64,000 bases of DNA, taken from the NCBI GenBank assembly GCA_047456305.1, contig CP179888.1, forward strand, positions 253,307-317,306, written 5' to 3'. The translations under genes were made by a program, and so were the position numbers. Each line of letters opens with the position of its first letter. The first letter of the stretch is position 1. The DNA comes from Candidatus Nealsonbacteria bacterium (GTDB taxonomy: Bacteria > Patescibacteriota > Minisyncoccia > Minisyncoccales > CAZKCU01). Of the stretch, positions 1-64,000 are shown one piece after another. A model generated the notes under the pieces. The model was not told the origin of the DNA, did not search any database, and was given only the letters and a program-made list of their open reading frames with translations.

Positions 1-40
1 TAAAAAGAAAGAATTTCTAAAAAGAGAGGAAATTAGAACG

Positions 41-2434
41 ATGGAAAGAGATATTCTTAGGGCCCGAGAAGGAACAACAAGAAGAGAAATAGAAGAAAAA
101 AGAGTAAGAGAAGAAGCTAAAGGGGAAAAATTAGAGAGAGAAAGGCTGAAGAGAGAAGAAGAAAAAAAGATAAAAATCGAGGAAGAAAGGAGAAAGGCTG
201 AAGAGGAAACGAGAAAGGCTGAGGAAGCAAAAAGAAGAGCCGAAGCTCTAAAAAAAACTAAAGAAGATAAGAAATTAGAAGAAATAAGGAAGATAGCCGA
301 AGAAAGAAGAAAAGAAATAGAGGAAGCTAAGAAAACAGAAGAAGAAGTACGGAAAGCCAAAGGGGAAAAGAAAAAAAGAGGGGAAGAAGAGATAAAATTA
401 AAAGAAGAAAAAGCTGAATTAGAAAAAGAGCTTGAGAAGCTCCAGGAAAAGAAAGAGCCCTTAGAAACAGAAAGGAATCAGCTTTCAGAAAGAGAAGCTC
501 AATTGAAAAAGACCTTAGAGCAGGTCTTAGAAAAGGAGGCAGAGATTGAAAGAGAAGAAAAAGCTATTGAAGAAAAAGAAAAGGAAGCAAAAACAGCTAA
601 AGAAAGAAAAAAAATAGAAACAAAGAGATGGAAGATAGAAGAAAAAAGACGACAGATAGAAAAAGAAAGATGGGAATGGGAAGAAGAAATTAACAAAATA
701 AAAGGTCAATTAAGAGAGGCTGATTTGAGGTATCATAAACTCCTAAGAGAAGAGGAAGAAATTAAAAACGATAAGAGAAAAATTTCAGATAGGCAGGAAG
801 AGATAAGATTGGAGAAAGAAAAAGCTGAATTAGAAAAAGAGCTTGAGAAACTCCAGGAAAAGAAAGAGCCCTTAGAAACAGAAAAGGCTCAGTTTTCAGA
901 AAGAGAAACTCAATTAAGAAAGTCCTTAGACCAGGTCTTAGAAAGGGAGGCAGATATTGAAAGAGAAGAAAAAGCTATTGAAGAAAAGGAAAAGGAAACA
1001 AAAACAGCTAAAGAAAGAAGAGAAATAGAAACAAAGAGATGGAAGGTAGAAGAAAAAAGACGACAGATAGAAAAAGAAAGATGGGAATGGGAAGAAGAAA
1101 TTAACAAAATAAAAGGTCAATTAAGAGAGGCTGATTTAAAATATCAGAAGATAAAAGATAAAGAGTTAGACCTCCAAAAAAAGATAGAAGAGGCTAGCCG
1201 CTTATTAAAAAAAGATGAGATTGAGGAAAAAAGAGAAGAAACAGAAATTGAAAAGAGAAAAAAAGAGGAGTTTTTGCAAAAACTAGCTCAAGTTAAAGAG
1301 GCAGAAAAAGAAGAGGCAGAAAGATTAAAGAAAGAGGAAGAAGAAAAGGAAAAACTAAGAGAAGAGAGAAGAGAAAGGGAAGAAATTGAGGAAAAGAGAA
1401 AAAAAGAAATAGAAAGATTAAAATTGGAGGAGAAGCAAAGATTGGAAAAAACCAGAGCTGAATTTTTGGCAGAGAAAGAAGGTAAAGAAGTAGAGAAAGA
1501 AAAATTAGAAAAAGAGAAAATAAAAGAAAGATTATCAGAAATTCAAAAAAGAGAAGAAGTAGAAAGGAAAAAATTCTTAGAAAGAATTCAAGGTAAAAAG
1601 AAAGAAATAAAAGAGGTTCAAAGACCAGTAAAAGAAATTGAAGAGCCCACTGTTCCCACACAGCCTGCTGTTCCTTTCCGGCCAACCGAGATTTTCCGTC
1701 CTCTTCCTCAAAAACCCTCTCTGGGAGAGAAATTTTGGGCCAGATTTATAATTTTTTTCGTAATTTTGGCTATCTTAGCTGCAATTTCTACCTTCTGGTA
1801 TTGGTTCCTCTTTATCAGAAAACCACCGCTGCCGCCCTCCCCTCCTCCCCAAAAAGAAATTATTATTGTCCCAGAAATAGCTATTCCCGAATCTTTAATC
1901 TCGGTTGAAATAATTCGAACTTTCGAGATTACGAAATCCGAAGAGACTCTCATCTACCTTTCTCAGATTCTTAAAGAAGACTTAGGGGAAGACCAGTTTA
2001 CCAGAATTATAATAAAAGATTTAACTAAGAAAAAAGTTCCCGGCCTGAAAGAATTTTTGGATACTTTCCAGGCCAAAACTCCAGAAGATTTTTATCAAAA
2101 ATTAAGCGATGAGTTCACTTTGTTTATTTATTCCCAAAAAGAAGGCAACAGATTGGGCCTGGTGACGAAAATAGAGACAAAAGAAGGACTACCAGAAATA
2201 CTAAGATTCTGGGAAGATATAATGGAAACAGACCTATCAAATTTTTTCGCTTTCCTGGGCAAGGATAAACCAGCTCTCAAAGATTACTTTACTAAAACCG
2301 CTTACCATCAGGGAGTTATTCGTTGCCAGACTTTTACTGAGGAAGATTTTGAAGCTTGTTATTTAATAACAGATAGTCACTTCATTTTCACAAGCTCTTT
2401 GGAAAGTATGAAAAAAACAATTGATAAGTTGTAA
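41..2434 (+). CDS. Glu/Lys-rich coiled-coil protein with one TM helix and a C-terminal extracytoplasmic domain; possibly 5'-truncated by the window edge
   Basis: 797-aa ORF. The frame stays open from nt 2 upstream of ATG 41. About 540 aa of E/K/R low complexity, then a Pro-rich linker, then the hydrophobic segment FWARFIIFFVILAILAAISTFWYWFLF, then a ~200-aa globular tail. No family recognised. Confidence 0.7.
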   Translation: MERDILRAREGTTRREIEEKRVREEAKGEKLERERLKREEEKKIKIEEERRKAEEETRKAEEAKRRAEALKKTKEDKKLEEIRKIAEERRKEIEEAKKTEEEVRKAKGEKKKRGEEEIKLKEEKAELEKELEKLQEKKEPLETERNQLSEREAQLKKTLEQVLEKEAEIEREEKAIEEKEKEAKTAKERKKIETKRWKIEEKRRQIEKERWEWEEEINKIKGQLREADLRYHKLLREEEEIKNDKRKISDRQEEIRLEKEKAELEKELEKLQEKKEPLETEKAQFSERETQLRKSLDQVLEREADIEREEKAIEEKEKETKTAKERREIETKRWKVEEKRRQIEKERWEWEEEINKIKGQLREADLKYQKIKDKELDLQKKIEEASRLLKKDEIEEKREETEIEKRKKEEFLQKLAQVKEAEKEEAERLKKEEEEKEKLREERREREEIEEKRKKEIERLKLEEKQRLEKTRAEFLAEKEGKEVEKEKLEKEKIKERLSEIQKREEVERKKFLERIQGKKKEIKEVQRPVKEIEEPTVPTQPAVPFRPTEIFRPLPQKPSLGEKFWARFIIFFVILAILAAISTFWYWFLFIRKPPLPPSPPPQKEIIIVPEIAIPESLISVEIIRTFEITKSEETLIYLSQILKEDLGEDQFTRIIIKDLTKKKVPGLKEFLDTFQAKTPEDFYQKLSDEFTLFIYSQKEGNRLGLVTKIETKEGLPEILRFWEDIMETDLSNFFAFLGKDKPALKDYFTKTAYHQGVIRCQTFTEEDFEACYLITDSHFIFTSSLESMKKTIDKL
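386..1146 (+). repeat. Tandem duplication, 2 copies with a 411-nt (137-aa) period, inside the E/K-rich CDS
   Basis: gaagagata...aaagctgaattagaaaaagagcttgagaa at 386 recurs at 797. The protein blocks EKELEKLQEKKEPLETE...KERWEWEEEINKIKGQLREADL are nearly identical. Confidence 0.9.
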
Positions 2435-2471
2435 ACTTTATATGTTTAGGAAAAAACTTTTTATTAAAAAA

Positions 2472-2804
2472 ATGAAAGAAAAATTAGAAAAGGAAAGGGC
2501 CTCAATTGAGGAACAACTTCAAAGTTTTGCCAAAAAAGATAAAAAACTACCCGGAGATTGGGAGACTCGTTTCCCACAATTCAATGGCGGCAATTTGGAA
2601 GAAGCAGCAGATGAAGTTGAGGAATACGAATCTTTGCTCCCGATTGAATTCAGTCTTGAAAATAGACTTAGAGATATTAATCTGGCTTTGGAAAAAATTA
2701 AAAAGGGGAGATATGGAAAGTGCGAGAAGTGCGGAAAGGAAATCTCCCGAGAGCGCCTCAAAGTCTGTCCTGAAGCCAGATTTTGTTTAAAATGCCAAAA
2801 ATAA
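2472..2804 (+). CDS. DksA/TraR-family C4 zinc-finger protein
   Basis: C-terminal CEKCGKEISRERLKVCPEARFCLKCQ (CxxC-x17-CxxC) preceded by a coiled-coil. ATG 2472 preferred over the track start 2421. Confidence 0.75.
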   Translation: MKEKLEKERASIEEQLQSFAKKDKKLPGDWETRFPQFNGGNLEEAADEVEEYESLLPIEFSLENRLRDINLALEKIKKGRYGKCEKCGKEISRERLKVCPEARFCLKCQK

Positions 2805-2859
2805 AATCTATTTGTAATGTTTAAAGTCTACATTATAATCGAAATTCGAACTTCCAGAT

Positions 2860-4407
2860 ATGCCGTCTAAAATTTTCTCAGCTGCCATAGTTGGTTTAGA
2901 CGCCCAAATTATTGAAGTAGAAGTCGATGCCTCATATGGATTGAGGCATTTTGAAATTGTCGGCCTGCCAGATAAAGCAGTCGAGGAATCAAAGGAAAGA
3001 GTGGGGACGGCAATAAAAAGTTCCGGCTTTCAATCTCCCCATCATCAGCCAATTCGGGTTTTGGTAAATCTTGCTCCAGCTGATTTAAAAAAAGAAGGGT
3101 CTTTATATGACCTTTCTATTGCTTTGGGTTTTCTGGTGGCTTCAAAACAAATAAAATTTGACCCGACAGATAAAATTTTTTTAGGTGAGCTGGCTTTAGA
3201 TGGAAAATTAAGACCGGTTAAAGGAACACTTTCTATTGCTCTGGCAGTAAAAAATGAAGAAAATTTTTCTGAAATAATCTTGCCCAAAGCCAATGCTCCA
3301 GAAGCTGCTCTGGTTTCTGCCAGAGTTTCAGGTTTAGACAGAAAAAACTTTAAGGTAGTTGGTGTCGAAAACCTGAAAGAAACTATTGATTATTTAGAGG
3401 GAAAAATTCAGCTATCTTCTTTTAAAGCGAAAATTAAGGATTTTTTTGGAAAACCGAATTATCCTGTTGACTTAGGATTCATTAAAGGACAGGAATATGC
3501 CAAAAGAGCTTTGGAAATTGTTGCTGCCGGAGCTCATAATCTTTTGATGGAGGGGCCTCCGGGCGCCGGCAAAACCCTTCTGGCTAAAGCCATCCCCTCT
3601 CTTTTGCCCCCTCTTTCTTTTGAAGAGTCATTAGAAGTTACAAAAATTTATAGTGTGGCCGGCCTCCTGCTGAAAGAAAAGCCTCTCTTAAATCTCAGGC
3701 CGTTCAGGTCTCCCCACCATGCTTCCTCAGAAGTTGCCTTAATTGGCGGCGGTAATCCTCCCAGGGCAGGAGAGATAACTTTGGCCCATCGGGGAGTTCT
3801 GTTTTTGGATGAATTCCCCGAATTCCATCGGGATGTTCTGGAAAGCCTCCGCCAGCCGATTGAAGAAGGGAGAATCACAATTTTAAGAGCAAGGCATTCC
3901 CTGACCCTGCCAGCCCGCTTTACCCTGGTAGCGGCAACCAATCCCTGTCCCTGCGGATACTACGGTGACCCAGAAAAGAAATGTAGCTGTACCCCTTCTC
4001 AAATTTCAATGTACCGTCGAAAACTCTCTGGACCTCTGATGGACAGGATTGACCTTTTTATTAATGTTCCCCAGTTAAAATACGAAAAACTGGCAGCTCC
4101 GGATGAGGAAAATAGGAGTTTGAGAATAAGAGAAGGAGTTGAGATCGCTCGCCGGATTCAACGAGAAAGATTCAAGAAAGAAAAAACCAACTCTGAGATG
4201 GAGTTTTCCCAAATAAAAAAATATTGTCAGATTGATTTAAAATCTCAAAATCTTCTGAGAAACTATGTCAATTCTGGCAAGCTTTCTGCCCGGGGTTATC
4301 ACCGAGTTTTAAAAGTGGCCAGAACCATTGCTGATTTAGATAACTCAGAGAACATTTCTTATAACCATTTAAGTGAAGCTTTAATGTATAGAATAAGAGA
4401 AGCCTAA
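2860..4407 (+). CDS. comM: Mg-chelatase-like ATPase, YifB/ComM family
   Basis: Lon-like N-terminal domain, Walker A GPPGAGKT, Walker B VLFLDEFPEF, CPCGY Zn motif, 515 aa. Confidence 0.9.
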   Translation: MPSKIFSAAIVGLDAQIIEVEVDASYGLRHFEIVGLPDKAVEESKERVGTAIKSSGFQSPHHQPIRVLVNLAPADLKKEGSLYDLSIALGFLVASKQIKFDPTDKIFLGELALDGKLRPVKGTLSIALAVKNEENFSEIILPKANAPEAALVSARVSGLDRKNFKVVGVENLKETIDYLEGKIQLSSFKAKIKDFFGKPNYPVDLGFIKGQEYAKRALEIVAAGAHNLLMEGPPGAGKTLLAKAIPSLLPPLSFEESLEVTKIYSVAGLLLKEKPLLNLRPFRSPHHASSEVALIGGGNPPRAGEITLAHRGVLFLDEFPEFHRDVLESLRQPIEEGRITILRARHSLTLPARFTLVAATNPCPCGYYGDPEKKCSCTPSQISMYRRKLSGPLMDRIDLFINVPQLKYEKLAAPDEENRSLRIREGVEIARRIQRERFKKEKTNSEMEFSQIKKYCQIDLKSQNLLRNYVNSGKLSARGYHRVLKVARTIADLDNSENISYNHLSEALMYRIREA

Positions 4408-5399
4408 TAAATATATCCTTTAATGGAAGGTGAACCTACTCTCAGCTTCCTATAATTCATTCTCCCTAAACCAATATAATTCATTTCTGAAAAAACAACT
4501 TTATCTCCTCTCACTTCTTCCACATAGCCCACATGACCATAATATCTATTGCCGCTAAGAGAAATTACTGCCCCCACCCGGGGAGTGCAATTGCTTCCTT
4601 TGCAAACTTTAAAACCAGACCTGATTGCCCCGTCTAACCAGTTTATAGCATTGCCCCAGCCAGGAATTATTCTTCTCTGAGCCACCCACCAAGTACATTG
4701 GCCCCAGGAATAAGTATGAGATTTATCGTAAAAATTACTAGTAGAGAGAGATGGTGGTTCCTCTTGAACAATTGGAACTGAAGGAAGTTTGCCGTCAGGA
4801 ATTATCAAAACCTCTTTCACTACAATGTCTCCGTCGCCAGAAAGATCATTAAATTCGATGATTTTTTCGGGATCTGTCTTGTATTTCTCAGCTATACTGC
4901 CAACTGTATCTCCTTTTTTTACTAAATGCATTACCCCAGAAACTGGCAAAATGAGAAGTTTTTGGTCAAGTTTAATCTTTGATTTTTGACTTAAATCATT
5001 TGCCCAGAGCAAAGTATCAAGAGAAATGCCAAAATGAGCAGCGATACCCGTAAGAGTATCGCCAGTTTGAACCGTGTATTCAATAATTCCTTCCCGGGTA
5101 GTGGTTCCCAGTTCGCTTTCAGAATCTCCTGACAAACTCCCCAAAACCTGAGGGGTAACCAAAATTGGAGGGGAGAAGGCAATGAGACTACTCTTTTGAA
5201 TTAAAAGGAAATCAGGTGATTCTTTTAAGGAGTTTTGAATTGGCCCAACAAATGGCTCCCCCCCACCTTCTGATTGATTATTTAGGTTAGCCAGAGAAGC
5301 ATTCAAATTTTGGGCTACCACAATTGAATTTACTTCTGACCAAAAGTGGTGAGGAATAAAAAGAAGAATTGAAAGTAAAATAATTGAAATTATCCCCAA
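4404..5399 (-). CDS. Secreted peptidoglycan hydrolase, 2x LysM plus C-terminal CHAP domain
   Basis: N-terminal TM/signal segment. LysM-like GDTLTGIAAHFGISLDTLLWANDL and GDTVGSIAEKYKTDPEKIIEFNDL. CHAP-like GQCTWWVAQRR...GHVGYVEEV. Confidence 0.8.
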   Translation of the reverse strand: MGIISIILLSILLFIPHHFWSEVNSIVVAQNLNASLANLNNQSEGGGEPFVGPIQNSLKESPDFLLIQKSSLIAFSPPILVTPQVLGSLSGDSESELGTTTREGIIEYTVQTGDTLTGIAAHFGISLDTLLWANDLSQKSKIKLDQKLLILPVSGVMHLVKKGDTVGSIAEKYKTDPEKIIEFNDLSGDGDIVVKEVLIIPDGKLPSVPIVQEEPPSLSTSNFYDKSHTYSWGQCTWWVAQRRIIPGWGNAINWLDGAIRSGFKVCKGSNCTPRVGAVISLSGNRYYGHVGYVEEVRGDKVVFSEMNYIGLGRMNYRKLRVGSPSIKGYIY

Positions 5400-5619
5400 A
5401 TAAAGGAAGGGGTCTTTTAGAGATCCCTTATTTTTTTGGGTAATCTTGTATATTTTTTCCTTTAAACGGCTCGAAAGCCATTTAAGGGTTTTTTTTAGTG
5501 GCGTAGGAATAGTTTTTTAACTTATCTATGCTTTTCGACCACTTTTCTCCAGTTTACTATTCCAAGCCCTAAAGTCAAGGGTCTTATCCACACCCAAGAA
5601 ACTATGCTAAAATAAAAAA

Positions 5620-6471
5620 ATGGACTTAACTTCAAAAAGAGATATTAAAAAATTGCTCAAAGAACGCCGTATTCAGCCGTCAAAAAGACTTGGCCAGAAT
5701 TTTTTGATTGATAAAGCTGTTATTAAAAAAATTATAAAGGAGGCTCGGCTCAAAACCAAAGACATTGTTTTGGAAATCGGTCCAGGAATTGGAACTTTAA
5801 CCCAGGACCTCTCAAAAGAGGCAAAAAAGCTAATTACCGTAGAAAAAGATTTAAAAATGTATGACATATTGAAGGAACTGTTGGAATGTTGGAATGTTAA
5901 AAATGTTGAGCTTGTTAAAGAAGATATTTTAAAATTTAATCCTCTAACCTATAAATTAAAGGCTAAAAGCTATAAAGTAGTGGCTAATTTGCCTTTTTAT
6001 CTTACTGCTCCGGCAATCAGAAAATTCCTGGAAACTAAATTGCCGCCAGAATTAATGATTTTAGTGGTTCAAAAAGAGGTGGCTCAAAGAATTTGCGCCA
6101 GACCTCCTAAAATGAATATCTTGGCTGTTTCCGTCCAATTTTATGCCAAGCCCGAGATTATAAGTTACGTATCAAAGAAATCTTTCTGGCCTTCCCCCAA
6201 GGTCGATAGTGCAATAATTAAAATTACCCCAACGAAACCCGGCGACATAATTATGAAACCCGGCAACGTTGATTTATTCTTTAGAATTGTTAAGGCTGGG
6301 TTTTCTCAACCAAGAAAACAACTTGTCAACAACCTCTCAAAAAAGTTAGAATTAAACAAACAAGGGGTTAAGTTCCGGCTTCTAAAAAATAATATTCAAC
6401 CTACTCAAAGAGCTGAAACCTTATTCATTAAAGATTGGATAAATCTAACAAAAAGTTATAAAATTAATTAA
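5620..6471 (+). CDS. rsmA: 16S rRNA (adenine1518/1519-N6) dimethyltransferase
   Basis: LGQNFLID and the SAM motif LEIGPGIGTLT; NLPFY; 283 aa. Confidence 0.92.
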   Translation: MDLTSKRDIKKLLKERRIQPSKRLGQNFLIDKAVIKKIIKEARLKTKDIVLEIGPGIGTLTQDLSKEAKKLITVEKDLKMYDILKELLECWNVKNVELVKEDILKFNPLTYKLKAKSYKVVANLPFYLTAPAIRKFLETKLPPELMILVVQKEVAQRICARPPKMNILAVSVQFYAKPEIISYVSKKSFWPSPKVDSAIIKITPTKPGDIIMKPGNVDLFFRIVKAGFSQPRKQLVNNLSKKLELNKQGVKFRLLKNNIQPTQRAETLFIKDWINLTKSYKIN

Positions 6472-6518
6472 TCATTATTAAGGATTTCAAATTATAGATT
6501 TTGTAGTATAATATTTCA

Positions 6519-8174
6519 ATGGCTCAAAAAATAAAAAATTTTTTCCTAAATCTTAAATGGAATAAAAAACGGTTAATCCCGACTTCCCCTCTCCCTAAAC
6601 GAAGATTGTGGTTTGATACCCGGGCATTCGCTTTTGTGCCAGTTCTTATTTTTCTTGGTATAGCTGCGGTTTCAGGTGCTTTCCTCACCTCATTTGGCCA
6701 GACGATATTAGGGGGGACAATCGGTAATCTTACTTTGGCTATTGTTGTAGCCATTCTTCAAATACCCTTACTTCTGGCAAATGTCTTTCTCTCTATGAGT
6801 ATTGCTATCTTAGGCGTAGTTACCTCGCCAGGATTTATCTCTCTTTCTTATACTAATCCAGCTGGAAACGAATTTCTCGCGGTCGGTTGGGCATTAACCA
6901 GAGATTTAGCCAATATAGGTTTTGTTATCATCTTAGTTATTATTGGATTAGCTACTGCTCTAAAAATTAGGGAATACCAATGGCAAAAAACTTTACCCCT
7001 TTTAATCGGAATAGCCTTATTAATTAATTTCACCCCGGTTATTTTGGGCCTAATTGTTGATGCTTCAAATATCATGATGCATTTCTTTTTAGGCGATATG
7101 GTTGATTTTACTTTTGTGGCAACGATATGGCATGAGCAACTAAATATCCTTCTTGACTCCGCTGCTTGGTCAAGAGACTTAAGTTTTCTCCCTTTTGCTC
7201 AGAGCCTTTTCCTAATCGTTTTCGGCTTTATAAGTGGCTTCATCTTTTTTCTCTTTAGCTTTCTTTTTATTTTACGATACATAGCCATCTGGATGTTAGT
7301 AATTTTATCTCCTATTGCTTTCTTTTGTTATATTCTACCAGCCACCCGGGACCTGTTTAAGACGTGGTGGAATCAATTTATTCAGTGGTCTATTATTGGA
7401 GTATCTGCCGCGTTTTTTCTCTGGCTATCCAGTCAGCTTTTACTCCTATCTTGGGAAGGAAAGGTAATGGGTGGAACGTTTGATACAGGAGAAAAAGCGA
7501 CAGCTCCCATAGCTGAGATGATGAATCAACTTTTACCTTATAGCATAGGGATTGGCTTCCTTATTGCCGGTTTTTTTGTGGCTCTCACCACCTCAGCTAT
7601 GGGAGCTACTGGCATTATTACTGCCACCCAAAAAGGAGCAAAAACAGCTCTAGCTTGGACAGCAAAGAAAACAGGAAGAGGAATCGAGAGAGGATTAAAA
7701 ATTCCAAAAGGAGCTGAACGGCTTGGCCGTTGGGCAGCTGGAAAGAAAATTTTTGGAGTTGCCGCGAGGCCATTAATAGGTTATGCAAAGAGACGGGGAG
7801 AAGAAGAAAAAAAAGAATTAGAGGGTTTACCTTTTGCAACTCGGGCGAAAATGACAAGAAAACCAGGACAGAGTATCCAAGATAGTCTCCGAGATGTAGT
7901 TAGAGGATTAGATGCGAGAAAGTTCGCAAGCGAAGCTCGACCTGATGATATAACCTTAGATGTGCTTAGAGCAATGAGTATGAAACAGGTTACCACAACA
8001 GGAGATAGGGGAAGCTCTAAGTTAAAGAATACTCTGCAAGATATAATCAGTAATAATTTTCAAACCCTCGCTACTGAAGTTAATGATCTATTGGCGGCGG
8101 GGAAAACTCAAGAAGCTAATAATTTAGCAGCGAAGATGAATCATATTATGACCAATACAAATTATACTACTTAA
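6519..8174 (+). CDS. Polytopic membrane protein, VirB6/TrbL-like (T4SS channel component candidate)
   Basis: At least 8 predicted TM helices followed by a charged cytoplasmic tail. Lies in the same locus as PrgI-like and VirB4 genes. The family assignment comes from architecture and context only. Confidence 0.5.
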   Translation: MAQKIKNFFLNLKWNKKRLIPTSPLPKRRLWFDTRAFAFVPVLIFLGIAAVSGAFLTSFGQTILGGTIGNLTLAIVVAILQIPLLLANVFLSMSIAILGVVTSPGFISLSYTNPAGNEFLAVGWALTRDLANIGFVIILVIIGLATALKIREYQWQKTLPLLIGIALLINFTPVILGLIVDASNIMMHFFLGDMVDFTFVATIWHEQLNILLDSAAWSRDLSFLPFAQSLFLIVFGFISGFIFFLFSFLFILRYIAIWMLVILSPIAFFCYILPATRDLFKTWWNQFIQWSIIGVSAAFFLWLSSQLLLLSWEGKVMGGTFDTGEKATAPIAEMMNQLLPYSIGIGFLIAGFFVALTTSAMGATGIITATQKGAKTALAWTAKKTGRGIERGLKIPKGAERLGRWAAGKKIFGVAARPLIGYAKRRGEEEKKELEGLPFATRAKMTRKPGQSIQDSLRDVVRGLDARKFASEARPDDITLDVLRAMSMKQVTTTGDRGSSKLKNTLQDIISNNFQTLATEVNDLLAAGKTQEANNLAAKMNHIMTNTNYTT

Positions 8175-8178
8175 GCCT

Positions 8179-8634
8179 ATGAAAAACCTTAGATTAAATC
8201 AAAATAATGGGATAACTTTTCCAGAAGAAGCTAGTTCTATCATTCGCTCACTTGTAGGAAAGTATGGGTTAGAAACGCTGGAAGAACTGATTAAAGAAGT
8301 TGGCTCATCAACAAAAGTATTAACACTTAAAGAAAAAAGCGAACTTAAAGGAAGACTTATAAGTCTTCCTGGTCGCCAAATAGCCAAAACAGTTAAAGAA
8401 GTTGCTCAGGAAAAAATCAGAAGTGAAGACGCATTCGTTGCTGCTCTCCAGGAACGCTTAAATATTCCGGGAAAAACTGCTAAAGAATTAGCTAAGGACT
8501 TGGAGGAGAAGGTTCTTAGTTTAGTCCAAATAACTTTTGGAGAAAGGGAAAAGATACCAACTGCCAAAGAAGTGGAGAAAACTAAACCAGCTCTTCCTAA
8601 GAAGCCAGACACCTATCGTGAACCAATTGAGTGA
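8179..8634 (+). CDS. Hypothetical soluble protein
   Basis: 151-aa ORF starting 5 nt after the VirB6-like gene. Ends in ...KKPDTYREPIE. No motif recognised. Confidence 0.5.
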   Translation: MKNLRLNQNNGITFPEEASSIIRSLVGKYGLETLEELIKEVGSSTKVLTLKEKSELKGRLISLPGRQIAKTVKEVAQEKIRSEDAFVAALQERLNIPGKTAKELAKDLEEKVLSLVQITFGEREKIPTAKEVEKTKPALPKKPDTYREPIE

Positions 8635-8740
8635 AGAAAAATTTAAAAAATATTAAGTATTGGAAAATAGACTGGTCAAGATTAATATCTTTCAAAATAA
8701 ATGGAAAGAGGGCTATTTCTAACCCTCTTCTTTATTTTGT

Positions 8741-10009
8741 TTACTTTGCCTTCGCGCCTCTGCGAGATTCTACCGCTTCCTTAGTTTTCTCCATCAACTT
8801 CTTGATTCTCTCTTCTTCGGTCTCTTCTTTTTTTTCTTCTTTTCCCTTTCCTTCAGGCATTCCTTTCTCTCCTTCTCCTTGAGGATTTCCCACCGGCATT
8901 CTCTTCCAGAGAGCAATGAGATCTTGTATAGGATTATCCGTTTTAACATCAAGAAAAGCGTTTCCATCAATTGCCATTCTTCTCTTAATTAGGTCCAAAT
9001 TCTCTGTTAGTAAATCTTTATATTTGGTAATAAAGCCCTCCGGGTTTTCTCTGAGCATTTTTTGAATATCTTCTAGAGATATTCCTGTTTGTTCAGTTAT
9101 CATTTCAAGCAGCGTACCAGTAGTCGCAGCTGCTCTTGCCTCGGCCTCTCGCTGACCAAGCCATTTTTTCAGGGTAGCGTCTCGGTACTCCTCTCGAGGA
9201 TTAATTTCTTTAACTTCAATTTTTCTAACATCTATTCCATAACGATCCAGAAATTCCTTTTCTAATAATTCCTCCTCTAGCTTCCCATATATTTCTTCCC
9301 CTATTGCTTCTGTCTTCTGAATCAATAGTTTATATGGCTTTGAAGTGATAGAATCTCGGACTGCCGGTTTTATCCGATTAACTATAGTCTCTAACCAACT
9401 TTGAACGGCAAACAGAGCCTTGCGAGGATTAACTACTCTCTGGGTTAAAATCACTTCTACATTTAAAGGTAGCAATTCCTCATCTTCAGCATTTTCAACT
9501 TCAGCCCAATAAATATCATCTTTAAGAAGAATGTAATCGAGCTTCTCTTTAGGATGGCTCTGAATTTCACCATTTTCTGCTACTCCGGTCCACTGAAAAA
9601 TATAGGTGTAGATTTGGTCAAACGGCCAAAATCCGTAATATCTTAAACCTCCAAATGGATGCCAACGTTCCCTTCCTTCCACAACATTTGATTTTCTATC
9701 TAAGGTATAACCTCTCCATTGAATTAAAGCTCGGCGAAACTGCCCGCCCTTAGTTACTTTATACACCTTTCCTTCCGGTGTTGTTACCTTTTTAAAAGTA
9801 GCACCTCTAACTACTGCCTTTGCTGTTCCCTCTTCTACAAAAGTAAAAAAAAGGTTTTTTTTTGCTAACACAAAGTAAATCAGAATAACTAAGAAAACCA
9901 AGGCTCCAAAAGTTACAACAAGGAATATCCAACCAAAAAATATAGTCCCTATTGCCAATCCTGCTAACAATCCAGTAAGGCAGAGTAACCAAAATATTAG
10001 CGCTTTCAT
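8741..10009 (-). CDS. SPFH/band-7 (prohibitin/stomatin-like) membrane protein
   Basis: Two N-terminal TM helices, then a band-7-like core (AKAVVRGA...VNPRKALFAVQSW) and an acidic/Lys-rich tail. Start set at ATG 10009, which has a strong AAGGAGG 6 nt upstream. The track start is 10162. Confidence 0.6.
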   Translation of the reverse strand: MKALIFWLLCLTGLLAGLAIGTIFFGWIFLVVTFGALVFLVILIYFVLAKKNLFFTFVEEGTAKAVVRGATFKKVTTPEGKVYKVTKGGQFRRALIQWRGYTLDRKSNVVEGRERWHPFGGLRYYGFWPFDQIYTYIFQWTGVAENGEIQSHPKEKLDYILLKDDIYWAEVENAEDEELLPLNVEVILTQRVVNPRKALFAVQSWLETIVNRIKPAVRDSITSKPYKLLIQKTEAIGEEIYGKLEEELLEKEFLDRYGIDVRKIEVKEINPREEYRDATLKKWLGQREAEARAAATTGTLLEMITEQTGISLEDIQKMLRENPEGFITKYKDLLTENLDLIKRRMAIDGNAFLDVKTDNPIQDLIALWKRMPVGNPQGEGEKGMPEGKGKEEKKEETEEERIKKLMEKTKEAVESRRGAKAK

Positions 10010-10387
10010 CTTCAAACCTCCTTTCCAAATAACCTTCATTATTTTTTTAAAAAGCTTCCAGAGATACTTCCCAAAACCAATAATTATTTTACTTAAAATA
10101 ATTATCTTTCGGGAAATCCAATCTAATCTCTGACGAATCCATTTCATCTTCATCTCTTTCATCTCCTATTCCTATTTATTTAATTTTAAATGTTTCTGGG
10201 ATTACCCAGAAGCCAAGGAAATCCTTTTCTTCTTTCCTTGACTTTTACATTATATCATTACTCCAAAATTTTGTCAAATTTTTGTATAAAGAATGATTCT
10301 AAGGTTAGCCATTGAATTTCTCTTGTAGTTTCTTTTTAATTTGTGGTAAAATTAGAAAAGGAGTAAAATAAAAAATAATAAATTACT

Positions 10388-10807
10388 ATGCGGTTTCAAG
10401 TTCCTCAATTTATTGAAAAAGAGGCAAAAATAGTGGGACCTTTAACTTTCAAGCAGTTTCTTTATTTAGGAGCAGCCGGAGTAATTTTGTTTTTCCTTTA
10501 TTTTTATTTAGCAGCAAAAAGTCCTTTATCCTTTGCCTTAATTACCATATTTTTGGTAATCGGGGCTTTGGCTTTTGCTTTTTTAAAAATTGGCGGTCAG
10601 CCTCTTTTAAGTATTTTGCTAAAATTTTTGAATTTTTCTTTTTCTTCAAAAATTTATCTCTGGAAAAAGAAAGCAATTTCTCCAAAGATTATCAAAAAAG
10701 AAGAAAAACTCAAAAAAGAAGAGCCCTCTAAAGAGCCAACCTTAAAAGTTGCCGAAAAAAGCAAACTAAAGAAGTTATCAACTCAAATTGAAATGAGAAT
10801 GAGATAA
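10388..10807 (+). CDS. PrgI/VirB3-like small T4SS membrane protein
   Basis: N-terminus MRFQVPQFIEKEAKIVGPLTFKQFLYLG followed by two TM helices, typical of the PrgI family. Sits immediately upstream of VirB4. Confidence 0.65.
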   Translation: MRFQVPQFIEKEAKIVGPLTFKQFLYLGAAGVILFFLYFYLAAKSPLSFALITIFLVIGALAFAFLKIGGQPLLSILLKFLNFSFSSKIYLWKKKAISPKIIKKEEKLKKEEPSKEPTLKVAEKSKLKKLSTQIEMRMR

Positions 10808-10811
10808 CATT

Positions 10812-11456
10812 ATGGCACAGCCAACAACCCAACAATTTTTAGAAATCGACCAAATCAGGCAGGGTATTCTTATTCTAAAGAATAAAACTTTAAGAGGAGT
10901 TTTGATGGTTTCTTCTCTTAATTTTGCCTTAAAGTCTGAGGACGAACAGAATGCCATTTTGTATCAATTTCAAAGTTTTTTGAATTCTCTGGATTTTTCC
11001 TGCCAAATTGTCGCCCAATCCCGAAAACTTAATATCACAGGTTATCTTGAAAAATTAAAAGAGTTAGAGAAAACTCAAGAAAATGAACTTTTGAAAATGC
11101 AAACTGCTGAATACCACGAGTTTATACAACATTTAGTAGAGACCGGAGCTATTCTGACAAAGAATTTTTTTGTTGTCATTCCTTACACTCTTTTGGAATC
11201 TCAGGGATTTGCTGCTGAAGGAAAGAAATTACTAAAAATGCCCAAAATTCCTACCCTAACCGAGGAGAACTTCCAAAGATATAAAAGCCAACTTTGGCAG
11301 AGAATGGAATTTGTTGCCTTAGGTTTAAGAAGGTGTGGCCTTCAGGCTGTTCCCTTGACCACTCCTGAACTTATTGAACTTTTCTGGAGCTTACACCATC
11401 CTAAAGAAGCTGAGGTCGGTTACTACCCCGAACTTCCCGGAGAATTAGTTATTTAA
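10812..11456 (+). CDS. VirB4 N-terminal-domain-like protein (stand-alone)
   Basis: FLEIDQIRQGILILKNKTLRGVLMVSSLNFALKSEDEQNAILYQFQSFLNSLDF resembles the N-domain pattern of Gram-positive VirB4/TraE. 214 aa with no NTPase motif. Confidence 0.45.
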   Translation: MAQPTTQQFLEIDQIRQGILILKNKTLRGVLMVSSLNFALKSEDEQNAILYQFQSFLNSLDFSCQIVAQSRKLNITGYLEKLKELEKTQENELLKMQTAEYHEFIQHLVETGAILTKNFFVVIPYTLLESQGFAAEGKKLLKMPKIPTLTEENFQRYKSQLWQRMEFVALGLRRCGLQAVPLTTPELIELFWSLHHPKEAEVGYYPELPGELVI

Positions 11457-11459
11457 CTG

Positions 11460-11481
11460 AGCACATAATACTTTATGTGCT
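11460..11481. repeat. AGCACATAA/TTATGTGCT palindrome family, copy 1
   Basis: agcacataa-tact-ttatgtgct lies between the VirB4-N-like gene and virB4. Confidence 0.8.
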
Positions 11482-11498
11482 TCGGTTAAATTTTATTA

Positions 11499-13304
11499 AT
11501 GTTTATGATAAATTTTTTCAAAAAATTTTTAAGAAAGGGGCCAGAGGTCCAAGAGAAGATTTTTGAAGCTGGGGCAATTGGAATCAAAGACATTATTGCT
11601 CCGGCCTCTATTGAAGTAACTCAAAATTATCTCAAACTCGGAGAAAAACTGGCTAAATCTTTTTTTATTTTTTCCTATCCCAGATATCTAAGCACGGCCT
11701 GGTTTTCTCCGGTCATTAATCTGGACACTCCGATGGATATTTCTTTTTTCATCCACCCGGTTGATATGAGCCGGATTTTAAAGCGACTGAGGAAAAAGAT
11801 AACTGAAGTTCAGTCCGAAATTATGGAGAGAGAAGAAAAAGGATTAATTCGCGATCCAGTTTTGGAAATTGCCTACCGAGATTTAGAAGTCTTAAGAGAT
11901 AAGTTTCAGTCTGCCCAAGAAAGAATGTTTAGATTCGGCTTATATCTCACTATTTATGGCGATACCCAAGAAGAGCTGAGAGAGACTGAAACTATTTTGA
12001 GGTCAATTCTGGAAGGGAGATTAGTCTATATAAAACCAGCTCTCTTCCAACAAAGGGAAGGTTTTATTTCTACCTCCCCTTATGGTCTGGATTTGCTGCA
12101 AGTTCATACCCCAATGAATACTGAACCTCTATCCAGCTCCTTTCCCTTTATTTCTTTTGACCTGAGCTCTAATGAAGGAATTTTATACGGAATCAACCAA
12201 CACAACAATTCCCTAATTTTGTTTGATAGATTTTCTTTGGAAAATTACAACGAAGTTTTTTTCGGAGTAGCCGGCTCAGGGAAGTCATATTTGGTAAAAA
12301 TTGAAATTTTGCGTTCTTTGATGACGGGTGTCGATGTCATCGTAATTGACCCGGAAAACGAATACAAATTTTTGTCTGAGGCTGTTGACGGTTCTTTCTT
12401 TAATATTTCCCTGGCCTCAACAGACAGAATCAATCCTTTTGATTTGCCAATCCCAAGAGAGGATGAGAGACCGGCTGATGTCTTAAGATCAAACATTATG
12501 AATTTAGTTGGTTTATTAAGGATTATGTTGGGAGGTTTAAGTCCGGAAGAAGACGCAATTATGGACCGGGCCCTAACTGAAACTTACGCTGCAAAAGATA
12601 TTACCCCGGACTCTGATTTTTCAAAAATTACTCCTCCTTTGATGTCAGATTTAGAGCAGGTTTTAGAAACCATGGAGGGAGCTGAAGGTTTGGTTAGAAG
12701 ATTAAGAAAATTCACCAAAGGAACCTATGCTAACTTCTTTAACAATTATTCAAACATTTCAATGGAAAATAAATTTGTTGTTTTCGGAATCAGAGATATG
12801 GAAGAAGAATTAAGACCAATGGCTATGTTCATAATTATGAGGTATATCTGGAATAAAGTCAGGTCTGAGTTGAAAAAAAGAATTTTAGTTGTTGATGAGG
12901 CCTGGTGGTTAATGCAGACCGAGGATGGGGCTTCTTTCTTATATGGTCTTGTTAAAAGAGCCAGAAAATACTGGTTAGGGGTAACTACTATTACCCAGGA
13001 TGTTTCTGATTTTATGAGGTCTGACTATGGCCAGCCAATTATTAACAATTCCTCTTTGAAACTTTTAATGAAACAGTCTCCGGCAGTGATTGATTCTATT
13101 CAAAAGGTTTTTAACCTAACCGAGGAGGAAAAACTTCGCCTACTCGAGGCAGCAGTTGGAGAGGGAGTCTTTTTTGCTGGCCAAAAGCATGTGGCAATTA
13201 GAGTGGTCGCCTCTTATTCTGAAGATCAATTAATCACCACTGCCCCCGAAGAAATTCTAAGAATAAAAGAAGCCAAAAAAAGATTAGTTGAAGAAAAATT
13301 ATAA
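11499..13304 (+). CDS. virB4: VirB4/TrbE-family T4SS ATPase
   Basis: Walker A GVAGSGKSY, Walker B ILVVDEAWWLM, N-domain IAPASIEVTQNYLKLGEKLAKSFFIFSYPRYL. 601 aa. Confidence 0.85.
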   Translation: MFMINFFKKFLRKGPEVQEKIFEAGAIGIKDIIAPASIEVTQNYLKLGEKLAKSFFIFSYPRYLSTAWFSPVINLDTPMDISFFIHPVDMSRILKRLRKKITEVQSEIMEREEKGLIRDPVLEIAYRDLEVLRDKFQSAQERMFRFGLYLTIYGDTQEELRETETILRSILEGRLVYIKPALFQQREGFISTSPYGLDLLQVHTPMNTEPLSSSFPFISFDLSSNEGILYGINQHNNSLILFDRFSLENYNEVFFGVAGSGKSYLVKIEILRSLMTGVDVIVIDPENEYKFLSEAVDGSFFNISLASTDRINPFDLPIPREDERPADVLRSNIMNLVGLLRIMLGGLSPEEDAIMDRALTETYAAKDITPDSDFSKITPPLMSDLEQVLETMEGAEGLVRRLRKFTKGTYANFFNNYSNISMENKFVVFGIRDMEEELRPMAMFIIMRYIWNKVRSELKKRILVVDEAWWLMQTEDGASFLYGLVKRARKYWLGVTTITQDVSDFMRSDYGQPIINNSSLKLLMKQSPAVIDSIQKVFNLTEEEKLRLLEAAVGEGVFFAGQKHVAIRVVASYSEDQLITTAPEEILRIKEAKKRLVEEKL

Positions 13305-13321
13305 AGAAAATGTAATAAATT

Positions 13322-13762
13322 ATGGATGAATACGAAGTAAATGAGGGAGGAGCTCTGGCAGCTCCTAAAGGAGAGGTTTCGGGAGAAATTGAAGCCTTAG
13401 AGGAAGCAACAAAAAAAGTAGGAGCTCTTTTTAGCCCCGAAGGAATTATAATGCTCTCGATGGCGCTTTTAGTTGATGGCGGTGAGCTTTTGTTCGAGTT
13501 TATTCCCGGAGCTGGACAAATTATTTCAATCGCAATTGATATTTTTGCTGTTCTTTTTTTTGGCTTTTGGATGTGGTTTTTTCGCTCGAAAAGGGCAAAA
13601 ATTACTCCTAAAGCTGCAGTTAGCAGAGCTAAAGTATTACAATGGGGAAAAAGAATGAAATGGCTAAGGCCCTTATGTTTTCTTATTGAATTAATCCCAA
13701 TAGGTAGTAGTTTTCTTCCTTTCTGGATTTTAATAGTTTATCTTGAATTAGTTTATGAATAA
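13322..13762 (+). CDS. Small integral membrane protein (T4SS-locus associated)
   Basis: 146 aa with an acidic N-terminus and 3-4 TM helices. Overlaps the next gene by 8 nt. Confidence 0.55.
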   Translation: MDEYEVNEGGALAAPKGEVSGEIEALEEATKKVGALFSPEGIIMLSMALLVDGGELLFEFIPGAGQIISIAIDIFAVLFFGFWMWFFRSKRAKITPKAAVSRAKVLQWGKRMKWLRPLCFLIELIPIGSSFLPFWILIVYLELVYE

Positions 13763-15314
13763 AAAACAAAAGTTTTTTTTCTTTTTTCTTTTTTTTCTTT
13801 TTTTTATCTTTTGGGCTCATTTTGTTTTGGCAATTGAATTCCGGGCACCGGAAATAAATTATCCTTCTCTTCCTTTCCCTGGGGTTGATTCTCCCCAGGT
13901 TTTTCTTGAAGAAATTAAAGAAGGTAAAATCCCCGGAGAACAGGCTTTTCCTCTCTATGTTAAGTATTTCTATTATCTATTCTTAACGATTGCAGGTTTG
14001 TTGGCTCTTGGGACAATAATTTATGGCGGTTTTCTTTATTTAATTTCAGCTGGCGCCCCGGTTAAAATGATTGCTGCCAGAGAGCAAATTACCGGAGGGA
14101 TTTTAGGGCTGGTTATTCTACTTTCTTCTTATCTAATTTTGGCCACTATCAACCCCCAGCTGACAATCCTTCGGCTTCCCGGCTTAGAAAAAATTACCCT
14201 ACCAGAGATAGAGCTTCCTGAACCTGGTGAAAAAAAACTTCCAACCTATTTCCAGATTCCCCTCGGAATGATTATTGAAAAGACGGTTCTAAACGAAGAA
14301 GCGCAGGAAAAATTAGATTATATCTACCAAACAACAGAAGAGGCAGCAAAAGCGGCAGAAGAGTTATATGAGCTAAGCGAAGAAATATATTCTTTGGTTA
14401 TGAGCGCTGATTGCGGTAATTCAAGATGTCGTGATATCGACTGCTCACCATTTGGATGTACCGGAAAAGACAATCAATCTCAAATAAACACCGTAATAAA
14501 AGAAATACCTCTGGCAATTAAAGATTTAGAAGAAAAAACAAACGAGATATCAATTGCAAAAATCCTTTTAATTAATGACCTTTCTCAATTAGAAGCAGCC
14601 GGGCTTTTAATGAGTTTAGCTTCTGGAGTGTTTGAATATGGTACTCGATTAAATATCGAGTCTTTTCAGGAAATTGAAATTACTTCTTTCCCTGATTGGG
14701 AAGATATTGATATTAAGATGAATGATAAGATAGCTAAAGACCCAGTTACATTTTACTTAGACAAAGAAAGAAATGAACAAGAAATCTATCTCGCCTCAGT
14801 GCTTCGCTTGGCAGGAGACGCTGGTCTTCCGCCTGAGCCTTTGGGAGGTTGGCCAGAACCCCCTCCAGCCGAACCTGGTAAATTACAATGGCCGACTGCA
14901 ACAACAGAAGTAACAAGTGAATTTGGATGGCGCATTCATCCCATATATGGAGTACTAATGTTCCATAACGGTATCGATATTGGGGCGTCCTATGAACCAG
15001 TTTATGCAACTGCTGATGGAACAGTAATTTTTGCAGGGCTGCTTGGTGGATATGGTTATCTTGTAGTTATTAAACACGACGAGCTCGCAACTTTATATGC
15101 TCATTTAAGTAAATACTCTATCTCTGTCAAACGAGGAGATGGAGTGGAAGCTGGCCAACGAATTGCACTAAGCGGCAATACTGGTACAAGTACTGGTCCT
15201 CACCTTCATTTTGAAGTCCGCCATGATCCTTATGATTTAGCTAAGGACTTTTATACATATTCTCTTCTTCGACCTTTAAATCCATTAGGCTATTTGTCAA
15301 AGATAGAATATTAA
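13755..15314 (+). CDS. T4SS-pilin-like (TrbC/VirB2-type) N-domain fused to a Cys-motif linker and a C-terminal M23 metallopeptidase
   Basis: Signal peptide; pilin-like hairpin YVKYFYYLFLTIAGLLALGTIIYGGFLYLISAGAP...GILGLVILLSSYLILATINPQL. M23 motifs HNGIDIG, YAHLS and GNTGTSTGPHLHFEV. Confidence 0.8.
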   Translation: MNKKQKFFFFFLFFLFFIFWAHFVLAIEFRAPEINYPSLPFPGVDSPQVFLEEIKEGKIPGEQAFPLYVKYFYYLFLTIAGLLALGTIIYGGFLYLISAGAPVKMIAAREQITGGILGLVILLSSYLILATINPQLTILRLPGLEKITLPEIELPEPGEKKLPTYFQIPLGMIIEKTVLNEEAQEKLDYIYQTTEEAAKAAEELYELSEEIYSLVMSADCGNSRCRDIDCSPFGCTGKDNQSQINTVIKEIPLAIKDLEEKTNEISIAKILLINDLSQLEAAGLLMSLASGVFEYGTRLNIESFQEIEITSFPDWEDIDIKMNDKIAKDPVTFYLDKERNEQEIYLASVLRLAGDAGLPPEPLGGWPEPPPAEPGKLQWPTATTEVTSEFGWRIHPIYGVLMFHNGIDIGASYEPVYATADGTVIFAGLLGGYGYLVVIKHDELATLYAHLSKYSISVKRGDGVEAGQRIALSGNTGTSTGPHLHFEVRHDPYDLAKDFYTYSLLRPLNPLGYLSKIEY

Positions 15315-15335
15315 TCAAAAGCTGCTAACCAAAAT

Positions 15336-16223
15336 ATGAAAAGATTATTTTTTAAAAAAAACTTAATTTTAAAAACTTTTCTCCTTCTGTTTTTATTTAT
15401 TTCTCTTTTCTTATTTTCGAATTTCTTTTATAATCAAAGTAAGGGAATTTTAGCAGTAGAAGAGACCGAGGAAGTAGAAGAGGCCGAGGAAGAAGAAAAG
15501 GGAAGACTACTCTGCGGAAAGGAAATTCCGGTTGGAGAAGCAATGGAGAAAACCGGGGAATTGTTGGAAGAAATAACAAGGGAACTTGAAAAAATTGAAT
15601 CAAATTCTTATTTTCTCATTAAAACTCAAGAAGACATGGAAGAACTGGCTAAAAATTGCACTATGGAAAACTGTACACCCAAATGTGAAGCTATTACTAT
15701 AAAAGGTGCTACTGTTGCGTGTATTCACAAACCTTGCCAGGGTGACCCTTGCGAAGAAAGAGAAAAAATAGAAAAATTATTTGAGAAAATTACTCGTCTT
15801 AATAAAGAAATTCAGGAAGGTAAAGATAAAATATATAAATTAATTTATAAAAGCGTAGAGCCTCTTTGCATAGAAGGAAATGAAGATATCAGAACTCCTG
15901 GGGAAAAAATTCTATGTGCTACTAATCCAGCTTGTTGGGAATTGACACGGGAAACGCTTCTATCTCTTTTGCCGGAAGATTTCTTAGAAAAAATAGGGCT
16001 CTGCCCAAGCATAACAGTCCAAAAAGCTATAAGCAGAAAATTAAATCTATCAAGGGGTGAATTTGAGAAATGCTATGTGCCGGCAGCTGAGTTAGAAAAG
16101 ATTGGGAAAATATTACTCAATTGCGATACAGTTATGAGCCAAAACCTGCCCCGAGAAACAAAAACAGAAGAAAAAGGAATACCTGTCTGCACCAGTTTGC
16201 ACAATTGGTTTTGTTGCTACTAA
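15336..16223 (+). CDS. Secreted Cys-rich coiled-coil protein
   Basis: N-terminal signal/TM segment, acidic stretch and 18 Cys. The motif NCTMENCTPKCE...CIHKPCQGDPC resembles SADCGNSRCRDIDCSPFGCTG in the middle of the preceding protein. Confidence 0.6.
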   Translation: MKRLFFKKNLILKTFLLLFLFISLFLFSNFFYNQSKGILAVEETEEVEEAEEEEKGRLLCGKEIPVGEAMEKTGELLEEITRELEKIESNSYFLIKTQEDMEELAKNCTMENCTPKCEAITIKGATVACIHKPCQGDPCEEREKIEKLFEKITRLNKEIQEGKDKIYKLIYKSVEPLCIEGNEDIRTPGEKILCATNPACWELTRETLLSLLPEDFLEKIGLCPSITVQKAISRKLNLSRGEFEKCYVPAAELEKIGKILLNCDTVMSQNLPRETKTEEKGIPVCTSLHNWFCCY

Positions 16224-16228
16224 AAAAT

Positions 16229-17332
16229 ATGTCAAATCTTAAAAAAAACGTTTTTGCTCTAATTTTCATCACTTCTTTTGTTTTATTTTTGGGAAGTTCT
16301 CTTTTTATTCAAGCAGCCGAAGAAGAAAGACCACTTGAAATCGAATATCCAGAAATTGGTGAATGGCGGCCAGAAACAGTAGAACAAGCTGTTCTTCCAG
16401 AATACATAAAATATATCTTTAATTTCGCCGTCGCAATTGCCGGCTTAGTTGCTTTTGGGGCCTTAGTTTATGGTGGGTTTCGTTATATAACCTCAGTTGG
16501 CGCGCCAATTGTCCAGACAGAGGCTAAAGACCAAATTTTTGCCGGCATTATAGGGCTTGTTATTTTACTTTCTTCTTATTTAATCTTAACTACTGTTAAT
16601 CCCCAATTAGTAATCTTGACTTTGGAAAAACCTGAATGGCCAGAACTTCCAACTGATTTGCCAGGAGTTTACCTTACTTACCTTATTGACGGAGAGGATG
16701 TAGTAAAATCTTATACTCAAAATGCATCTTCTTTGGATATGCCTAGTGATAGAATGACAGACGTCAAAATAGTCAATCCAATTGATTATGACTATGAAAC
16801 AGAAGAGAAAAAACCGGGAAAATACTACTATGGGGCAATCCTTTTCCCACAGACCGTCTATATAGGAGAACCGCCTGAAATTTGTCGTAGTATAATCCCT
16901 GGGGAAGTGGTAGAAGAGTGGACTTGTCGAATTTCTAAAAAAGCTGCTTCACTGGTTGTCTTTCGAGAAGTTGAAAAAACTGATGGCGAAGTCACACTTT
17001 GTACAGGGACAGAAGGGACAGGAGATTATTGTCACACCTGGGGTTTCACCCGGGATGGGGCGACGGACAACGAGTGGAAGGGATTAGAAAAGCTATCCAA
17101 AAAGGTTTGGTCAATTAAGATTGAAGGAAATTATTTGTTAATTCTTAAGGGTGTGGTCGAAGGTGCGTGGTATACTCGTGATACGGTATACCTCGCACGC
17201 TTTCAAGGCCCGGGTGAATGGCCGGACCTCACAAAATATACAATAAATCAATGTGGTCATCGGTCCTGGAATTTTTGGCATTACTACCAGGACTCTTGTG
17301 CCACCGAGTATATGATTATCCCAACGTATTAA
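16229..17332 (+). CDS. T4SS-pilin-like N-domain protein with a Cys-containing C-terminal beta-rich domain
   Basis: Start moved to ATG 16229 (MSNLKKN...). The N-domain YIKYIFNFAVAIAGLVAFGALVYGGFRYITSVGAP...GIIGLVILLSSYLILTTVNPQL is paralogous to the N-domain of 13755..15314. Confidence 0.75.
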   Translation: MSNLKKNVFALIFITSFVLFLGSSLFIQAAEEERPLEIEYPEIGEWRPETVEQAVLPEYIKYIFNFAVAIAGLVAFGALVYGGFRYITSVGAPIVQTEAKDQIFAGIIGLVILLSSYLILTTVNPQLVILTLEKPEWPELPTDLPGVYLTYLIDGEDVVKSYTQNASSLDMPSDRMTDVKIVNPIDYDYETEEKKPGKYYYGAILFPQTVYIGEPPEICRSIIPGEVVEEWTCRISKKAASLVVFREVEKTDGEVTLCTGTEGTGDYCHTWGFTRDGATDNEWKGLEKLSKKVWSIKIEGNYLLILKGVVEGAWYTRDTVYLARFQGPGEWPDLTKYTINQCGHRSWNFWHYYQDSCATEYMIIPTY

Positions 17333-17358
17333 AAGGCCACGTTCTTTTTGTCATTTAA

Positions 17359-17392
17359 TAAAAAACTACTCTATTTATTCGGGTAGTTTTTT
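17359..17392. terminator. AT-rich hairpin between convergent genes (possible bidirectional terminator)
   Basis: aaaactac-N13-gtagtttttt lies between the pilin-like gene (+) and jag (-). Confidence 0.35.
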
Positions 17393-17425
17393 AAACTAAC
17401 TTTTTATAGAAGTTAAAACTTAAAA

Positions 17426-17887
17426 TTAGGGATATGGTCTCACTACCACTCTTCTTTCTGGTTCTTGACCTATGCTTTCTGTCGTAACATTAGTTCTTGC
17501 CGCTAACTCCAAATGAATAATCCTTCTTTCATAGGCTGGCATTGAAGGAAGCTGTTTTTCTTTTTTTGACAGGGCTACCTCGTCAGCAGCAGCTCTTGCC
17601 ATTTCTTTTAAATAGTCAATTTTTTTCTTTTTATAATCTGAAATATCAAGGTCAATAAAAAAAGGTTCTTCAATTTGTCTTTTTAATATTGCCTTTAAAA
17701 GATGCTGGATTTCAGTTAGGGTCTGACCTCTTTCTCCGATTAAAATCTGAGGCTCTGAAGTCTTTATATTTATGGGAATGGTTTGGTCTTTCTGGGGCAA
17801 AATTTTAATTTCTACTTCAAAAGTCATCTTTTTAAAAAACTCTTCAACAGTTTCTTTAATTTTTTTAAGGCTATTTTGATTAAGCAT
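17426..17887 (-). CDS. jag: Jag/KhpB-type RNA-binding protein (KH + R3H)
   Basis: KH-like ILIGERGQTLTEIQHLLK and R3H-like ERRIIHLELA...TESIGQEPERRVVV. Located downstream of yidC. Confidence 0.85.
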   Translation of the reverse strand: MLNQNSLKKIKETVEEFFKKMTFEVEIKILPQKDQTIPINIKTSEPQILIGERGQTLTEIQHLLKAILKRQIEEPFFIDLDISDYKKKKIDYLKEMARAAADEVALSKKEKQLPSMPAYERRIIHLELAARTNVTTESIGQEPERRVVVRPYP

Positions 17888-18632
17888 GGTGTTTGAAAGT
17901 AATATATTGTTGGACTATTGAGAATAATGCGACCACTAACCAATAAAGGGCGACTGCTGCTGGAAACCGCCAAAGAATAAAAACTGTGAAAATTGGAAAG
18001 AAATAAAGCATCTGTTTTTGCATCATTTGAGAAAAATCGGACGAGCCTTTTTTTACTGATTTTTGCTTTGGCGTTACCATTTTTGTCTGAAAAAATTGAG
18101 CGATTCCAGCTCCAATTATTATCGCTATATTCGGCCAAAGCAAATGAGAAATTCCATTTACTTTAACAACAGCCGATTGAGTAAGATTTGTTATCCCTAA
18201 AAAAGTAGTATCAATCTGCCCGGGGTTGGGAACAAAGCTGTATAAAAAACTAAGCTGGTTTTCCCCAAATCCTCTCCAAAAAAGTCGGTAAAGAGCGATT
18301 AAAATTGGGAGCTGAACAATCAATGGTAAACATCCTGAGAAAGGATTAATCTTTTCTTTCTTATAAAGTTCCATTGTGGCCCTGGCCTGTTTTTCTTTAT
18401 CGTTTTTAAATTTTTCCTGAATTTCCTTTATTTTGGGCTGAAGATTAGAAAGTGCTTTTTGGGATTTAGCTCCTTTGGTTCCTAAAGGATAAAGAATAAT
18501 CTTAATTAAAATTGTTAAAGCAATAACTGCTATCCCAAAATCATGCCCCGGTAAATATTGATAGAGCAAAATCAGGGCATTAAATAAAGGCTGGTATAAT
18601 ATTACGTTAAAGGCGTTAATAAATAAATCCAT
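17880..18632 (-). CDS. yidC: Membrane protein insertase YidC (short, Gram-positive/Oxa1-like form)
   Basis: 250 aa. Motifs LQPKIKEIQEKFKNDKEKQ...ELYKKEKINPFSGCLPLIVQLPI. Sits in the rnpA-yidD-yidC-jag synteny. Confidence 0.9.
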   Translation of the reverse strand: MDLFINAFNVILYQPLFNALILLYQYLPGHDFGIAVIALTILIKIILYPLGTKGAKSQKALSNLQPKIKEIQEKFKNDKEKQARATMELYKKEKINPFSGCLPLIVQLPILIALYRLFWRGFGENQLSFLYSFVPNPGQIDTTFLGITNLTQSAVVKVNGISHLLWPNIAIIIGAGIAQFFQTKMVTPKQKSVKKGSSDFSQMMQKQMLYFFPIFTVFILWRFPAAVALYWLVVALFSIVQQYITFKHHA

Positions 18633-18648
18633 TTTTATTTATGGTTCA

Positions 18649-18704
18649 CCCCGTTAAATAATTCCGCTTTCAGCGGAATTGCTGCAAAGCAGCATTTAAC
18701 GGGG
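18649..18704. repeat. Nested three-way hairpin element, copy A
   Basis: 11-bp outer stem ccccgttaaat/atttaacgggg encloses the hairpins aattccgc-tttca-gcggaatt and gctgc-aaa-gcagc. Contains the yidD stop codon. Confidence 0.85.
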
Positions 18705-18908
18705 TAAATCTACTCCCCCAGGATTCCAAGGGTGACACTTTAATATCCTCTTTATTCCTTTTTTGGTGCCTATTACCGGGCCGTATCTCTTAATAGTTTG
18801 GTAGGTGTATTCTGAGCAACTGGGATAAAAACGGCATCTTTTACCAAAGTTTGGCGAAATAAAAATTTGATAAAATTTAATAATTTTTAAAATTATTTTT
18901 CCGAACAT
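18696..18908 (-). CDS. yidD: Membrane protein insertion efficiency factor YidD
   Basis: FYQIFISP...[19 protein letters not shown]...[17 protein letters not shown] 18908 preferred over the TTG at 18929. Confidence 0.9.
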
Positions 18909-18917
18909 TTTTATCGG

Positions 18918-18939
18918 AGCACATAACAATTTATGTACT
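18918..18939. repeat. AGCACATAA/TTATGTGCT palindrome family, copy 2
   Basis: agcacataa-caat-ttatgtact lies between rnpA and yidD. Confidence 0.75.
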
Positions 18940-18943
18940 CGAT

Positions 18944-19282
18944 TTAGATTATTTTTGCTTTTTTAAAAAGCTTATTTACTATTTCCTTAATTTCCTGAAA
19001 ATCCTTGGTTTCCAATCCTGGCCTGGCTATTACTACTCCGTCTATCCCTTTTTTAATTTCATTTAGTTTTATTCTGACTGACTCTCTTAATCTTCTTTTT
19101 ATTTTGTTGCGTAAGGTAGCTTTTTTAAAGAAAGTTTTACTAACCACAAAACCAAAACGGCTACTCTTTAGATTATTTTTTACTTTTTTTAGAACCAAAA
19201 AATCTTCTTTAAATCCTTTTCCCTCTTTAAAAACTTTTTCAAAATCTTTGTTTTTTTTTAGTCGGTTTTCTTTAAACAACAT
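18944..19282 (-). CDS. rnpA: Ribonuclease P protein component
   Basis: 112-aa basic protein with [16 protein letters not shown]...[22 protein letters not shown], directly downstream of rpmH. Confidence 0.88.
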
Positions 19283-19319
19283 CTAAAAAAATTTAAAATG
19301 TTTAGCTCAGCTTGAGATT

Positions 19320-19454
19320 TTAGACTGTGAGTTTTCGTCTCCCTTTTTTCCTTCGTCTAGTTAAAATCCTTTTACCTCCTTTAGTTTTCTTTCTTCTCAA
19401 AAACCCATGGATACGTTTTCTTTTTTTCCTTTTTGGCTGAAAGGTAATACTCAT
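19320..19454 (-). CDS. rpmH: 50S ribosomal protein L34
   Basis: Not in the ORF track because it is 44 aa. Translation by hand gives [44 protein letters not shown], which matches the L34 signature TFQP..RKR...HGF. Confidence 0.93.
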
Positions 19455-19456
19455 AA

Positions 19457-19515
19457 TTCAAGAATATATATTTTTATTTCTTAGCGAATCAAGGTTCTCG
19501 CCGAAGGCGAGGTTC
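19457..19515 (-). repeat. Promoter-hairpin cassette, copy 1 (upstream of rpmH)
   Basis: Minus strand reads gaacCTCGCCttcGGCGAGaaccTTGATTcgctaa-N-tatatattcttgaattATG. Shares about 35 nt with the copy at 20260. Confidence 0.8.
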
Positions 19516-19581
19516 ATATTTCTATTTTACTTAAACTTATAACAAAGTCAATTCATTTCCTTGATTTGTCATGGCTGTATG

Positions 19582-19608
19582 ATAAAAGTCAGGCAAGTTT
19601 GCCTGACT
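19582..19608 (-). terminator. Rho-independent terminator after tRNA-Arg
   Basis: Perfect 10-bp palindrome agtcaggcaa/ttgcctgact, followed on the minus strand by ttttat. Confidence 0.7.
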
Positions 19609-19631
19609 AAGGACTTTCATCCCATTTAAGA

Positions 19632-19703
19632 TGCCCTCGGTAGGAATCGAACCTACATCTGAAGCTCCGGAGGCCTCTGTTTTATCCATTAAACTACGAA
19701 GGC
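19632..19703 (-). tRNA. tRNA-Arg (anticodon CCG)
   Basis: Hand-folded 72-nt cloverleaf. Acceptor GCCTTCG/CGAGGGC, D stem GTTT/AAAC, anticodon stem GAGGC/GCTTC with loop CTCCGGA, T arm GTAGG-TTCGATT-CCTAC, discriminator A. CCA is not encoded. Confidence 0.9.
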
Positions 19704-19746
19704 ACAAAAGGGACGGGGTAATTCTACATCTCTTTAATTACCCGAA

Positions 19747-20259
19747 TTATAATGAAGGGTGAAGAAGAGATTTATCTCTTCGACTATTATATCTAAGTTT
19801 GTTTATTTCGTAACCTGCTATCCCAAAAGATACAGCTATATTTAAAGACTCTTTTTTGCCAAACATTGGCAGAGAAACTACTCTATTAACTCTTTTTAAA
19901 ACAGATTTCGAAACTCCCTTTATTTCATTTCCTATTACCAGGGCTAAGGGAAATTTTGCTTTAAACTTGTTATAGGGTAAACTATTTTTTGTTTGTTCCA
20001 AAGCCACAATAAAAACTTTTTCTTTTTTTAATTTTTCAATAACTCCCCAGCATTTCCAGTGATATTCCCATTTTATCCAGTTCTCTGCCCCTAAGGCTGT
20101 TTTTGAAATTTTTGGGTGGGGAGGAGTACCAGAAATTCCACAAAGAAAAATCTTATTTATCCCTAAAACATCGGCTGTTCTGAAAATAGAACCTATATTT
20201 TCCAAACTTCTAATATTATCACAAACGACATAGAATAACAATTCCTTTTTTAACTTCAT
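19747..20259 (-). CDS. SpoU/TrmH-family RNA 2'-O-methyltransferase
   Basis: LENIGSIFRTADVLG..., LVIGNEIKGVS, SLPMFGKKESLNIAVSFGIAGYEI. The last ~15 codons run into a hairpin repeat. Confidence 0.85.
   Translation of the reverse strand: MKLKKELLFYVVCDNIRSLENIGSIFRTADVLGINKIFLCGISGTPPHPKISKTALGAENWIKWEYHWKCWGVIEKLKKEKVFIVALEQTKNSLPYNKFKAKFPLALVIGNEIKGVSKSVLKRVNRVVSLPMFGKKESLNIAVSFGIAGYEINKLRYNSRRDKSLLHPSL
19761..19782. repeat. GAAGAGAT-tt-ATCTCTTC hairpin repeat (inside the 3' end of the trmH-like CDS)
   Basis: gaagaagagatttatctcttcg. The identical core recurs at 34880..34900 and 53699..53716. Confidence 0.85.
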
Positions 20260-20316
20260 TTCAAGATTATATATTTATACATTAGCGAATCAAGGTTCTC
20301 GCCGAAGGCGAGGTTC
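20260..20316 (-). repeat. Promoter-hairpin cassette, copy 2 (upstream of the trmH-like gene)
   Basis: Minus strand reads gaacCTCGCCttcGGCGAGaaccTTGATT-16 nt-TATAAT-cttgaa-ATG. Confidence 0.85.
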
Positions 20317-20385
20317 TTATTTTAAGTATTTTTTAATTTTCTTAAAATCTTCTTCTAATAACTTTTTATTTTGATTTCTTGTCCA

Positions 20386-21270
20386 TTAAATTAATCTGGT
20401 AATTAGAAATCCAATTATCAAAAATAAGGCAATAGGCGGTAGGGCAGGGATAGGTCTTCGGATTTTTTGGCTGGCAAATATCCAAAAACTGAAAAAAAGA
20501 CCAAATAGGGCAAATAGGGCGACAATTAGAGAATTTAAAATTCCTTCAGAAACTAAAGAGGTACAAAGAAGTAAAGGAAAAGCTATGTCTCCTCCGCCTA
20601 AAATTAAGAATTTTCCTCCGGGTTTAACTGTTTTAAGATTTTCTTTAAAGTCAGAAATTTTGGAAGGAACAATTAAAGCTAAAATGGCTCGACTTTCAAT
20701 CATTTCTTTTGCCATCTTTATCATATGTTTGGTGATATTCACTGCGATGAAGTCATAAATTGAAAGGATTATTAAAAGAGCGACCACTATCAAGGGCTCA
20801 AGTCTTAACCCTAAAATGCTACCTACTCCAGCAATTCCGAAAATAATGCAAAGATTGTGAACCAAAATTGTTGGTCTCTTTAACCACCAAAATATTAAAA
20901 TTCCTGCCAAAAATAAAGCGAAAATGTCTAAAATCCATAAACTAAGCAAAAGCGCGCTTCCCCAGAAAACTACTAAAATAAAGATTCCCTTAAATAATAT
21001 TCCTCTTCCTTTTTTAAATTTCCCGAAAAAAGAAACAAGTAAAATTAAGGAAGTGGTTAAGAGAAAATAAAGAAGAAAGTGCCAAAGGGAAATAGCAGGC
21101 AAAGAGATCTCTTGAATTTCTGAGATTCTATTAATTTTGAAGCTAGCTATAATTCCTAAAACTAAAGTCAAAGAAAACAAAAAAGCCTCGAAGAAAAAAA
21201 TTCTCCAAGGGCTTTGAAGAAAGGTGAATTTTATTTCCCCCGGCTCTTTATTTTGATTGTTTTTTGACAT
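20386..21270 (-). CDS. Presenilin / signal-peptide-peptidase-like intramembrane aspartyl protease (A22 family)
   Basis: About 9 TM helices with all three signature motifs in order: YD (LSIYDFIAV), GxGD (LILGGGDIAFP) and PAL (RPIPALPPIAL). Confidence 0.75.
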   Translation of the reverse strand: MSKNNQNKEPGEIKFTFLQSPWRIFFFEAFLFSLTLVLGIIASFKINRISEIQEISLPAISLWHFLLYFLLTTSLILLVSFFGKFKKGRGILFKGIFILVVFWGSALLLSLWILDIFALFLAGILIFWWLKRPTILVHNLCIIFGIAGVGSILGLRLEPLIVVALLIILSIYDFIAVNITKHMIKMAKEMIESRAILALIVPSKISDFKENLKTVKPGGKFLILGGGDIAFPLLLCTSLVSEGILNSLIVALFALFGLFFSFWIFASQKIRRPIPALPPIALFLIIGFLITRLI

Positions 21271-21343
21271 TTTTGATAGATAAATCTACTAGACGTCCGA
21301 TAAGCTAATTTCCCCTTCTTAGCTTGCTTAGATGAGTACTTTT

Positions 21344-22531
21344 TCATACTAATTTGAGTAATTCTTTTACTTTATCTTTCTTTTCCCAGGTAAATTCCGA
21401 CTCTTCCCTGCCAAAATGACCATAACAGGCGGTTTTTCGATAGATGGGCCGCAAAAGATTAAGCTGTTTAATTATTCCGCTTGGTGATAAATCAAAAATT
21501 TTGGGAATAATTTTAACTAATTTTTCTTCAGAAACTTTTCCTGTTCCGAAAGTATCTACACTTACCTCTGTTGGCTTTGTTCCTCCAATGACATAAGACA
21601 GTCTAACTTGGCATTTTTCAGCTAAATTTGCTGCCACAATATTTTTGGCAATATAGCGAGCCATATAGGCTCCTGACCTGTCAACCTTTGTCGAGTCTTT
21701 CCCGCTAAAAGAGCCACCGCCAATAGGAATTTGGGGGCCGTAAGCGTCAACAACATTTTTTCTCCCTGACATACCAGTATCAGAGACCGGTCCCCCAATG
21801 ACAAAGCGACCGGTGTTATTAATATAAATTTTTGTTTTTTTGTCTAATAAATTCTTGTCTACCCAAATTTTTCTATTAAAAATTTGGGCAGATGAACAAA
21901 CAGGTTTAATTACTCTTTTAATAATATCTCTTTTAATTCGATTTAAAGAGACATCGGATTCATGCTGAGCGGCAATTACCACATTGTCCAATCTTTTTGG
22001 TCGGCTATTTTCATATTCTATAGTAACCTGAGATTTTCCATCCGGTCTTAAATAAGGTAAAATTTTCTTTTTTCTAATTTCAGCCAGCCTCATGACCAAT
22101 TTATGAGCTAAGATAATTGGCAAAGGCATCAATTCTGGAGTTTCGTTACAGGCATAACCTACCGAACTACCTTGGTCGCCAGCCCCTTGTTTTTTAGTTC
22201 CGGTTCTTCTCACTCCTCTGGCAATATCAGGCGATTGTCCGTGAATAGTATTAAAAACTCCTACTGTCTTATAATCAAAGCCGTATTCTGGCTTATCATA
22301 GCCAATATCTTTGATTACCTCTCTGGCTAAATTATTCACGTCAACCCAAGTTTTAGTAGTAATTTCTCCGCCAACTATTACATAGCCATTGCCAACCATA
22401 ACCTCACAAGCCACCCGGCCATATTTATCATCCTTTAAAACTGCATCCAAAACAGTGTCAGCAATTTGATCTGCGACTTTGTCGGCGTGTCCAATGGCAA
22501 CTGATTCTGAAGTGAGAAAATATTTTTTCAT
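21344..22531 (-). CDS. metK: S-adenosylmethionine synthetase
   Basis: [20 protein letters not shown]-like N-terminus, [26 protein letters not shown]. 395 aa. Confidence 0.95.
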
Positions 22532-22593
22532 ATTTGAGTTATTTTATCATTTTATTTAAAAGTTTCAACCAGTCTTCTTTGAGCTCCAAGCCT

Positions 22594-23745
22594 TTACAAA
22601 AAAGGCGAAGGGTGAAAAGAAGTTAACCTTCTTTGAGCTTCAATTTTTTCTCGATTTGAAATTTTACTTTTTTGGATACCCTTCTTTATGAAATTTAGCA
22701 ATTTATCGTAGCATCTACGATCTACGAATTCCGGAGTTCCATCTTTCCCCCCGAACGCCCACGAGTATCTGGCTGGATCTTCATAAGAAGGTTTAGCTCC
22801 GTAAATTATTTCGCTGACTAGAGAAAGAGCCCGAATTGTTTTAGGACCTACACCTTTTAATGATAAAAGTTGTTCAAAATTTTTTGGCTCTTGAGATTTG
22901 GCAAAAAAGATGGTTTTTTCAAGCCGTTTCAAGTCAAATTTTTCTTTTTCTATGGGATGATGGTAAAATTCTACATCTTTTAATTCCATTTCGGTGAATC
23001 CTGCCATTCTTTTCTGCCTCATTAGAGAATTAGATTTTTCATTAATCAATTTAATATCTTTTAAAAATGTTTTTGGTTCCTTAGTTACCAATCCAGTTGA
23101 AATTTCTTTATTTTCTCTACTTTCTTTAGCAGTCAGATTTAAAGGTTTAACTTCAACATCAGAAATAATCCCTGAATGGGGTTCTTCAATAAAATCTTTG
23201 ACTTTAGAAGATAACCAGTGATATCTTCGAGCTTTTTGAAGACCTGTGTTCATTCCCTGTTGGACAATAGTATACTGGCCAGACTTTGAGAAAATTAAAT
23301 TATGATGATAGATAGAGAAATTATCCTGAATTAAAGCCGAGTCGACTTTGGCTGATATTTTGCTGGCGTAAATCATTTTGTCGATTTTCTCTATTGGCCA
23401 TCCTAAAAACTCTCCCCAATCCTGAATTTGCTGAGGAGTTTTTCTTGAAGTTTTTCCTTTCCCCCCGCAGATAAAAAGACCAAGGTCTGATTCTAAACCT
23501 CTTAATCCTTCTTTAAGAGCGCCCATTACTGTAGTAGTCAAGCCCGACGAATTCCAGTCAAATGCTAAAACACATCCAAAAGATTGAAACCAAACTGGAT
23601 CCGAAAGACGTTTCAAAAATTCCTCGGTTCCGAATTCCTCAACAATAGCTAAAACAATACCCCGCGACAATCTTTTCATCCTTTCAAATAGCCAATAGGG
23701 GCATCTTCCATAATCTAAGGGAACTGTGGCAATACCTGTTCGCAT
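22594..23745 (-). CDS. DUF763-family protein (archaeal-type, HhH-containing)
   Basis: MRTGIATVPLDYGRCPYWLFERMKRLSRGIV...FQSFGCVLAFDWNSSGLTTTV and HhH LKGVGPKTIRAL. Assigned from memory of the family pattern. Confidence 0.6.
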   Translation of the reverse strand: MRTGIATVPLDYGRCPYWLFERMKRLSRGIVLAIVEEFGTEEFLKRLSDPVWFQSFGCVLAFDWNSSGLTTTVMGALKEGLRGLESDLGLFICGGKGKTSRKTPQQIQDWGEFLGWPIEKIDKMIYASKISAKVDSALIQDNFSIYHHNLIFSKSGQYTIVQQGMNTGLQKARRYHWLSSKVKDFIEEPHSGIISDVEVKPLNLTAKESRENKEISTGLVTKEPKTFLKDIKLINEKSNSLMRQKRMAGFTEMELKDVEFYHHPIEKEKFDLKRLEKTIFFAKSQEPKNFEQLLSLKGVGPKTIRALSLVSEIIYGAKPSYEDPARYSWAFGGKDGTPEFVDRRCYDKLLNFIKKGIQKSKISNREKIEAQRRLTSFHPSPFL

Positions 23746-23809
23746 TATTTAATTTTATCAAAAAACCGGCTTTTGAGCCAGTTCCTATTTAGTATTATTT
23801 TTGTAAAAT

Positions 23810-24793
23810 TTATTTTTTAACTCTAGAAATTCTAATTAAACCTGAACAAGGAATAATCTCTATTCCTTTCTTTTCAAGTTCATCTAAAAATAGATTTACT
23901 CCCAAAGAATCGCTGCTCATATGGCCGGCAATTACTACATTGATGTTCGCACTTTCGGCTTCCTTCCGATGTTCTTCTGATTGATGCATTCCAATTATCG
24001 TACCGATTCCCGCTTGAGCCATTTTTTCATAAAGTTTTGGCGAGCCCTCAGTGCCACCAGTAATTTCAGTAAGGGCGATTTTACCACAGCGGTTTTCTTT
24101 ATCTCCCACAAAAATCTTAGGACCGGCCCCAATTTTAAGAGCCTCTTTATACTCTGGAATTTCTTTTAATAAATCCATTAAATCGTCAATCCTTTCTGGT
24201 TTTTCTTTTTCGATTAAATTTTTTAGAAATTTTGCTGCTAAATTGTCACAGGGGGTGTGAGAATTCATTAAATTCACTTTCAATAATTTAGCAGTATCAA
24301 CCGTTCTTTGATGGTTTAATTTATTCACTCCCCTGGACACTTCATCAATTCTTTCTTTCATCAACCCTTCGGCAATATTTATTGGGACTCCATAAAAATT
24401 TAAAACATCACATTGTAAATCCATCACATCTGCTAAATGAGCTAATCCCCTACCAAGAGGATGGTGAGAAATAATTAAGTCAATATCGCCAATTTCTTTA
24501 GCCAATAAAATCTCAGCTGGAGCAATATCAATGCCAATTAAAACTTTTTTAATTTCTTTGTCTTCAGCAATATTTAAAATTCTTGAATCTAAATAAGGAT
24601 TTTCTAAAGCTTCTTTGTCAAATTCTTCTTTCTCCTTATCCTCCAGTTTTTCATATTTTTCCCTTTTTCTTTCTAAAAACTTCTCTACTCCTTCTTTTCC
24701 TCTGAAATCTGCTTCAATCCCCATTTCTATAGCTAAGTTGTAAATCTCATTTATTTTCATTAGAATTTGTCCTTTCTCTCCCTTCTCCCACAT
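23810..24793 (-). CDS. Nif3/YbgI-family dinuclear-metal-centre protein
   Basis: DLIISHHPL motif, C-terminal VIAGHMSSD. An alternative start is ATG 24760 (MKINEIY...). Confidence 0.7.
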   Translation of the reverse strand: MWEKGEKGQILMKINEIYNLAIEMGIEADFRGKEGVEKFLERKREKYEKLEDKEKEEFDKEALENPYLDSRILNIAEDKEIKKVLIGIDIAPAEILLAKEIGDIDLIISHHPLGRGLAHLADVMDLQCDVLNFYGVPINIAEGLMKERIDEVSRGVNKLNHQRTVDTAKLLKVNLMNSHTPCDNLAAKFLKNLIEKEKPERIDDLMDLLKEIPEYKEALKIGAGPKIFVGDKENRCGKIALTEITGGTEGSPKLYEKMAQAGIGTIIGMHQSEEHRKEAESANINVVIAGHMSSDSLGVNLFLDELEKKGIEIIPCSGLIRISRVKK

Positions 24794-24965
24794 CAGACGC
24801 GGGAGAAGAAAAAGCAGGAGCGAGTTTTACTTTTTTAAAAAATTTTTGATATAATTCCTGAATTTGTTTTTCTTGTTCCTTTATGTCAAAAACTTCCCGG
24901 CGAATCCGAGCCTTTTCTTTGCGAATAAATTTCCTTAGGCTTTTGGGAAGTCTTCTCTTTACCAT
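24747..24965 (-). CDS. Small basic hypothetical protein
   Basis: 72-aa ORF MVKRRLPKSLRKFIRKEKARIRREVF.... Its 3' end overlaps the Nif3 start region. No family recognised. Confidence 0.35.
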   Translation of the reverse strand: MVKRRLPKSLRKFIRKEKARIRREVFDIKEQEKQIQELYQKFFKKVKLAPAFSSPASDVGEGRERTNSNENK

Positions 24966-25045
24966 AAATAAAAAACCACTTAAAAAGAATTAACATAATA
25001 TTTTGTATCTTAACTTAATTTAATTATTTTTTCAAGCAAAACTAC

Positions 25046-26482
25046 CTACTCTCCTTTAATTACAGCCAAGGGAACTAATTTTGCCACTTTTCTTGAGAGT
25101 CCAGCATTGTGAACTACTTCTACAACCTCATTAACATCTTTGTAAGCCAAGGGCGCTTCTTCAGCAATTCCTCGTATTGACCGGCACTTCACTAAAATCC
25201 CTTTTTCTTTTAATCTTCTAATCACCTCTTCTCCTCTAACCGCTCTCATTGCTGCATGTCGGGACATTGCCCTTCCGGCGCCGTGAGCTACGGTATGCCA
25301 AGCTTCTTTTGATTCTTCAATACCAGCTAAAACATACGAGGGAGTTCCCATTGAGCCAGGCAGGATAGCAGGTTGACCGGTTTCTCTATATTTCTCTGGA
25401 ATCTCAGGATGTCCTGGCGGAAAAGCTCTTGTTGCTCCCTTCCGATGAACTATTAATTTCATTTTTTTGCCATCAACCTCGTGTTCCTCAACTTTAGCAA
25501 TATTATGGGCAACATCGTAAAGTAATTTAAGTCCTCCCTTTCCCAAGACTGACTGCCAAACTTTTCTAATATAGTGGGTAATCATATGTTTATTCGACCA
25601 AGAATAGTTTGCCCCAGCACACATTGCCTTAAAATATCTTTGACCTTCTGAAGAATTGAATGGAACGCAGGCTAATTCTCTGTCTGGTAATTTTATTCTA
25701 TACTTTAACATAGCTTGCATCATTATTCTTATGTAATCGGTAGCAATTTGATGGCCAAGTCCACGAGACCCACAATGGACCATTACTACTATTTGGTCTT
25801 TAAATAGACCGAAAACTTCGGCTATCTTTTCATCAAAAACCTCTTCAATTTTTTCAATGCTACAAAAATGATTCCCACTCCCCAAAGTCCCAACTTGATC
25901 TCTTCCTCTCATTTTTGCTCGTTCTGAAACACAAGAAGCATCAGCTTCAATCATTCTCCCTTTCTCTTCGCAATTTTCAATATCCTCCTTCTCGCCATAC
26001 CCTTTTTCTACTAAATAAGGAACTCCTCCTTCTAAAATCTTATCTATTTCTTCAATTGAAAGTTTTATTTTTCTTCCTCGACCCAAACCCGAGGGAACCT
26101 CTCCCTGAATCTCAGTAGCTAATTTCTCTAAATAAGGTTTAATTTCTTTCTCAGTATATTCTGATTTTAATAATCTAATAGAGCACGAAATATCATAACC
26201 CACTCCGCCGGGTGATATTACCCCCTCAGGATATCTTGTAGCTGCTACCCCGCCGATAACAAAACCATAGCCGGTATGAGCATCGGGCATAGCTAAAGAA
26301 TATTTTACAATTCCCGGCAATGAAGCAACATTGATGATTTGCTTTATTGCGTCAGGTTCTATTTTTTCTAATAGTTTTCCTGAAACATAAAGTCTTGCCG
26401 GGACTCGCATATCAGCTCTGAAAGATTTCGGTATCTCCCATAAATAATCAGTTATTTTTTTGAAATCTTTTTTAGAAACCAT
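25046..26482 (-). CDS. rtcB: RNA-splicing ligase RtcB (3'-phosphate/5'-OH RNA ligase)
   Basis: PDAHTGYGF, GYDISC, GSGNHF, HCGSRGLGHQ, HRKGAT, PGSMGTPSY, HGAGR. 478 aa. Confidence 0.95.
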   Translation of the reverse strand: MVSKKDFKKITDYLWEIPKSFRADMRVPARLYVSGKLLEKIEPDAIKQIINVASLPGIVKYSLAMPDAHTGYGFVIGGVAATRYPEGVISPGGVGYDISCSIRLLKSEYTEKEIKPYLEKLATEIQGEVPSGLGRGRKIKLSIEEIDKILEGGVPYLVEKGYGEKEDIENCEEKGRMIEADASCVSERAKMRGRDQVGTLGSGNHFCSIEKIEEVFDEKIAEVFGLFKDQIVVMVHCGSRGLGHQIATDYIRIMMQAMLKYRIKLPDRELACVPFNSSEGQRYFKAMCAGANYSWSNKHMITHYIRKVWQSVLGKGGLKLLYDVAHNIAKVEEHEVDGKKMKLIVHRKGATRAFPPGHPEIPEKYRETGQPAILPGSMGTPSYVLAGIEESKEAWHTVAHGAGRAMSRHAAMRAVRGEEVIRRLKEKGILVKCRSIRGIAEEAPLAYKDVNEVVEVVHNAGLSRKVAKLVPLAVIKGE

Positions 26483-26505
26483 TCACTTAAAATTAATTAA
26501 AAATC

Positions 26506-27126
26506 CTAAAAAGAGGAAAATTTTAGAATTGTTTTAATGAAATATTGATGAACTCTAAGGTCATCTGTTAACTCGGGATGGAAAGTCAGGGCTAAAATAT
26601 TGTTTTTCTTTACTCCGATTATTTCATTTTTATATCTAACCCAAATTTTAGTCTCTCCCCAAACTTTTTCTATCGCTGGTGCTCGAATGAAAACTGTTCG
26701 GAAAGATTTACTACCGAGCTCTGGTATTTTGACATCAACCTCAAAAGAATTAACCTGCCGGCCATAAGCATTTCTCAAAACTTCCATTTCCATCAAACCC
26801 AACAAAATTGTGCCAGTTCGTTTAACTTGTTCATCTCCTTTTTTTGCCAATAAAATAGTACCAGCGCAGGTTCCCAAAATTGGCAACTCTTCTTTGGCCA
26901 GCTTTATTATTTTCTCTCGGATTCCGATTTTGAGCATCAATCTATTTATAGTCGTTGATTCTCCGCCTGGTATCACTAAGCCAAGAATATCGTTCAAGTC
27001 TTCTCTTTTTCTCACTATTACAACTTCTCCTTCAAGACCGAGTTTTTTCATTGCCTTTTCCAAAGCTTCAACATGCTCTGAAACCGCACCCTGTAAAGCC
27101 AAAACTCCTATTTTTAATCTCTTCAT
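26506..27126 (-). CDS. pdxT: Pyridoxal 5'-phosphate synthase glutaminase subunit
   Basis: [18 protein letters not shown] (catalytic Cys), FHPEL. Overlaps pdxS by 4 nt. Confidence 0.92.
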
Positions 27127-28028
27127 GTGCTCCGAATTTGCATCAATTGATCCTTTGTTAGCGTTTTTATATCCAAGCTTGGCATTGCTTCTCCTAATCC
27201 TTTTGAAACTTCAGCTATCAATTTCGGATCGTCGTAGTGCAAAGTAGCTTCAACTATTACCTTGGCATATTTTGCCGGGTTTGAACTCTTAAATATTCCT
27301 GAGCCAACAAATATGCCATCGGCACCCATTTGCATCATTAGAGCAGCATCAGCCGGGGTGGCAATGCCACCAGCCGCAAAATTAACTACTGGCAACCTTC
27401 CTAATCTTCTTATTTCTTTAACCAATTTAAACGGAATCCGATATTCTTTGGCCTTTTTCTTAAGATGACCCTCTGACATTTTTTTCAAAGCTCCAATTTC
27501 TCTCTTTATCAGTTTCATATGTCTTACTGCCTCAACAACATTCCCCGTTCCAGGCTCTCCCTTTGTTCTGATCATAGCTGCTCCTTCATTTATTCTTCGT
27601 AGGGCTTCGCCTAAATTTCTTGCCCCGCAAACAAAGGGGGTAATAAATTTTCTTTTCTCGATGTGTTCCTCTTCGTCAGCCGGGGTCAAAACCTCGCTTT
27701 CATCAACCATATCCACACCCAAAGCCTGGAGAATTTGGGCTTCAGCAAAATGGCCAATTCGACATTTGGCCATAACCGGAATTGTTACTATCTCCATTAT
27801 TTCTTGGATCTTTTCTGGATCAGCCATTCTGGCCACCCCACCTCTTATCCTAATGTCAGATGGAACAGCTTCCAAAGCCATAACCGCCACTGCCCCGGCT
27901 TTTTCAGCTATCTTTGCCTGCTCAGCATTAATAACATCCATTATCACCCCACTTTTTTGCATTTTGGCAAAGCCCCTTTTTAGTCTCTCTGTTCCTCTAT
28001 TCTCAATAATTCTTTTAGTTATTTTCAT
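27123..28028 (-). CDS. pdxS: Pyridoxal 5'-phosphate synthase lyase subunit
   Basis: [62 protein letters not shown]. Confidence 0.95.
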
Positions 28029-28159
28029 AAAATATTATTTATGGGCAATAAATTGCTAATAGTCGGCTTTTAATATACCTATAATAACAAAAATTTTGAA
28101 TAAGAACAAGTTTTTAAAAATATCTTCTTTTTAATCTTACTTTAATTTTCCCTAAGAAT

Positions 28160-28187
28160 AAAAGCCCCGTAAAATACGAGGCTTTTT
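28160..28187 (-). terminator. Hairpin terminator after the GH130 gene
   Basis: aaagccccg-taaaata-cgaggcttttt lies immediately 3' of the stop on the minus strand. Confidence 0.5.
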
Positions 28188-28190
28188 AAA

Positions 28191-29141
28191 TTAATATTCG
28201 GTACATTTCTCCAGGTACTCAAGAACATCGTCTAAATTAGCAATGGCTAGCGCTACCACTGAATCCGCAGCTCCATAATAAACTAAAAGTTCATTTGTTT
28301 TTTCATCAACAACCGCGCCGCAGGGAAAAACAACATCGTCTACATCACCCACTCTTTCGTAACTCTCTTTCGGACCAAAGACCCAATCTCGACTCCGGCG
28401 AATCACCTCAAGACTTTCTAAATCCAATAAAACCAGGCCAACTCGATAAATAGTACCTGAGGATGTATTTCTCCCCCCATGGTAAATAATCAACCAACCT
28501 TCTGGAGTTTCAATCGGCGGTGGACCTAACCCCACTCTGTGAGAATCCCAAGCTCTTTGTCTAGTAGAAATTAGCATCCTGTCTTTCCCCCAAAAATTCA
28601 GGTCTTTAGAAAAAGAAACCCAAATATCAGCCCTTCTATTAACAATAGGTCTGTTTATAAGGGCATAGTATCCTTTAATAGTTTTAGGGAATAAAGAAGC
28701 ATCTTTATTTGGAGGTATTAACTGATGCCCTAAACGTTTAAAATTAGAGAAATCTTTAGTTGCTATCAAAGAAATACCAGGAGGTTCTCCAACCACCTCA
28801 TTAAAGAAAGAAACGCAGGTAATTATATATTCTTGCCGTTCTTCCACCCAAACAATCCTCGGATCTTCTAATCCAAATGCCGCTTCGCCAAAATCTGATT
28901 CTGCCACTAATACTGGTTCGTGACTTATCCGCCAATTTGTTTTGCCGTCTTTACTTTTAGCAATTGTCAAATGGGAATATCCTTGTTTATCTTCAACCCG
29001 TACCAAAAGCAATATCTCATCATTAAATTTTATTGCGCCAGGATTAAAAACTGATGCCGCCCCATAGGGCCAATTTTCTGAAGTTAGAATCGGGTTTTCT
29101 TCATATCGCCTGAAAATCTCCTCAAATTTTCCTTTACTCAT
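28191..29141 (-). CDS. GH130-family glycoside phosphorylase/hydrolase (DUF377-type beta-propeller)
   Basis: NPGA, LEDPRIVWV, YYGAADSVVALA. A strong AAGGAGGG lies 5 nt upstream of the ATG. Confidence 0.75.
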   Translation of the reverse strand: MSKGKFEEIFRRYEENPILTSENWPYGAASVFNPGAIKFNDEILLLVRVEDKQGYSHLTIAKSKDGKTNWRISHEPVLVAESDFGEAAFGLEDPRIVWVEERQEYIITCVSFFNEVVGEPPGISLIATKDFSNFKRLGHQLIPPNKDASLFPKTIKGYYALINRPIVNRRADIWVSFSKDLNFWGKDRMLISTRQRAWDSHRVGLGPPPIETPEGWLIIYHGGRNTSSGTIYRVGLVLLDLESLEVIRRSRDWVFGPKESYERVGDVDDVVFPCGAVVDEKTNELLVYYGAADSVVALAIANLDDVLEYLEKCTEY

Positions 29142-29228
29142 TTCTTCCCTCCTTTTTTAATTTTTAGTTTTTAAATAACTACTATATTTCTACATTATCA
29201 TACTTTTATTTTTTTACAATCCTATATT

Positions 29229-29253
29229 AAAAACCCGCCAAAGCGGGATTTTG
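29229..29253 (-). terminator. Rho-independent terminator after archease
   Basis: Minus strand reads aaaatCCCGCtttgGCGGGttttt. Confidence 0.7.
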
Positions 29254-29288
29254 TTCTTAGAATAATTAAATGCTTTAAACTTATATAT

Positions 29289-29693
29289 TTAAATGTCAAA
29301 CAAAACGGTAGTTTGCCAGGTGCCATCTTTTTTTTGATGGATGTCTAAACTATGGTATGTGACGGCTTTGATGTCTTCGCCAAAGCTTTCTACTTTTTGG
29401 CCAACGAGTTCTGCTTTGAGTCCGGTATCAATGAATTTTTTAAAATTTACCTCGCTGTAAACTTCTTTATTAACTTGCGTTAAATATAGAACCTCGCTTA
29501 AAAAATCAACTAAAAGAGAAGACAACTCAGGAGAGCTTATTTTAATTTCTCTTTTTACTTTTCCTGGTAAAATTTCTGGTCTTTGGTTTTCTGTCATCGC
29601 TAAGAGCATATTTAAAAAAAGCTCTTCTTTATTTTTCCCAAAAGCTCTAATTTTTAAATCAGCTTTATGCTCTAAAATCTCGAATTTTTTCAT
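29289..29693 (-). CDS. Archease (RtcB activator/chaperone)
   Basis: FEILEHKADLKIRAFGKNKEELF...AVTYHSLDI. 134 aa. Overlaps the upstream Mur-ligase gene by 4 nt. Confidence 0.85.
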   Translation of the reverse strand: MKKFEILEHKADLKIRAFGKNKEELFLNMLLAMTENQRPEILPGKVKREIKISSPELSSLLVDFLSEVLYLTQVNKEVYSEVNFKKFIDTGLKAELVGQKVESFGEDIKAVTYHSLDIHQKKDGTWQTTVLFDI

Positions 29694-30895
29694 AAATTGA
29701 TTTTTTTAAATTCTTCTCGAACAACTGTCCTATCATCCCACGGTATTTTTTTACCCCCTTTTACACAAATCCAGGGTTCACAACCCTTACCAGTGATAAC
29801 CACTATATCATTTGTTTTGGCTAATTCCAGCGATTTTCTAATCGCCTCTCTTCTATCTAATATTTTTATTGCCATTTCTCTAGTCCCATCAGCAACTTGA
29901 TTTATAATTTCCATTGGGTCTTCGTCATAAGGGTCCTCATTAGTAACAATTACTTCCTGACAATATTTGGCGGCTATTTTTCCTAAAACCGGCCTTTTCC
30001 ATTTATCTCGGCCTCCTCCACAAGCACCGAGCACACAAATTAGTTTAGTAGTTTGTAGTTTGTAGTTAGTAGTTAGGGTTTGATAAACTTTTTCTAAAGC
30101 ATTGGGGGTAAAAGCGTAATCCACAAATATCTTAAAGGGGCTTGAAATCACCTCTTCCATTCTTCCGGGAATGCCGCCAGCTGCCTCTAATACTTTTTTA
30201 CAAATCTCTAAATTAATCCCCTGGGACAAGCCAACGCAAGTTGCGGCTAATGCATTATAAATATTAAAATCACCTATCAACCGAAGTTTAAATTGGATAT
30301 CTTTGTTATTAATATCTCCTTTATTTAATCCGTAGCTATATTTTTTCTTTGCTGGAAATCTCAAAAAATATTCCCTGTTTTCATCGTCTAAGTTTATAAT
30401 ATGAACCCCTTTGGTTATTTTAAAAAGTTTTCCTTTAGCGGCTCGATAATTTTCGAAGCTACCGTGAGTTTCAATGTGTTCTGGACTTAAATTTGTAAAA
30501 ACTGCTACCTCAAAATCAATGAATTTATGCCGGTACTGCTTTATTCCTTCAGACGTCACTTCCAAAACTACATACTTACACCCAGAGTTTAGTGCCTGCC
30601 TTAAAAATCTCTGAAGTTTGAAACGGCCGGGCATTGTCATCTTTAAAGTATTTGGCCACTCTTTTCCACCTATTTTAAATTTAATCGAAGATAAAGAAGC
30701 AACCTTGCATCCAGCTGCTACTAAAATTTTTGATGCCAATTCAACAACCGTTGATTTTCCATTGGTTCCGGTAACTCCAATAACAATTAATTTTCGCGAG
30801 GGAAATCTGTAAATTATTGCTCCTAAAAAAGCTAATAAAAAATGATACCAGTCCAACAGAAAAGAAGGAATAAACTTTTTAATTAAATCTTTCAT
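29690..30895 (-). CDS. Mur ligase family protein (MurE-like, lacking the N-terminal domain)
   Basis: GVTGTNGKST, LEVTSEG, DYAFTPNALEKV, GACGGGRDKWKRP. Confidence 0.7.
   Translation of the reverse strand: MKDLIKKFIPSFLLDWYHFLLAFLGAIIYRFPSRKLIVIGVTGTNGKSTVVELASKILVAAGCKVASLSSIKFKIGGKEWPNTLKMTMPGRFKLQRFLRQALNSGCKYVVLEVTSEGIKQYRHKFIDFEVAVFTNLSPEHIETHGSFENYRAAKGKLFKITKGVHIINLDDENREYFLRFPAKKKYSYGLNKGDINNKDIQFKLRLIGDFNIYNALAATCVGLSQGINLEICKKVLEAAGGIPGRMEEVISSPFKIFVDYAFTPNALEKVYQTLTTNYKLQTTKLICVLGACGGGRDKWKRPVLGKIAAKYCQEVIVTNEDPYDEDPMEIINQVADGTREMAIKILDRREAIRKSLELAKTNDIVVITGKGCEPWICVKGGKKIPWDDRTVVREEFKKINL
30038..30085. repeat. Heptamer-type AAACTAY tandem tract inside the Mur-ligase CDS
   Basis: The coding-strand (minus) reading is aactactaactacaaactacaaactactaaactaattt. 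It resembles the uvrB tract at 32672. Confidence 0.6.
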
Positions 30896-31856
30896 TTCTT
30901 TTTAATAAATCTTCTATATCTTGTATGATTGACCCCATTACCGTTGGAGTGGCTCCAGCACCAGGTCCAGTGAGAATATATGTTCCGTCGATTCCATAAA
31001 TCAAAGCAGCATTATTAACTCCCGGAGGTACTAACTGTAAAAATAAAGGGTTTTGGGTGCGATTCTTAAATCCACATGATACCAACCATTCATTTATCGG
31101 GAATTTAAATTCTCCAACTACATCCTCCTTGTTTTCTTCTTTGGCAATCGAAACAATATATCTCCTAAAAGTTGCCTCTCTAACCAATTTCTTCAAACCA
31201 ATCCCACCGATTTTCTGAGCATCGATATTTTTAGCTCTGATTTCACCGAAACCGCAAATATTAAGTAGTACGGAAATCTTCATTGGGATATCTTTACAAG
31301 CCTCGGTATTAATTACTTCAAGCACTTCTTGGGTTCCTGGTTCGGCGTAGCCCAATTTTTTTGCTTCTTCAACTACCTCATCCAAGGCTTTTCCTCTACT
31401 TAATCCATCAAAAATATAATTCAAAGTACCATTTATAACCAGATGGATTTCTTTTATCCCAGGAGTTAACCGATCTTTTAACCAATGTAATAGTCTAGTC
31501 CCACCACCTACAGTAGCAGAATAGCCAATTTTGCTTATCCAAGGTTTCAACTCAGGGAAATAATTACCTAATGCTCCTTTCTCAGAGCTCACCACTGGAA
31601 TTCCTTTTTCTACTAAATTTTTTATGTAATTATAGGCAATATTTCCATCGTCAAGCGTAGAAATACACAAGACAGCGATGTCTACTTTTTCGAAATACTT
31701 CAGCCAATTATTCAGTTCATCAATCTTTTTTTCTCCGGAATCATATATCCCTGAAGTTATAGCAATTACTGGGACCGCCCATCCTTTTTGAAGTACCCTT
31801 TTTTTTACTTCCTGACCAATTCTACCATAACCAATAAGGCCTATTTTTGCTTTCAT
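30879..31856 (-). CDS. Homoserine-dehydrogenase-family NAD(P)-binding oxidoreductase
   Basis: N-terminal IGLIGYGRIGQEV Rossmann motif; INGTLNYIF and LGYAEPG motifs of the HSDH catalytic domain. Confidence 0.55.
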   Translation of the reverse strand: MKAKIGLIGYGRIGQEVKKRVLQKGWAVPVIAITSGIYDSGEKKIDELNNWLKYFEKVDIAVLCISTLDDGNIAYNYIKNLVEKGIPVVSSEKGALGNYFPELKPWISKIGYSATVGGGTRLLHWLKDRLTPGIKEIHLVINGTLNYIFDGLSRGKALDEVVEEAKKLGYAEPGTQEVLEVINTEACKDIPMKISVLLNICGFGEIRAKNIDAQKIGGIGLKKLVREATFRRYIVSIAKEENKEDVVGEFKFPINEWLVSCGFKNRTQNPLFLQLVPPGVNNAALIYGIDGTYILTGPGAGATPTVMGSIIQDIEDLLKRNERFN

Positions 31857-31987
31857 ATGCTTTATTTTAACTTATTTTCCGAAAATTTTAAACCCTTGAA
31901 TAAAGGAAGGATTTAAGCTAAATTTAAGTGTATGTTCAACGAATTATAAATTCATTTCACATTTTCGATAAATTAAAATTTATCTCA

Positions 31988-33940
31988 ATGTTCAAGTTAA
32001 GGTCCTCATTTAAACCGACCGGCGACCAACCCCAGGCAATTGAAAAATTGACTAAAAATCTAAAAGATGGGAGGCGATTTAATGTGCTTTTAGGGACGAC
32101 TGGTAGCGGTAAAACCTATACAATGGCAAGGCTAATAGAAAAGGTCCAAAAACCAGTTTTGCTGATATCGCCAAATAAAACTTTATGCGCTCAATTGTTT
32201 CAGGAGTTCAAAGAGTTTTTTCCTGAAAATGCCATTCATTACTTTGTTTCATACTATGACTATTATCAACCTGAAGCTTATATCCCCCAAACCGACACCT
32301 ATATTGAAAAAGATGCTAAAATCAATGAGGAAATTGACAGACTAAGACATTCAGCAACTCAGGATTTGTTAATTAGAGATGATATTATTGTTGTCGCCTC
32401 GGTTTCTTGCATTTATAATATTGGATCGCCAGAAACTTATCAAAAAGTCTCTTTAGAAATTAAACCCGGCCAAAAAGTCAAGAGAAGGGATTTTTTAAAA
32501 AATCTTTGTGTTTTACAATACCGGAGAAATGATATTGATTTCAAGCCCGGAACTTTCCGAGTCAGAGGCAATATTGTCGATATTTATTTAGTAACGGGTA
32601 AAGAAATTTTGAGGGTGGAATTTTCCGGCGATCAAATTTCTTCCCTTTGGCAAGGAAATCCCGATTTTAAAAATAACTATAAACTAAAAACTATAAACTA
32701 TAAACTAATTTATCCGGCTCACTTTTGGGTTACCCCTGAAGAGAAATTGAGCATCGCCATTGAAAATATAAAATTAGAACTACAAGAGAGATTGAAAGAA
32801 TTAAAAAAGCAAAAAAAGTCGCTGGAAGCTCAAAGATTGGAACAGAGAACAAATTATGATTTAGAAATGTTAAAAGAAACCGGCTATTGTCACGGAATCG
32901 AGAACTACTCCCGGCATTTAGAATTTAGGGAACCCGGACAAGCTCCTTATACTTTAATTGATTACTTTCCGAATAATTTTATAGTTTTTATTGATGAATC
33001 CCATATGACCCTACCCCAGCTTCATGCTATGGCAAATCAAGATAGAGCCAGGAAGAAAACCCTCGTTGAATATGGTTTCAGGCTTCCTTCAGCTGTTGAT
33101 AATAGACCTTTAACCTTTGAGGAATTTGAAAAAAAGATTAATCAGGTAATTTATATTTCAGCCACTCCAGGAGAGGAAGAAAAAAGAAAGGCAACTAAAG
33201 AAAATATTATTGAACAATTAATTAAGCCAACCGGATTATTAGAACCCTCAATTGAAGTCAGACCAACAAGAAATCAAGTGAAAGATTTAATAAAAGAAGT
33301 TAAAAGAAGAGTTGCAAAAAGACAAAGAACTTTAGTAATCACTCTCACCAAAAGATTGGCCGAAGCCCTCTCTGATTATTTAGCCGAGGAGGGAATTAAA
33401 ACCCAATGGCTACATTCTGAAATCAAAACCTTAGAGAGACCTCAAATTTTAAAGGAATTGAGAGAAGGAAAATATGATGTTTTGGTTGGGATTAATCTTT
33501 TAAGAGAGGGGTTGGACTTACCAGAAGTTGCTTTAGTTGCAATTTTAGATGCTGATAAAGAAGGATTTTTAAGGTCAGAAACTACTTTAATTCAAACTAT
33601 GGGTCGGGCAGCCAGACACGAAGCTGGCCATGTTATTTTATATGCTGATAAAATTACCAAATCTATGAAAGCTGCGATAAAAGAAGTGAAAAGAAGAAGA
33701 AAAATTCAAATGGAATATAACAAACTTCACAATATTACACCGAAACCAATTATTAAACCGATAAGAGAATGGCCATTTGCCTCCAGGGAAAAGCCCACTG
33801 TTCTCACACAGGAGATAGGGTCAGAATTTTGGATAATCCGGGATAAAAAACTTCTAGAAAAAGAAATGAAAACAGCTGCCCACAATCTTGATTTCGAGAG
33901 GGCGGCAGAAATTAGAGACTTGATAAAAAAACTAAAATAA
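31988..33940 (+). CDS. uvrB: Excinuclease ABC subunit B
   Basis: GDQPQAI, GTTGSGKT, YYDYYQPEAY, DESH, helicase motifs, C-terminal UVR domain FERAAEIRD. ATG 31988 preferred over GTG 31928. Confidence 0.95.
   Translation: MFKLRSSFKPTGDQPQAIEKLTKNLKDGRRFNVLLGTTGSGKTYTMARLIEKVQKPVLLISPNKTLCAQLFQEFKEFFPENAIHYFVSYYDYYQPEAYIPQTDTYIEKDAKINEEIDRLRHSATQDLLIRDDIIVVASVSCIYNIGSPETYQKVSLEIKPGQKVKRRDFLKNLCVLQYRRNDIDFKPGTFRVRGNIVDIYLVTGKEILRVEFSGDQISSLWQGNPDFKNNYKLKTINYKLIYPAHFWVTPEEKLSIAIENIKLELQERLKELKKQKKSLEAQRLEQRTNYDLEMLKETGYCHGIENYSRHLEFREPGQAPYTLIDYFPNNFIVFIDESHMTLPQLHAMANQDRARKKTLVEYGFRLPSAVDNRPLTFEEFEKKINQVIYISATPGEEEKRKATKENIIEQLIKPTGLLEPSIEVRPTRNQVKDLIKEVKRRVAKRQRTLVITLTKRLAEALSDYLAEEGIKTQWLHSEIKTLERPQILKELREGKYDVLVGINLLREGLDLPEVALVAILDADKEGFLRSETTLIQTMGRAARHEAGHVILYADKITKSMKAAIKEVKRRRKIQMEYNKLHNITPKPIIKPIREWPFASREKPTVLTQEIGSEFWIIRDKKLLEKEMKTAAHNLDFERAAEIRDLIKKLK
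32672..32712. repeat. Heptamer tandem tract AACTATA/AACTAAA x5 inside uvrB
   Basis: aactataaactaaaaactataaactataaactaattt encodes NNYKLKTINYKL. Confidence 0.7.
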
Positions 33941-33968
33941 CTTAATATCAAACTATAAACATCCCACA

Positions 33969-34006
33969 TCGGAAGGGGGTCGGGAGAACCCTTCGGTTCT
34001 TCCGTG
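33969..34006. repeat. GC-rich hairpin element (AGAACC-cttc-GGTTCT core) between uvrB and rpsT
   Basis: cggaagggggtcgggagaacccttcggttcttccg. Further GC-rich cgagcg-type sequence extends to about 34080. Confidence 0.6.
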
Positions 34007-34100
34007 TAGGAAAATATTAAAAACCGAGGGTTTTTAAAGAGCGGTGTTAGTCGAGCGATGCGAGACGTGCCGCGACCTAACTAGGTGATACCACTACTAT

Positions 34101-34361
34101 ATGGCAATTACTAAATCGGCTAAAAAAGCGCTCAGGCAAAACTTAAAAAGAAAGTATCGAAACATACAAAAGAAAAAAATAATAAAAAACCTCTTAAAAG
34201 AGGTTAGGAATTTAATTTCTCAGAAAAAAATTAAAGAAGCAAAAAATCTTTTACCCAAAGTTTATAAATTATTAGATAAAGCAGCAAAAACTGGATTAAT
34301 TAAAAAAAACACTGCAGATAGAAAAAAAGCAAGGACAACTAAATTAATAAATAAATCCTAA
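34101..34361 (+). CDS. rpsT: 30S ribosomal protein S20
   Basis: MAITKSAKKALRQNLKRKYRN...KAAKTGLIKKNTADRKKAR. 86 aa. Confidence 0.9.
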   Translation: MAITKSAKKALRQNLKRKYRNIQKKKIIKNLLKEVRNLISQKKIKEAKNLLPKVYKLLDKAAKTGLIKKNTADRKKARTTKLINKS

Positions 34362-34375
34362 AAAAATGGGAATGA

Positions 34376-35500
34376 CTATATCTCGGTGATTAGTAAATCT
34401 AAGGCTGTCTGAGGGTCTATTTTCCCAGTTTTTATATTTAAATCTGCCTGAAAAATTTTTTGGTAGATTTTTTTTAGTTCATCAATTGTAAACCTTTTAG
34501 CTTGTTGAATTGACTTTCTTATTACATAAGGATGTAACTTTAGTTTTTCGCTAAGTATTCGCATATCGTTTACATATAATTCAGTTTTTGATTCGCATGA
34601 TTTTACCAAAAGTAAGTTCCGGAACTGAAAATTTATCATTGAAAGAAGATACAAAGGTGAATCCCCTTTTTCTAAATGTTTATGAATTAACAAAAGAGCC
34701 TGCTTTTTATTTCCTGAAGATATGGCATCGATAGTTTTAAAAATATCGGTTTCGATTTTTGGTCTAACTAAAAGTTCAACATCTTCTTCTCCAATTTCTT
34801 GTTTCTTCTTGTAGTCAAAGAGAACTTCGTTCTCTTTTCCACCTTCGCTCACCGAGCGAGGCGAAGCCGAGCGAAGGTTAAGAAGAGATTTATCTCTTCG
34901 CCTCGCTACGCGCGGCGCTCGGTAACAAACAAGTTTTCTAATTTCATTGCTAATCTGCCAAAGGTCATTCCCTATAAATTCAATTAACTTTCCTAAAGCT
35001 CTATCTGAAACCTGACACTGATATTTTTCAAATTCTTTCTTGACCCAGTTTTTTAATCTTTGACTTCCCAAAAGTTTAAATTCCTGGAATTTTGCCTGCC
35101 CTTTTAGAAAATTAAATAAGGCGTCATTTTTAGAAAACTCACCTTCTTCATAGAATAAAATTATATCCCCCGCACCAGAAACTTCGTTTCGGTGCAGGAC
35201 TGGTCCAGCACCGAGCTCCGCTCTGGTGCTGGGTTTTGAATCTCTGAATTTCTTAGAATTTTCTAAAAATTTTCTTTTAAACTCACTATTGGAAAAAGCG
35301 TTTTTTAATACCATCAATTTTTTTTCCTGAAACATTGAAATTATTTGAAACTCGCCTTTAAATTCCTGGTAGCTATCTTTTTTGAAATCAAAATACTTCA
35401 AATTCAATCCACTTTTGGAAGTTTTTTTGTAGTGCTCAATTATCTCATTCAACTTTTGTCGCGACCTGTAAGTATCAGGTCCATAAAGAAAGATAATCAT
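34376..35500 (-). CDS. holA: DNA polymerase III delta subunit, carrying two in-frame GC-rich repeat insertions
   Basis: MIIFLYGPDTYRSRQKL... N-terminus, C-terminal delta-like helical domain. ATG 35500 preferred; the track start 35515 lies in a hairpin. Confidence 0.75.
   Translation of the reverse strand: MIIFLYGPDTYRSRQKLNEIIEHYKKTSKSGLNLKYFDFKKDSYQEFKGEFQIISMFQEKKLMVLKNAFSNSEFKRKFLENSKKFRDSKPSTRAELGAGPVLHRNEVSGAGDIILFYEEGEFSKNDALFNFLKGQAKFQEFKLLGSQRLKNWVKKEFEKYQCQVSDRALGKLIEFIGNDLWQISNEIRKLVCYRAPRVARRRDKSLLNLRSASPRSVSEGGKENEVLFDYKKKQEIGEEDVELLVRPKIETDIFKTIDAISSGNKKQALLLIHKHLEKGDSPLYLLSMINFQFRNLLLVKSCESKTELYVNDMRILSEKLKLHPYVIRKSIQQAKRFTIDELKKIYQKIFQADLNIKTGKIDPQTALDLLITEI
34817..34923. repeat. 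Composite GC-rich hairpin element inserted in frame in holA (~35 codons)
   Basis: aaagagaac-ttc-gttctcttt + ttccaccttcg... + gaagagat-tt-atctcttc + cgcctcgctacgcgcggcgctcgg. Shares ctcttttccaccttcg with the intergenic copy at 44240. Confidence 0.8.
35172..35232. repeat. GC-rich double-hairpin insertion in frame in holA
   Basis: gcacc-agaaacttcgtttc-ggtgc and ccagcacc-N12-ggtgctgg. Encodes ...STRAELGAGPVLHRNEVSGAG.... Confidence 0.7.
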
Positions 35501-35534
35501 AGACCGAGCTTCCATTTATGGAAGCGAAGGTAAA

Positions 35535-35555
35535 GAAGAGGACTAAGTCCTCTTC
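35535..35555. repeat. GAAGAGGAC-taa-GTCCTCTTC hairpin overlapping the fpg stop codon
   Basis: gaagaggactaagtcctcttc. The tag stop of fpg lies in the loop or stem region. Confidence 0.8.
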
Positions 35556-36460
35556 GCCCTTTGGCAACTAGGACAGTAATGGACACTTCTGCCCCCTAAT
35601 TTTACCCTTTTTATTTTTGTGCCGCAACGCGGACAAGGTTCTCCTTCTCGGCGATAAACTTTTCTTTCTTTATCGAAATATCCTCTTTCTCCAGAAATCC
35701 TCCGAAAATCAGAAATACTTTCTCCACCAAGTTTAATTGCCTTTGCTAAAATTTCTCTCATTGCCTGATAAATTTCTTTCAATTCCTCATCAGTTAATTT
35801 TGAAACATTTTTGAAAGGATAAATTTTCGCCTGCCACAAAATTTCATCAGAGTAAATATTGCCAATCCCAGCAATGACAGTTTGGTCCATTAAAACTTGC
35901 TTTATCTTACCTCTTTTCCCTTTAAAACATTCTTTAAATTTTTCAAAAGTAAAATCTTTTTCTAAGGGTTCCGGGCCAAAAGAACATAATTCCTCTTTAA
36001 GTCCTTCATTATTCCAAAGTTCGACCTTGGCAAATTTTCTTAAATCTGACAGGGCTAACATTTGACCATTATCTAAAGTAAATAATAAATGAATATAGGT
36101 ATTAATTTTCTCCGCCAAGGGTCCGGCAGGAGGAATCCATTTCCCTCTGCTGAATTCCCACTTACCCAGGAGTAAGTGGCCAGTTAATTTTTGATGAATT
36201 AACAAAGAACGGTTCGAGGGGCCCACTTCTGTGGGAGGGCGGTGGGGAGGTATGTAGTCTGATAAATTAAAAATAATATTTTTCCCTCTTCGCCAGATTT
36301 TTTGAATTTTTTTACCCTTGATTTCTTTTTTAAATTGCTCAAAATCTTCGGGTTTTCTTACTACCTTGGGAAAATCGGTCCAAACATCAATAAAAGTCCT
36401 GTTAAGGACCTTTTTATTTAAATCTCGGATTATTGTTTCTACTTCGGGTAATTCCGGCAT
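35543..36460 (-). CDS. mutM: Formamidopyrimidine-DNA glycosylase
   Basis: MPELPEVETI N-terminus (the catalytic Pro2 requires start 36460, not 36484), H2TH, C-terminal zinc finger CPRCGTKIKRVKLGGRSVHYCPSCQ. Confidence 0.9.
   Translation of the reverse strand: MPELPEVETIIRDLNKKVLNRTFIDVWTDFPKVVRKPEDFEQFKKEIKGKKIQKIWRRGKNIIFNLSDYIPPHRPPTEVGPSNRSLLIHQKLTGHLLLGKWEFSRGKWIPPAGPLAEKINTYIHLLFTLDNGQMLALSDLRKFAKVELWNNEGLKEELCSFGPEPLEKDFTFEKFKECFKGKRGKIKQVLMDQTVIAGIGNIYSDEILWQAKIYPFKNVSKLTDEELKEIYQAMREILAKAIKLGGESISDFRRISGERGYFDKERKVYRREGEPCPRCGTKIKRVKLGGRSVHYCPSCQRAKRT
36210..36250. repeat. GC-rich insertion in frame in fpg
   Basis: cggttcgaggggCCCACttctGTGGGagggcggtggggagg encodes PPHRPPTEVGPSNR inside the N-terminal beta-sandwich. 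Confidence 0.55.
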
Positions 36461-36479
36461 ACGACCGAAGGGAGCACCA

Positions 36480-36502
36480 AGCATATAATTTATTTATGTG
36501 CT
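36480..36502. repeat. AGCACATAA/TTATGTGCT palindrome family, copy 3
   Basis: agcatataa-tttat-ttatgtgct lies between the response regulator stop and the fpg start. Confidence 0.75.
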
Positions 36503-36516
36503 CGGTTTCGCTCCAC

Positions 36517-36885
36517 TCATTTGAGTGCTCCTTTTACCTTCTCGATAATTTCTCCGGGAGTGAAGTGGGCTTTAATCAAATAATCAACTGCTCCTAATTT
36601 AAGTCCCCTTTCCACATCATCTTTCTGGCCGAGATTGGAAAGAATAATTACTGGAATCTGAGCTAAAGACATATCTTCTTTCATTTTTGATAAAACCTCA
36701 AATCCATCAATTCCCGGCAAAATTAAATCAAGTAAAACCAAATCCGGCTTCTCTTCTTTTATTTTTTTTATTCCCTCTTCACCATCAATTGCTTCTGTAA
36801 TATTGAAATTCTCTTTCTTGAGTTTCCGAACAATTAATTCTCTTAAAAATTTATCGTCCTCAACGATTAAAATTGTTTTTGCCAT
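36517..36885 (-). CDS. Stand-alone response-regulator receiver domain (CheY-like)
   Basis: ILIVEDD, DLVLLDLILPGIDG, PVIILSN, K at LIKAHF. 122 aa with no output domain. Confidence 0.88.
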   Translation of the reverse strand: MAKTILIVEDDKFLRELIVRKLKKENFNITEAIDGEEGIKKIKEEKPDLVLLDLILPGIDGFEVLSKMKEDMSLAQIPVIILSNLGQKDDVERGLKLGAVDYLIKAHFTPGEIIEKVKGALK

Positions 36886-36886
36886 A

Positions 36887-37255
36887 TTAATTACCTATTT
36901 GTTTTTTAACTTTATTAATTACCTCTTGGGGGTCGAATTCGGTTTTAATCAGCCAATCTTTCGCTCCCAACTCCTGAGCTTTATCAATTTCCACTGGCTG
37001 ACCAGAATTAGATATGACGATCACTGGAATTTTCTTCAACTCCCTGTCTTTTTTCATCTCTTCCATCACTTCAAAGCCTCCCATCTTTGGCATAATAATA
37101 TCAAGAAGAATAAGGTCGGGTTTTACCTCTTTCATTTTTCCCAGCCCCTCTTGCCCGTCTCTAGCCACTGAAGTTTCATATCCCTCAGCAGTTAGTTTCC
37201 TCTGGAGAAGGTCAATCATAATCTCTTCGTCTTCGACAATTAAAATTTTCTTCAT
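36887..37255 (-). CDS. Stand-alone response-regulator receiver domain (CheY-like)
   Basis: ILIVEDEE, DLILLDIIMPKMGG, PVIVISN, WLIKTEF. 122 aa. Separated from the next receiver gene by 1 nt. Confidence 0.88.
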   Translation of the reverse strand: MKKILIVEDEEIMIDLLQRKLTAEGYETSVARDGQEGLGKMKEVKPDLILLDIIMPKMGGFEVMEEMKKDRELKKIPVIVISNSGQPVEIDKAQELGAKDWLIKTEFDPQEVINKVKKQIGN

Positions 37256-37257
37256 AA

Positions 37258-37356
37258 TTCAAGATTATATATTTACCCTGTTAAATGCTGCTTTGCAGCA
37301 ATTTCGTCTTTGACGAAATTATTTAACAGGGTGAATACCTTAGCGAATCAAGATTC
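37258..37356 (-). repeat. Promoter-hairpin cassette, copy 3, interrupted by nested hairpin element copy B
   Basis: ttcaagattatatattt (-10 half) and ttagcgaatcaagattc (-35 half) are separated by the 56-nt element at 37276..37331. Confidence 0.8.
37276..37331. repeat. Nested three-way hairpin element, copy B (inverted relative to copy A)
   Basis: Outer stem ccctgttaaat/atttaacaggg encloses gctgc-ttt-gcagc and aatttcgtc-ttt-gacgaaatt. Confidence 0.85.
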
Positions 37357-37364
37357 TTATTATT

Positions 37365-38975
37365 TTACCCTGTTTTTAAAAATTCTCCAAATTTCTCTTT
37401 AATGGGTAAAGTAAAATGAAAGGTTGAACCTTTATTTTCTTCAGATTCAAACCAAATTTTTCCGCCATGGGCTTCAATAATGTTTTTAGTAATGAAAAGA
37501 CCAAGACCAGAACCTTCGGTTTCCATTCTCATTACATTGGCTGCTCGGAAAAACTTGGTAAATACTCTCGCTTTTTGGTTTTTTGGAATCCCCACCCCAG
37601 TATCTTTTATAGAAACCTCTATTTCCTTTTTAACACGTTTTAAAGAAACTGTCACCTTCCCACCAGCCAGGGTATACCTTATAGCATTGTCAAAAAGGTT
37701 TTGAATGGCCAGCCTCATTTTTTCGACATCAATCAAAACTAATGGTAATTTCTTTTCTGGTTTTTTAAACTCGACTTTAATTCCTCTTTTTTTACTCTCT
37801 TCTTTATAAGAGTTTACCACAAATTGGGCCACTACCTCAATATCAGCCCGGGTTGGTTTATAAAGATATCTTCCCTCCTCAATCCTGGTTACATTTAAAA
37901 GGTCGTTAATTAAAGTAATCATCCTTTCATTAGAACCGTAAGTTTTTTCAATAAAGTTTCTCTGTTCTTTGGTTGTCTCGCCAAGGTCTCCGTCGAGAAA
38001 CATTCTCAAAGTCCATTTTATTGCAGACAAGGGAGTCCTTAGCTGATGAGCGGCTATCGAAACAAACTCAGTTTTCATTCTCTCTATCCTCTTTTCCCTG
38101 GTAACATCGTGTAAAATAACCAGAGTTCCTAATTTCTCTTCTTCTCTCATTATAGGAATAGTAGAAACTTCTAAAACTAAATCTTCTTTGGTTTGAAATT
38201 CTTTTCTAAAAATTCCTTTAATTTCTGGTCCTAAAAGCTTCGCCAAAGATGCAAGAGCAGGGATATTACTTAATTCTAAAATTGGCCTATTTATTAAATC
38301 TTTGGCTCCAATATTAAAAAAAACTTCTGCCTGGGGATTAATTAATGCTAAATTATTTTTCTCGTCAAAAAGAAATAATCCATCAGTAAAATTGGTAATT
38401 ATTGCCTGGGTCTTATTCTTCTCTTCCTCTGTCGCTTTTAGAGCTTCCTTTATATCTTCCAAAATATTCAACAAAGCCCTGCCCGAAGCCTCTAAATCTT
38501 TAGTCTTTCCTACCAGTTCTTTAGTTTTTTCTCTTACTTTTTTTTCAAGTTCCTCCTGAAATTTTTTTAATACGCTAATATTAAAAAGAGCAAAAAAATA
38601 TCCTATCAAATTTCCCTTCTCGTCTTTTCTGAATTGGCCAGAAACATTAACTGGGATTTTTTTTCCATCTTTTGTCAAAAGTGTCATTTCTCTGATAATT
38701 CGTTTCTTTTTGCTAAGAATTTCTTCTTCTAAAGTCTTAACTCTTCTTTTCTCTAAAAATAAAAAGCTTGTTTCCTTTCCTACTATTTCCATCTCATTAT
38801 AACGGGTCAAATCTTGAAAGGCCCGATTAATGCCAATAATAACATCTGCCGGATTAACTATAAAAACCGGCAGAGGCAGGAACTCAGAGAACTCCTCAAT
38901 ATACCTTTCCAAGCTCTCTAAGTCTTCTCTGGTCTTTTGATACTCTAATTCTAAGGATAATCTTTTTCCAGGCAT
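37365..38975 (-). CDS. PAS-domain sensor histidine kinase
   Basis: Two PAS-like regions, H-box FVSIAAHQLRTPL, N-box NLFDNAIRY, G-boxes DTGVGI and GSGLGL. Confidence 0.88.
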   Translation of the reverse strand: MPGKRLSLELEYQKTREDLESLERYIEEFSEFLPLPVFIVNPADVIIGINRAFQDLTRYNEMEIVGKETSFLFLEKRRVKTLEEEILSKKKRIIREMTLLTKDGKKIPVNVSGQFRKDEKGNLIGYFFALFNISVLKKFQEELEKKVREKTKELVGKTKDLEASGRALLNILEDIKEALKATEEEKNKTQAIITNFTDGLFLFDEKNNLALINPQAEVFFNIGAKDLINRPILELSNIPALASLAKLLGPEIKGIFRKEFQTKEDLVLEVSTIPIMREEEKLGTLVILHDVTREKRIERMKTEFVSIAAHQLRTPLSAIKWTLRMFLDGDLGETTKEQRNFIEKTYGSNERMITLINDLLNVTRIEEGRYLYKPTRADIEVVAQFVVNSYKEESKKRGIKVEFKKPEKKLPLVLIDVEKMRLAIQNLFDNAIRYTLAGGKVTVSLKRVKKEIEVSIKDTGVGIPKNQKARVFTKFFRAANVMRMETEGSGLGLFITKNIIEAHGGKIWFESEENKGSTFHFTLPIKEKFGEFLKTG

Positions 38976-38991
38976 AAAATCAACGAATAAA

Positions 38992-39606
38992 CTACTCCCA
39001 CCTTATCACATACTCATGATAAGGATATCCTTTGTAGACACATTTAGTTTCTTGGATGGTTGTTTTTTCGCTTTTAATGACGAATTGAGCGACTCTTAGA
39101 AAATAACCAGCGTGAAAATTACATATTATAGGATGGAACTTATATCCTTCCACCCGAACTACTAGATATTTTTCTTTCTCTGAAAACTCGGAGGCTTCCA
39201 CCTCCCCGAAGTCAAAATGTTTTCGCCAATAGTTTGAGCTCTCTTCAAAACATCTCTTAGGAGAAATAAAATATTTCATTAATAGTTTAACAATAAAAGA
39301 ATATTTTGGAGCAGAATTTCCCATGTCAAAAATATCAGAATCTTCCCATTTAAAAATCTCCTTAGCTACAAGAATAACTAAAACACTTAAAGCTTCCGGA
39401 TACCATGCCAGTGGACGAATTCCCTTGAACTTTAAAGGATAACCCAATTCTTCCATCTTTCTTTCAACTAGCCTTACCCCTTCTTCTCCTTTTCTGTAGG
39501 AGATATAGACAGCATGGGTACGCAATATCTCCCCCCTTGAATTTCCCTTAATCTGTATCAGTCTATCGGCCTCTTTTTTTAATGAGGTGTTTTTTTGATT
39601 CATCAT
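38992..39606 (-). CDS. Hypothetical protein (possible ligand-binding accessory protein of the two-component module)
   Basis: 204-aa ORF located between the coiled-coil membrane protein and the kinase. No motif recognised with confidence. Confidence 0.5.
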   Translation of the reverse strand: MMNQKNTSLKKEADRLIQIKGNSRGEILRTHAVYISYRKGEEGVRLVERKMEELGYPLKFKGIRPLAWYPEALSVLVILVAKEIFKWEDSDIFDMGNSAPKYSFIVKLLMKYFISPKRCFEESSNYWRKHFDFGEVEASEFSEKEKYLVVRVEGYKFHPIICNFHAGYFLRVAQFVIKSEKTTIQETKCVYKGYPYHEYVIRWE

Positions 39607-40036
39607 TTTTTATTCTTACTTTTTTTAATTCTTTAATCTCTTTTTTTAGTTCTATCATTTTTAATTCCCGGCCAACAGCTGCTTTTTGGAACCTTTCTAA
39701 TTCCTCAATTTTTTTTTGAAGTTCTCTAGTTCTCTCTTCAACCCCTTCCTCAAGACTGGCTTTTTCTTCTTGTAAGGCTAATGTTCTGGCTCTAATTTTA
39801 ATTTCAAGAATTGTTCTGGCTTCTTCTAACTCTTTGGTCTTCTCTTTAACCTTTTTCTCCAGTTCTTCACTTATGGTCCAAAAATAATTTAATTTATTTC
39901 CGATAATAGCGAAAACAATCCCGCCAACTCCCAGGGCAATTAAAATAGTTAAAATAGTAGGTAGGGAAGGAAACATATATTCTGAAATGGGATAATTTAG
40001 ATAAGAAGGAAAAAGCCGAGTAATTTCTAATTCCAT
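39563..40036 (-). CDS. Membrane-anchored coiled-coil protein
   Basis: One TM helix (LPTILTILIALGVGGIVFAII), then LEKKVKEKTKELEEAR...ELERFQKAAVGRELKMIELKKEI. Shares the LEKKVxEKTKEL motif with the kinase. Confidence 0.55.
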   Translation of the reverse strand: MELEITRLFPSYLNYPISEYMFPSLPTILTILIALGVGGIVFAIIGNKLNYFWTISEELEKKVKEKTKELEEARTILEIKIRARTLALQEEKASLEEGVEERTRELQKKIEELERFQKAAVGRELKMIELKKEIKELKKVRIKNDESKKHLIKKRGR

Positions 40037-40067
40037 TTTATCATAAATTTAAAGCCTCTTTAAATTT

Positions 40068-40973
40068 TTAAGCTTTTGGCAATTTTTCCAACAAACTATA
40101 GAATTCAAAATTTCTTAGAATTTGAACAAGTTTTTCTTTGATATATCCTTTCCACTGACATTTTTTTAAATTAAAATCAATTGGAGCGTCTTTTCTAATC
40201 TCAGATAGCATCTTACTAAAAAATGCTTGTTCTTTGTATTTTATTAATCTTTCTTTTATTGCTGGCTTAATTTCTTTTGCCCTGCCGGTTTCCTCTTTTA
40301 TTTCTCGATAAAGATTTTCTAAGGAACCAAAAAGCTTTATTAGCTGAATAGCTGTTTTCTCACCTATGCCAATAACTCCCGGAATGTTATCAGAGGAATC
40401 ACCTTTTAGAGCCCTAAAATCAATCAGTTGAGATGGGCTAAGGCTATATCTCTCTTTTACTGCTTTTTCATCATAGATAATTGTATCTTTCAAGCCCTTT
40501 TTAAAAGTATAAACTTTAGTATTTTTATCAACTAACTGTAGGATATCAAGATCGCCGCTTAAAATAAGGGTTTCGATTTCAGGTATTATTTGTTTTTTGG
40601 GGGCAAGTTTAGAAATAGTCCCAATAATGTCATCTGCTTCAAATCCTTCCTTTTCAAAAATGGGCACGTTAAATCCTCTTAAGATTTCTTTTACTTTTGG
40701 AATTTGCTGATACAGTTCTTCTGGGGTTGGGGGCCTTTTTGCTTTATATTCTTTAAATTTTTTATGACGGAAAGTCGGACCCGGTAAATCAAAACAAGCT
40801 GCAATAAAATCTGGCTGAAATTCCTTTAGGGCTTTCAAGAAAACCAATATAAAACCGTAGACAGCGTTAACCAATTCTCCTTTTTTTGTAGTTAAAGGAG
40901 GCAAGGCATGATAAGCCCGATGAATTAAAGAATTACTGTCAATAATTATCAAGCGTTTTTTCTTGCCGTTCAT
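40068..40973 (-). CDS. 5'-3' exonuclease / flap endonuclease (Pol I N-terminal-domain homolog)
   Basis: LIIIDSNSLIHRAYHA, FEADDIIGT, SGDLDILQL, GDSSDNIPGVIGIGEKTA (H3TH). Confidence 0.9.
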   Translation of the reverse strand: MNGKKKRLIIIDSNSLIHRAYHALPPLTTKKGELVNAVYGFILVFLKALKEFQPDFIAACFDLPGPTFRHKKFKEYKAKRPPTPEELYQQIPKVKEILRGFNVPIFEKEGFEADDIIGTISKLAPKKQIIPEIETLILSGDLDILQLVDKNTKVYTFKKGLKDTIIYDEKAVKERYSLSPSQLIDFRALKGDSSDNIPGVIGIGEKTAIQLIKLFGSLENLYREIKEETGRAKEIKPAIKERLIKYKEQAFFSKMLSEIRKDAPIDFNLKKCQWKGYIKEKLVQILRNFEFYSLLEKLPKA

Positions 40974-41055
40974 TGTTTTATTTTAACACAAATTAAAAAA
41001 ACCTTCGAAGGAAGGTTAATGTTGAAGTCTCAAAGCGCCAATTCTTTGGTAAATC

Positions 41056-41517
41056 CTAAAACCGACCGCTCTGTCCAATTTTTATCTTTCTTTTATTCTG
41101 ACCAATAAACTCAAATTTTAGTATTATACTGTTTTGGGGCAGTATTTTGCCGATGCGGTCAGCCCATTCGATGGCAACGATATTTTTGGGATTAGAAATA
41201 ATTTCTTTAAAACCCAAATCTAAAATTTCTTTTGGTTTTTGGATGCGATAACAATCAATATGATAAAAGTTCGTAAACCTTAAATCTTTAATCTTAAATC
41301 TTTTAATTATTACAAAGGTAGGACTTAAAATTCTCTCTTTTATTCCTAACCCTTTGGCAAAGCCCTGTAAAAAAGTAGTTTTGCCACCACCTAAATCACC
41401 TATTAAACCAAAAACAATTGCTCTCTTTGCGGGGCTGCGTTTTAAAATGCTCTTGGCAAAAGATTCTCCAAGCTTTTTAGTTTGGGTAGAATTTTTAGTT
41501 AGAAAGGTTTTTTTCAT
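41056..41517 (-). CDS. tsaE: tRNA t6A biosynthesis ATPase TsaE
   Basis: GDLGGGKTTFLQGFAKGLGI, SPTFVII, HIDCYR, EWAD. Start ambiguous (41517, 41541 or 41544); the N-terminal extension lies in the hairpin ttgatgct-N12-agcatcaa. Confidence 0.85.
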   Translation of the reverse strand: MKKTFLTKNSTQTKKLGESFAKSILKRSPAKRAIVFGLIGDLGGGKTTFLQGFAKGLGIKERILSPTFVIIKRFKIKDLRFTNFYHIDCYRIQKPKEILDLGFKEIISNPKNIVAIEWADRIGKILPQNSIILKFEFIGQNKRKIKIGQSGRF

Positions 41518-41620
41518 TGATGCTTCGGCTTCGCTCAGCATCAATCCTGAGTTTGCCGACGGATTGACTTTTTAAGAAATTTAAGCTAATTTTAATTAAC
41601 TATTTTAATTCTAACTATTT

Positions 41621-43003
41621 ATGCCAGAAGTTTCAAAAAAAATTACAGGTCTAATAGAAATTTCTCCCAAAATACTTGCTGAAACTCAAAAGAAAATAAA
41701 AAATATTTCTGATTTTAAGGAAAAGATTGAAGAGTTTTTAAAAAAGAGTGTCTCGGAAATTTTAGAAGTTATTTTGGGAGGGGGAATAAGTCTCGATGTC
41801 TCTGACATTCACATTGAGCCAGAAGAAAATCAAGCTAAAATCCGAGCCAGAATTGATGGAATCTTACAAGATGTAATAATTTTTGATTTAAAAACATATC
41901 AAACCCTTCTCTCTCGGATTAAGCTTGTTTCTGGAATTAAATTAAATATTACTGATCGACCCCAGGATGGGAGATTCTCTATTGTAATGCCACCAGCCCG
42001 CCCAAGTTTTGCAAAACAAAATTTGGGTGGGCCATCTGAGCCAATTGAAATTAGGGCCTCAACCTTGCCAGCTGAGCATGGAGAATCAATTGTCCTGAGA
42101 ATTTTGAACCCAAAAGGCTTAATTGAAATTGAGGAATTAGGGGTGAGAAAAGATTTATTAGAAATTTTTAAAAAGGAAATAAAAAGGCCGAATGGAATGA
42201 TTATTGTTACCGGGCCTACCGGCTGCGGGAAAAGTACAACTCTATATGCCTTTTTAAAAACAATCCAAAAACCAGAGATTAAAATTATAACTATTGAAGA
42301 CCCTATTGAGTATCATTTAAAAGAGATTTCCCAGACTCAAATTTCTCCGGAAAAAGGTTATGATTTTGCCTCAGGTCTCAAATCCATTATGCGCCAAGAC
42401 CCTGATGTAATTTTAGTAGGAGAAATAAGAGATATGGAAACCGCCAAGATTAGTCTCCAGGCAGCCGTAACCGGCCATTTAGTTTTAACTACCTTGCATA
42501 CTAATGATGCTGCTGGAACAGTGGTCAGGTTGGAAGCCTTGGGAGAAAAACCAGTAAACATTGCTCCGGCAATAAACATGGCTGTCGCCCAAAGATTGGT
42601 CAGAAAAGTTTGCCAGAAATGCCTGAAGCTTGAAAAAATTTCTTCGCTTGATTTTAAAAAAATTAAAAAAGCCCTCAAGGAAATCCCAAAGAAAATAATT
42701 AATCCTCCTAATGGGGTTTCTCCACTATTGAAGGGCAAAAGTTCTGCTGCCTTAAAAATCCCTCAAGTTAAAGGGTGTAAAGATTGTAATTTTACAGGTT
42801 TCAGGGGCCGAATCGGGATTTTTGAGGCTTTTTTAGTTGATAATGAGATGGAAAAATTTATTCTAACTTCGCCTTCAATTTCAGCCCTAAGAGAAAAAGC
42901 TATAAAAAAAGGAATGCTCACTATGTACCAGGATGGAATAATAAAGGTCTTAGAAGGAATTACTACTATCAAAGAGGTAGAAAGAGTAACCGGAATGCAA
43001 TGA
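41621..43003 (+). CDS. GspE/PilB-family type II/IV secretion (pilus assembly) ATPase
   Basis: PQDGRF, Walker A GPTGCGKST, Asp box, Walker B ILVGEIRD, His box TGHLVLTTLHTND, tetracysteine CQKC...CKDC. Confidence 0.9.
   Translation: MPEVSKKITGLIEISPKILAETQKKIKNISDFKEKIEEFLKKSVSEILEVILGGGISLDVSDIHIEPEENQAKIRARIDGILQDVIIFDLKTYQTLLSRIKLVSGIKLNITDRPQDGRFSIVMPPARPSFAKQNLGGPSEPIEIRASTLPAEHGESIVLRILNPKGLIEIEELGVRKDLLEIFKKEIKRPNGMIIVTGPTGCGKSTTLYAFLKTIQKPEIKIITIEDPIEYHLKEISQTQISPEKGYDFASGLKSIMRQDPDVILVGEIRDMETAKISLQAAVTGHLVLTTLHTNDAAGTVVRLEALGEKPVNIAPAINMAVAQRLVRKVCQKCLKLEKISSLDFKKIKKALKEIPKKIINPPNGVSPLLKGKSSAALKIPQVKGCKDCNFTGFRGRIGIFEAFLVDNEMEKFILTSPSISALREKAIKKGMLTMYQDGIIKVLEGITTIKEVERVTGMQ
41996..42032. 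repeat. 37-nt near-perfect palindromic element inside the pilB-like CDS
   Basis: gcccgcccaagttttg-caaaa-caaaatttgggtgggc forms a 16-bp stem. Same family as 58271..58305. Confidence 0.85.
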
Positions 43004-43062
43004 AATCTCCGCTTTCATTTTAACGCTTCGCCTCGCTTGCTGCGCTCGCTCGGCTCGCGTGA

Positions 43063-43201
43063 ATAAATTAACCCCGAGGATGGGGGCCAGCTTGAGTTTT
43101 AGGAACACGAAGTCAGAATTTTTCCGAGGGGTAATTTCGCCGTAGCCAAATTATCCATCTCTGAAAAATTCCAGGGGCCCCCAGCTCCGGGGTTAATTTA
43201 T
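43063..43201. repeat. 139-nt element closed by ~25-bp imperfect terminal inverted repeats (MITE-like or structured RNA)
   Basis: ataaattaaccccgaggatgggggcc ... ggcccccagctccggggttaatttat. Preceded by GC-rich cgagcg-type sequence at 43020..43060. Confidence 0.7.
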
Positions 43202-43233
43202 AACACCTATTATAACACTAATTATAACAAGCT

Positions 43234-44217
43234 ATGAGAAATTTGTCAAGAGTAACGGTTCTCCTTCTTATTTTTTTCTGGTTAGGGACGACTGGAATAT
43301 TTTCAACTAACTTTATTTTTGCTACAGAAAAAATAGATATTAATACCGTTCCCATTGAAGATTTGGTTAAAATTATTCATATAGGAGAAAGTAGGGCAAG
43401 AGAATTGATTTCTCTAAGGCCCTTCTCTTCTTTAGATGAACTCACCAAAATAAAAGGTATAGGCGAAGCGAGGCTTAGGGATATCAAAGAACAGGGTTTG
43501 GCGTGGGTCACCCCTCATCAATCAGAAGTTCAACCTGAAGCAAAACCTCAACCCAATCCTGAGCTTCAGCCTATTGAGGAGTCCGAAATCCAACCCGAGC
43601 CAAAACCAATAACTTATCCTTTAGCTATTGTTATAAACGAACTTCTTCCTAATCCTGAGGGAATACCAGATGCTGAAGGAGAATGGATTGAAATTTTTAA
43701 TCAGAATAATTTTGAAGTTTTGCTTTCTGACTGGAAAATAACTGACACAGTAGGAAAAATTACTACTTATTCTCTCCCAAAAGGAACAAAAATTCCTCCT
43801 CAGGGCTTTTTAGTTCTTTCTCGGCCAACTACTAAAATCACTTTAAATAATGATGGTGATGGTCTAAAACTTATTCAACCTGATGGAAAAATAGTGGATG
43901 AGGTAACTTATGAAAAAGCTCCTCGAGGCCAGTCCTTTAACCTTGTTAACTCTGATTGGGCCTGGAACACGAATTTAACCCCTGGGGCAGCAAATTTTAT
44001 TCCTTTTGCTCAACCAGAAGAAAAAACAGAAACTGAACTCCTGAAAGATAAATCTGCTACTGAACCCGAAACAAAAAGAGAATTAGCAGCCGCAGGTCTA
44101 CAAATCTCAAAACCCTCAAAGTCTTTATTTGTTTTATTAATTGCTTTGGCTCTCGCCATTTCCTCAGGAATAATAATCTTAGTCTTAAAAAAGAAACTAT
44201 CAAGTACCCGAGCGTAG
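43234..44217 (+). CDS. ComEA-like helix-hairpin-helix DNA-binding protein with a lamin-tail domain and C-terminal TM anchor
   Basis: Signal/TM segment; HhH INTVPIEDLVKIIHIGESRARELI...IKGIGEARLRDI; LTD IVINELLPNPEG...GEWIEIFN; C-terminal TM LFVLLIALALAISSGIIILVL. Confidence 0.75.
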   Translation: MRNLSRVTVLLLIFFWLGTTGIFSTNFIFATEKIDINTVPIEDLVKIIHIGESRARELISLRPFSSLDELTKIKGIGEARLRDIKEQGLAWVTPHQSEVQPEAKPQPNPELQPIEESEIQPEPKPITYPLAIVINELLPNPEGIPDAEGEWIEIFNQNNFEVLLSDWKITDTVGKITTYSLPKGTKIPPQGFLVLSRPTTKITLNNDGDGLKLIQPDGKIVDEVTYEKAPRGQSFNLVNSDWAWNTNLTPGAANFIPFAQPEEKTETELLKDKSATEPETKRELAAAGLQISKPSKSLFVLLIALALAISSGIIILVLKKKLSSTRA

Positions 44218-44221
44218 CGAA

Positions 44222-44303
44222 GTCAAAGAGCGCTTCGCGCTCTTTTCCACCTTCGTCCCGCAAACGGGACTCGGTGGCTGAAGAAGAATAAATATTCTTC
44301 GCC
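44222..44303. repeat. Array of three GC-rich hairpins (aaagagcg/cgctcttt; ccacc..gtcccg/cgggac..ggtgg; gaagaata/tattcttc)
   Basis: Read directly from the sequence. Begins right after the stop of the ComEA/LTD gene. Confidence 0.8.
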
Positions 44304-44308
44304 TAGGG

Positions 44309-44337
44309 TTGATTTATAGGAAAAATTAAAATAAAAT
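44309..44337 (+). promoter_or_regulatory. Sigma70-type promoter giving a leaderless yebC mRNA
   Basis: TTGATT-17 nt-TAAAAT, then 6 nt, then ATG 44344. Confidence 0.55.
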
Positions 44338-44343
44338 TAAATT

Positions 44344-45081
44344 ATGTCAGGGCATTCTCACGCTAAAAAAATCTTACACAAGAAACAAATTACCGACGCT
44401 CAAAGAGGTAAGGTATTTTCAAAACTGGCTCGGATGATTTCAGTTGCTGCTCGAGAAGGTGGTGACCCGGAAACCAATCTTCAGCTACGACGGGCGTTAG
44501 AAGAGGCTAAGACTTTTGCCTTACCAAAGGAGAATATAGAAAGAGCGATAAAACGAGGAACCGGCGAGATTGGTGAAAAAAAATTAGAACAGTTTATTTT
44601 CGAGGCTTATGGTCCCGGTGGAATTGCAATTATTATTGAAGGAATTACTGATAATAAAAATCGAACTCTGAGCGAGATTAAACAGATTTTAAATCAAAAC
44701 AATGGAAAACTAGCTGATGCTGGCTCAGTGAAGTGGCTATTTGAAAGAAAAGGTTGTATTATTGTAGATTTAAAATTACAGATTGAAGATTTTAAAAATA
44801 AAGAAGATTTAGAGATCTTAGCGATTGAGGCCGGGGCAGAAGATATATATTGGCATAATAATCTTTTGGATGTTTATACAAAAATTGAGGAATTAGAAAA
44901 AGTAAAGAAAAATTTGGAAGAAAAAGGGATTAAAATTGAATCTGCTTCTTTGGATTGGGTAGCAAAAGAAGAAATTAAATCAGATGAAAAAACTAAAGAA
45001 GGCTGTCAAAAACTTTTTGAGGCCTTAGACGAATCAGAAGCTGTCCAAGATATTTATTCTAATATCAAGCCGAACACATAA
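44344..45081 (+). CDS. yebC: YebC/PmpR-family transcriptional regulator
   Basis: MSGHSHAKKILHKKQ..DAQRGKVFSKL, YEAYGPGG-like FEAYGPGGIAIIIE. 245 aa. Confidence 0.92.
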   Translation: MSGHSHAKKILHKKQITDAQRGKVFSKLARMISVAAREGGDPETNLQLRRALEEAKTFALPKENIERAIKRGTGEIGEKKLEQFIFEAYGPGGIAIIIEGITDNKNRTLSEIKQILNQNNGKLADAGSVKWLFERKGCIIVDLKLQIEDFKNKEDLEILAIEAGAEDIYWHNNLLDVYTKIEELEKVKKNLEEKGIKIESASLDWVAKEEIKSDEKTKEGCQKLFEALDESEAVQDIYSNIKPNT

Positions 45082-45096
45082 TTTTTATGTGCTCGG
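45070..45096. repeat. AGCACATAA/TTATGTGCT palindrome family, copy 4 (contains the yebC stop)
   Basis: ccgaacacataa-ttt-ttatgtgctcgg. Confidence 0.8.
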
Positions 45097-45102
45097 CGAA
45101 TC

Positions 45103-45171
45103 GAAGAACATTCGTTCTTCTCTACCCTTCGCTGCGGCTCGGGTAGATGAAGAAGAGAACGTAGTTCTCTT
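45103..45171. repeat. Array of three GC-rich hairpins (gaagaac/gttcttc; ctaccc/gggtag; aagagaac/gttctctt)
   Basis: Read directly from the sequence, between yebC and the next gene. Confidence 0.8.
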
Positions 45172-45189
45172 TGCCCTTAAAATTTAGTC

Positions 45190-45504
45190 ATGCCAACTGA
45201 ACAATTTATTAGAAAGAAAGCAGTGGAACTTTTAAGAAAAGAGGGTTGGATCACCTGGTATCCTTCTCGTGCGAAATATAAACAAAATGACATTTTCGGA
45301 ATTATTGATTTATTAGCCGTCAAAAAAAAGAAATTGAAGAAAATTCAACTGACCACCCTCCCGAACGTTTCGGCCAAGAGAAAAAAAATAACAAATTTCC
45401 TTAAAACATTTAAAGTAGAGCTTCTCATTGAGATTTGGGCCTGGGATAAACGGAAGAGAAAATTCAGAAAAGAAAAGATTAATATAAAAATAAAAGGGGC
45501 TTGA
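45190..45504 (+). CDS. Hypothetical basic protein (weak resemblance to a PD-(D/E)XK nuclease fold)
   Basis: 104 aa. LRKEGWITWYP...DIFGIIDLLAVKKKK pattern. Preceded by TAAAAT-6 nt-ATG. Confidence 0.5.
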   Translation: MPTEQFIRKKAVELLRKEGWITWYPSRAKYKQNDIFGIIDLLAVKKKKLKKIQLTTLPNVSAKRKKITNFLKTFKVELLIEIWAWDKRKRKFRKEKINIKIKGA

Positions 45505-45507
45505 AAC

Positions 45508-45536
45508 TTGACAAGCCTTGCTCAGAAAACTATAAT
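45508..45536 (+). promoter_or_regulatory. Consensus sigma70 promoter
   Basis: TTGACA-17 nt-TATAAT, perfect in both hexamers. Confidence 0.65.
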
Positions 45537-45629
45537 CTTTGTATCCCTTAGAAAATGGTTAATAGAGAGATTGAAAAGGTCGAAAACAATTGAATAAAAA
45601 TTAATAAAATTTAATAAAGAGAATTAATT

Positions 45630-45800
45630 ATGATTTACAAAGACAAAATTCTAACTCCTATTATTAGCCAGGAGCCAGAAAAGGCTCCCGGAGAGACTCC
45701 TGAAGAAACTCCTGCAGAAACTCCTGCAGAGGAAGAAACTCCTGCAGAGGAAACTCCTGCAGAAACTCCTGCAGAGGAAGAAAAGAAAGAGGAAGTTTAG
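45630..45800 (+). CDS. Small acidic repeat protein (56 aa, ETPAE repeats); alternatively part of a non-coding transcript
   Basis: Hand translation gives MIYKDKILTPIISQEPEKAPGETPEETPAETPAEEETPAEETPAETPAEEEKKEEV. Below the track cutoff. Bracketed by the consensus promoter and a strong terminator. Confidence 0.4.
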   Translation: MIYKDKILTPIISQEPEKAPGETPEETPAETPAEEETPAEETPAETPAEEEKKEEV

Positions 45801-45810
45801 GAGTAAATTA

Positions 45811-45838
45811 AAACCCCGCTTTAAAAGGCGGGGTTTTA
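45811..45838. terminator. Rho-independent (bidirectional) terminator
   Basis: aaaCCCCGC-tttaaaag-GCGGGGtttt lies between the small ORF (+) and tyrS (-). Confidence 0.75.
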
Positions 45839-45854
45839 AAAAACGGGGTTTTAA

Positions 45855-47054
45855 TCAGATAATCTTGACGAATTTTCTTTTCCCTACTTGGACAATCTGT
45901 CCCTTTTTTATTTCTATAACTTTTTGCCAGTCTTCCTGAATCTGCCTATCTATTTTCACTCCTTTTTGTAAAACTAATCTTTTAGCCTCAGATTTAGAAA
46001 GGGCTAATTTTGTTTTTAAGAGAAGGTCGAGTAAAGCAATCTTCTTTTTTCGAATTCGAATTTCTGGAATTTTTGCCGGTATTTTTTTTTCTTTGAAGAT
46101 GCGATTAAATTCCTTCTCAGCTTCAAGAGCTGCCTTTTTAGTATAATAAGAAGCAACAATTTCTCTAGCTAGCTTTGTTTTAGCATCTCTGGGGTTTAGT
46201 TTCTTTTTTTTTATTTGAGCTGAGATTTGTTTTATCTCATTCGTTGGCAAATCGGTGCATAGTTCAAAAGCAAGAATAATCAAGCTATCCGGCCAACTCA
46301 TTATCTTGCCATACATCTTTTCCGGTTTTTCGTCTAGGCTAACTATATTCCCCTCTGTTTTCCCCATTTTCTTCCCCTCTGGGTCAACCAGAAGTTTAGT
46401 TGTCAGCACGAACTTTTCCTTATTTTTCATCTTCTTCATTAACCTTCTCCCTGCCAACATATTAAAAGTTTGATCGTTTCCTCCTATTTCTAGATCAACA
46501 TCCATCGTAACGCTGTCGTAAGCTTGAAATATTGGATACAAAAATTCATGCACGTGAATGTCTCTACCTGCTTTTATTCGTCTTTGAAACATATCTCTTT
46601 CTAATAATCTAGCAACAGTAAACTTGGAAGCTAAAGCAAGCATATCTATTGGTTTTAATTTATTAGTCCATTCTTCGTTATGCAAAAACCTAACATTTAA
46701 CTTGTTGAAATCTAAAATTTTCCCAATCTGCTTTTTGTAATTTTTAGCAAAAATTAACACTTGCTTACGTGTTAACGTCTTTCTTGTCGCATATTTACCA
46801 GCTGGGTCGCCAATGGTGGCTGTAAAGTCGCCTATTAAAACAATGGTCTCATGCCCCAAGTCTTGAAATTGACGCAATTTTCTTAAAACTACAAAGTGGC
46901 CTAAATGAAGCTTACCTGTAGGATCAATACCGGTATAAACCCTAAGTTTCTTGCCAGATTTTAAAACTTTTTCTAATGCCTTGCTGTTAGGATAAATATT
47001 TTCTACTCCTCGGGTTAAAAGTTCTTCAATTTTTTTGGGATTAATTTTGGTCAT
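45855..47054 (-). CDS. tyrS: Tyrosyl-tRNA synthetase
   Basis: HIGH-type GKLHLGH, KMSKS-type KMGKT, C-terminal S4 domain. 399 aa. Confidence 0.93.
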   Translation of the reverse strand: MTKINPKKIEELLTRGVENIYPNSKALEKVLKSGKKLRVYTGIDPTGKLHLGHFVVLRKLRQFQDLGHETIVLIGDFTATIGDPAGKYATRKTLTRKQVLIFAKNYKKQIGKILDFNKLNVRFLHNEEWTNKLKPIDMLALASKFTVARLLERDMFQRRIKAGRDIHVHEFLYPIFQAYDSVTMDVDLEIGGNDQTFNMLAGRRLMKKMKNKEKFVLTTKLLVDPEGKKMGKTEGNIVSLDEKPEKMYGKIMSWPDSLIILAFELCTDLPTNEIKQISAQIKKKKLNPRDAKTKLAREIVASYYTKKAALEAEKEFNRIFKEKKIPAKIPEIRIRKKKIALLDLLLKTKLALSKSEAKRLVLQKGVKIDRQIQEDWQKVIEIKKGQIVQVGKRKFVKII

Positions 47055-47115
47055 TTTTTTAGTTTAACATATTTTTAAAGATGAATAAAATCAAAAATTA
47101 TGATACCATATAAAT

Positions 47116-49047
47116 ATGCCAAAAAGAAGATTTTATCGAAAAATTTATCAGAAGGACAAAAAAGGAAAAAGAAGAAGTAGATCTCTTTTAATTTTAAAAT
47201 TCTTTGGATATTTTCTTTTATTTTTTGTTTTTATTTCTTTATTTTTATTTGTTTACTATGCCAAAGACCTTCCCCGACCAGAAAGATTTACCGAAAAGCC
47301 ATTTATCCAATCAACTAAAATTTACGACAAGACAGGGGAAATTCTTCTCTATGATATTTATGGTGAAGAAAAAAGAGATGTTATTTCTTTGGACCAAGTT
47401 CCAGAATATTTAAAGGAGGCTGTGATTGTGGCTGAAGATATTAATTTTTATCACCATTTTGGATTAGACATTAAGGGAATAATCCGAGCCGTCCTATCTA
47501 ATTTAAGAGTGGGTAAAGCAATTTATGGAGGATCAACTATCAGTCAGCAACTCATCCGTTCTTCTTTCTTAACTAGAGAAAAAACTTTAAAAAGAAAGGT
47601 GAGAGAGATTATTTTAACTCTTGAGTTAGAAAGAAGATATTCTAAAGATGAAATTTTAGAATTTTATTTGAATCAGGTCCCTTTTGGTTCTAATACCTAT
47701 GGAGTAGAAGCTGCTTGCCAGACTTATTTTAACAAACCTATCTCTGAAATCTCTTTGCCAGAAGCTGCTATTTTAGTTTCTTTAATCAGGTCCCCGAGTT
47801 ATCTTTCTCCTTACGGAGAACACAAAGATAAGCTCCTATCTAGAAAAGATTATATCTTAGACAGAATGTTAAAAGAAGGATATTTAACTCAAGAAGAAAG
47901 AGATAAAACCAAAGAATCTGAAATAACCTTTGCCAAAATTTTACAGCCAATCCGAGCTCCTCATTTTGTAATGTATGTTATGGAATACCTTAAACAAAGG
48001 TACGGAGAAGATTTTTTAAAAGAAAAAGGGCTTAGAGTTTATACCTCTTTAGATTGGGAACTCCAGGAATGGGCTGAAAAAGTAATTAAAGAAGGGGGAG
48101 AGATTAATAAAAATTACCGAGCTCATAACGCCAGCTTAGTGGCTATTGACCCAAAAACCGGTCAAATTTTGGCTATGGTGGGGTCAATAGATTATTTCGG
48201 AGACCTTTTCCCTGAGGATTGTTTAGCAGGAGAAAATTGTTTATTTGAACCTTATCCTAATGTTACAATTCGAGGACGCCAGCCAGGCTCTGCTTTTAAA
48301 CCTTTTGTCTATGCTACCGCTTTTAAAAAGGGTTATGATGATAAAGTTGTCGTGATCGACGAAGAAACTAATTTCGGCACCCCGGCCTACCCTTATATCC
48401 CCAGAAATTATGATGGACTTTTCCGGGGTCAGGTCTCTTTGAGACAGGCTTTGGCTCAATCTTTGAATGTCCCTTCAATAAAAGTCCTGGCCAATTTTGC
48501 CGGTTTACAAGATAGCATCCAGACTGCTAAGGATTTAGGTATTACTACCTTAACTAAGCCTCCTTCTTTTTACGGTCTCCCTTTGGTCCTGGGCGGCGGA
48601 GAGGTAACTTTATTAGAAATGGTTTCAGCTTATGGAACTTTTGCTGCCAAAGGCTGGCATGTTCCCCCAGTCTCTATTTTAAAAATCGAGGATTCTACTG
48701 GAAATATTATTGAGGAAAATAAAAAAACTCCAAAAATGGTCTTGGAGCCGGAAGTTGCTTCCCTTATTAATGACATTTTATCAGACAATGAAGCCAGAGC
48801 TCCTATGTTTGGAAGCCGTCCTTTGCTTTATTTTGAAAGCTACCAGGTGGCGGCAAAAACTGGAACGACCCAAAACTATAAAGATGGCTGGGTAATTGGT
48901 TATACTCCTTCAATAGCGGCTGGGGTTTGGGTTGGAAACAACAATAACTCTTCGATGTCAAAACAACCAGGGATAGTTTTAGCCGGTCCTATCTGGAGAA
49001 GATTTATGGAGAAAGTTCTTTTATTAAGAGGAACTGAGAACTTCTGA
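47116..49047 (+). CDS. Class A penicillin-binding protein (transglycosylase + transpeptidase)
   Basis: N-terminal TM; GT51 motifs EDINFYHHFG, GGSTISQQL, RKVRE; transpeptidase motifs SAFKP, SLN, KTGTT. Confidence 0.92.
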   Translation: MPKRRFYRKIYQKDKKGKRRSRSLLILKFFGYFLLFFVFISLFLFVYYAKDLPRPERFTEKPFIQSTKIYDKTGEILLYDIYGEEKRDVISLDQVPEYLKEAVIVAEDINFYHHFGLDIKGIIRAVLSNLRVGKAIYGGSTISQQLIRSSFLTREKTLKRKVREIILTLELERRYSKDEILEFYLNQVPFGSNTYGVEAACQTYFNKPISEISLPEAAILVSLIRSPSYLSPYGEHKDKLLSRKDYILDRMLKEGYLTQEERDKTKESEITFAKILQPIRAPHFVMYVMEYLKQRYGEDFLKEKGLRVYTSLDWELQEWAEKVIKEGGEINKNYRAHNASLVAIDPKTGQILAMVGSIDYFGDLFPEDCLAGENCLFEPYPNVTIRGRQPGSAFKPFVYATAFKKGYDDKVVVIDEETNFGTPAYPYIPRNYDGLFRGQVSLRQALAQSLNVPSIKVLANFAGLQDSIQTAKDLGITTLTKPPSFYGLPLVLGGGEVTLLEMVSAYGTFAAKGWHVPPVSILKIEDSTGNIIEENKKTPKMVLEPEVASLINDILSDNEARAPMFGSRPLLYFESYQVAAKTGTTQNYKDGWVIGYTPSIAAGVWVGNNNNSSMSKQPGIVLAGPIWRRFMEKVLLLRGTENF

Positions 49048-49066
49048 AGTAATACCTAAAAAAATG

Positions 49067-50197
49067 CTATGTCCCTTTAATTGGCATTGCAACATAGATA
49101 TAACTTTCATCCCCTACTGGTTTTAAAACTCCAGGGCCTACCTCGCCATTTAGCTCAAAAATCACCTCTGAACTTTTTATATTCAAGAGCCCGCTATTTA
49201 AAAATCTATAATTAAAAGAAATTTCTTCCTCTTTCCCTTTTGTTTTCCCTGAGAGTAAAGAATGGTATTCTCCAGTTTCGGGATTCTGGCTGGAAATCTC
49301 TACTATTTCTTTTTTAGGGTCAATTTTAAATTTGACCTCATTTATTTTCCCGCTAAAAAGACTGGCCGCTTTAATCTGATTTAAAAATTCCTGCTTATCT
49401 AAAATAACCTGAGTTTCATATTTTTTAGGAATAATTTCTTGATAGTTTGGGTATTCTCCTTCGATTAATTTTGAAGTAAGATGAATTTCTGGATGGGGGG
49501 TTTCGGACATTGTAGACTCAAATAAAATTTGGTTAGGGTTAACCAGGATTTTAATCTCTCCTTGTTTTTCTCCAAAAATATTAATTATTTCTTTTGCTGT
49601 TTTTTGGGGCAGAATCAGGGAGATTTCCTTTTCAATTGTAAGTGGTTTTTTTAAAAACAGAGTTTTTTCACCTAATCTAAAACTATCAGTAGCTGCCATT
49701 TTTATTAAGTCTTTTTGGATAAGGAAATGGATGCCTGAAATTTCAGGCTTTACTGTAGAAGGAAGAGCAATGTCTACAATTTGATTTAAGGCCTGACAAA
49801 AAGAATAACTGTCAAGAGAAAATGAGATGCCTTCTGATATTTCAGGAATAATCGGAAAATCTTCTGAGCTTTGTCCTTTTATTTTGGTTTTATAACCCTC
49901 ACATTCAACAGATAGAATTTGATTATGGGCTGTTAATTCAACCGGTTTTTCAGGTAAGAGACTTATAAAAGTTGACAAAATAGAACTTGGAACAGTAACC
50001 TCACCTTCTTTTTCTATTTTAGAAAGAACCCACCATTTAATTCCTATTTCTAAGTCTGTCGCTGCTAATAATAAAAAGTTTTTTTCAGCTTTTAAAAGAA
50101 GATTTCTAAGAATAGGTAAAGTAAAAGATTTAGAGGAAACTCTTTCAATGATGTTAAGTCCTTGTTTTAATTTATTTTGTAATATTATTAATTTCAT
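49067..50197 (-). CDS. dnaN: DNA polymerase III beta sliding clamp
   Basis: 376 aa with three-domain length. LPILRNLLLKA, MAATDSFRL. Sits directly downstream of dnaA. Confidence 0.9.
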   Translation of the reverse strand: MKLIILQNKLKQGLNIIERVSSKSFTLPILRNLLLKAEKNFLLLAATDLEIGIKWWVLSKIEKEGEVTVPSSILSTFISLLPEKPVELTAHNQILSVECEGYKTKIKGQSSEDFPIIPEISEGISFSLDSYSFCQALNQIVDIALPSTVKPEISGIHFLIQKDLIKMAATDSFRLGEKTLFLKKPLTIEKEISLILPQKTAKEIINIFGEKQGEIKILVNPNQILFESTMSETPHPEIHLTSKLIEGEYPNYQEIIPKKYETQVILDKQEFLNQIKAASLFSGKINEVKFKIDPKKEIVEISSQNPETGEYHSLLSGKTKGKEEEISFNYRFLNSGLLNIKSSEVIFELNGEVGPGVLKPVGDESYIYVAMPIKGT

Positions 50198-50255
50198 TAT
50201 AGTTATAGGTAATGGGTAAAACTATTTTTTTAAATAGATTAGTCAAAAGAAAACT

Positions 50256-50342
50256 AGTGGAAAACGAGCAAAGAAGTAGTTAATTAATTAGGGATAATAA
50301 AAAGAAGAAAAGAAAAAGAAATTTTTAAAGAGATTTTCCACT
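50256..50342. promoter_or_regulatory. Inverted pair of DnaA-box-like 9-mers TTTTCCACT in the dnaA-dnaN spacer
   Basis: agtggaaaa at 50256..50264 and ttttccact at 50334..50342, plus tttttcaca at 50357..50365. The spacer is AT-rich. Confidence 0.4.
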
Positions 50343-50402
50343 TTTAATACCATGCCTTTTTCACAAATTGACCAAGGAAATTTTTAGCAAAAGGGTAAAA
50401 AC

Positions 50403-51752
50403 TCAGATGCTAAAAACAAGTTGCCTGATTAACTCAATTTCTTCCTTTAAATTTTCGTTTGTTTCAAGTTCTTTTAAAATTTTCTTGTAGGAATGAATAG
50501 CTGTGGTATGGTCTTTTCCCCCTATTTTCCTTCCTATAAAAGGGTAGGAACTTTTTAAGTCTTCCCTTAATAAATACATCGCAATCTGGCGAGGTCTGAC
50601 GATTTCTCTTTTACGTGAGGAATCTAAAAGGTTATTTTCTTTAAGGTCGTAAAACTTAGCTACCGCCCTGATTATTTTTTTCGGTGTGGCTATTTTAGTT
50701 GGAGAAAAGAGTAATTTTTTAAGCAAAGATTTAGCTTCTTCGGGCTCTAAGGATTGGTTATTTAACTTTTGATAAGCGACTAATCTGTTCAAAGCTCCTT
50801 CAAGTTCCCTAATATTTCTTTGGATGTTTGATGCGATATAGACAAGAGTTTCTTCGGGAGGGCTAATTTTTTTTTCTTGGGCCTTTGTTTTAAGAATAGC
50901 CATTCTTGTTTCGAAATCAGGATAACCAATATCAGCTATCATTCCTCCCTCAAACCTAGACCTTAGTCTCTCCGTGAGTGCAGGGATAGCCTTTGGGGGC
51001 CGGTCAGAGGAAAGAACTATTTGTTTATTTCTTTCGTAAAGGGTATTAAAAGTATGGAAAAACTCTTCTTGGGTTTTTTCTTTCCCAGCCAGAAATTGAA
51101 CATCATCAATAATAAGGACATCTATCGCCCGGTATTTCGTTTTAAAACTTTCCATAGTATGATTTTTAATTGCCGTTACCACCCCAGAGGTGAATTTTTC
51201 AGAAGGAATATATTTTAATTTTTTTTCTGGAAAATTTTTAGTTATCTCATTACCGATTGCCTGCAGTAAATGGGTTTTGCCGAGACCCACCCCTCCATAA
51301 ACAAATAAAGGATTGTAGATAAGGCCAGGATCTTTTGAGGATGCCCAGGCAGCGGCCTGTGGTAGTTCATTAAAAGGGCCGACTACAAAATTTTCAAAAG
51401 TATAGCGGGGGTTAAGATTAGTATCTTTGTCAATTTTTAATTCTTGAAACTCAAGCTGGTCCGATTCTGGGTAAGAGAAAGAGGGTTTTTTAAAAACTTT
51501 TAATCCCTGTCGGACAACAGTATATTTAATCTCTTTAATTTCTTCGTCCAAACTATGCAAGAGTTTAAAAATAATTTTGTTGTATTTATTTTCAAGCCAC
51601 TCTTTGGCAAAAGAATTGGGAACAGAAACTATAACCTGGCCTTCTTTCTGAGAAAGAATCCCGGTATTTTTAAACCATGTACTAAAATTAGCCTGGGAAA
51701 TATTTAATTGGATTTGGGCCAAAACCGTCTGCCACAATTCCTCCTTGGTCAT
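50403..51752 (-). CDS. dnaA: Chromosomal replication initiator DnaA
   Basis: Walker A GGVGLGKTHL, IDDVQFL, sensor motifs, C-terminal DNA-binding KDHTTAIHSYKKI. A GGGGA SD lies 7 nt upstream. Confidence 0.95.
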   Translation of the reverse strand: MTKEELWQTVLAQIQLNISQANFSTWFKNTGILSQKEGQVIVSVPNSFAKEWLENKYNKIIFKLLHSLDEEIKEIKYTVVRQGLKVFKKPSFSYPESDQLEFQELKIDKDTNLNPRYTFENFVVGPFNELPQAAAWASSKDPGLIYNPLFVYGGVGLGKTHLLQAIGNEITKNFPEKKLKYIPSEKFTSGVVTAIKNHTMESFKTKYRAIDVLIIDDVQFLAGKEKTQEEFFHTFNTLYERNKQIVLSSDRPPKAIPALTERLRSRFEGGMIADIGYPDFETRMAILKTKAQEKKISPPEETLVYIASNIQRNIRELEGALNRLVAYQKLNNQSLEPEEAKSLLKKLLFSPTKIATPKKIIRAVAKFYDLKENNLLDSSRKREIVRPRQIAMYLLREDLKSSYPFIGRKIGGKDHTTAIHSYKKILKELETNENLKEEIELIRQLVFSI

Positions 51753-52060
51753 AAGTGTTCCCCTAAAATTAAAAGATAAAATATTTTTGCGTTTTTAATT
51801 ACGCCTTAATTTTTTGGTTTTTCTTTCTTAATAAATTATACCACAAAGTCAATCGGATAGTAAAATAAACATCAAATTCAGAAAGATGTTAATAAACTGG
51901 GGAGAACTTGTGGGTTATAAAAAACTTAATAGTCGGTTAATATTCTAATCCAAATTAATAGAAAATTTCTGAAAAGAATCAACGGGAAAGAAATATATTG
52001 CCAACACTTTCCTTAAACTCAAACAGGTTGACAGATATTTTTAGGAGGTTAATAATAAAA

Positions 52061-52218
52061 GTGAGGGGGTGCGAGGGAATCTCCTCTAAGGACACGGTTT
52101 TAATGGAGGAGGTTTGAGGTACGTGCCTGGTTACGTCCGACACCAGTGAGTCTCTGATAAACTGATATCATTAAGGCCGCTCCCCCTCACTAAAGAAGAG
52201 GTGCTTCACCTCTTTTTT
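52061..52218 (+). ncRNA. Candidate structured RNA or riboswitch-like leader with an intrinsic terminator (family not identified)
   Basis: GC-rich island. The closing stem gtgaggggg(t)gcg / cgc(t)ccccctcac encloses ~105 nt with internal helices (cuccuc/gaggag, cugg/ccag, gaua/uauc). It is followed by aagaggtg-ctt-cacctcttTTTT at 52196..52218, 30 nt before ATG 52248. Confidence 0.45.
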
Positions 52219-52247
52219 AGTTTTTAAAGATGTGTTAAACTAAAAAT

Positions 52248-52820
52248 ATGAGATACAAAATTGCTGTTTCTGGAGCAGCCCAGATTGGCCATTGCTGTAA
52301 GGGGATTAAGGAGTTGTCTAAAAAAATTGGGCGAGAAATTTTTCGCCAAAATTGTGTCCTGGTTACTGGAGCTACAACCGGTGTCCCCTATTTTGCTGCC
52401 TTAGGATGTAAGGAGGTGGGAGGATTCAGTATTGGTTTTTCACCAGCAACCTCTGAAGCCGCCCACTTAAAAAGATATAAACTTCCAGTGGATGCTTTTG
52501 ATGTAATGGTTTATACCGGCGCTGATTATGTGGGGAGAAATGTAATTATGACAAAGGCAGTAGATGGAGTGATTATTATCTGCGGGAGAATGGGGACCTT
52601 GCATGAATTCGCCACTGCTTTTGAAATTCAAAAACCAATTGCGGTTTTAGAAGAAACAGGGGGAACGGCTGATAAAATTAAGAAGATTGCCACTGGTCCT
52701 TATCGAGGGGTTAAAAAAATTATTTATGAAAAAAATCCCAAAGAATTGGTAAAAAAATTAATTGAATTAATTAAAAAAGAGAAAAAAGAAAATTCTAAAC
52801 TAAAAGGTCGACTCAAATAG
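52248..52820 (+). CDS. TIGR00725/LOG-like Rossmann-fold nucleotide-binding protein
   Basis: IAVSGAA...LVTGATTGVPYFAALG...GVIIICGRMGTLHEF pattern. Confidence 0.6.
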   Translation: MRYKIAVSGAAQIGHCCKGIKELSKKIGREIFRQNCVLVTGATTGVPYFAALGCKEVGGFSIGFSPATSEAAHLKRYKLPVDAFDVMVYTGADYVGRNVIMTKAVDGVIIICGRMGTLHEFATAFEIQKPIAVLEETGGTADKIKKIATGPYRGVKKIIYEKNPKELVKKLIELIKKEKKENSKLKGRLK

Positions 52821-52840
52821 AAAATAAGTTTTTAAAAATT

Positions 52841-53116
52841 ATGCCAAATGAAGAACCTCAAGTTCCCGAGGAAGGAAAATTAGTGGGGGAAATTACTCAC
52901 TATTTCGGGAATATAGGGGTGGCGGTTATTAAGCTTTCTGATACCTTAAAAGCAGGAGATAGTATTAGAATTGTTGGAGGGGACACTGATTTTACTCAGG
53001 CTGTAGAATCTATGGAAATCGAGCACAAAAAAATTGAAACAGCTAAGGCTGGAGATTCTGCTGGTTTAAAAGTTGAGCAAAAAGTAAGAGAGGGATATAA
53101 GGTATACAAAGTGTAA
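52841..53116 (+). CDS. Small EF-Tu-domain-2-like beta-barrel protein
   Basis: GEITHYFGNIGVAVIKLSDTLKAGDSIRIVG...IETAKAGDSAGLKV. Confidence 0.55.
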   Translation: MPNEEPQVPEEGKLVGEITHYFGNIGVAVIKLSDTLKAGDSIRIVGGDTDFTQAVESMEIEHKKIETAKAGDSAGLKVEQKVREGYKVYKV

Positions 53117-53142
53117 AGGCAACACCAATATACTAATTAGGC

Positions 53143-53209
53143 ACTAATTTACGAATTTTAGCAATTCGTATAATTAGTACATTCCTGTGAAATTCGTATT
53201 TGATTAGTG
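53143..53209. promoter_or_regulatory. Operator-like inverted repeat plus a third half-site upstream of mgtC
   Basis: actaatttacgaatt-ttagc-aattcgtataattagt, followed by aattcgtatttgattagt. Confidence 0.4.
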
Positions 53210-53218
53210 CAGCATCTT

Positions 53219-53671
53219 ATGGAGTTTTTAGTTAACTCTCAAATTAGAATTATTTTACAATTATTACTGGCTGCTTTTTTGGGCGGACTAATCGGCCTAG
53301 AAAGAGAATATAAGAGAAAAGAAGCCGGACTTCAAACTTATAGTTTGGTAGCTTTGGGGACTTGTCTTTTTACTGTGATTACTTTTGAATTATTTAATTT
53401 TTTTATCAACAAAGAAGGTATTAGTTTTGACCCTTCCAGAATAATTCAGGCCATAGCTGTTGGAATTGGTTTTATTGGAGCCGGGGTGATTTTCCGCCAG
53501 CCATCAGGGGTTGTAGGTTTAACTACTGCTGCCGGTTTATGGACAACTGCGGCTATTGGAATTGCTATAGGAGTTAAGCTTTATTTTTTAGCTATTTTTG
53601 CTACTTTTTTAGCTCTTCTGGTATTGGCCGGCTTTGGAATATTGGAAGAGAAAATTTTTAAGAAGTCTTGA
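53219..53671 (+). CDS. mgtC: MgtC/SapB-family membrane protein
   Basis: LLAAFLGGLIGLEREYKRKEAGLQTYSLVALG...GAGVIF...GLTTAAGLWTTAAIGIAIG. The alternative GTG start is at 53207. Confidence 0.88.
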   Translation: MEFLVNSQIRIILQLLLAAFLGGLIGLEREYKRKEAGLQTYSLVALGTCLFTVITFELFNFFINKEGISFDPSRIIQAIAVGIGFIGAGVIFRQPSGVVGLTTAAGLWTTAAIGIAIGVKLYFLAIFATFLALLVLAGFGILEEKIFKKS

Positions 53672-53720
53672 CCGCTTAAGCGATAGCGCAGAGCAAAAGA
53701 AGAGATTTATCTCTTCGCCC
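53672..53720. repeat. GC-rich hairpin element with a GAAGAGAT-tt-ATCTCTTC core
   Basis: cgcttaagcg...gaagagatttatctcttcgccc lies directly after the mgtC stop. Confidence 0.8.
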
Positions 53721-53801
53721 ACTGAAGGAGAGATGATAAAATAACTAAAAGAAAAAAGGAACCGTTCGTTCAGCTCACTGTAATTTACTTCGCAAATTAA
53801 A

Positions 53802-54140
53802 ATGAAACCTCAAAAAATTATCGGCTGGCTCTTATTATTCACCGGCCTAATAATAATATTTTACAGCATTTTTGCTTCTTATAATATTTTTACTGGAAAA
53901 GCTCTGGAGCCAACAGTTTTTAAGACGTCAGAAAAAGAAGCAGTTTTGCCTCAAAAAGGTAAAGTTCAGACCCAAGAGGCTCAAATGCAAGAAATGATTG
54001 GGGGGCAATTGAAAGAAATGCTGCCGGTTGATTTTATACCAAAACTTTTAAATCTGCTTGCTTGGTCAATAATGGCGGGAATTATGATTTTCGCTGGCAC
54101 CCAGATATCAAGTCTGGGCATTAAATTAATAAAAAGGTAA
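53802..54140 (+). CDS. Small two-TM membrane protein
   Basis: 112 aa with hydrophobic N- and C-terminal helices. Confidence 0.5.
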   Translation: MKPQKIIGWLLLFTGLIIIFYSIFASYNIFTGKALEPTVFKTSEKEAVLPQKGKVQTQEAQMQEMIGGQLKEMLPVDFIPKLLNLLAWSIMAGIMIFAGTQISSLGIKLIKR

Positions 54141-54221
54141 TTACTCTTTCAATTTTTTCCGGCACAGTTTTTAGCTGCGCTTTTTTGGTTTTCAAAATAA
54201 ATGTGATATAAAAAAGAGAAT

Positions 54222-56720
54222 ATGCAATTCTTCGCTGATTTTCATCTACATTCAAAATATTCAAGAGCGACCTCTCCTCAGATGGATTTGGAAAATCTTG
54301 ATAAGTGGGCAAAAATTAAAGGAATAAAAGTTTTAGGGACTACTGATTTTACCCATCCTATTTGGTTTAAAGAGTTAAAGGAGAAATTAGAACCTGCTGA
54401 GCCAGGTTTATTTAAATTAAAAAATTCAGATTCAGAAACCCGTTTTATTTTAACTACAGAAATTAGCTGCATTTATTCAAAAAAAGGAAGGGTTCGAAAG
54501 ATTCATATTATAGTTTTTGCTCCTGATTTTAAAACAGTTGAAAAAATTAATACCCATTTGGGCTGGATTGGGAATCTAAAATCAGATGGCCGGCCAATTT
54601 TAGGATTAGATGCCAAAGAATTAGCAAAAATTGTTTTAAATGTTTCCGATAGTTGTTTAGTAGTACCTGCTCACTGTTTATTGCCTAATACTTATCTTCA
54701 TAGTAATCTAGGGATCAAAATGATAAAAGATATATCTGTAGGTGATCGTGTTTACACGCATGAAGGGCGATTTAAGAAAGTAGAAAAAGTTTATACAAGA
54801 GCTTATAAAGGGCAAATTTATAACATAAAACCTTACTATTTTAGGATAGGGTTGAAAACTACTTCTGAACATCCTTTTTATATAATTAAGACTCATTGGT
54901 GCCCTAATATGGGGCATACTATTTGCAAGAAGAGTTGTGCCTTTATTGATCACAGTAGTTGTTCTTATAAGTATTTTGAAAATTATCAACCTAAATGGAT
55001 ACAAGCGAAAAATATTAGAAAAGGAGATGTTCTGATTTTTCCTCGCTTTAATAAAATTATTAAGAATATAAAGGAGATAAAACTTAATAGATATTTAAAG
55101 CGAAGCGAATATCAATTAGAAAGAAATTTTATAAAAGCTGCTAGTGGTACCAGAGCGAACTTTATACCCAATACAATAAAAATAACTAAGGGGTTTTGCA
55201 GATTAGTTGGTTATTATTTGTCCGAAGGATATACAGATTATAGAGATTCTGTTTCTTTCTGTTTTAATGAGAAAGAAAAAGATTATATTGAGGATGTAAA
55301 AAATTTGATGGCGAAGATATTTCATCTTTCCTATTGTCGGAAATACAAAAGAAAAAGTAGCAAAAGTACAGAATTAATATTTTTCTCAAAACCTCTCGCT
55401 CAGATTTTTGGTAGATTATTCTATGATGATTCTATTTTAAGAAGAGCCCATACGAAGTGTTTACCCCATTGGATGTTGAATTTACCGCTAGACAAACAGG
55501 TAGAAATTTTAAAAAGTTGGTGGTGGGGAGATACGGGATGTACTTCTTCAAGGATGTTGATGAATCAAATGAAAATAATTTGTCTTAGACTAGGAATAAT
55601 TCCTTCTATTAATCAACAATCTAAAGAAGATTTTAATGAGAAATATGCTCATAAGCATAAAATAGAAGATAGGACTATTTGGGCACAACACGATCATTTT
55701 CATTTCTACGGACTCTCATTTTTCCAAGATTTATTTGGGTTATTGGAAACTTCTGAATTTAAAAAATTTAATACTAAACTTCATCGAAGACATGGATGGA
55801 TTGATGAGGATTATGTTTATATGCCGATTCGCGATATTGAAATCACAAATTATAAAGGAAAGGTTTATAATTTAGAAGTAGAGAAAGATAATTCTTATGT
55901 TAGTGAATTTGCAACAGTTCATAATTGTTGGACTCCATGGTTTGCTTTGTTTGGTTCAAAATCAGGGTTTGATTCAATTGAAGAATGTTTTGAAGATTAT
56001 TCAAAATATATTTTTGCCGGCGAAACTGGGTTATCTGCGAACCCGAAAATGTTTTGGCGGATGCCTGATGGTCGAAAACTTAGTTTAATCTCAAACAGTG
56101 ATTCACACAGTCCGGCCAAGTTGGGCAGAGAAGCAAATGTTTTTGACACGGAATTGAGTTATAATGCGATAATAGAAGCCATTAAACAAAAAGACCCTCA
56201 AAAATTTTTATACACCATTGAATTTTTTCCCGAAGAGGGCAAATATCATTTTGACGGCCACAGGAATTGCAATATAAGTTTAAGTCCGGCTGAAACCAAA
56301 AAATACAATGGAATTTGTCCTCGCTGTGGAAGACCCTTAACTGTTGGAGTTCTAAATCGAGTTGAACAATTAGCCGACCGGCCCGAGGGATTTAAGCCTC
56401 AAGGTGCCATACCTTTTAAAAGTTTGATTCCTTTGGCAGAAATAATTGCTGAAGTTTTAGGTGTTGGGGTTGGCACAAAAGAAGTAGAAAAACAATACAA
56501 GGACCTGATTGAAAAATTCGGTTCAGAATTTAATGTTTTGCTTAACGTTTCTGTTTCTGATTTGAGAGCAGCAACTTTGCCCGAAATTGCCGAAGCCATT
56601 TCAAGAGTCCGCGAGGGAAAAGTGAGTGTTGAGCCAGGCTACGATGGAGTTTATGGGAAAATCAGGATTTTTTCGAAAGGTGAGAAAAAAGACTTATCTC
56701 GCCAAGGAACCTTGTTTTAA
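54222..56720 (+). CDS. EndoQ-like PHP-domain nuclease (TIGR00375-type) interrupted by an intein
   Basis: N-extein FADFHLHSKYSRATS...GTTDFTHPIWF...VVPAH. C-extein CWTPWFALFGSKSGFDSIEE...SNSDSHSP...CPRCGRPLTVGVLNRV. The exteins total about 415 aa. Confidence 0.85.
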   Translation: MQFFADFHLHSKYSRATSPQMDLENLDKWAKIKGIKVLGTTDFTHPIWFKELKEKLEPAEPGLFKLKNSDSETRFILTTEISCIYSKKGRVRKIHIIVFAPDFKTVEKINTHLGWIGNLKSDGRPILGLDAKELAKIVLNVSDSCLVVPAHCLLPNTYLHSNLGIKMIKDISVGDRVYTHEGRFKKVEKVYTRAYKGQIYNIKPYYFRIGLKTTSEHPFYIIKTHWCPNMGHTICKKSCAFIDHSSCSYKYFENYQPKWIQAKNIRKGDVLIFPRFNKIIKNIKEIKLNRYLKRSEYQLERNFIKAASGTRANFIPNTIKITKGFCRLVGYYLSEGYTDYRDSVSFCFNEKEKDYIEDVKNLMAKIFHLSYCRKYKRKSSKSTELIFFSKPLAQIFGRLFYDDSILRRAHTKCLPHWMLNLPLDKQVEILKSWWWGDTGCTSSRMLMNQMKIICLRLGIIPSINQQSKEDFNEKYAHKHKIEDRTIWAQHDHFHFYGLSFFQDLFGLLETSEFKKFNTKLHRRHGWIDEDYVYMPIRDIEITNYKGKVYNLEVEKDNSYVSEFATVHNCWTPWFALFGSKSGFDSIEECFEDYSKYIFAGETGLSANPKMFWRMPDGRKLSLISNSDSHSPAKLGREANVFDTELSYNAIIEAIKQKDPQKFLYTIEFFPEEGKYHFDGHRNCNISLSPAETKKYNGICPRCGRPLTVGVLNRVEQLADRPEGFKPQGAIPFKSLIPLAEIIAEVLGVGVGTKEVEKQYKDLIEKFGSEFNVLLNVSVSDLRAATLPEIAEAISRVREGKVSVEPGYDGVYGKIRIFSKGEKKDLSRQGTLF
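54675..55925 (+). mobile_element. Intein (417 aa) with a LAGLIDADG homing-endonuclease domain
   Basis: Starts at Cys (CLLPNTYL...GDRVYT), block B TTSEHPF, LAGLIDADG motifs LVGYYLSEGY and ILKSWWWGDTG, terminal KVYNLEVEKDNSYVSEFATVHN followed by +1 Cys. 1251 nt, in frame. Confidence 0.85.
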
Positions 56721-56723
56721 AAT

Positions 56724-57086
56724 ATGATCGAAAATTATAAATTTGGTTCAATTACAATCGATGGAAAAACCTATAACCATGATGTTGAAGTTCGCTGGAC
56801 AGATGAAGTTTTAAAATGGTGGAGAAAAGAATCCCATCTGATTGACGCTGAAGACGTAAAAAGAGCAGTTGAACAAAACCCTGACACAATTATTATTGGG
56901 ACTGGAGAATCGGGAATAGCTAGAGTCACCGAAGATACCCAGAGGTTTATTACCAAGGAAAATATCAAACTGATTATTGATAAAACCGGAGAGGCAGTAA
57001 AAACTTTCAACATAATCAAAAGAGAATCGGAGAGAGAAGAAAGGAGACAAAGAAAGGTGATAGGGTTGTTTCACTTGACTTGTTAA
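56724..57086 (+). CDS. Mth938-domain (DUF498) protein
   Basis: YKFGSITIDGKTYNHDVEV...THLIDAEDV...PDTIIIGTGESG...IKLIIDKTGEAVKTFN. Confidence 0.7.
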   Translation: MIENYKFGSITIDGKTYNHDVEVRWTDEVLKWWRKESHLIDAEDVKRAVEQNPDTIIIGTGESGIARVTEDTQRFITKENIKLIIDKTGEAVKTFNIIKRESEREERRQRKVIGLFHLTC

Positions 57087-57266
57087 TTGAATCGTGTATG
57101 ATAGAGTTAGACCGATAAGTCGAGTATCTTAAGTTAAGTCTTGTTAATACTCCAAAATTAGTTTCCAATTTTGGAGGCCACCATTAGCGAAGGCCAAAAT
57201 TAAGCATAGCGACCGAGGGTCTAAAAGGTCGTTTTTTATTAATCTAAATTTAATCTATTAGAATTT

Positions 57267-57473
57267 ATGGCCTTCAAAAAATTCGATGAAACGCCCCGTG
57301 AAGGGGGTTTCCAGCGTCAGATGTTCGATGTTTCTAAAATGAATATTAAATGTCGTGATTGTGGGACAGAAATAACTCAGCTACCTTTTAACCCAGACCC
57401 TGAGAGATTAGATTCTATTCGCTGTCAAGATTGTATGCGTAAATTCCGAGAGCAGAGACCAAGAAGATTTTAG
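57267..57473 (+). CDS. Small zinc-ribbon protein (CxxC-x20-CxxC)
   Basis: IKCRDCGTEITQLPFNPDPERLDSIRCQDCMRKF, basic tail, followed by a terminator. Confidence 0.6.
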   Translation: MAFKKFDETPREGGFQRQMFDVSKMNIKCRDCGTEITQLPFNPDPERLDSIRCQDCMRKFREQRPRRF

Positions 57474-57491
57474 TTTTATTCTTCAGCTAAC

Positions 57492-57518
57492 AAAAAACCC
57501 GCTCTTGGCGGGTTTTTT
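57492..57518. terminator. Rho-independent (bidirectional) terminator
   Basis: aaaaaaCCCGC-tcttg-GCGGGtttttt lies between convergent genes. Confidence 0.8.
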
Positions 57519-57555
57519 GTTATAATGGATTTATTTCTCAGTCGCCTCTCTATTG

Positions 57556-58659
57556 TTAAAAATTTTTACCTAAAAAGGAAATTGAGCTTCCTTTGACCTT
57601 AAATTTTCCTTCAATGAATTTTTCAATTACCCAGATGTTAGTTTTACAATGATTGGTAATTTCTGAAACTGTAACTTGGTTTTTGCCAGGGGCTAAGGCC
57701 ATAAAAATTAAAATTTGATCTCCTAAATGTTTATCCAAACAGGCTCCAGATTTCTGTTCTTTTAATAATTCCAAAGCTGCTTCTTTGCCTACATCTTCTG
57801 CCCTCTTACCTAATTTTCCCAAATTATCGGTTCCAATTACTGTATTTTCAAATTCGACAATTAGGCAAATTTGACTGCCCGGGCATTGAGTTTGATAATA
57901 CTCAATTTTTTCTTCAATGGGTAATTTTAATTTTCCTAAAATCTCTCTTACCCCAGCAATTTGGCGCTCAGCCACTTTTTTATCTTTCAAGATATTTGAG
58001 GCTCCGGAGATTACTAAAATTTTTTTAAGTGAACCTCGCTCAGTAAGATTAAGATTTTTTAGTTTAGACGGAAAAACTCTTATCTCCACTTTTGCTCCAC
58101 CTTCTGGGTAATATCCTCGTTTTAAAACACTGATTTCAACTAGCGGAGAACGGTTCTCCGTCAAATTCATTTTTTCTAAAGTTGGTAAAAAGACATAGCG
58201 AAAATAATCAATAGTAGGCGAGAAAAAAGTATCAGTTGCTCCGCCAGTAAAAATAATTTTTAGAGGCTTGCCCTCCCAAATTTTGTTAGACAAAACTTGG
58301 GAGGGTGAAGGAGCAAATAAAGCCGGCAGAATCAAAGTTTGTAAAACTAAGGTTATGCTTCCAGCAGTAGGAATATTTACAGAGACCCGGTCTCTGTAAA
58401 TATCTCCAGGGTAAAACTTAATTTCTTCACTTTCTAATCTATCACCTTCTAACCGTCCATTACAGAACTGTGCCAAAGCTTGAATGCCTAAAAGATGTTG
58501 AATGGACAGGCCCGGTTTGGGCCTCGACTTGCGAATATTGAAAATTCGGCAGGGTTTTTGAGTTACTGCCGAAAGAGCGCAGGCACTTCGTAAAGTTTGA
58601 CCTCCGCCGGAGCCGTAGGAACCGTCAATTTCAATAAGATTTTGATTTGGCATAATCAA
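57556..58659 (-). CDS. rtcA: RNA 3'-terminal phosphate cyclase
   Basis: IDGSYGSGGGQTLRSACALS, RPKPGLSIQHL, GGATD, DKHLGDQIL. Carries an in-frame palindromic element. Confidence 0.9.
   Translation of the reverse strand: MIMPNQNLIEIDGSYGSGGGQTLRSACALSAVTQKPCRIFNIRKSRPKPGLSIQHLLGIQALAQFCNGRLEGDRLESEEIKFYPGDIYRDRVSVNIPTAGSITLVLQTLILPALFAPSPSQVLSNKIWEGKPLKIIFTGGATDTFFSPTIDYFRYVFLPTLEKMNLTENRSPLVEISVLKRGYYPEGGAKVEIRVFPSKLKNLNLTERGSLKKILVISGASNILKDKKVAERQIAGVREILGKLKLPIEEKIEYYQTQCPGSQICLIVEFENTVIGTDNLGKLGKRAEDVGKEAALELLKEQKSGACLDKHLGDQILIFMALAPGKNQVTVSEITNHCKTNIWVIEKFIEGKFKVKGSSISFLGKNF
58271..58305. repeat. 35-nt palindromic element inside the rtcA CDS
   Basis: ccctcccaaattttg-ttaga-caaaacttgggaggg. 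Family partner of 41996..42032. Confidence 0.85.
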
Positions 58660-58780
58660 CTAAAATTTTCTTCTTCATTAATTTTAGCACGATATTTAGA
58701 TTTTTTAATTTTTAATGTAGGAGGCTTGACAGAGTTTCTTGGTATAATAGAATAAGTTATTGGAGAGAAACTTAAGGGGC

Positions 58781-58808
58781 TTGACAAGAGTCCTCCAGTG
58801 AGTAAAAT
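58781..58808 (+). promoter_or_regulatory. Sigma70-type promoter for the greA leader
   Basis: ggcTTGACA-16 nt-TAAAAT. Shares the ggcttgaca context with the promoter at 45508. Confidence 0.5.
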
Positions 58809-59021
58809 AAAATCGAAGAGATTGTAAATACTCCGCAATTAAAAAAAATTATGTCGAGAAATCAAAAAAATTCACACCTTAGGATTAGAAAAACCTGTTT
58901 TCCAACTGGCATTGTTTGGGTTATGGTTTATTCCACCCCACTTGCCAAAGAAGTTTTTCGGGAGGATTCGGGAATTAGATTAAATAGATAAATAAAGCTC
59001 GACAATAAATAAAGAATTTCC

Positions 59022-59049
59022 AAACCTCCCGAAAGGGGGGTTTGTCCTT
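59022..59049 (+). terminator. Leader terminator or attenuator hairpin immediately upstream of greA
   Basis: CCTCCC-gaaa-GGGGGG followed by tttgtcctt. The upstream CGGGAGG (58959..58965) can pair alternatively with CCTCCCG. Confidence 0.45.
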
Positions 59050-59051
59050 AT

Positions 59052-59528
59052 ATGACAAAAGAAAAGAAGTTTTATTTAACTAAAGAAGGATTAGAGAAAA
59101 TAAAGAAAGAATACAAAGACCTCAAAGATCTCAAATTTTTTAAAACCAAGGGAGAGATGCCCAAAATTTGGCATTCCGAGGATTTAAATCCTGAATACCT
59201 CTCTTTCCAGGAAGATTTAAGTTTTCTAGAGACAAGGATAGCTGAACTTGAATACATTTTTAAAAGTGCGGAATTAATTAAAGTCCCCTCAAAAGAAAAA
59301 CAAAATATCATTAATTTAGGAGCTCAGGTAATAATTGAGGTCGATGGTCAAACCGATGAATTTGAAATCGTTGGAACATTAGAGGCCAATCCTGCTATTG
59401 GTAAAATTTCTAATGAATCTCCGGTTGGAAAAATTCTTTTGGGTCATAAAGTTGGTGATGAGGTTGTTATATCTTCGCCAGTTATGACAACTTATAAAAT
59501 AAAGAAAATAAAATACAATATTTCTTAG
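59052..59528 (+). CDS. greA: Transcription elongation factor GreA
   Basis: N-terminal coiled-coil LTKEGLEKIKKEYKDL; C-terminal ISNESPVGKILLGHKVGDEV. 158 aa. Confidence 0.88.
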   Translation: MTKEKKFYLTKEGLEKIKKEYKDLKDLKFFKTKGEMPKIWHSEDLNPEYLSFQEDLSFLETRIAELEYIFKSAELIKVPSKEKQNIINLGAQVIIEVDGQTDEFEIVGTLEANPAIGKISNESPVGKILLGHKVGDEVVISSPVMTTYKIKKIKYNIS

Positions 59529-59555
59529 AATAATTTCAATTACCTCAGATTATTT

Positions 59556-59579
59556 AGAGAGGATTTTTCCTCTCTTTTT
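59556..59579 (+). terminator. Rho-independent terminator after greA
   Basis: agagagga-tttt-tcctctct followed by tttt. Confidence 0.75.
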
Positions 59580-59620
59580 AATTCATTGAGTCTATGGTAA
59601 AATTAAATGAAGAATGAAGT

Positions 59621-60238
59621 ATGAAAAATATCCTCAATTTTTTAATTGAAGTTGGAAAGTTAAAAGGAATACCAAGGAAGGGTTGGGTACTAAGAGGAAT
59701 AAAAAATCCTGAGACAATTGCTTCCCATACTTTTAGAATAGCCATTATGTCTTGGCTTTTGGGTAGAGAAAAGAAAATTAATATAAATAAGGTTATTAAA
59801 ATATCTTTAATTCATGACCTCTGTGAAGTCTATGCTGGAGACACTACCCCCTATGATAATAAGCTTTTTTCTAAAGATAAGAAAAAGTGGAAGGAAATAA
59901 CTAAAAAATGGCCTAGGTTTTCGAAAGAAGAAAAAGAAAAAATTTCTCAAAAAAAATATAAAAAGGAAAACAAAGCATTGGAGAAACTCATTTTAAACCT
60001 ATCCCCAGATTTAAAGAAAGAAATAAGAAGTCTTTGGAATGATTATGAGAAAGGTTTAACAAGAGAAGGAAAATTTGTTCGTCAACTAGATCGGGTAGAA
60101 AATTTATTACAGGCTATGGAATATTGGGAAAAAGATAAGCAATTTGCAATTGAACCTTGGTGGATTCAAATAGAAGAATTAGTAGATGACCCAATTTTGC
60201 TTAAATTTATTAAAGAGATGGAAAAAAAATTTTATTAA
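59621..60238 (+). CDS. HD-domain phosphohydrolase (YfbR-like 5'-nucleotidase family)
   Basis: PRKGWVLRGI..PETIASHTFR...LIHDLCEVYAGDTTP. Confidence 0.8.
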   Translation: MKNILNFLIEVGKLKGIPRKGWVLRGIKNPETIASHTFRIAIMSWLLGREKKININKVIKISLIHDLCEVYAGDTTPYDNKLFSKDKKKWKEITKKWPRFSKEEKEKISQKKYKKENKALEKLILNLSPDLKKEIRSLWNDYEKGLTREGKFVRQLDRVENLLQAMEYWEKDKQFAIEPWWIQIEELVDDPILLKFIKEMEKKFY

Positions 60239-60274
60239 ATAGAGAAATTAAAGAGAAAATAAGGAACAGAACAT

Positions 60275-60517
60275 ATGGAGTGTAAAAAAGACTACAACCC
60301 GCCCACCGCGTCCTCCCATTCGCTTAAATGCGAGCGGGCCCCTCAAAATTTAAGAGATTGCCCCTGTACTTATCCTGGCTGTCCAAGAAAAGGAATTTGT
60401 TGCCAGTGTCTAAAATATCATTTGGAAAATAACGAACTTCCAGCCTGTTGTTTTTCTAAAGAGGCAGAAAGAACTTATGACCGCTCCTTTAAGAAATTTA
60501 TTGCAGAGTTTAAATAA
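60275..60517 (+). CDS. Small Cys-rich protein
   Basis: CPCTYPGCPRKGICCQCLKYHLENNELPACCF. The N-terminal ~25 codons are unusually GC-rich with internal inverted repeats. Confidence 0.55.
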   Translation: MECKKDYNPPTASSHSLKCERAPQNLRDCPCTYPGCPRKGICCQCLKYHLENNELPACCFSKEAERTYDRSFKKFIAEFK

Positions 60518-60522
60518 AAGTT

Positions 60523-61482
60523 ATGAGAGAAACAATTTTAGATTTTCCAAAACAATTTAAAGAAGGCATAGAAAAAGCAAAAGATGTTAGGGTTGAGGGA
60601 AGATTTGAAAATATTATAATTTGTGGAATGGGTGGTTCAGCTTTACCTGCTGACCTTTTACTTATTTTTTTTAATGATTTGAAATTACCCCTCTATATTC
60701 ATCGCAGCTACAACCTTCCTCCTCAAGCAACTAAAGAAAGCTTAATAATTTGTATTTCTTTTTCCGGGAATACTAAAGAGACAATTTCAACCTTTAAAGA
60801 AGCTCAAGAAAGAAAACTTAAAGCAGCAGCTATTACTGCTGGAGGAGAACTTGCAAAGTCTGCCAAAAAATATAATACGCCTCTTGTTTTTCTGCCTTCT
60901 GTCAAAATCCAACCCCGCTGGGCCTTCGGCTATCTTTTTGGGGCTTTGATTAAAGTCTTATCTAATTCTGGAGTGATTGAAGATAATTCTGATGAGATTT
61001 TAAAAATAGCTGAAAAGCTAAAACCCCTTGAATTAGAAACTCAGGGTAAAAGTTTAGCTAAAAAATTAGTTGGCAAAATTCCCCTTGTCTATGCTTCAAA
61101 TAAATTTAAATCTTTGGCTCGGATTTGGAAAATAAATTTCAATGAAAATTCAAAAATAATGGCTTTTTGGAACTATTTTCCTGAACTTATTCATGACGAG
61201 ATTGTAGGATATAGCAATCTCAAAAATTTTCATGTGATTATACTTCGAGATTCAGATGACCATCCAAAGATTTTAAAAGCAATGGACTTAACCGCTGATT
61301 TATTAAAGCAGAAAGGCATTGAAGTTGATTTTGTTGAACTTGAGAAAAAAAATGTTTTAGAAAAAGTGTTTAACAATTTAATTCTCTCTGATTGGGTAAG
61401 CTATTATTTGGCAAAAGAATATAAAATTGATCCAACTCCAGTAGAAATTGTGGAAGAATTTAAGAAAAAATTGAAAGAGTAA
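60523..61482 (+). CDS. Bifunctional phosphoglucose/phosphomannose isomerase (SIS domain)
   Basis: IIICGMGGSALPADLL, ICISFSGNTKET. Length and architecture fit the PGI/PMI family. Confidence 0.75.
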   Translation: MRETILDFPKQFKEGIEKAKDVRVEGRFENIIICGMGGSALPADLLLIFFNDLKLPLYIHRSYNLPPQATKESLIICISFSGNTKETISTFKEAQERKLKAAAITAGGELAKSAKKYNTPLVFLPSVKIQPRWAFGYLFGALIKVLSNSGVIEDNSDEILKIAEKLKPLELETQGKSLAKKLVGKIPLVYASNKFKSLARIWKINFNENSKIMAFWNYFPELIHDEIVGYSNLKNFHVIILRDSDDHPKILKAMDLTADLLKQKGIEVDFVELEKKNVLEKVFNNLILSDWVSYYLAKEYKIDPTPVEIVEEFKKKLKE

Positions 61483-61573
61483 GTGAGCCCATTAGAAATT
61501 TGGAACTCAAGAGTAATTTCCCGAGTTTTTTTCTCGGACTTTTTGTGTTAAGATATTAAAAATAAAATCATTT

Positions 61574-62818
61574 ATGTCCAAAAAATGCTCCAGGACAATT
61601 TGTTTTGTCCACTATGGAATCGGTTGGAAAGATGGCGTTAATATGGCCTTTAAAACTTTGGCTCAGGAAATTAAAAAAAAGGAGCCTTCTTTGAATTTCT
61701 GCTTTTTGGGCGGTGTAATTAAAGAACGGTTTTTAAAGCCTGCTCTTTATAAAGTAATACCTGAACTTCTTCCCAAAAGAACCAAATTAACTAAAGACTA
61801 TATTCAAAAAAAGAGCAAAATTATTGCTAAAAAACTTGCCAAAAACACTGAAGCAATGGAAGTGGTAGTTATTGAAAATCCTTTTTTAGGTAGTTATAAT
61901 TTGCCGGTTATGCTGGGATATTCTCTTTATGCCAGTTGCCAAAAACCAAAAGGGACCAAAGTATTTTTTAGAATTCATGATTTCTATAAAGATTTTCCAA
62001 GATATTCTAAAGAGCTTCAAAAAATTTTTTCTCCTCAAGAAATTAAAGAAATTACCAATGGAAAAGGCGTCGATGGTTTTTTAATAATTAATCGTAGGCT
62101 CCGAGAAAAGCTAATTAAAGAAGGAGTGTCCAAAGAAAAAATATTTTATCTACCCAACGGGATTAATGAAAAAATATTTAACAAACCTTTGACTAAAAAA
62201 GAAGAGAGGTTGATTTGCCAAAGTTTAAAAATTCCTCCACAAAAAACAAAAAAAAGCAAAATTTTACTTTATCCAGTCCGAATAATACCAAGAAAAAACA
62301 TTGAAGAGGCAATCTTGCTAACTGCCCTTATTCGAAAGATAACAAAGGAAAACTATATTTTGATAATTTCTGGTAAAGTTGACAAAAATGACCCTTTGAG
62401 CAAAACTTATTATACTAGGTTAAAGAAACTCAAGAGATTAGCAAGCTTCCCGATAATTTTCACTAAAAATAGAATAAAAAAATTCAATATAGGTGATTTA
62501 TATCAAATTTCTGAGGCTATCTTGATGACCAGCAGAAAAGAAGGTTTTGGCTATCCTTTTTTGGAATGCTGGTTTGCCCGAAAAATTGTTATTGGCCGGC
62601 GGATTGAAGAGGTTATAAGGGATTTTGAAAAAAGCGGGCTCAGGTTTTGGTGGCTTTACCGTCAATTTTCTATTCCTGCTTTAATTAAACAGATTGAACT
62701 TCTTCAAAATAGAAAGAAACAAAAACAAATTATTGTTGCTAACCTAAAGGCAGCCAGAAAGGTCTATAAAATATCAAAGGTTAGCAAGAATTTTTTGAAA
62801 TTGGTTGGTCTAAAATGA
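61574..62818 (+). CDS. GT-B (group 1 / GT4-like) glycosyltransferase
   Basis: C-terminal SRKEGFGYPFLECWFARKIVIG (E-x7-E-like motif). Confidence 0.6.
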   Translation: MSKKCSRTICFVHYGIGWKDGVNMAFKTLAQEIKKKEPSLNFCFLGGVIKERFLKPALYKVIPELLPKRTKLTKDYIQKKSKIIAKKLAKNTEAMEVVVIENPFLGSYNLPVMLGYSLYASCQKPKGTKVFFRIHDFYKDFPRYSKELQKIFSPQEIKEITNGKGVDGFLIINRRLREKLIKEGVSKEKIFYLPNGINEKIFNKPLTKKEERLICQSLKIPPQKTKKSKILLYPVRIIPRKNIEEAILLTALIRKITKENYILIISGKVDKNDPLSKTYYTRLKKLKRLASFPIIFTKNRIKKFNIGDLYQISEAILMTSRKEGFGYPFLECWFARKIVIGRRIEEVIRDFEKSGLRFWWLYRQFSIPALIKQIELLQNRKKQKQIIVANLKAARKVYKISKVSKNFLKLVGLK

Positions 62819-63996
62819 GAGAAGTTAATCCAAATAAAATTAAAAGAGCAGAGATTATTGTGGGTATTCCTTCTTATAACGAAGCAGACACTATTTCCAA
62901 TGTTGTCCGACAAGTAGACGCAGGACTTGAAAAGTATTTTAGGAACAGAAAAAAGGTGATAATTAATACTGACAATAACTCTCCCGATAAGACAGGCAAA
63001 GTTTTTTTAGGAACAAAAACAAAAACTCCAAAGATTTATATTTCAACCTCACCCGGTATTCGGGGGAAGGGAAATAATTTCCACAATCTTTTTTTAAAAA
63101 TAAAAAATTTAGGGGCAGAGGCTGCAGCTAGTATTGATGCTGATATAAAAAGCGTCACAGCTGAATGGGTGAAATGTCTTTTAGAGCCAATTACTGCAGA
63201 TTATGACTACGTATCTCCACTTTATCTTCGGGACAAAAATGATGGCACCATAACTAATCATATTTGCTACCCTTTAGCTTATGGACTTTTGGGCTATAAT
63301 ATTCGCCAGCCTATTGGAGGAGATGCGGGTTTTTCAAAAAGATTGGTTGAATACTGGCTAAATCAAAAATGGACAGAGCCAGTAAGAAATTACGGCATCG
63401 ACATTTTTATGACTTCAAATGCTATCAAAGGAGGATTTAGATTGGGCCAGGTAAATTTAGGGTCGAAAATTCACAAACCAAGCGCTCCTAAATTGGGCAA
63501 TATGTTTTTAGAAGTTATAGATACTCTTTTTAAATTTTTGTCTGAGAACAAAAATTTATGGCAAAAAGAAATAAATTTGCAAACTCTACCCTTAATTTGC
63601 GATGCAAAAAACAAAGCAGGATATCAAGAACTCTCTATTGATAATGAGGTGATTGAAGAAAAGGCAATTTCTGAATTTCAAGAGAATTATAAATATATAA
63701 AAAAATATATCTCCCAAGAACTTCGTTCTCAGCTTGAAGAAATGTTTCTCCGGAAAAAATCTTTAAAAATAACCCTTGACCTTTGGCCTGAAATAGTTTA
63801 CCAGTTATTTTATCTCTATGATATTAATTCAAGCAACACTTCAATCATTAAATTTTTGAGAGCCCTTTATTTTGGAAGGATTGTTTCTTTTATTAAGGAA
63901 ACATCTGGCAAGACCCAGGAAGAATCAGAAAAAATAATCCAAAAACAGGCTCACTACTTCTTTGAGAAAAGAAATTATTTACTGTCGTTGCCTTAA
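62815..63996 (+). CDS. GT-A (family 2-like) glycosyltransferase
   Basis: IVGIPSYNEADTI and a DAD motif (SIDADIKS). Overlaps the upstream GT gene by 4 nt. Confidence 0.55.
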   Translation: MREVNPNKIKRAEIIVGIPSYNEADTISNVVRQVDAGLEKYFRNRKKVIINTDNNSPDKTGKVFLGTKTKTPKIYISTSPGIRGKGNNFHNLFLKIKNLGAEAAASIDADIKSVTAEWVKCLLEPITADYDYVSPLYLRDKNDGTITNHICYPLAYGLLGYNIRQPIGGDAGFSKRLVEYWLNQKWTEPVRNYGIDIFMTSNAIKGGFRLGQVNLGSKIHKPSAPKLGNMFLEVIDTLFKFLSENKNLWQKEINLQTLPLICDAKNKAGYQELSIDNEVIEEKAISEFQENYKYIKKYISQELRSQLEEMFLRKKSLKITLDLWPEIVYQLFYLYDINSSNTSIIKFLRALYFGRIVSFIKETSGKTQEESEKIIQKQAHYFFEKRNYLLSLP

Positions 63997-64000
63997 ATCA

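Follow-up and report, generated by a model that had tools for sequence, protein, structure and literature searches.

The locus described here raises the question of what kind of element splits the active-site motif of a predicted endonuclease Q (EndoQ) gene, and how it came to be there. The gene lies in the window, a 64,000-nt stretch of DNA from an uncultivated, small-genome bacterium of the CPR/Patescibacteria. Its frame is open through all 832 codons, and the insert occupies aa 152–568 of the precursor, between ...CLVVPAH, which ends with His151, and CWTPWF.... An earlier note, which was made from the sequence alone, had described an 832-aa ORF with a 417-aa in-frame insert at 54675–55925, and both these coordinates and the PAH/CWTPWF boundaries proved exact. 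The intein hallmarks which it had listed (Cys1, TxxH, two LAGLIDADG motifs, HN, and the +1 Cys) were all located at the checked coordinates. The features of the gene are the following, with the basis of each given in parentheses:

54222..56720, + strand: precursor ORF, 832 aa and stop, EndoQ-family nuclease with one intein (ORF list)
54222..54674, + strand: N-extein, aa 1–151 (alignment to PfuEndoQ)
54675..55925, + strand: intein, 417 aa, class-1 Hint splicing domain with an inserted LAGLIDADG homing endonuclease (Pfam, NCBIfam, AF2 fold, empty allele)
54675-54677, + strand: Cys1, the N-terminal nucleophile (invariant, 114/114 homologous inteins)
54861..54872, + strand: block B TxxH, T63-S-E-H66 (T63 and H66 invariant in 114/114 homologous inteins)
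54900..54962, + strand: Cys-rich loop with C76, C84, C88, and C96, C-x7-C-x3-C-x7-C (homolog comparison)
55194..55235, + strand: LAGLIDADG motif 1, FCRLVGYYLSEGYT, with Glu184 in YYLSEG (E184 in 113/114 homologs)
55500..55541, + strand: LAGLIDADG motif 2, VEILKSWWWGDTGC, with Asp286 in WWWGDTG (D286 in 113/114 homologs)
55557-55574, + strand: conserved LMNQMK after motif 2, with Lys300 (K300 in 114/114 homologs)
55863..55925, + strand: blocks F/G, VYNLEVEKDNSYVSEFATVHN, ending with His416-Asn417 (TIGR01443 intein_Cterm above cut-off)
55926-55928, + strand: +1 Cys, first residue of the C-extein (junction HN/C in 114/114 matched homologs)
55926..56717, + strand: C-extein, 264 aa, starting with the +1 Cys (alignment to PfuEndoQ)

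The earlier note had proposed that its reading be judged by Hint-domain HMMs, and these matched the insert above their curated cut-offs. The score of Pfam PF14890 Intein_splicing was 45.7 bits (cut-off 35.8), that of PF14528 LAGLIDADG_3, which covered aa 177–239, was 30.9 bits (cut-off 22.5), and NCBIfam TIGR01443 intein_Cterm also scored above its cut-off. The public protein P0001, which is 100% identical to the 832-aa precursor, has precomputed Pfam assignments of MJ0043_C, Intein_splicing, and LAGLIDADG_3. All essential splicing residues are in place in the window protein (C1, T63, H66, D405, H416, N417, and the +1 Cys); D405 is kept in 112/114 homologous inteins, and H416 and N417 in 114/114. 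The AF2 model of the intein (pLDDT 83.9, pTM 0.86) gave as top PDB matches only intein-endonucleases, the best of which was the TliVMA intein (7qsu, E 4e-18 in Foldseek), and it also matched PI-PkoII, PI-SceI, and PI-PfuI, while its endonuclease domain matched structures of I-DmoI. The splicing and LAGLIDADG fold is common to the window intein and the archaeal and yeast enzymes TliVMA/PhoVMA (7qsu, 7qss, 7qst), PI-PkoII (2cw7), PI-SceI (1vde), and PI-PfuI (1dq3), with Foldseek E-values from 4e-18 to 2e-9 and TM of 0.5–0.7. These enzymes differ from it in sequence, with 11–15% identity, and in their hosts, which are VMA ATPase, DNA polymerase, and RNR; PI-PkoII 2cw7 was the only PDB match of the intein by sequence. 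The Cys4 loop 76–96 was left without comparison to solved intein structures, because its AF2 pLDDT is below 50.

These data show that the insert is a bona fide class-1 intein with a two-motif LAGLIDADG homing endonuclease, and the Pfam and NCBIfam scores above cut-offs, together with the existence of a 415-aa intein-free ortholog (see below), are far beyond chance. Because PT-HINT and Hint_2 matched below threshold, the insert might also have been taken for a pretoxin-HINT or bacterial intein-like (BIL) domain; this was rejected in view of the +1 nucleophile, the high conservation of the site, and the existence of an exact empty-site allele. The catalytic residues of splicing and cleavage are kept in 112–114 of the 114 homologous inteins, and this conservation, the only basis for predicting splicing and DNA cleavage, suggests that the intein is probably fully active in both. 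The intein is more AT-rich than its exteins (GC content of 29.9% versus 32–39%). A 98-aa antisense ORF at 54708-55004, within the intein coding region, was set aside as the kind of open frame that AT-rich DNA yields by chance. A scan of the window with Rfam gave as its sole match a tRNA at 19632-19703, and none relevant near the EndoQ locus.

The identity of the host was judged from its exteins, which join to a protein of 415 aa (151 + 264). Residues 5–401 of the spliced extein align contiguously with residues 5–384 of the intein-free EndoQ of Pyrococcus furiosus (PfuEndoQ, 5zb8/7k30; E about 1e-57), so that the earlier note's assignment to the EndoQ-type PHP nucleases, for which it had proposed this very alignment, was borne out. 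The N-extein contains the PHP metal ligands H8/H10 (FHLHS), E80 (TTEIS), H95 (KIHII), and H151 (PAH), the last of which is the final residue ahead of the intein. The C-extein holds T154 of the lesion pocket, ETGLS, NSDSH with the Asp ligand, an HxxC...CxxC zinc site, and the C-terminal helical domain. Each of the ligands H8, H10, E76, H84, H139, and D193 of the Pfu enzyme aligns with an identical residue of the spliced extein. The roles of the PHP metal ligands are known in PfuEndoQ, where His139 is a Zn ligand and the H139A mutation abolishes activity (PMC5961232). The insertion point directly follows the corresponding His of the PAH motif, and the proposal that the intein sits in the metal-binding active center was therefore correct.

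The likeness to PfuEndoQ (PDB 5zb8, 7k30-7k33) extends over the full length and includes the PHP ligands, the lesion-pocket residues, and the zinc-finger region, although the zinc site is HxxC...CxxC in the window protein and CxxC...CxxC in PfuEndoQ, and the Pfu enzyme has no intein and Ala at +1, where the window protein has the intein and Cys. The score of NCBIfam TIGR00375 was 184.9 bits, which is lower than its equivalog cut-off of 326.6, with model positions 2–374 of 374 covered; hence the extein belongs to the family at the superfamily or subfamily level, without being an equivalog of the archaeal seed proteins. A close homolog, P0174, bears the NCBI name "endonuclease Q family protein." Judged by its sequence, the host belongs to the EndoQ family of PHP nucleases, and cleavage 5′ of deaminated or abasic bases, the activity by which EndoQ is defined, is putative for this and the other CPR enzymes.

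The earlier note had also held that EndoQ was not among the commonly listed hosts of inteins, which is contradicted by the MJ0043 protein of Methanocaldococcus jannaschii (Swiss-Prot Q60348). This protein, after which the family is named, is annotated "Contains: Mja hyp1 intein," and its intein is homologous to that of the window and inserted at exactly the same position. The two inteins are 39.5% identical (residues 1–417 of the window intein versus 1–392, E 2e-88), and the exteins 36% over their full length (E 2e-75). With a slash marking each junction, those of MJ0043 read GPAH/CVPPDT...TLHN/CFTPW. The window protein and its orthologs carry the Pfam domain PF27218 MJ0043_C. We take the MJ0043 intein to be the InBase entry "Mja Hyp-1." The two systems have in common the host family (TIGR00375, Pfam MJ0043_C, or EndoQ), the GPAH/C...HN/C-x-TPW insertion, the Hint domain, the Cys-rich loop, and the two-motif LAGLIDADG endonuclease. 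They differ in that the archaeal host is hyperthermophilic while this one belongs to the CPR/Patescibacteria, in that the Mja intein has 392 aa and +2 Phe as compared to 417 aa and +2 Trp, and in that, for the window, there is also a sister genome whose site is empty, together with a co-conversion tract.

Homologous inteins at the same PAH/C site were found in Thermococcus litoralis, M. vulcanius, M. bathoardescens, many DPANN archaea, and Omnitrophota, as well as in more than 100 protein clusters of Patescibacteria, and in about 70 GTDB species. Homologs numbered at least about 4,700 at E ≤ 1e-5 among the 8,000 best-matching candidates, and the names used by NCBI include "Mja hyp1 intein," "Hedgehog/intein hint domain protein," and "LAGLIDADG family homing endonuclease." In the searchable literature EndoQ and inteins came up together in only two papers, with neither word in their titles or abstracts, and literature searches on MJ0043, the Mja Hyp-1 intein, and EndoQ/TIGR00375 with intein gave nothing useful, so that the earlier knowledge of the allele was taken from database records. 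By its sequence similarity and position, the window intein is a CPR member of the already catalogued "Mja hyp1" allele (EndoQ site a). The catalogue entries for this intein at this site in archaea go back to the 1990s, which makes the window intein a clear example and not a discovery; the intein allele, the host family, and the mechanism are all established, and there is little new biology in them.

Site a, after PAH, is one of at least three intein sites in the EndoQ family, all in active-center motifs; site b follows ETGLS and site c follows NSDSH, and two inteins are found together in some of its proteins. Since site mapping by BLAST HSPs was imprecise and spread a single site over positions 135–175, sites b and c were located by inspection of the sequences. 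The EndoQ family resembles in this respect the MCM helicase of haloarchaea, which is a multi-site intein host with competing insertion sites (PMC10643990), while the window gene is occupied at site a only.

The intein-free alleles in related genomes, which the earlier note had suggested looking for, are represented by P0121, an ortholog of exactly 415 aa that is 97% identical to the spliced extein. Its locus, L001, is on a near-identical contig from elsewhere and has the same gene order as the window; the flanks are 98.8–99.6% identical over 9.1 kb. The comparison of the two loci showed 74 differences in 9,113 aligned nt, 47 of which are located within 169 nt around the insertion point. The density of differences is 27.8% in this tract versus 0.30% elsewhere (binomial p about 3e-62), and outside it the genome of L001 is 99.7% identical to the window. 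The tract and the junctions are the following:

54647..54674, + strand: upstream arm of the co-conversion tract, 28 nt (window versus intein-free locus L001)
55926..56066, + strand: downstream arm of the co-conversion tract, 141 nt, including the +1/+2 codons (window versus L001)
"Healed" junction of the window, intein removed: ...GTACCTGCTCAC/TGTTGGACTCCATGGTTT...
Natural empty site of L001: ...GTTCCCGCTCAT/TTACTAACCCCCTGGTTC...

The +1/+2 codons are TGT TGG in the window and TTA CTA in the intein-free allele, which differs at five of the six nucleotides immediately 3′ of the cut site and therefore may not be a substrate for the endonuclease of the window. A Cys at +1 is present in 100% of 108 intein-containing homologs versus 13% of 119 intein-free ones. 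The 169-nt divergent stretch is a co-conversion tract, which appears also to have brought in the obligatory +1 Cys in place of Leu. In principle, a chimeric metagenome contig that had joined in an intein-bearing allele of another organism could mimic a tract with 28% divergence in a sequence otherwise 0.3% divergent from its sister genome. Such an assembly artefact is, however, hardly credible here, given that the divergent stretch is short (28 + 141 nt) and in frame, that near-identity is regained on both sides within the gene, that the 832-aa protein recurs unchanged, with the same gene neighborhood, on an independent JGI contig, and that the pattern is the classic signature of co-conversion.

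The window appears to record a recent homing event, that is, the gain of the intein. We infer this direction, gain rather than loss, solely by parsimony on the close relatives. The nine nearest relatives of the extein (P0121–P0129, 97% down to about 80% identical) are all intein-free, and their +1 residue is Leu or Ile; this favors gain in the lineage of the window. Among intein-bearing exteins, identity to that of the window reaches 80% at most, and the closest sampled intein is 72% identical to the window intein. The opposite direction, which we consider unlikely, would mean that the intein was a long-term resident and was removed exactly from an L001-type genome when a diverged EndoQ allele with no intein served as the template of gene conversion; the imported 169-nt tract would then be that of L001 and not that of the window. 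Several observations are consistent with such a loss. The outgroup L004 gave no polarity at the nucleotide level, since its identity to the tract is 76.3% in either version. With the +1/+2 codons left out, the intein-bearing loci matched the window and L001 states equally (0.32 versus 0.31), which gives the window state no preference, and a donor of the intein and the tract was not found among 58 intein-bearing GTDB loci and 113 intein-bearing proteins. The segment of aa 142–198 is hypervariable among all close relatives (68–82% versus 88–97% in the flanks), which suggests repeated conversions in both directions. On the other hand, not only the intein-free state of the nine relatives and the distance to the closest intein-bearing extein argue against loss, but also the residues of the tract itself, since L001 has five of the differing residues in common with the outgroup P0122 and the window only one.

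Our main reading, to which we assign a probability of about 0.88, is that the insert is a probably active class-1 homing intein, a bacterial (CPR) member of the "Mja hyp1" allele, located in an EndoQ homolog after the Zn-ligand His. The 832-aa precursor would not be able to assemble the PHP metal center, as the intein lies between His151 on one side and Thr154 with the remainder of the active site on the other. Splicing would begin with an N–S acyl shift by Cys1, helped by Thr63 and His66 of block B; the thioester would then be attacked by the +1 Cys, and the cyclization of Asn417, helped by His416 and Asp405, would release the 415-aa EndoQ and the free 417-aa intein. The latter is predicted to use Glu184 and Asp286 of both LAGLIDADG motifs to cut an intein-less EndoQ gene at the ...CCnGCnCAy/... 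junction, and repair off the intein-bearing copy would bring in the intein with a short flanking stretch of extein. The observations related to homing are the tract around the insertion point and the occupation of the same site across two domains of life.

Two other readings concern the function of the intein. The substitution in motif 2 of the window (WWWGD versus the family consensus WWRGD) could point to decay, with a splicing-dead Hint domain that inactivates the EndoQ gene and leaves a pseudogene in the making. This is very improbable, however, in view of the frame that is intact over 832 codons, the presence of all essential splicing residues and EndoQ metal ligands, and the identical protein on an independent contig. 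The other reading is that the intein has been co-opted as a switch, in which splicing, and hence the activation of EndoQ, would be set by redox state or metal via Cys1, Cys+1, and the four-Cys loop. Other inteins are known whose splicing is conditional on a disulfide or zinc. Cys1 and the +1 Cys are invariant, and at least four Cys residues are present in the C-x7-C-x3-C-x7-C loop in 93/114 homologous inteins, and at positions 76 and 88 Cys is exchanged for His in a manner typical of metal ligands; the loop is present in the Mja hyp1 intein as well, and it is possibly a Zn-binding or redox module. Nevertheless, the loop is absent altogether in 12/114 homologs and has no confident AF2 structure, and the presence/absence polymorphism between near-identical genomes, together with the conserved endonuclease residues, fits a selfish mobile element better, which makes a switch improbable, if less so than decay. 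We consider it slightly more doubtful still that the whole intein family, from Methanocaldococcus to the CPR, activates EndoQ by redox- or zinc-gated splicing through a Cys4 module beyond Cys1/Cys+1. If true, the intein would be a post-translational stress switch for a nuclease that repairs deaminated bases, and not purely a selfish passenger.

The long-known "Mja hyp1" intein can now be assigned to a named host, Endonuclease Q, which proves to be an intein hotspot with three sites in catalytic motifs. The earlier note had regarded bacterial EndoQ homologs as uncommon, but as many as 2,840 clusters (50% identity) match the C-extein; EndoQ is abundant in bacteria and far commoner there than the EndoQ literature states. 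Finally, the window and L001 form a natural pair with and without the intein, which differ almost only by the intein and the 169-nt tract, and this pair provides clean substrates on which homing and its target specificity can be tested for CPR bacteria that have not been cultivated.

The insert lies within a single uninterrupted reading frame, and translation placed it at the same coordinates as the earlier note had, between the flanks ...SDSCLVVPAH and CWTPWFALFG...:

54222..56720, + strand: precursor ORF, 832 aa
54675-55925, + strand: insert, 417 aa (precursor residues 152-568)

Each of the motifs on which that note had based its reading was found, namely Cys1, block B (T63-S-E-H66), two LAGLIDADG motifs (FCRLVGYYLSEGYT and VEILKSWWWGDTGC), blocks F and G running to H416-N417, and the +1 Cys. 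The insert (29.9% GC) is slightly more AT-rich than the N-extein (32.5%), the C-extein (39.2%) and the whole window (35.5%).

Four independent tests agree that the insert is an intein. The Pfam profiles Intein_splicing and LAGLIDADG_3 matched it with 45.7 bits (cut-off 35.8) and 30.9 bits (cut-off 22.5), respectively, so that the Hint-type profile expected by the earlier note was recovered. The NCBIfam model intein_Cterm also exceeded its cut-off, and the best long NCBIfam matches were the intein-bearing regions of the archaeal Tes and PolII-DP2 models. The sole PDB relative detected by sequence search was PI-PkoII. An AlphaFold2 model of the insert, built from an alignment of 11 sequences (A1), had a mean pLDDT of 83.9 and a pTM of 0.86, with values below 50 solely at residues 75-96 and 368-370. 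The top 16 Foldseek matches of this model in the PDB were all intein-endonucleases, led by TliVMA (7qsu, E 4e-18) and followed by PI-PkoII, PI-SceI, PhoVMA and PI-PfuI, while I-DmoI matched the endonuclease domain and mini-inteins the Hint domain. Over the 114 homologous inteins gathered in this analysis, the splicing residues C1, T63, H66, H416 and N417 were invariant and D405 was present in 112; among the endonuclease residues, K300 was found in all 114, and E184 and D286 in 113 each. Hence, the insert is real and had been correctly interpreted.

A further element of the intein follows block B and precedes the endonuclease domain:

54900-54962: C-x7-C-x3-C-x7-C loop, intein aa 76-96

At least four cysteines, with Cys-to-His swaps, are present in this loop in 93 of the 114 homologous inteins, and a Cys-free loop substitutes for it in 12. 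The Mja hyp1 intein shares the Cys-rich loop. This conserved four-cysteine loop, where the AlphaFold2 confidence was below 50, may be a zinc knuckle.

The host was identified by removing the intein. Residues 5-401 of the spliced extein (151 + 264 = 415 aa) aligned without interruption to residues 5-384 of Pyrococcus furiosus EndoQ (PfuEndoQ, 5zb8/7k30; E ~1e-57), in which all of the metal ligands H8, H10, E76, H84, H139 and D193 are retained, which bears out the proposed EndoQ-like nuclease and the contiguity of its exteins. The insertion point directly follows the His of P-A-H, which corresponds to PfuEndoQ His139, a ligand of the catalytic Zn2+ whose replacement in H139A almost abolished activity; Thr142, three residues further on, lines the lesion-recognition pocket (crystal structure, PMC5961232). 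The NCBIfam model TIGR00375 covered the spliced protein over its full length (model positions 2-374 of 374), with a score of 185 bits, under the strict equivalog cut-off of 327 bits. The unspliced protein scored higher (221 bits), and intein residues 274-416 alone scored 33.8 bits (E 2e-8) at model positions 2-134; a seed sequence with an intein, such as MJ0043, may have left intein-derived signal in the model. In the Zn-binding domain (spliced extein aa 263-286, entered under the window region 57010-57011 to 57070), H-R-N-C...C-P-R-C stands in place of C-S-R-C...C-P-K-C of PfuEndoQ, and the first zinc ligand appears, from the alignment, to be His rather than Cys in the bacterial clade of the window protein.

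The premise that EndoQ is not commonly listed as an intein host, on which the novelty of the finding rested, did not hold. A search with a Methanocaldococcus protein followed by cluster look-up led to Swiss-Prot Q60348, "Uncharacterized protein MJ0043; Contains: Mja hyp1 intein", from Methanocaldococcus jannaschii. Its 392-aa intein (residues 129-520) is inserted at the same PAH/C point (GPAH/CVPPDT...SGTLHN/CFTPW; slashes mark junctions) and is 39.5% identical to the window intein over the full length (E 2e-88), while the exteins are slightly less similar (36%). The same allele is present in the Thermococcus litoralis EndoQ homologue, which both NCBI and UniRef label "Mja hyp1 intein", and PF27218, "MJ0043_C", is the Pfam domain precomputed for the window protein and its orthologues. 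The window intein is therefore a bacterial addition to an allele that has long been catalogued. The first search had returned more than 120 clusters (90% identity) of full-length intein-bearing homologues of the window protein, several already named Hint-domain or LAGLIDADG proteins. An intein-alignment scan with one genome per GTDB species gave 78 loci, about 70 of them with the intein at the same PAH/C site of an EndoQ homologue. Among bacteria, the hosts were Patescibacteria (Gribaldo-, Nealson-, Sacchari-, Shapiro-, Davies-, Woyke- and Wildermuthbacteria) and Omnitrophota; among archaea, they were DPANN (Altiarchaeum, Micr-, Woese-, Nano- and Aenigmatarchaeota), MAGs of Methanosarcinales and Nitrososphaerales, and Methanocaldococcus strains in culture.

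Bacterial EndoQ homologues, which had been regarded as uncommon, are common, as the C-extein matched 2,840 clusters at 50% identity. The best-scoring ones (P0242-P0388) were mostly proteins of 1,000-1,200 aa in which the EndoQ module is N-terminal, and the three long homologues with Pfam domains listed (P0483-P0485) had a C-terminal UvrD/PcrA-type helicase. Several 415-aa CPR EndoQ proteins carry the wrong NCBI label "DNA helicase UvrD". The RefSeq records of Methanocaldococcus and T. litoralis (WP_ entries P0488-P0496, P0501 and P0502) are "TIGR00375 family protein" of 424-461 or 550 aa, while the same gene has 785-819 aa in GenBank versions; automatic annotation now seems to render the intein-bearing gene as shortened fragments.

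The EndoQ family contains at least three intein sites, all within catalytic motifs: site a after PAH, site b after ETGLS (GLS/C...GN/SDP; P0017, P0096, P0120, P0241 and L056) and site c after NSDSH (DSH/C...HN/SP; P0015, P0050 and P0381). Some homologues hold two inteins and others one at an alternative site, with proteins of up to 1,340 aa. Since sites b and c, both within lesion-pocket or metal-ligand motifs of PfuEndoQ, are used besides site a, the family is a three-site intein hotspot. Inteins distantly related to that of the window (26-30% identity) were seen in other hosts, in a Pacearchaeota MAG (L078) and in Omnitrophota (L079-L084). The N-junction in the former (GCPYSCIFC/LHPDT) is within a radical-SAM-like CxxxCxxC motif, which agrees with the NCBIfam match to the intein-containing tetraether lipid synthase Tes.

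When the spliced extein was used as query, proteins that lack the intein and are exactly 415 aa long were retrieved; P0121, the best match, was 97% identical. On the contigs that encode it (L001-L003), the genes are ordered as in the window, with dnaN and dnaA upstream, then LDcluster4 protein, 91-aa protein, MgtC, 112-aa protein, EndoQ, DUF498, 68-aa protein and RtcA. L001 was 99.6% identical to the window at 47899-54673 and 98.8% at 55962-58262. With the intein taken out, the two were collinear across 9,113 nt with no indels and 74 differing positions, 47 of which fell in a tract around the insertion point:

54647-54674: upstream arm, 28 nt
55926-56066: downstream arm, 141 nt

The divergence was 27.8% within the tract versus 0.30% outside it (binomial p ~3e-62). 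The differences within the tract were mostly synonymous; the non-synonymous ones included the +1 and +2 residues, so that PAH-LL-TPWF in the empty allele corresponds to PAH-[intein]-CW-TPWF in the window. The +1 Cys was present in all of 108 intein-bearing homologues versus 13% of 119 intein-free ones, half of which have Leu. The pattern is the one that double-strand-break repair with co-conversion of the flanking extein would be expected to leave, and the tract would have supplied the +1 Cys nucleophile required by the intein.

Smaller patches were also observed. About 345 nt past the tract end, at 56411-56417 (C-extein codons 313-315), four differences from L001 occur in 7 nt (ATA CCT TTT versus ATT CCC TAC, Phe to Tyr), a possible discontinuous patch of conversion. 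Among the 27 differences outside the tract, 15 fall in about 400 nt at 50150-50544, covering the start of dnaN, the spacer between dnaN and dnaA, and the dnaA 3′ end, in genomes otherwise 99.7% identical.

Parsimony favours gain of the intein in the window lineage, because none of the nine nearest relatives by extein carries an intein and each has Leu or Ile at +1; among intein-bearing homologues, extein identity reaches at most 80%, and the most similar intein sampled is 72% identical. Nucleotide comparisons did not confirm this direction: the outgroup L004 was at the same distance from both tract versions, intein-bearing loci preferred the window state at the +1 and +2 codons only, and no donor of intein plus tract was found among intein-bearing homologues. 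Moreover, aa 142-198 are the most diverged segment of the gene among close relatives (68-82% versus 88-97% identity) despite encoding active-site motifs, which suggests repeated conversion events near the insertion point. These observations make loss of the intein in the L001 lineage a live alternative, which we consider unlikely given the intein-free relatives. In the sister genomes L004-L006 (91% identical), an RVT_1 reverse-transcriptase gene (positions 16405-17538), possibly part of a group II intron or retron, lies a few kb downstream of the EndoQ locus.

A mechanism can be proposed from the anatomy of the gene. In the precursor, the intein would keep the Zn ligand His151 apart from the other pocket residues, leaving the enzyme inactive. 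Splicing by the standard class-1 route (N-S shift at Cys1, trans-thioesterification to the +1 Cys, cyclisation of Asn417 and S-N shift) would yield 415-aa EndoQ and free intein, whose LAGLIDADG domain would cleave empty alleles. The sequences on either side of 60 occupied sites gave the consensus CCnGCnCAy/TGyTGGACnCCnTGGTTy, varying chiefly at wobble positions. As five of the six nucleotides after the junction differ from it in L001, this empty site may be a poor endonuclease substrate.

This analysis identifies the host of the "Mja hyp1" intein as Endonuclease Q, and adds a natural intein-plus/intein-minus pair with a sharply bounded conversion tract.
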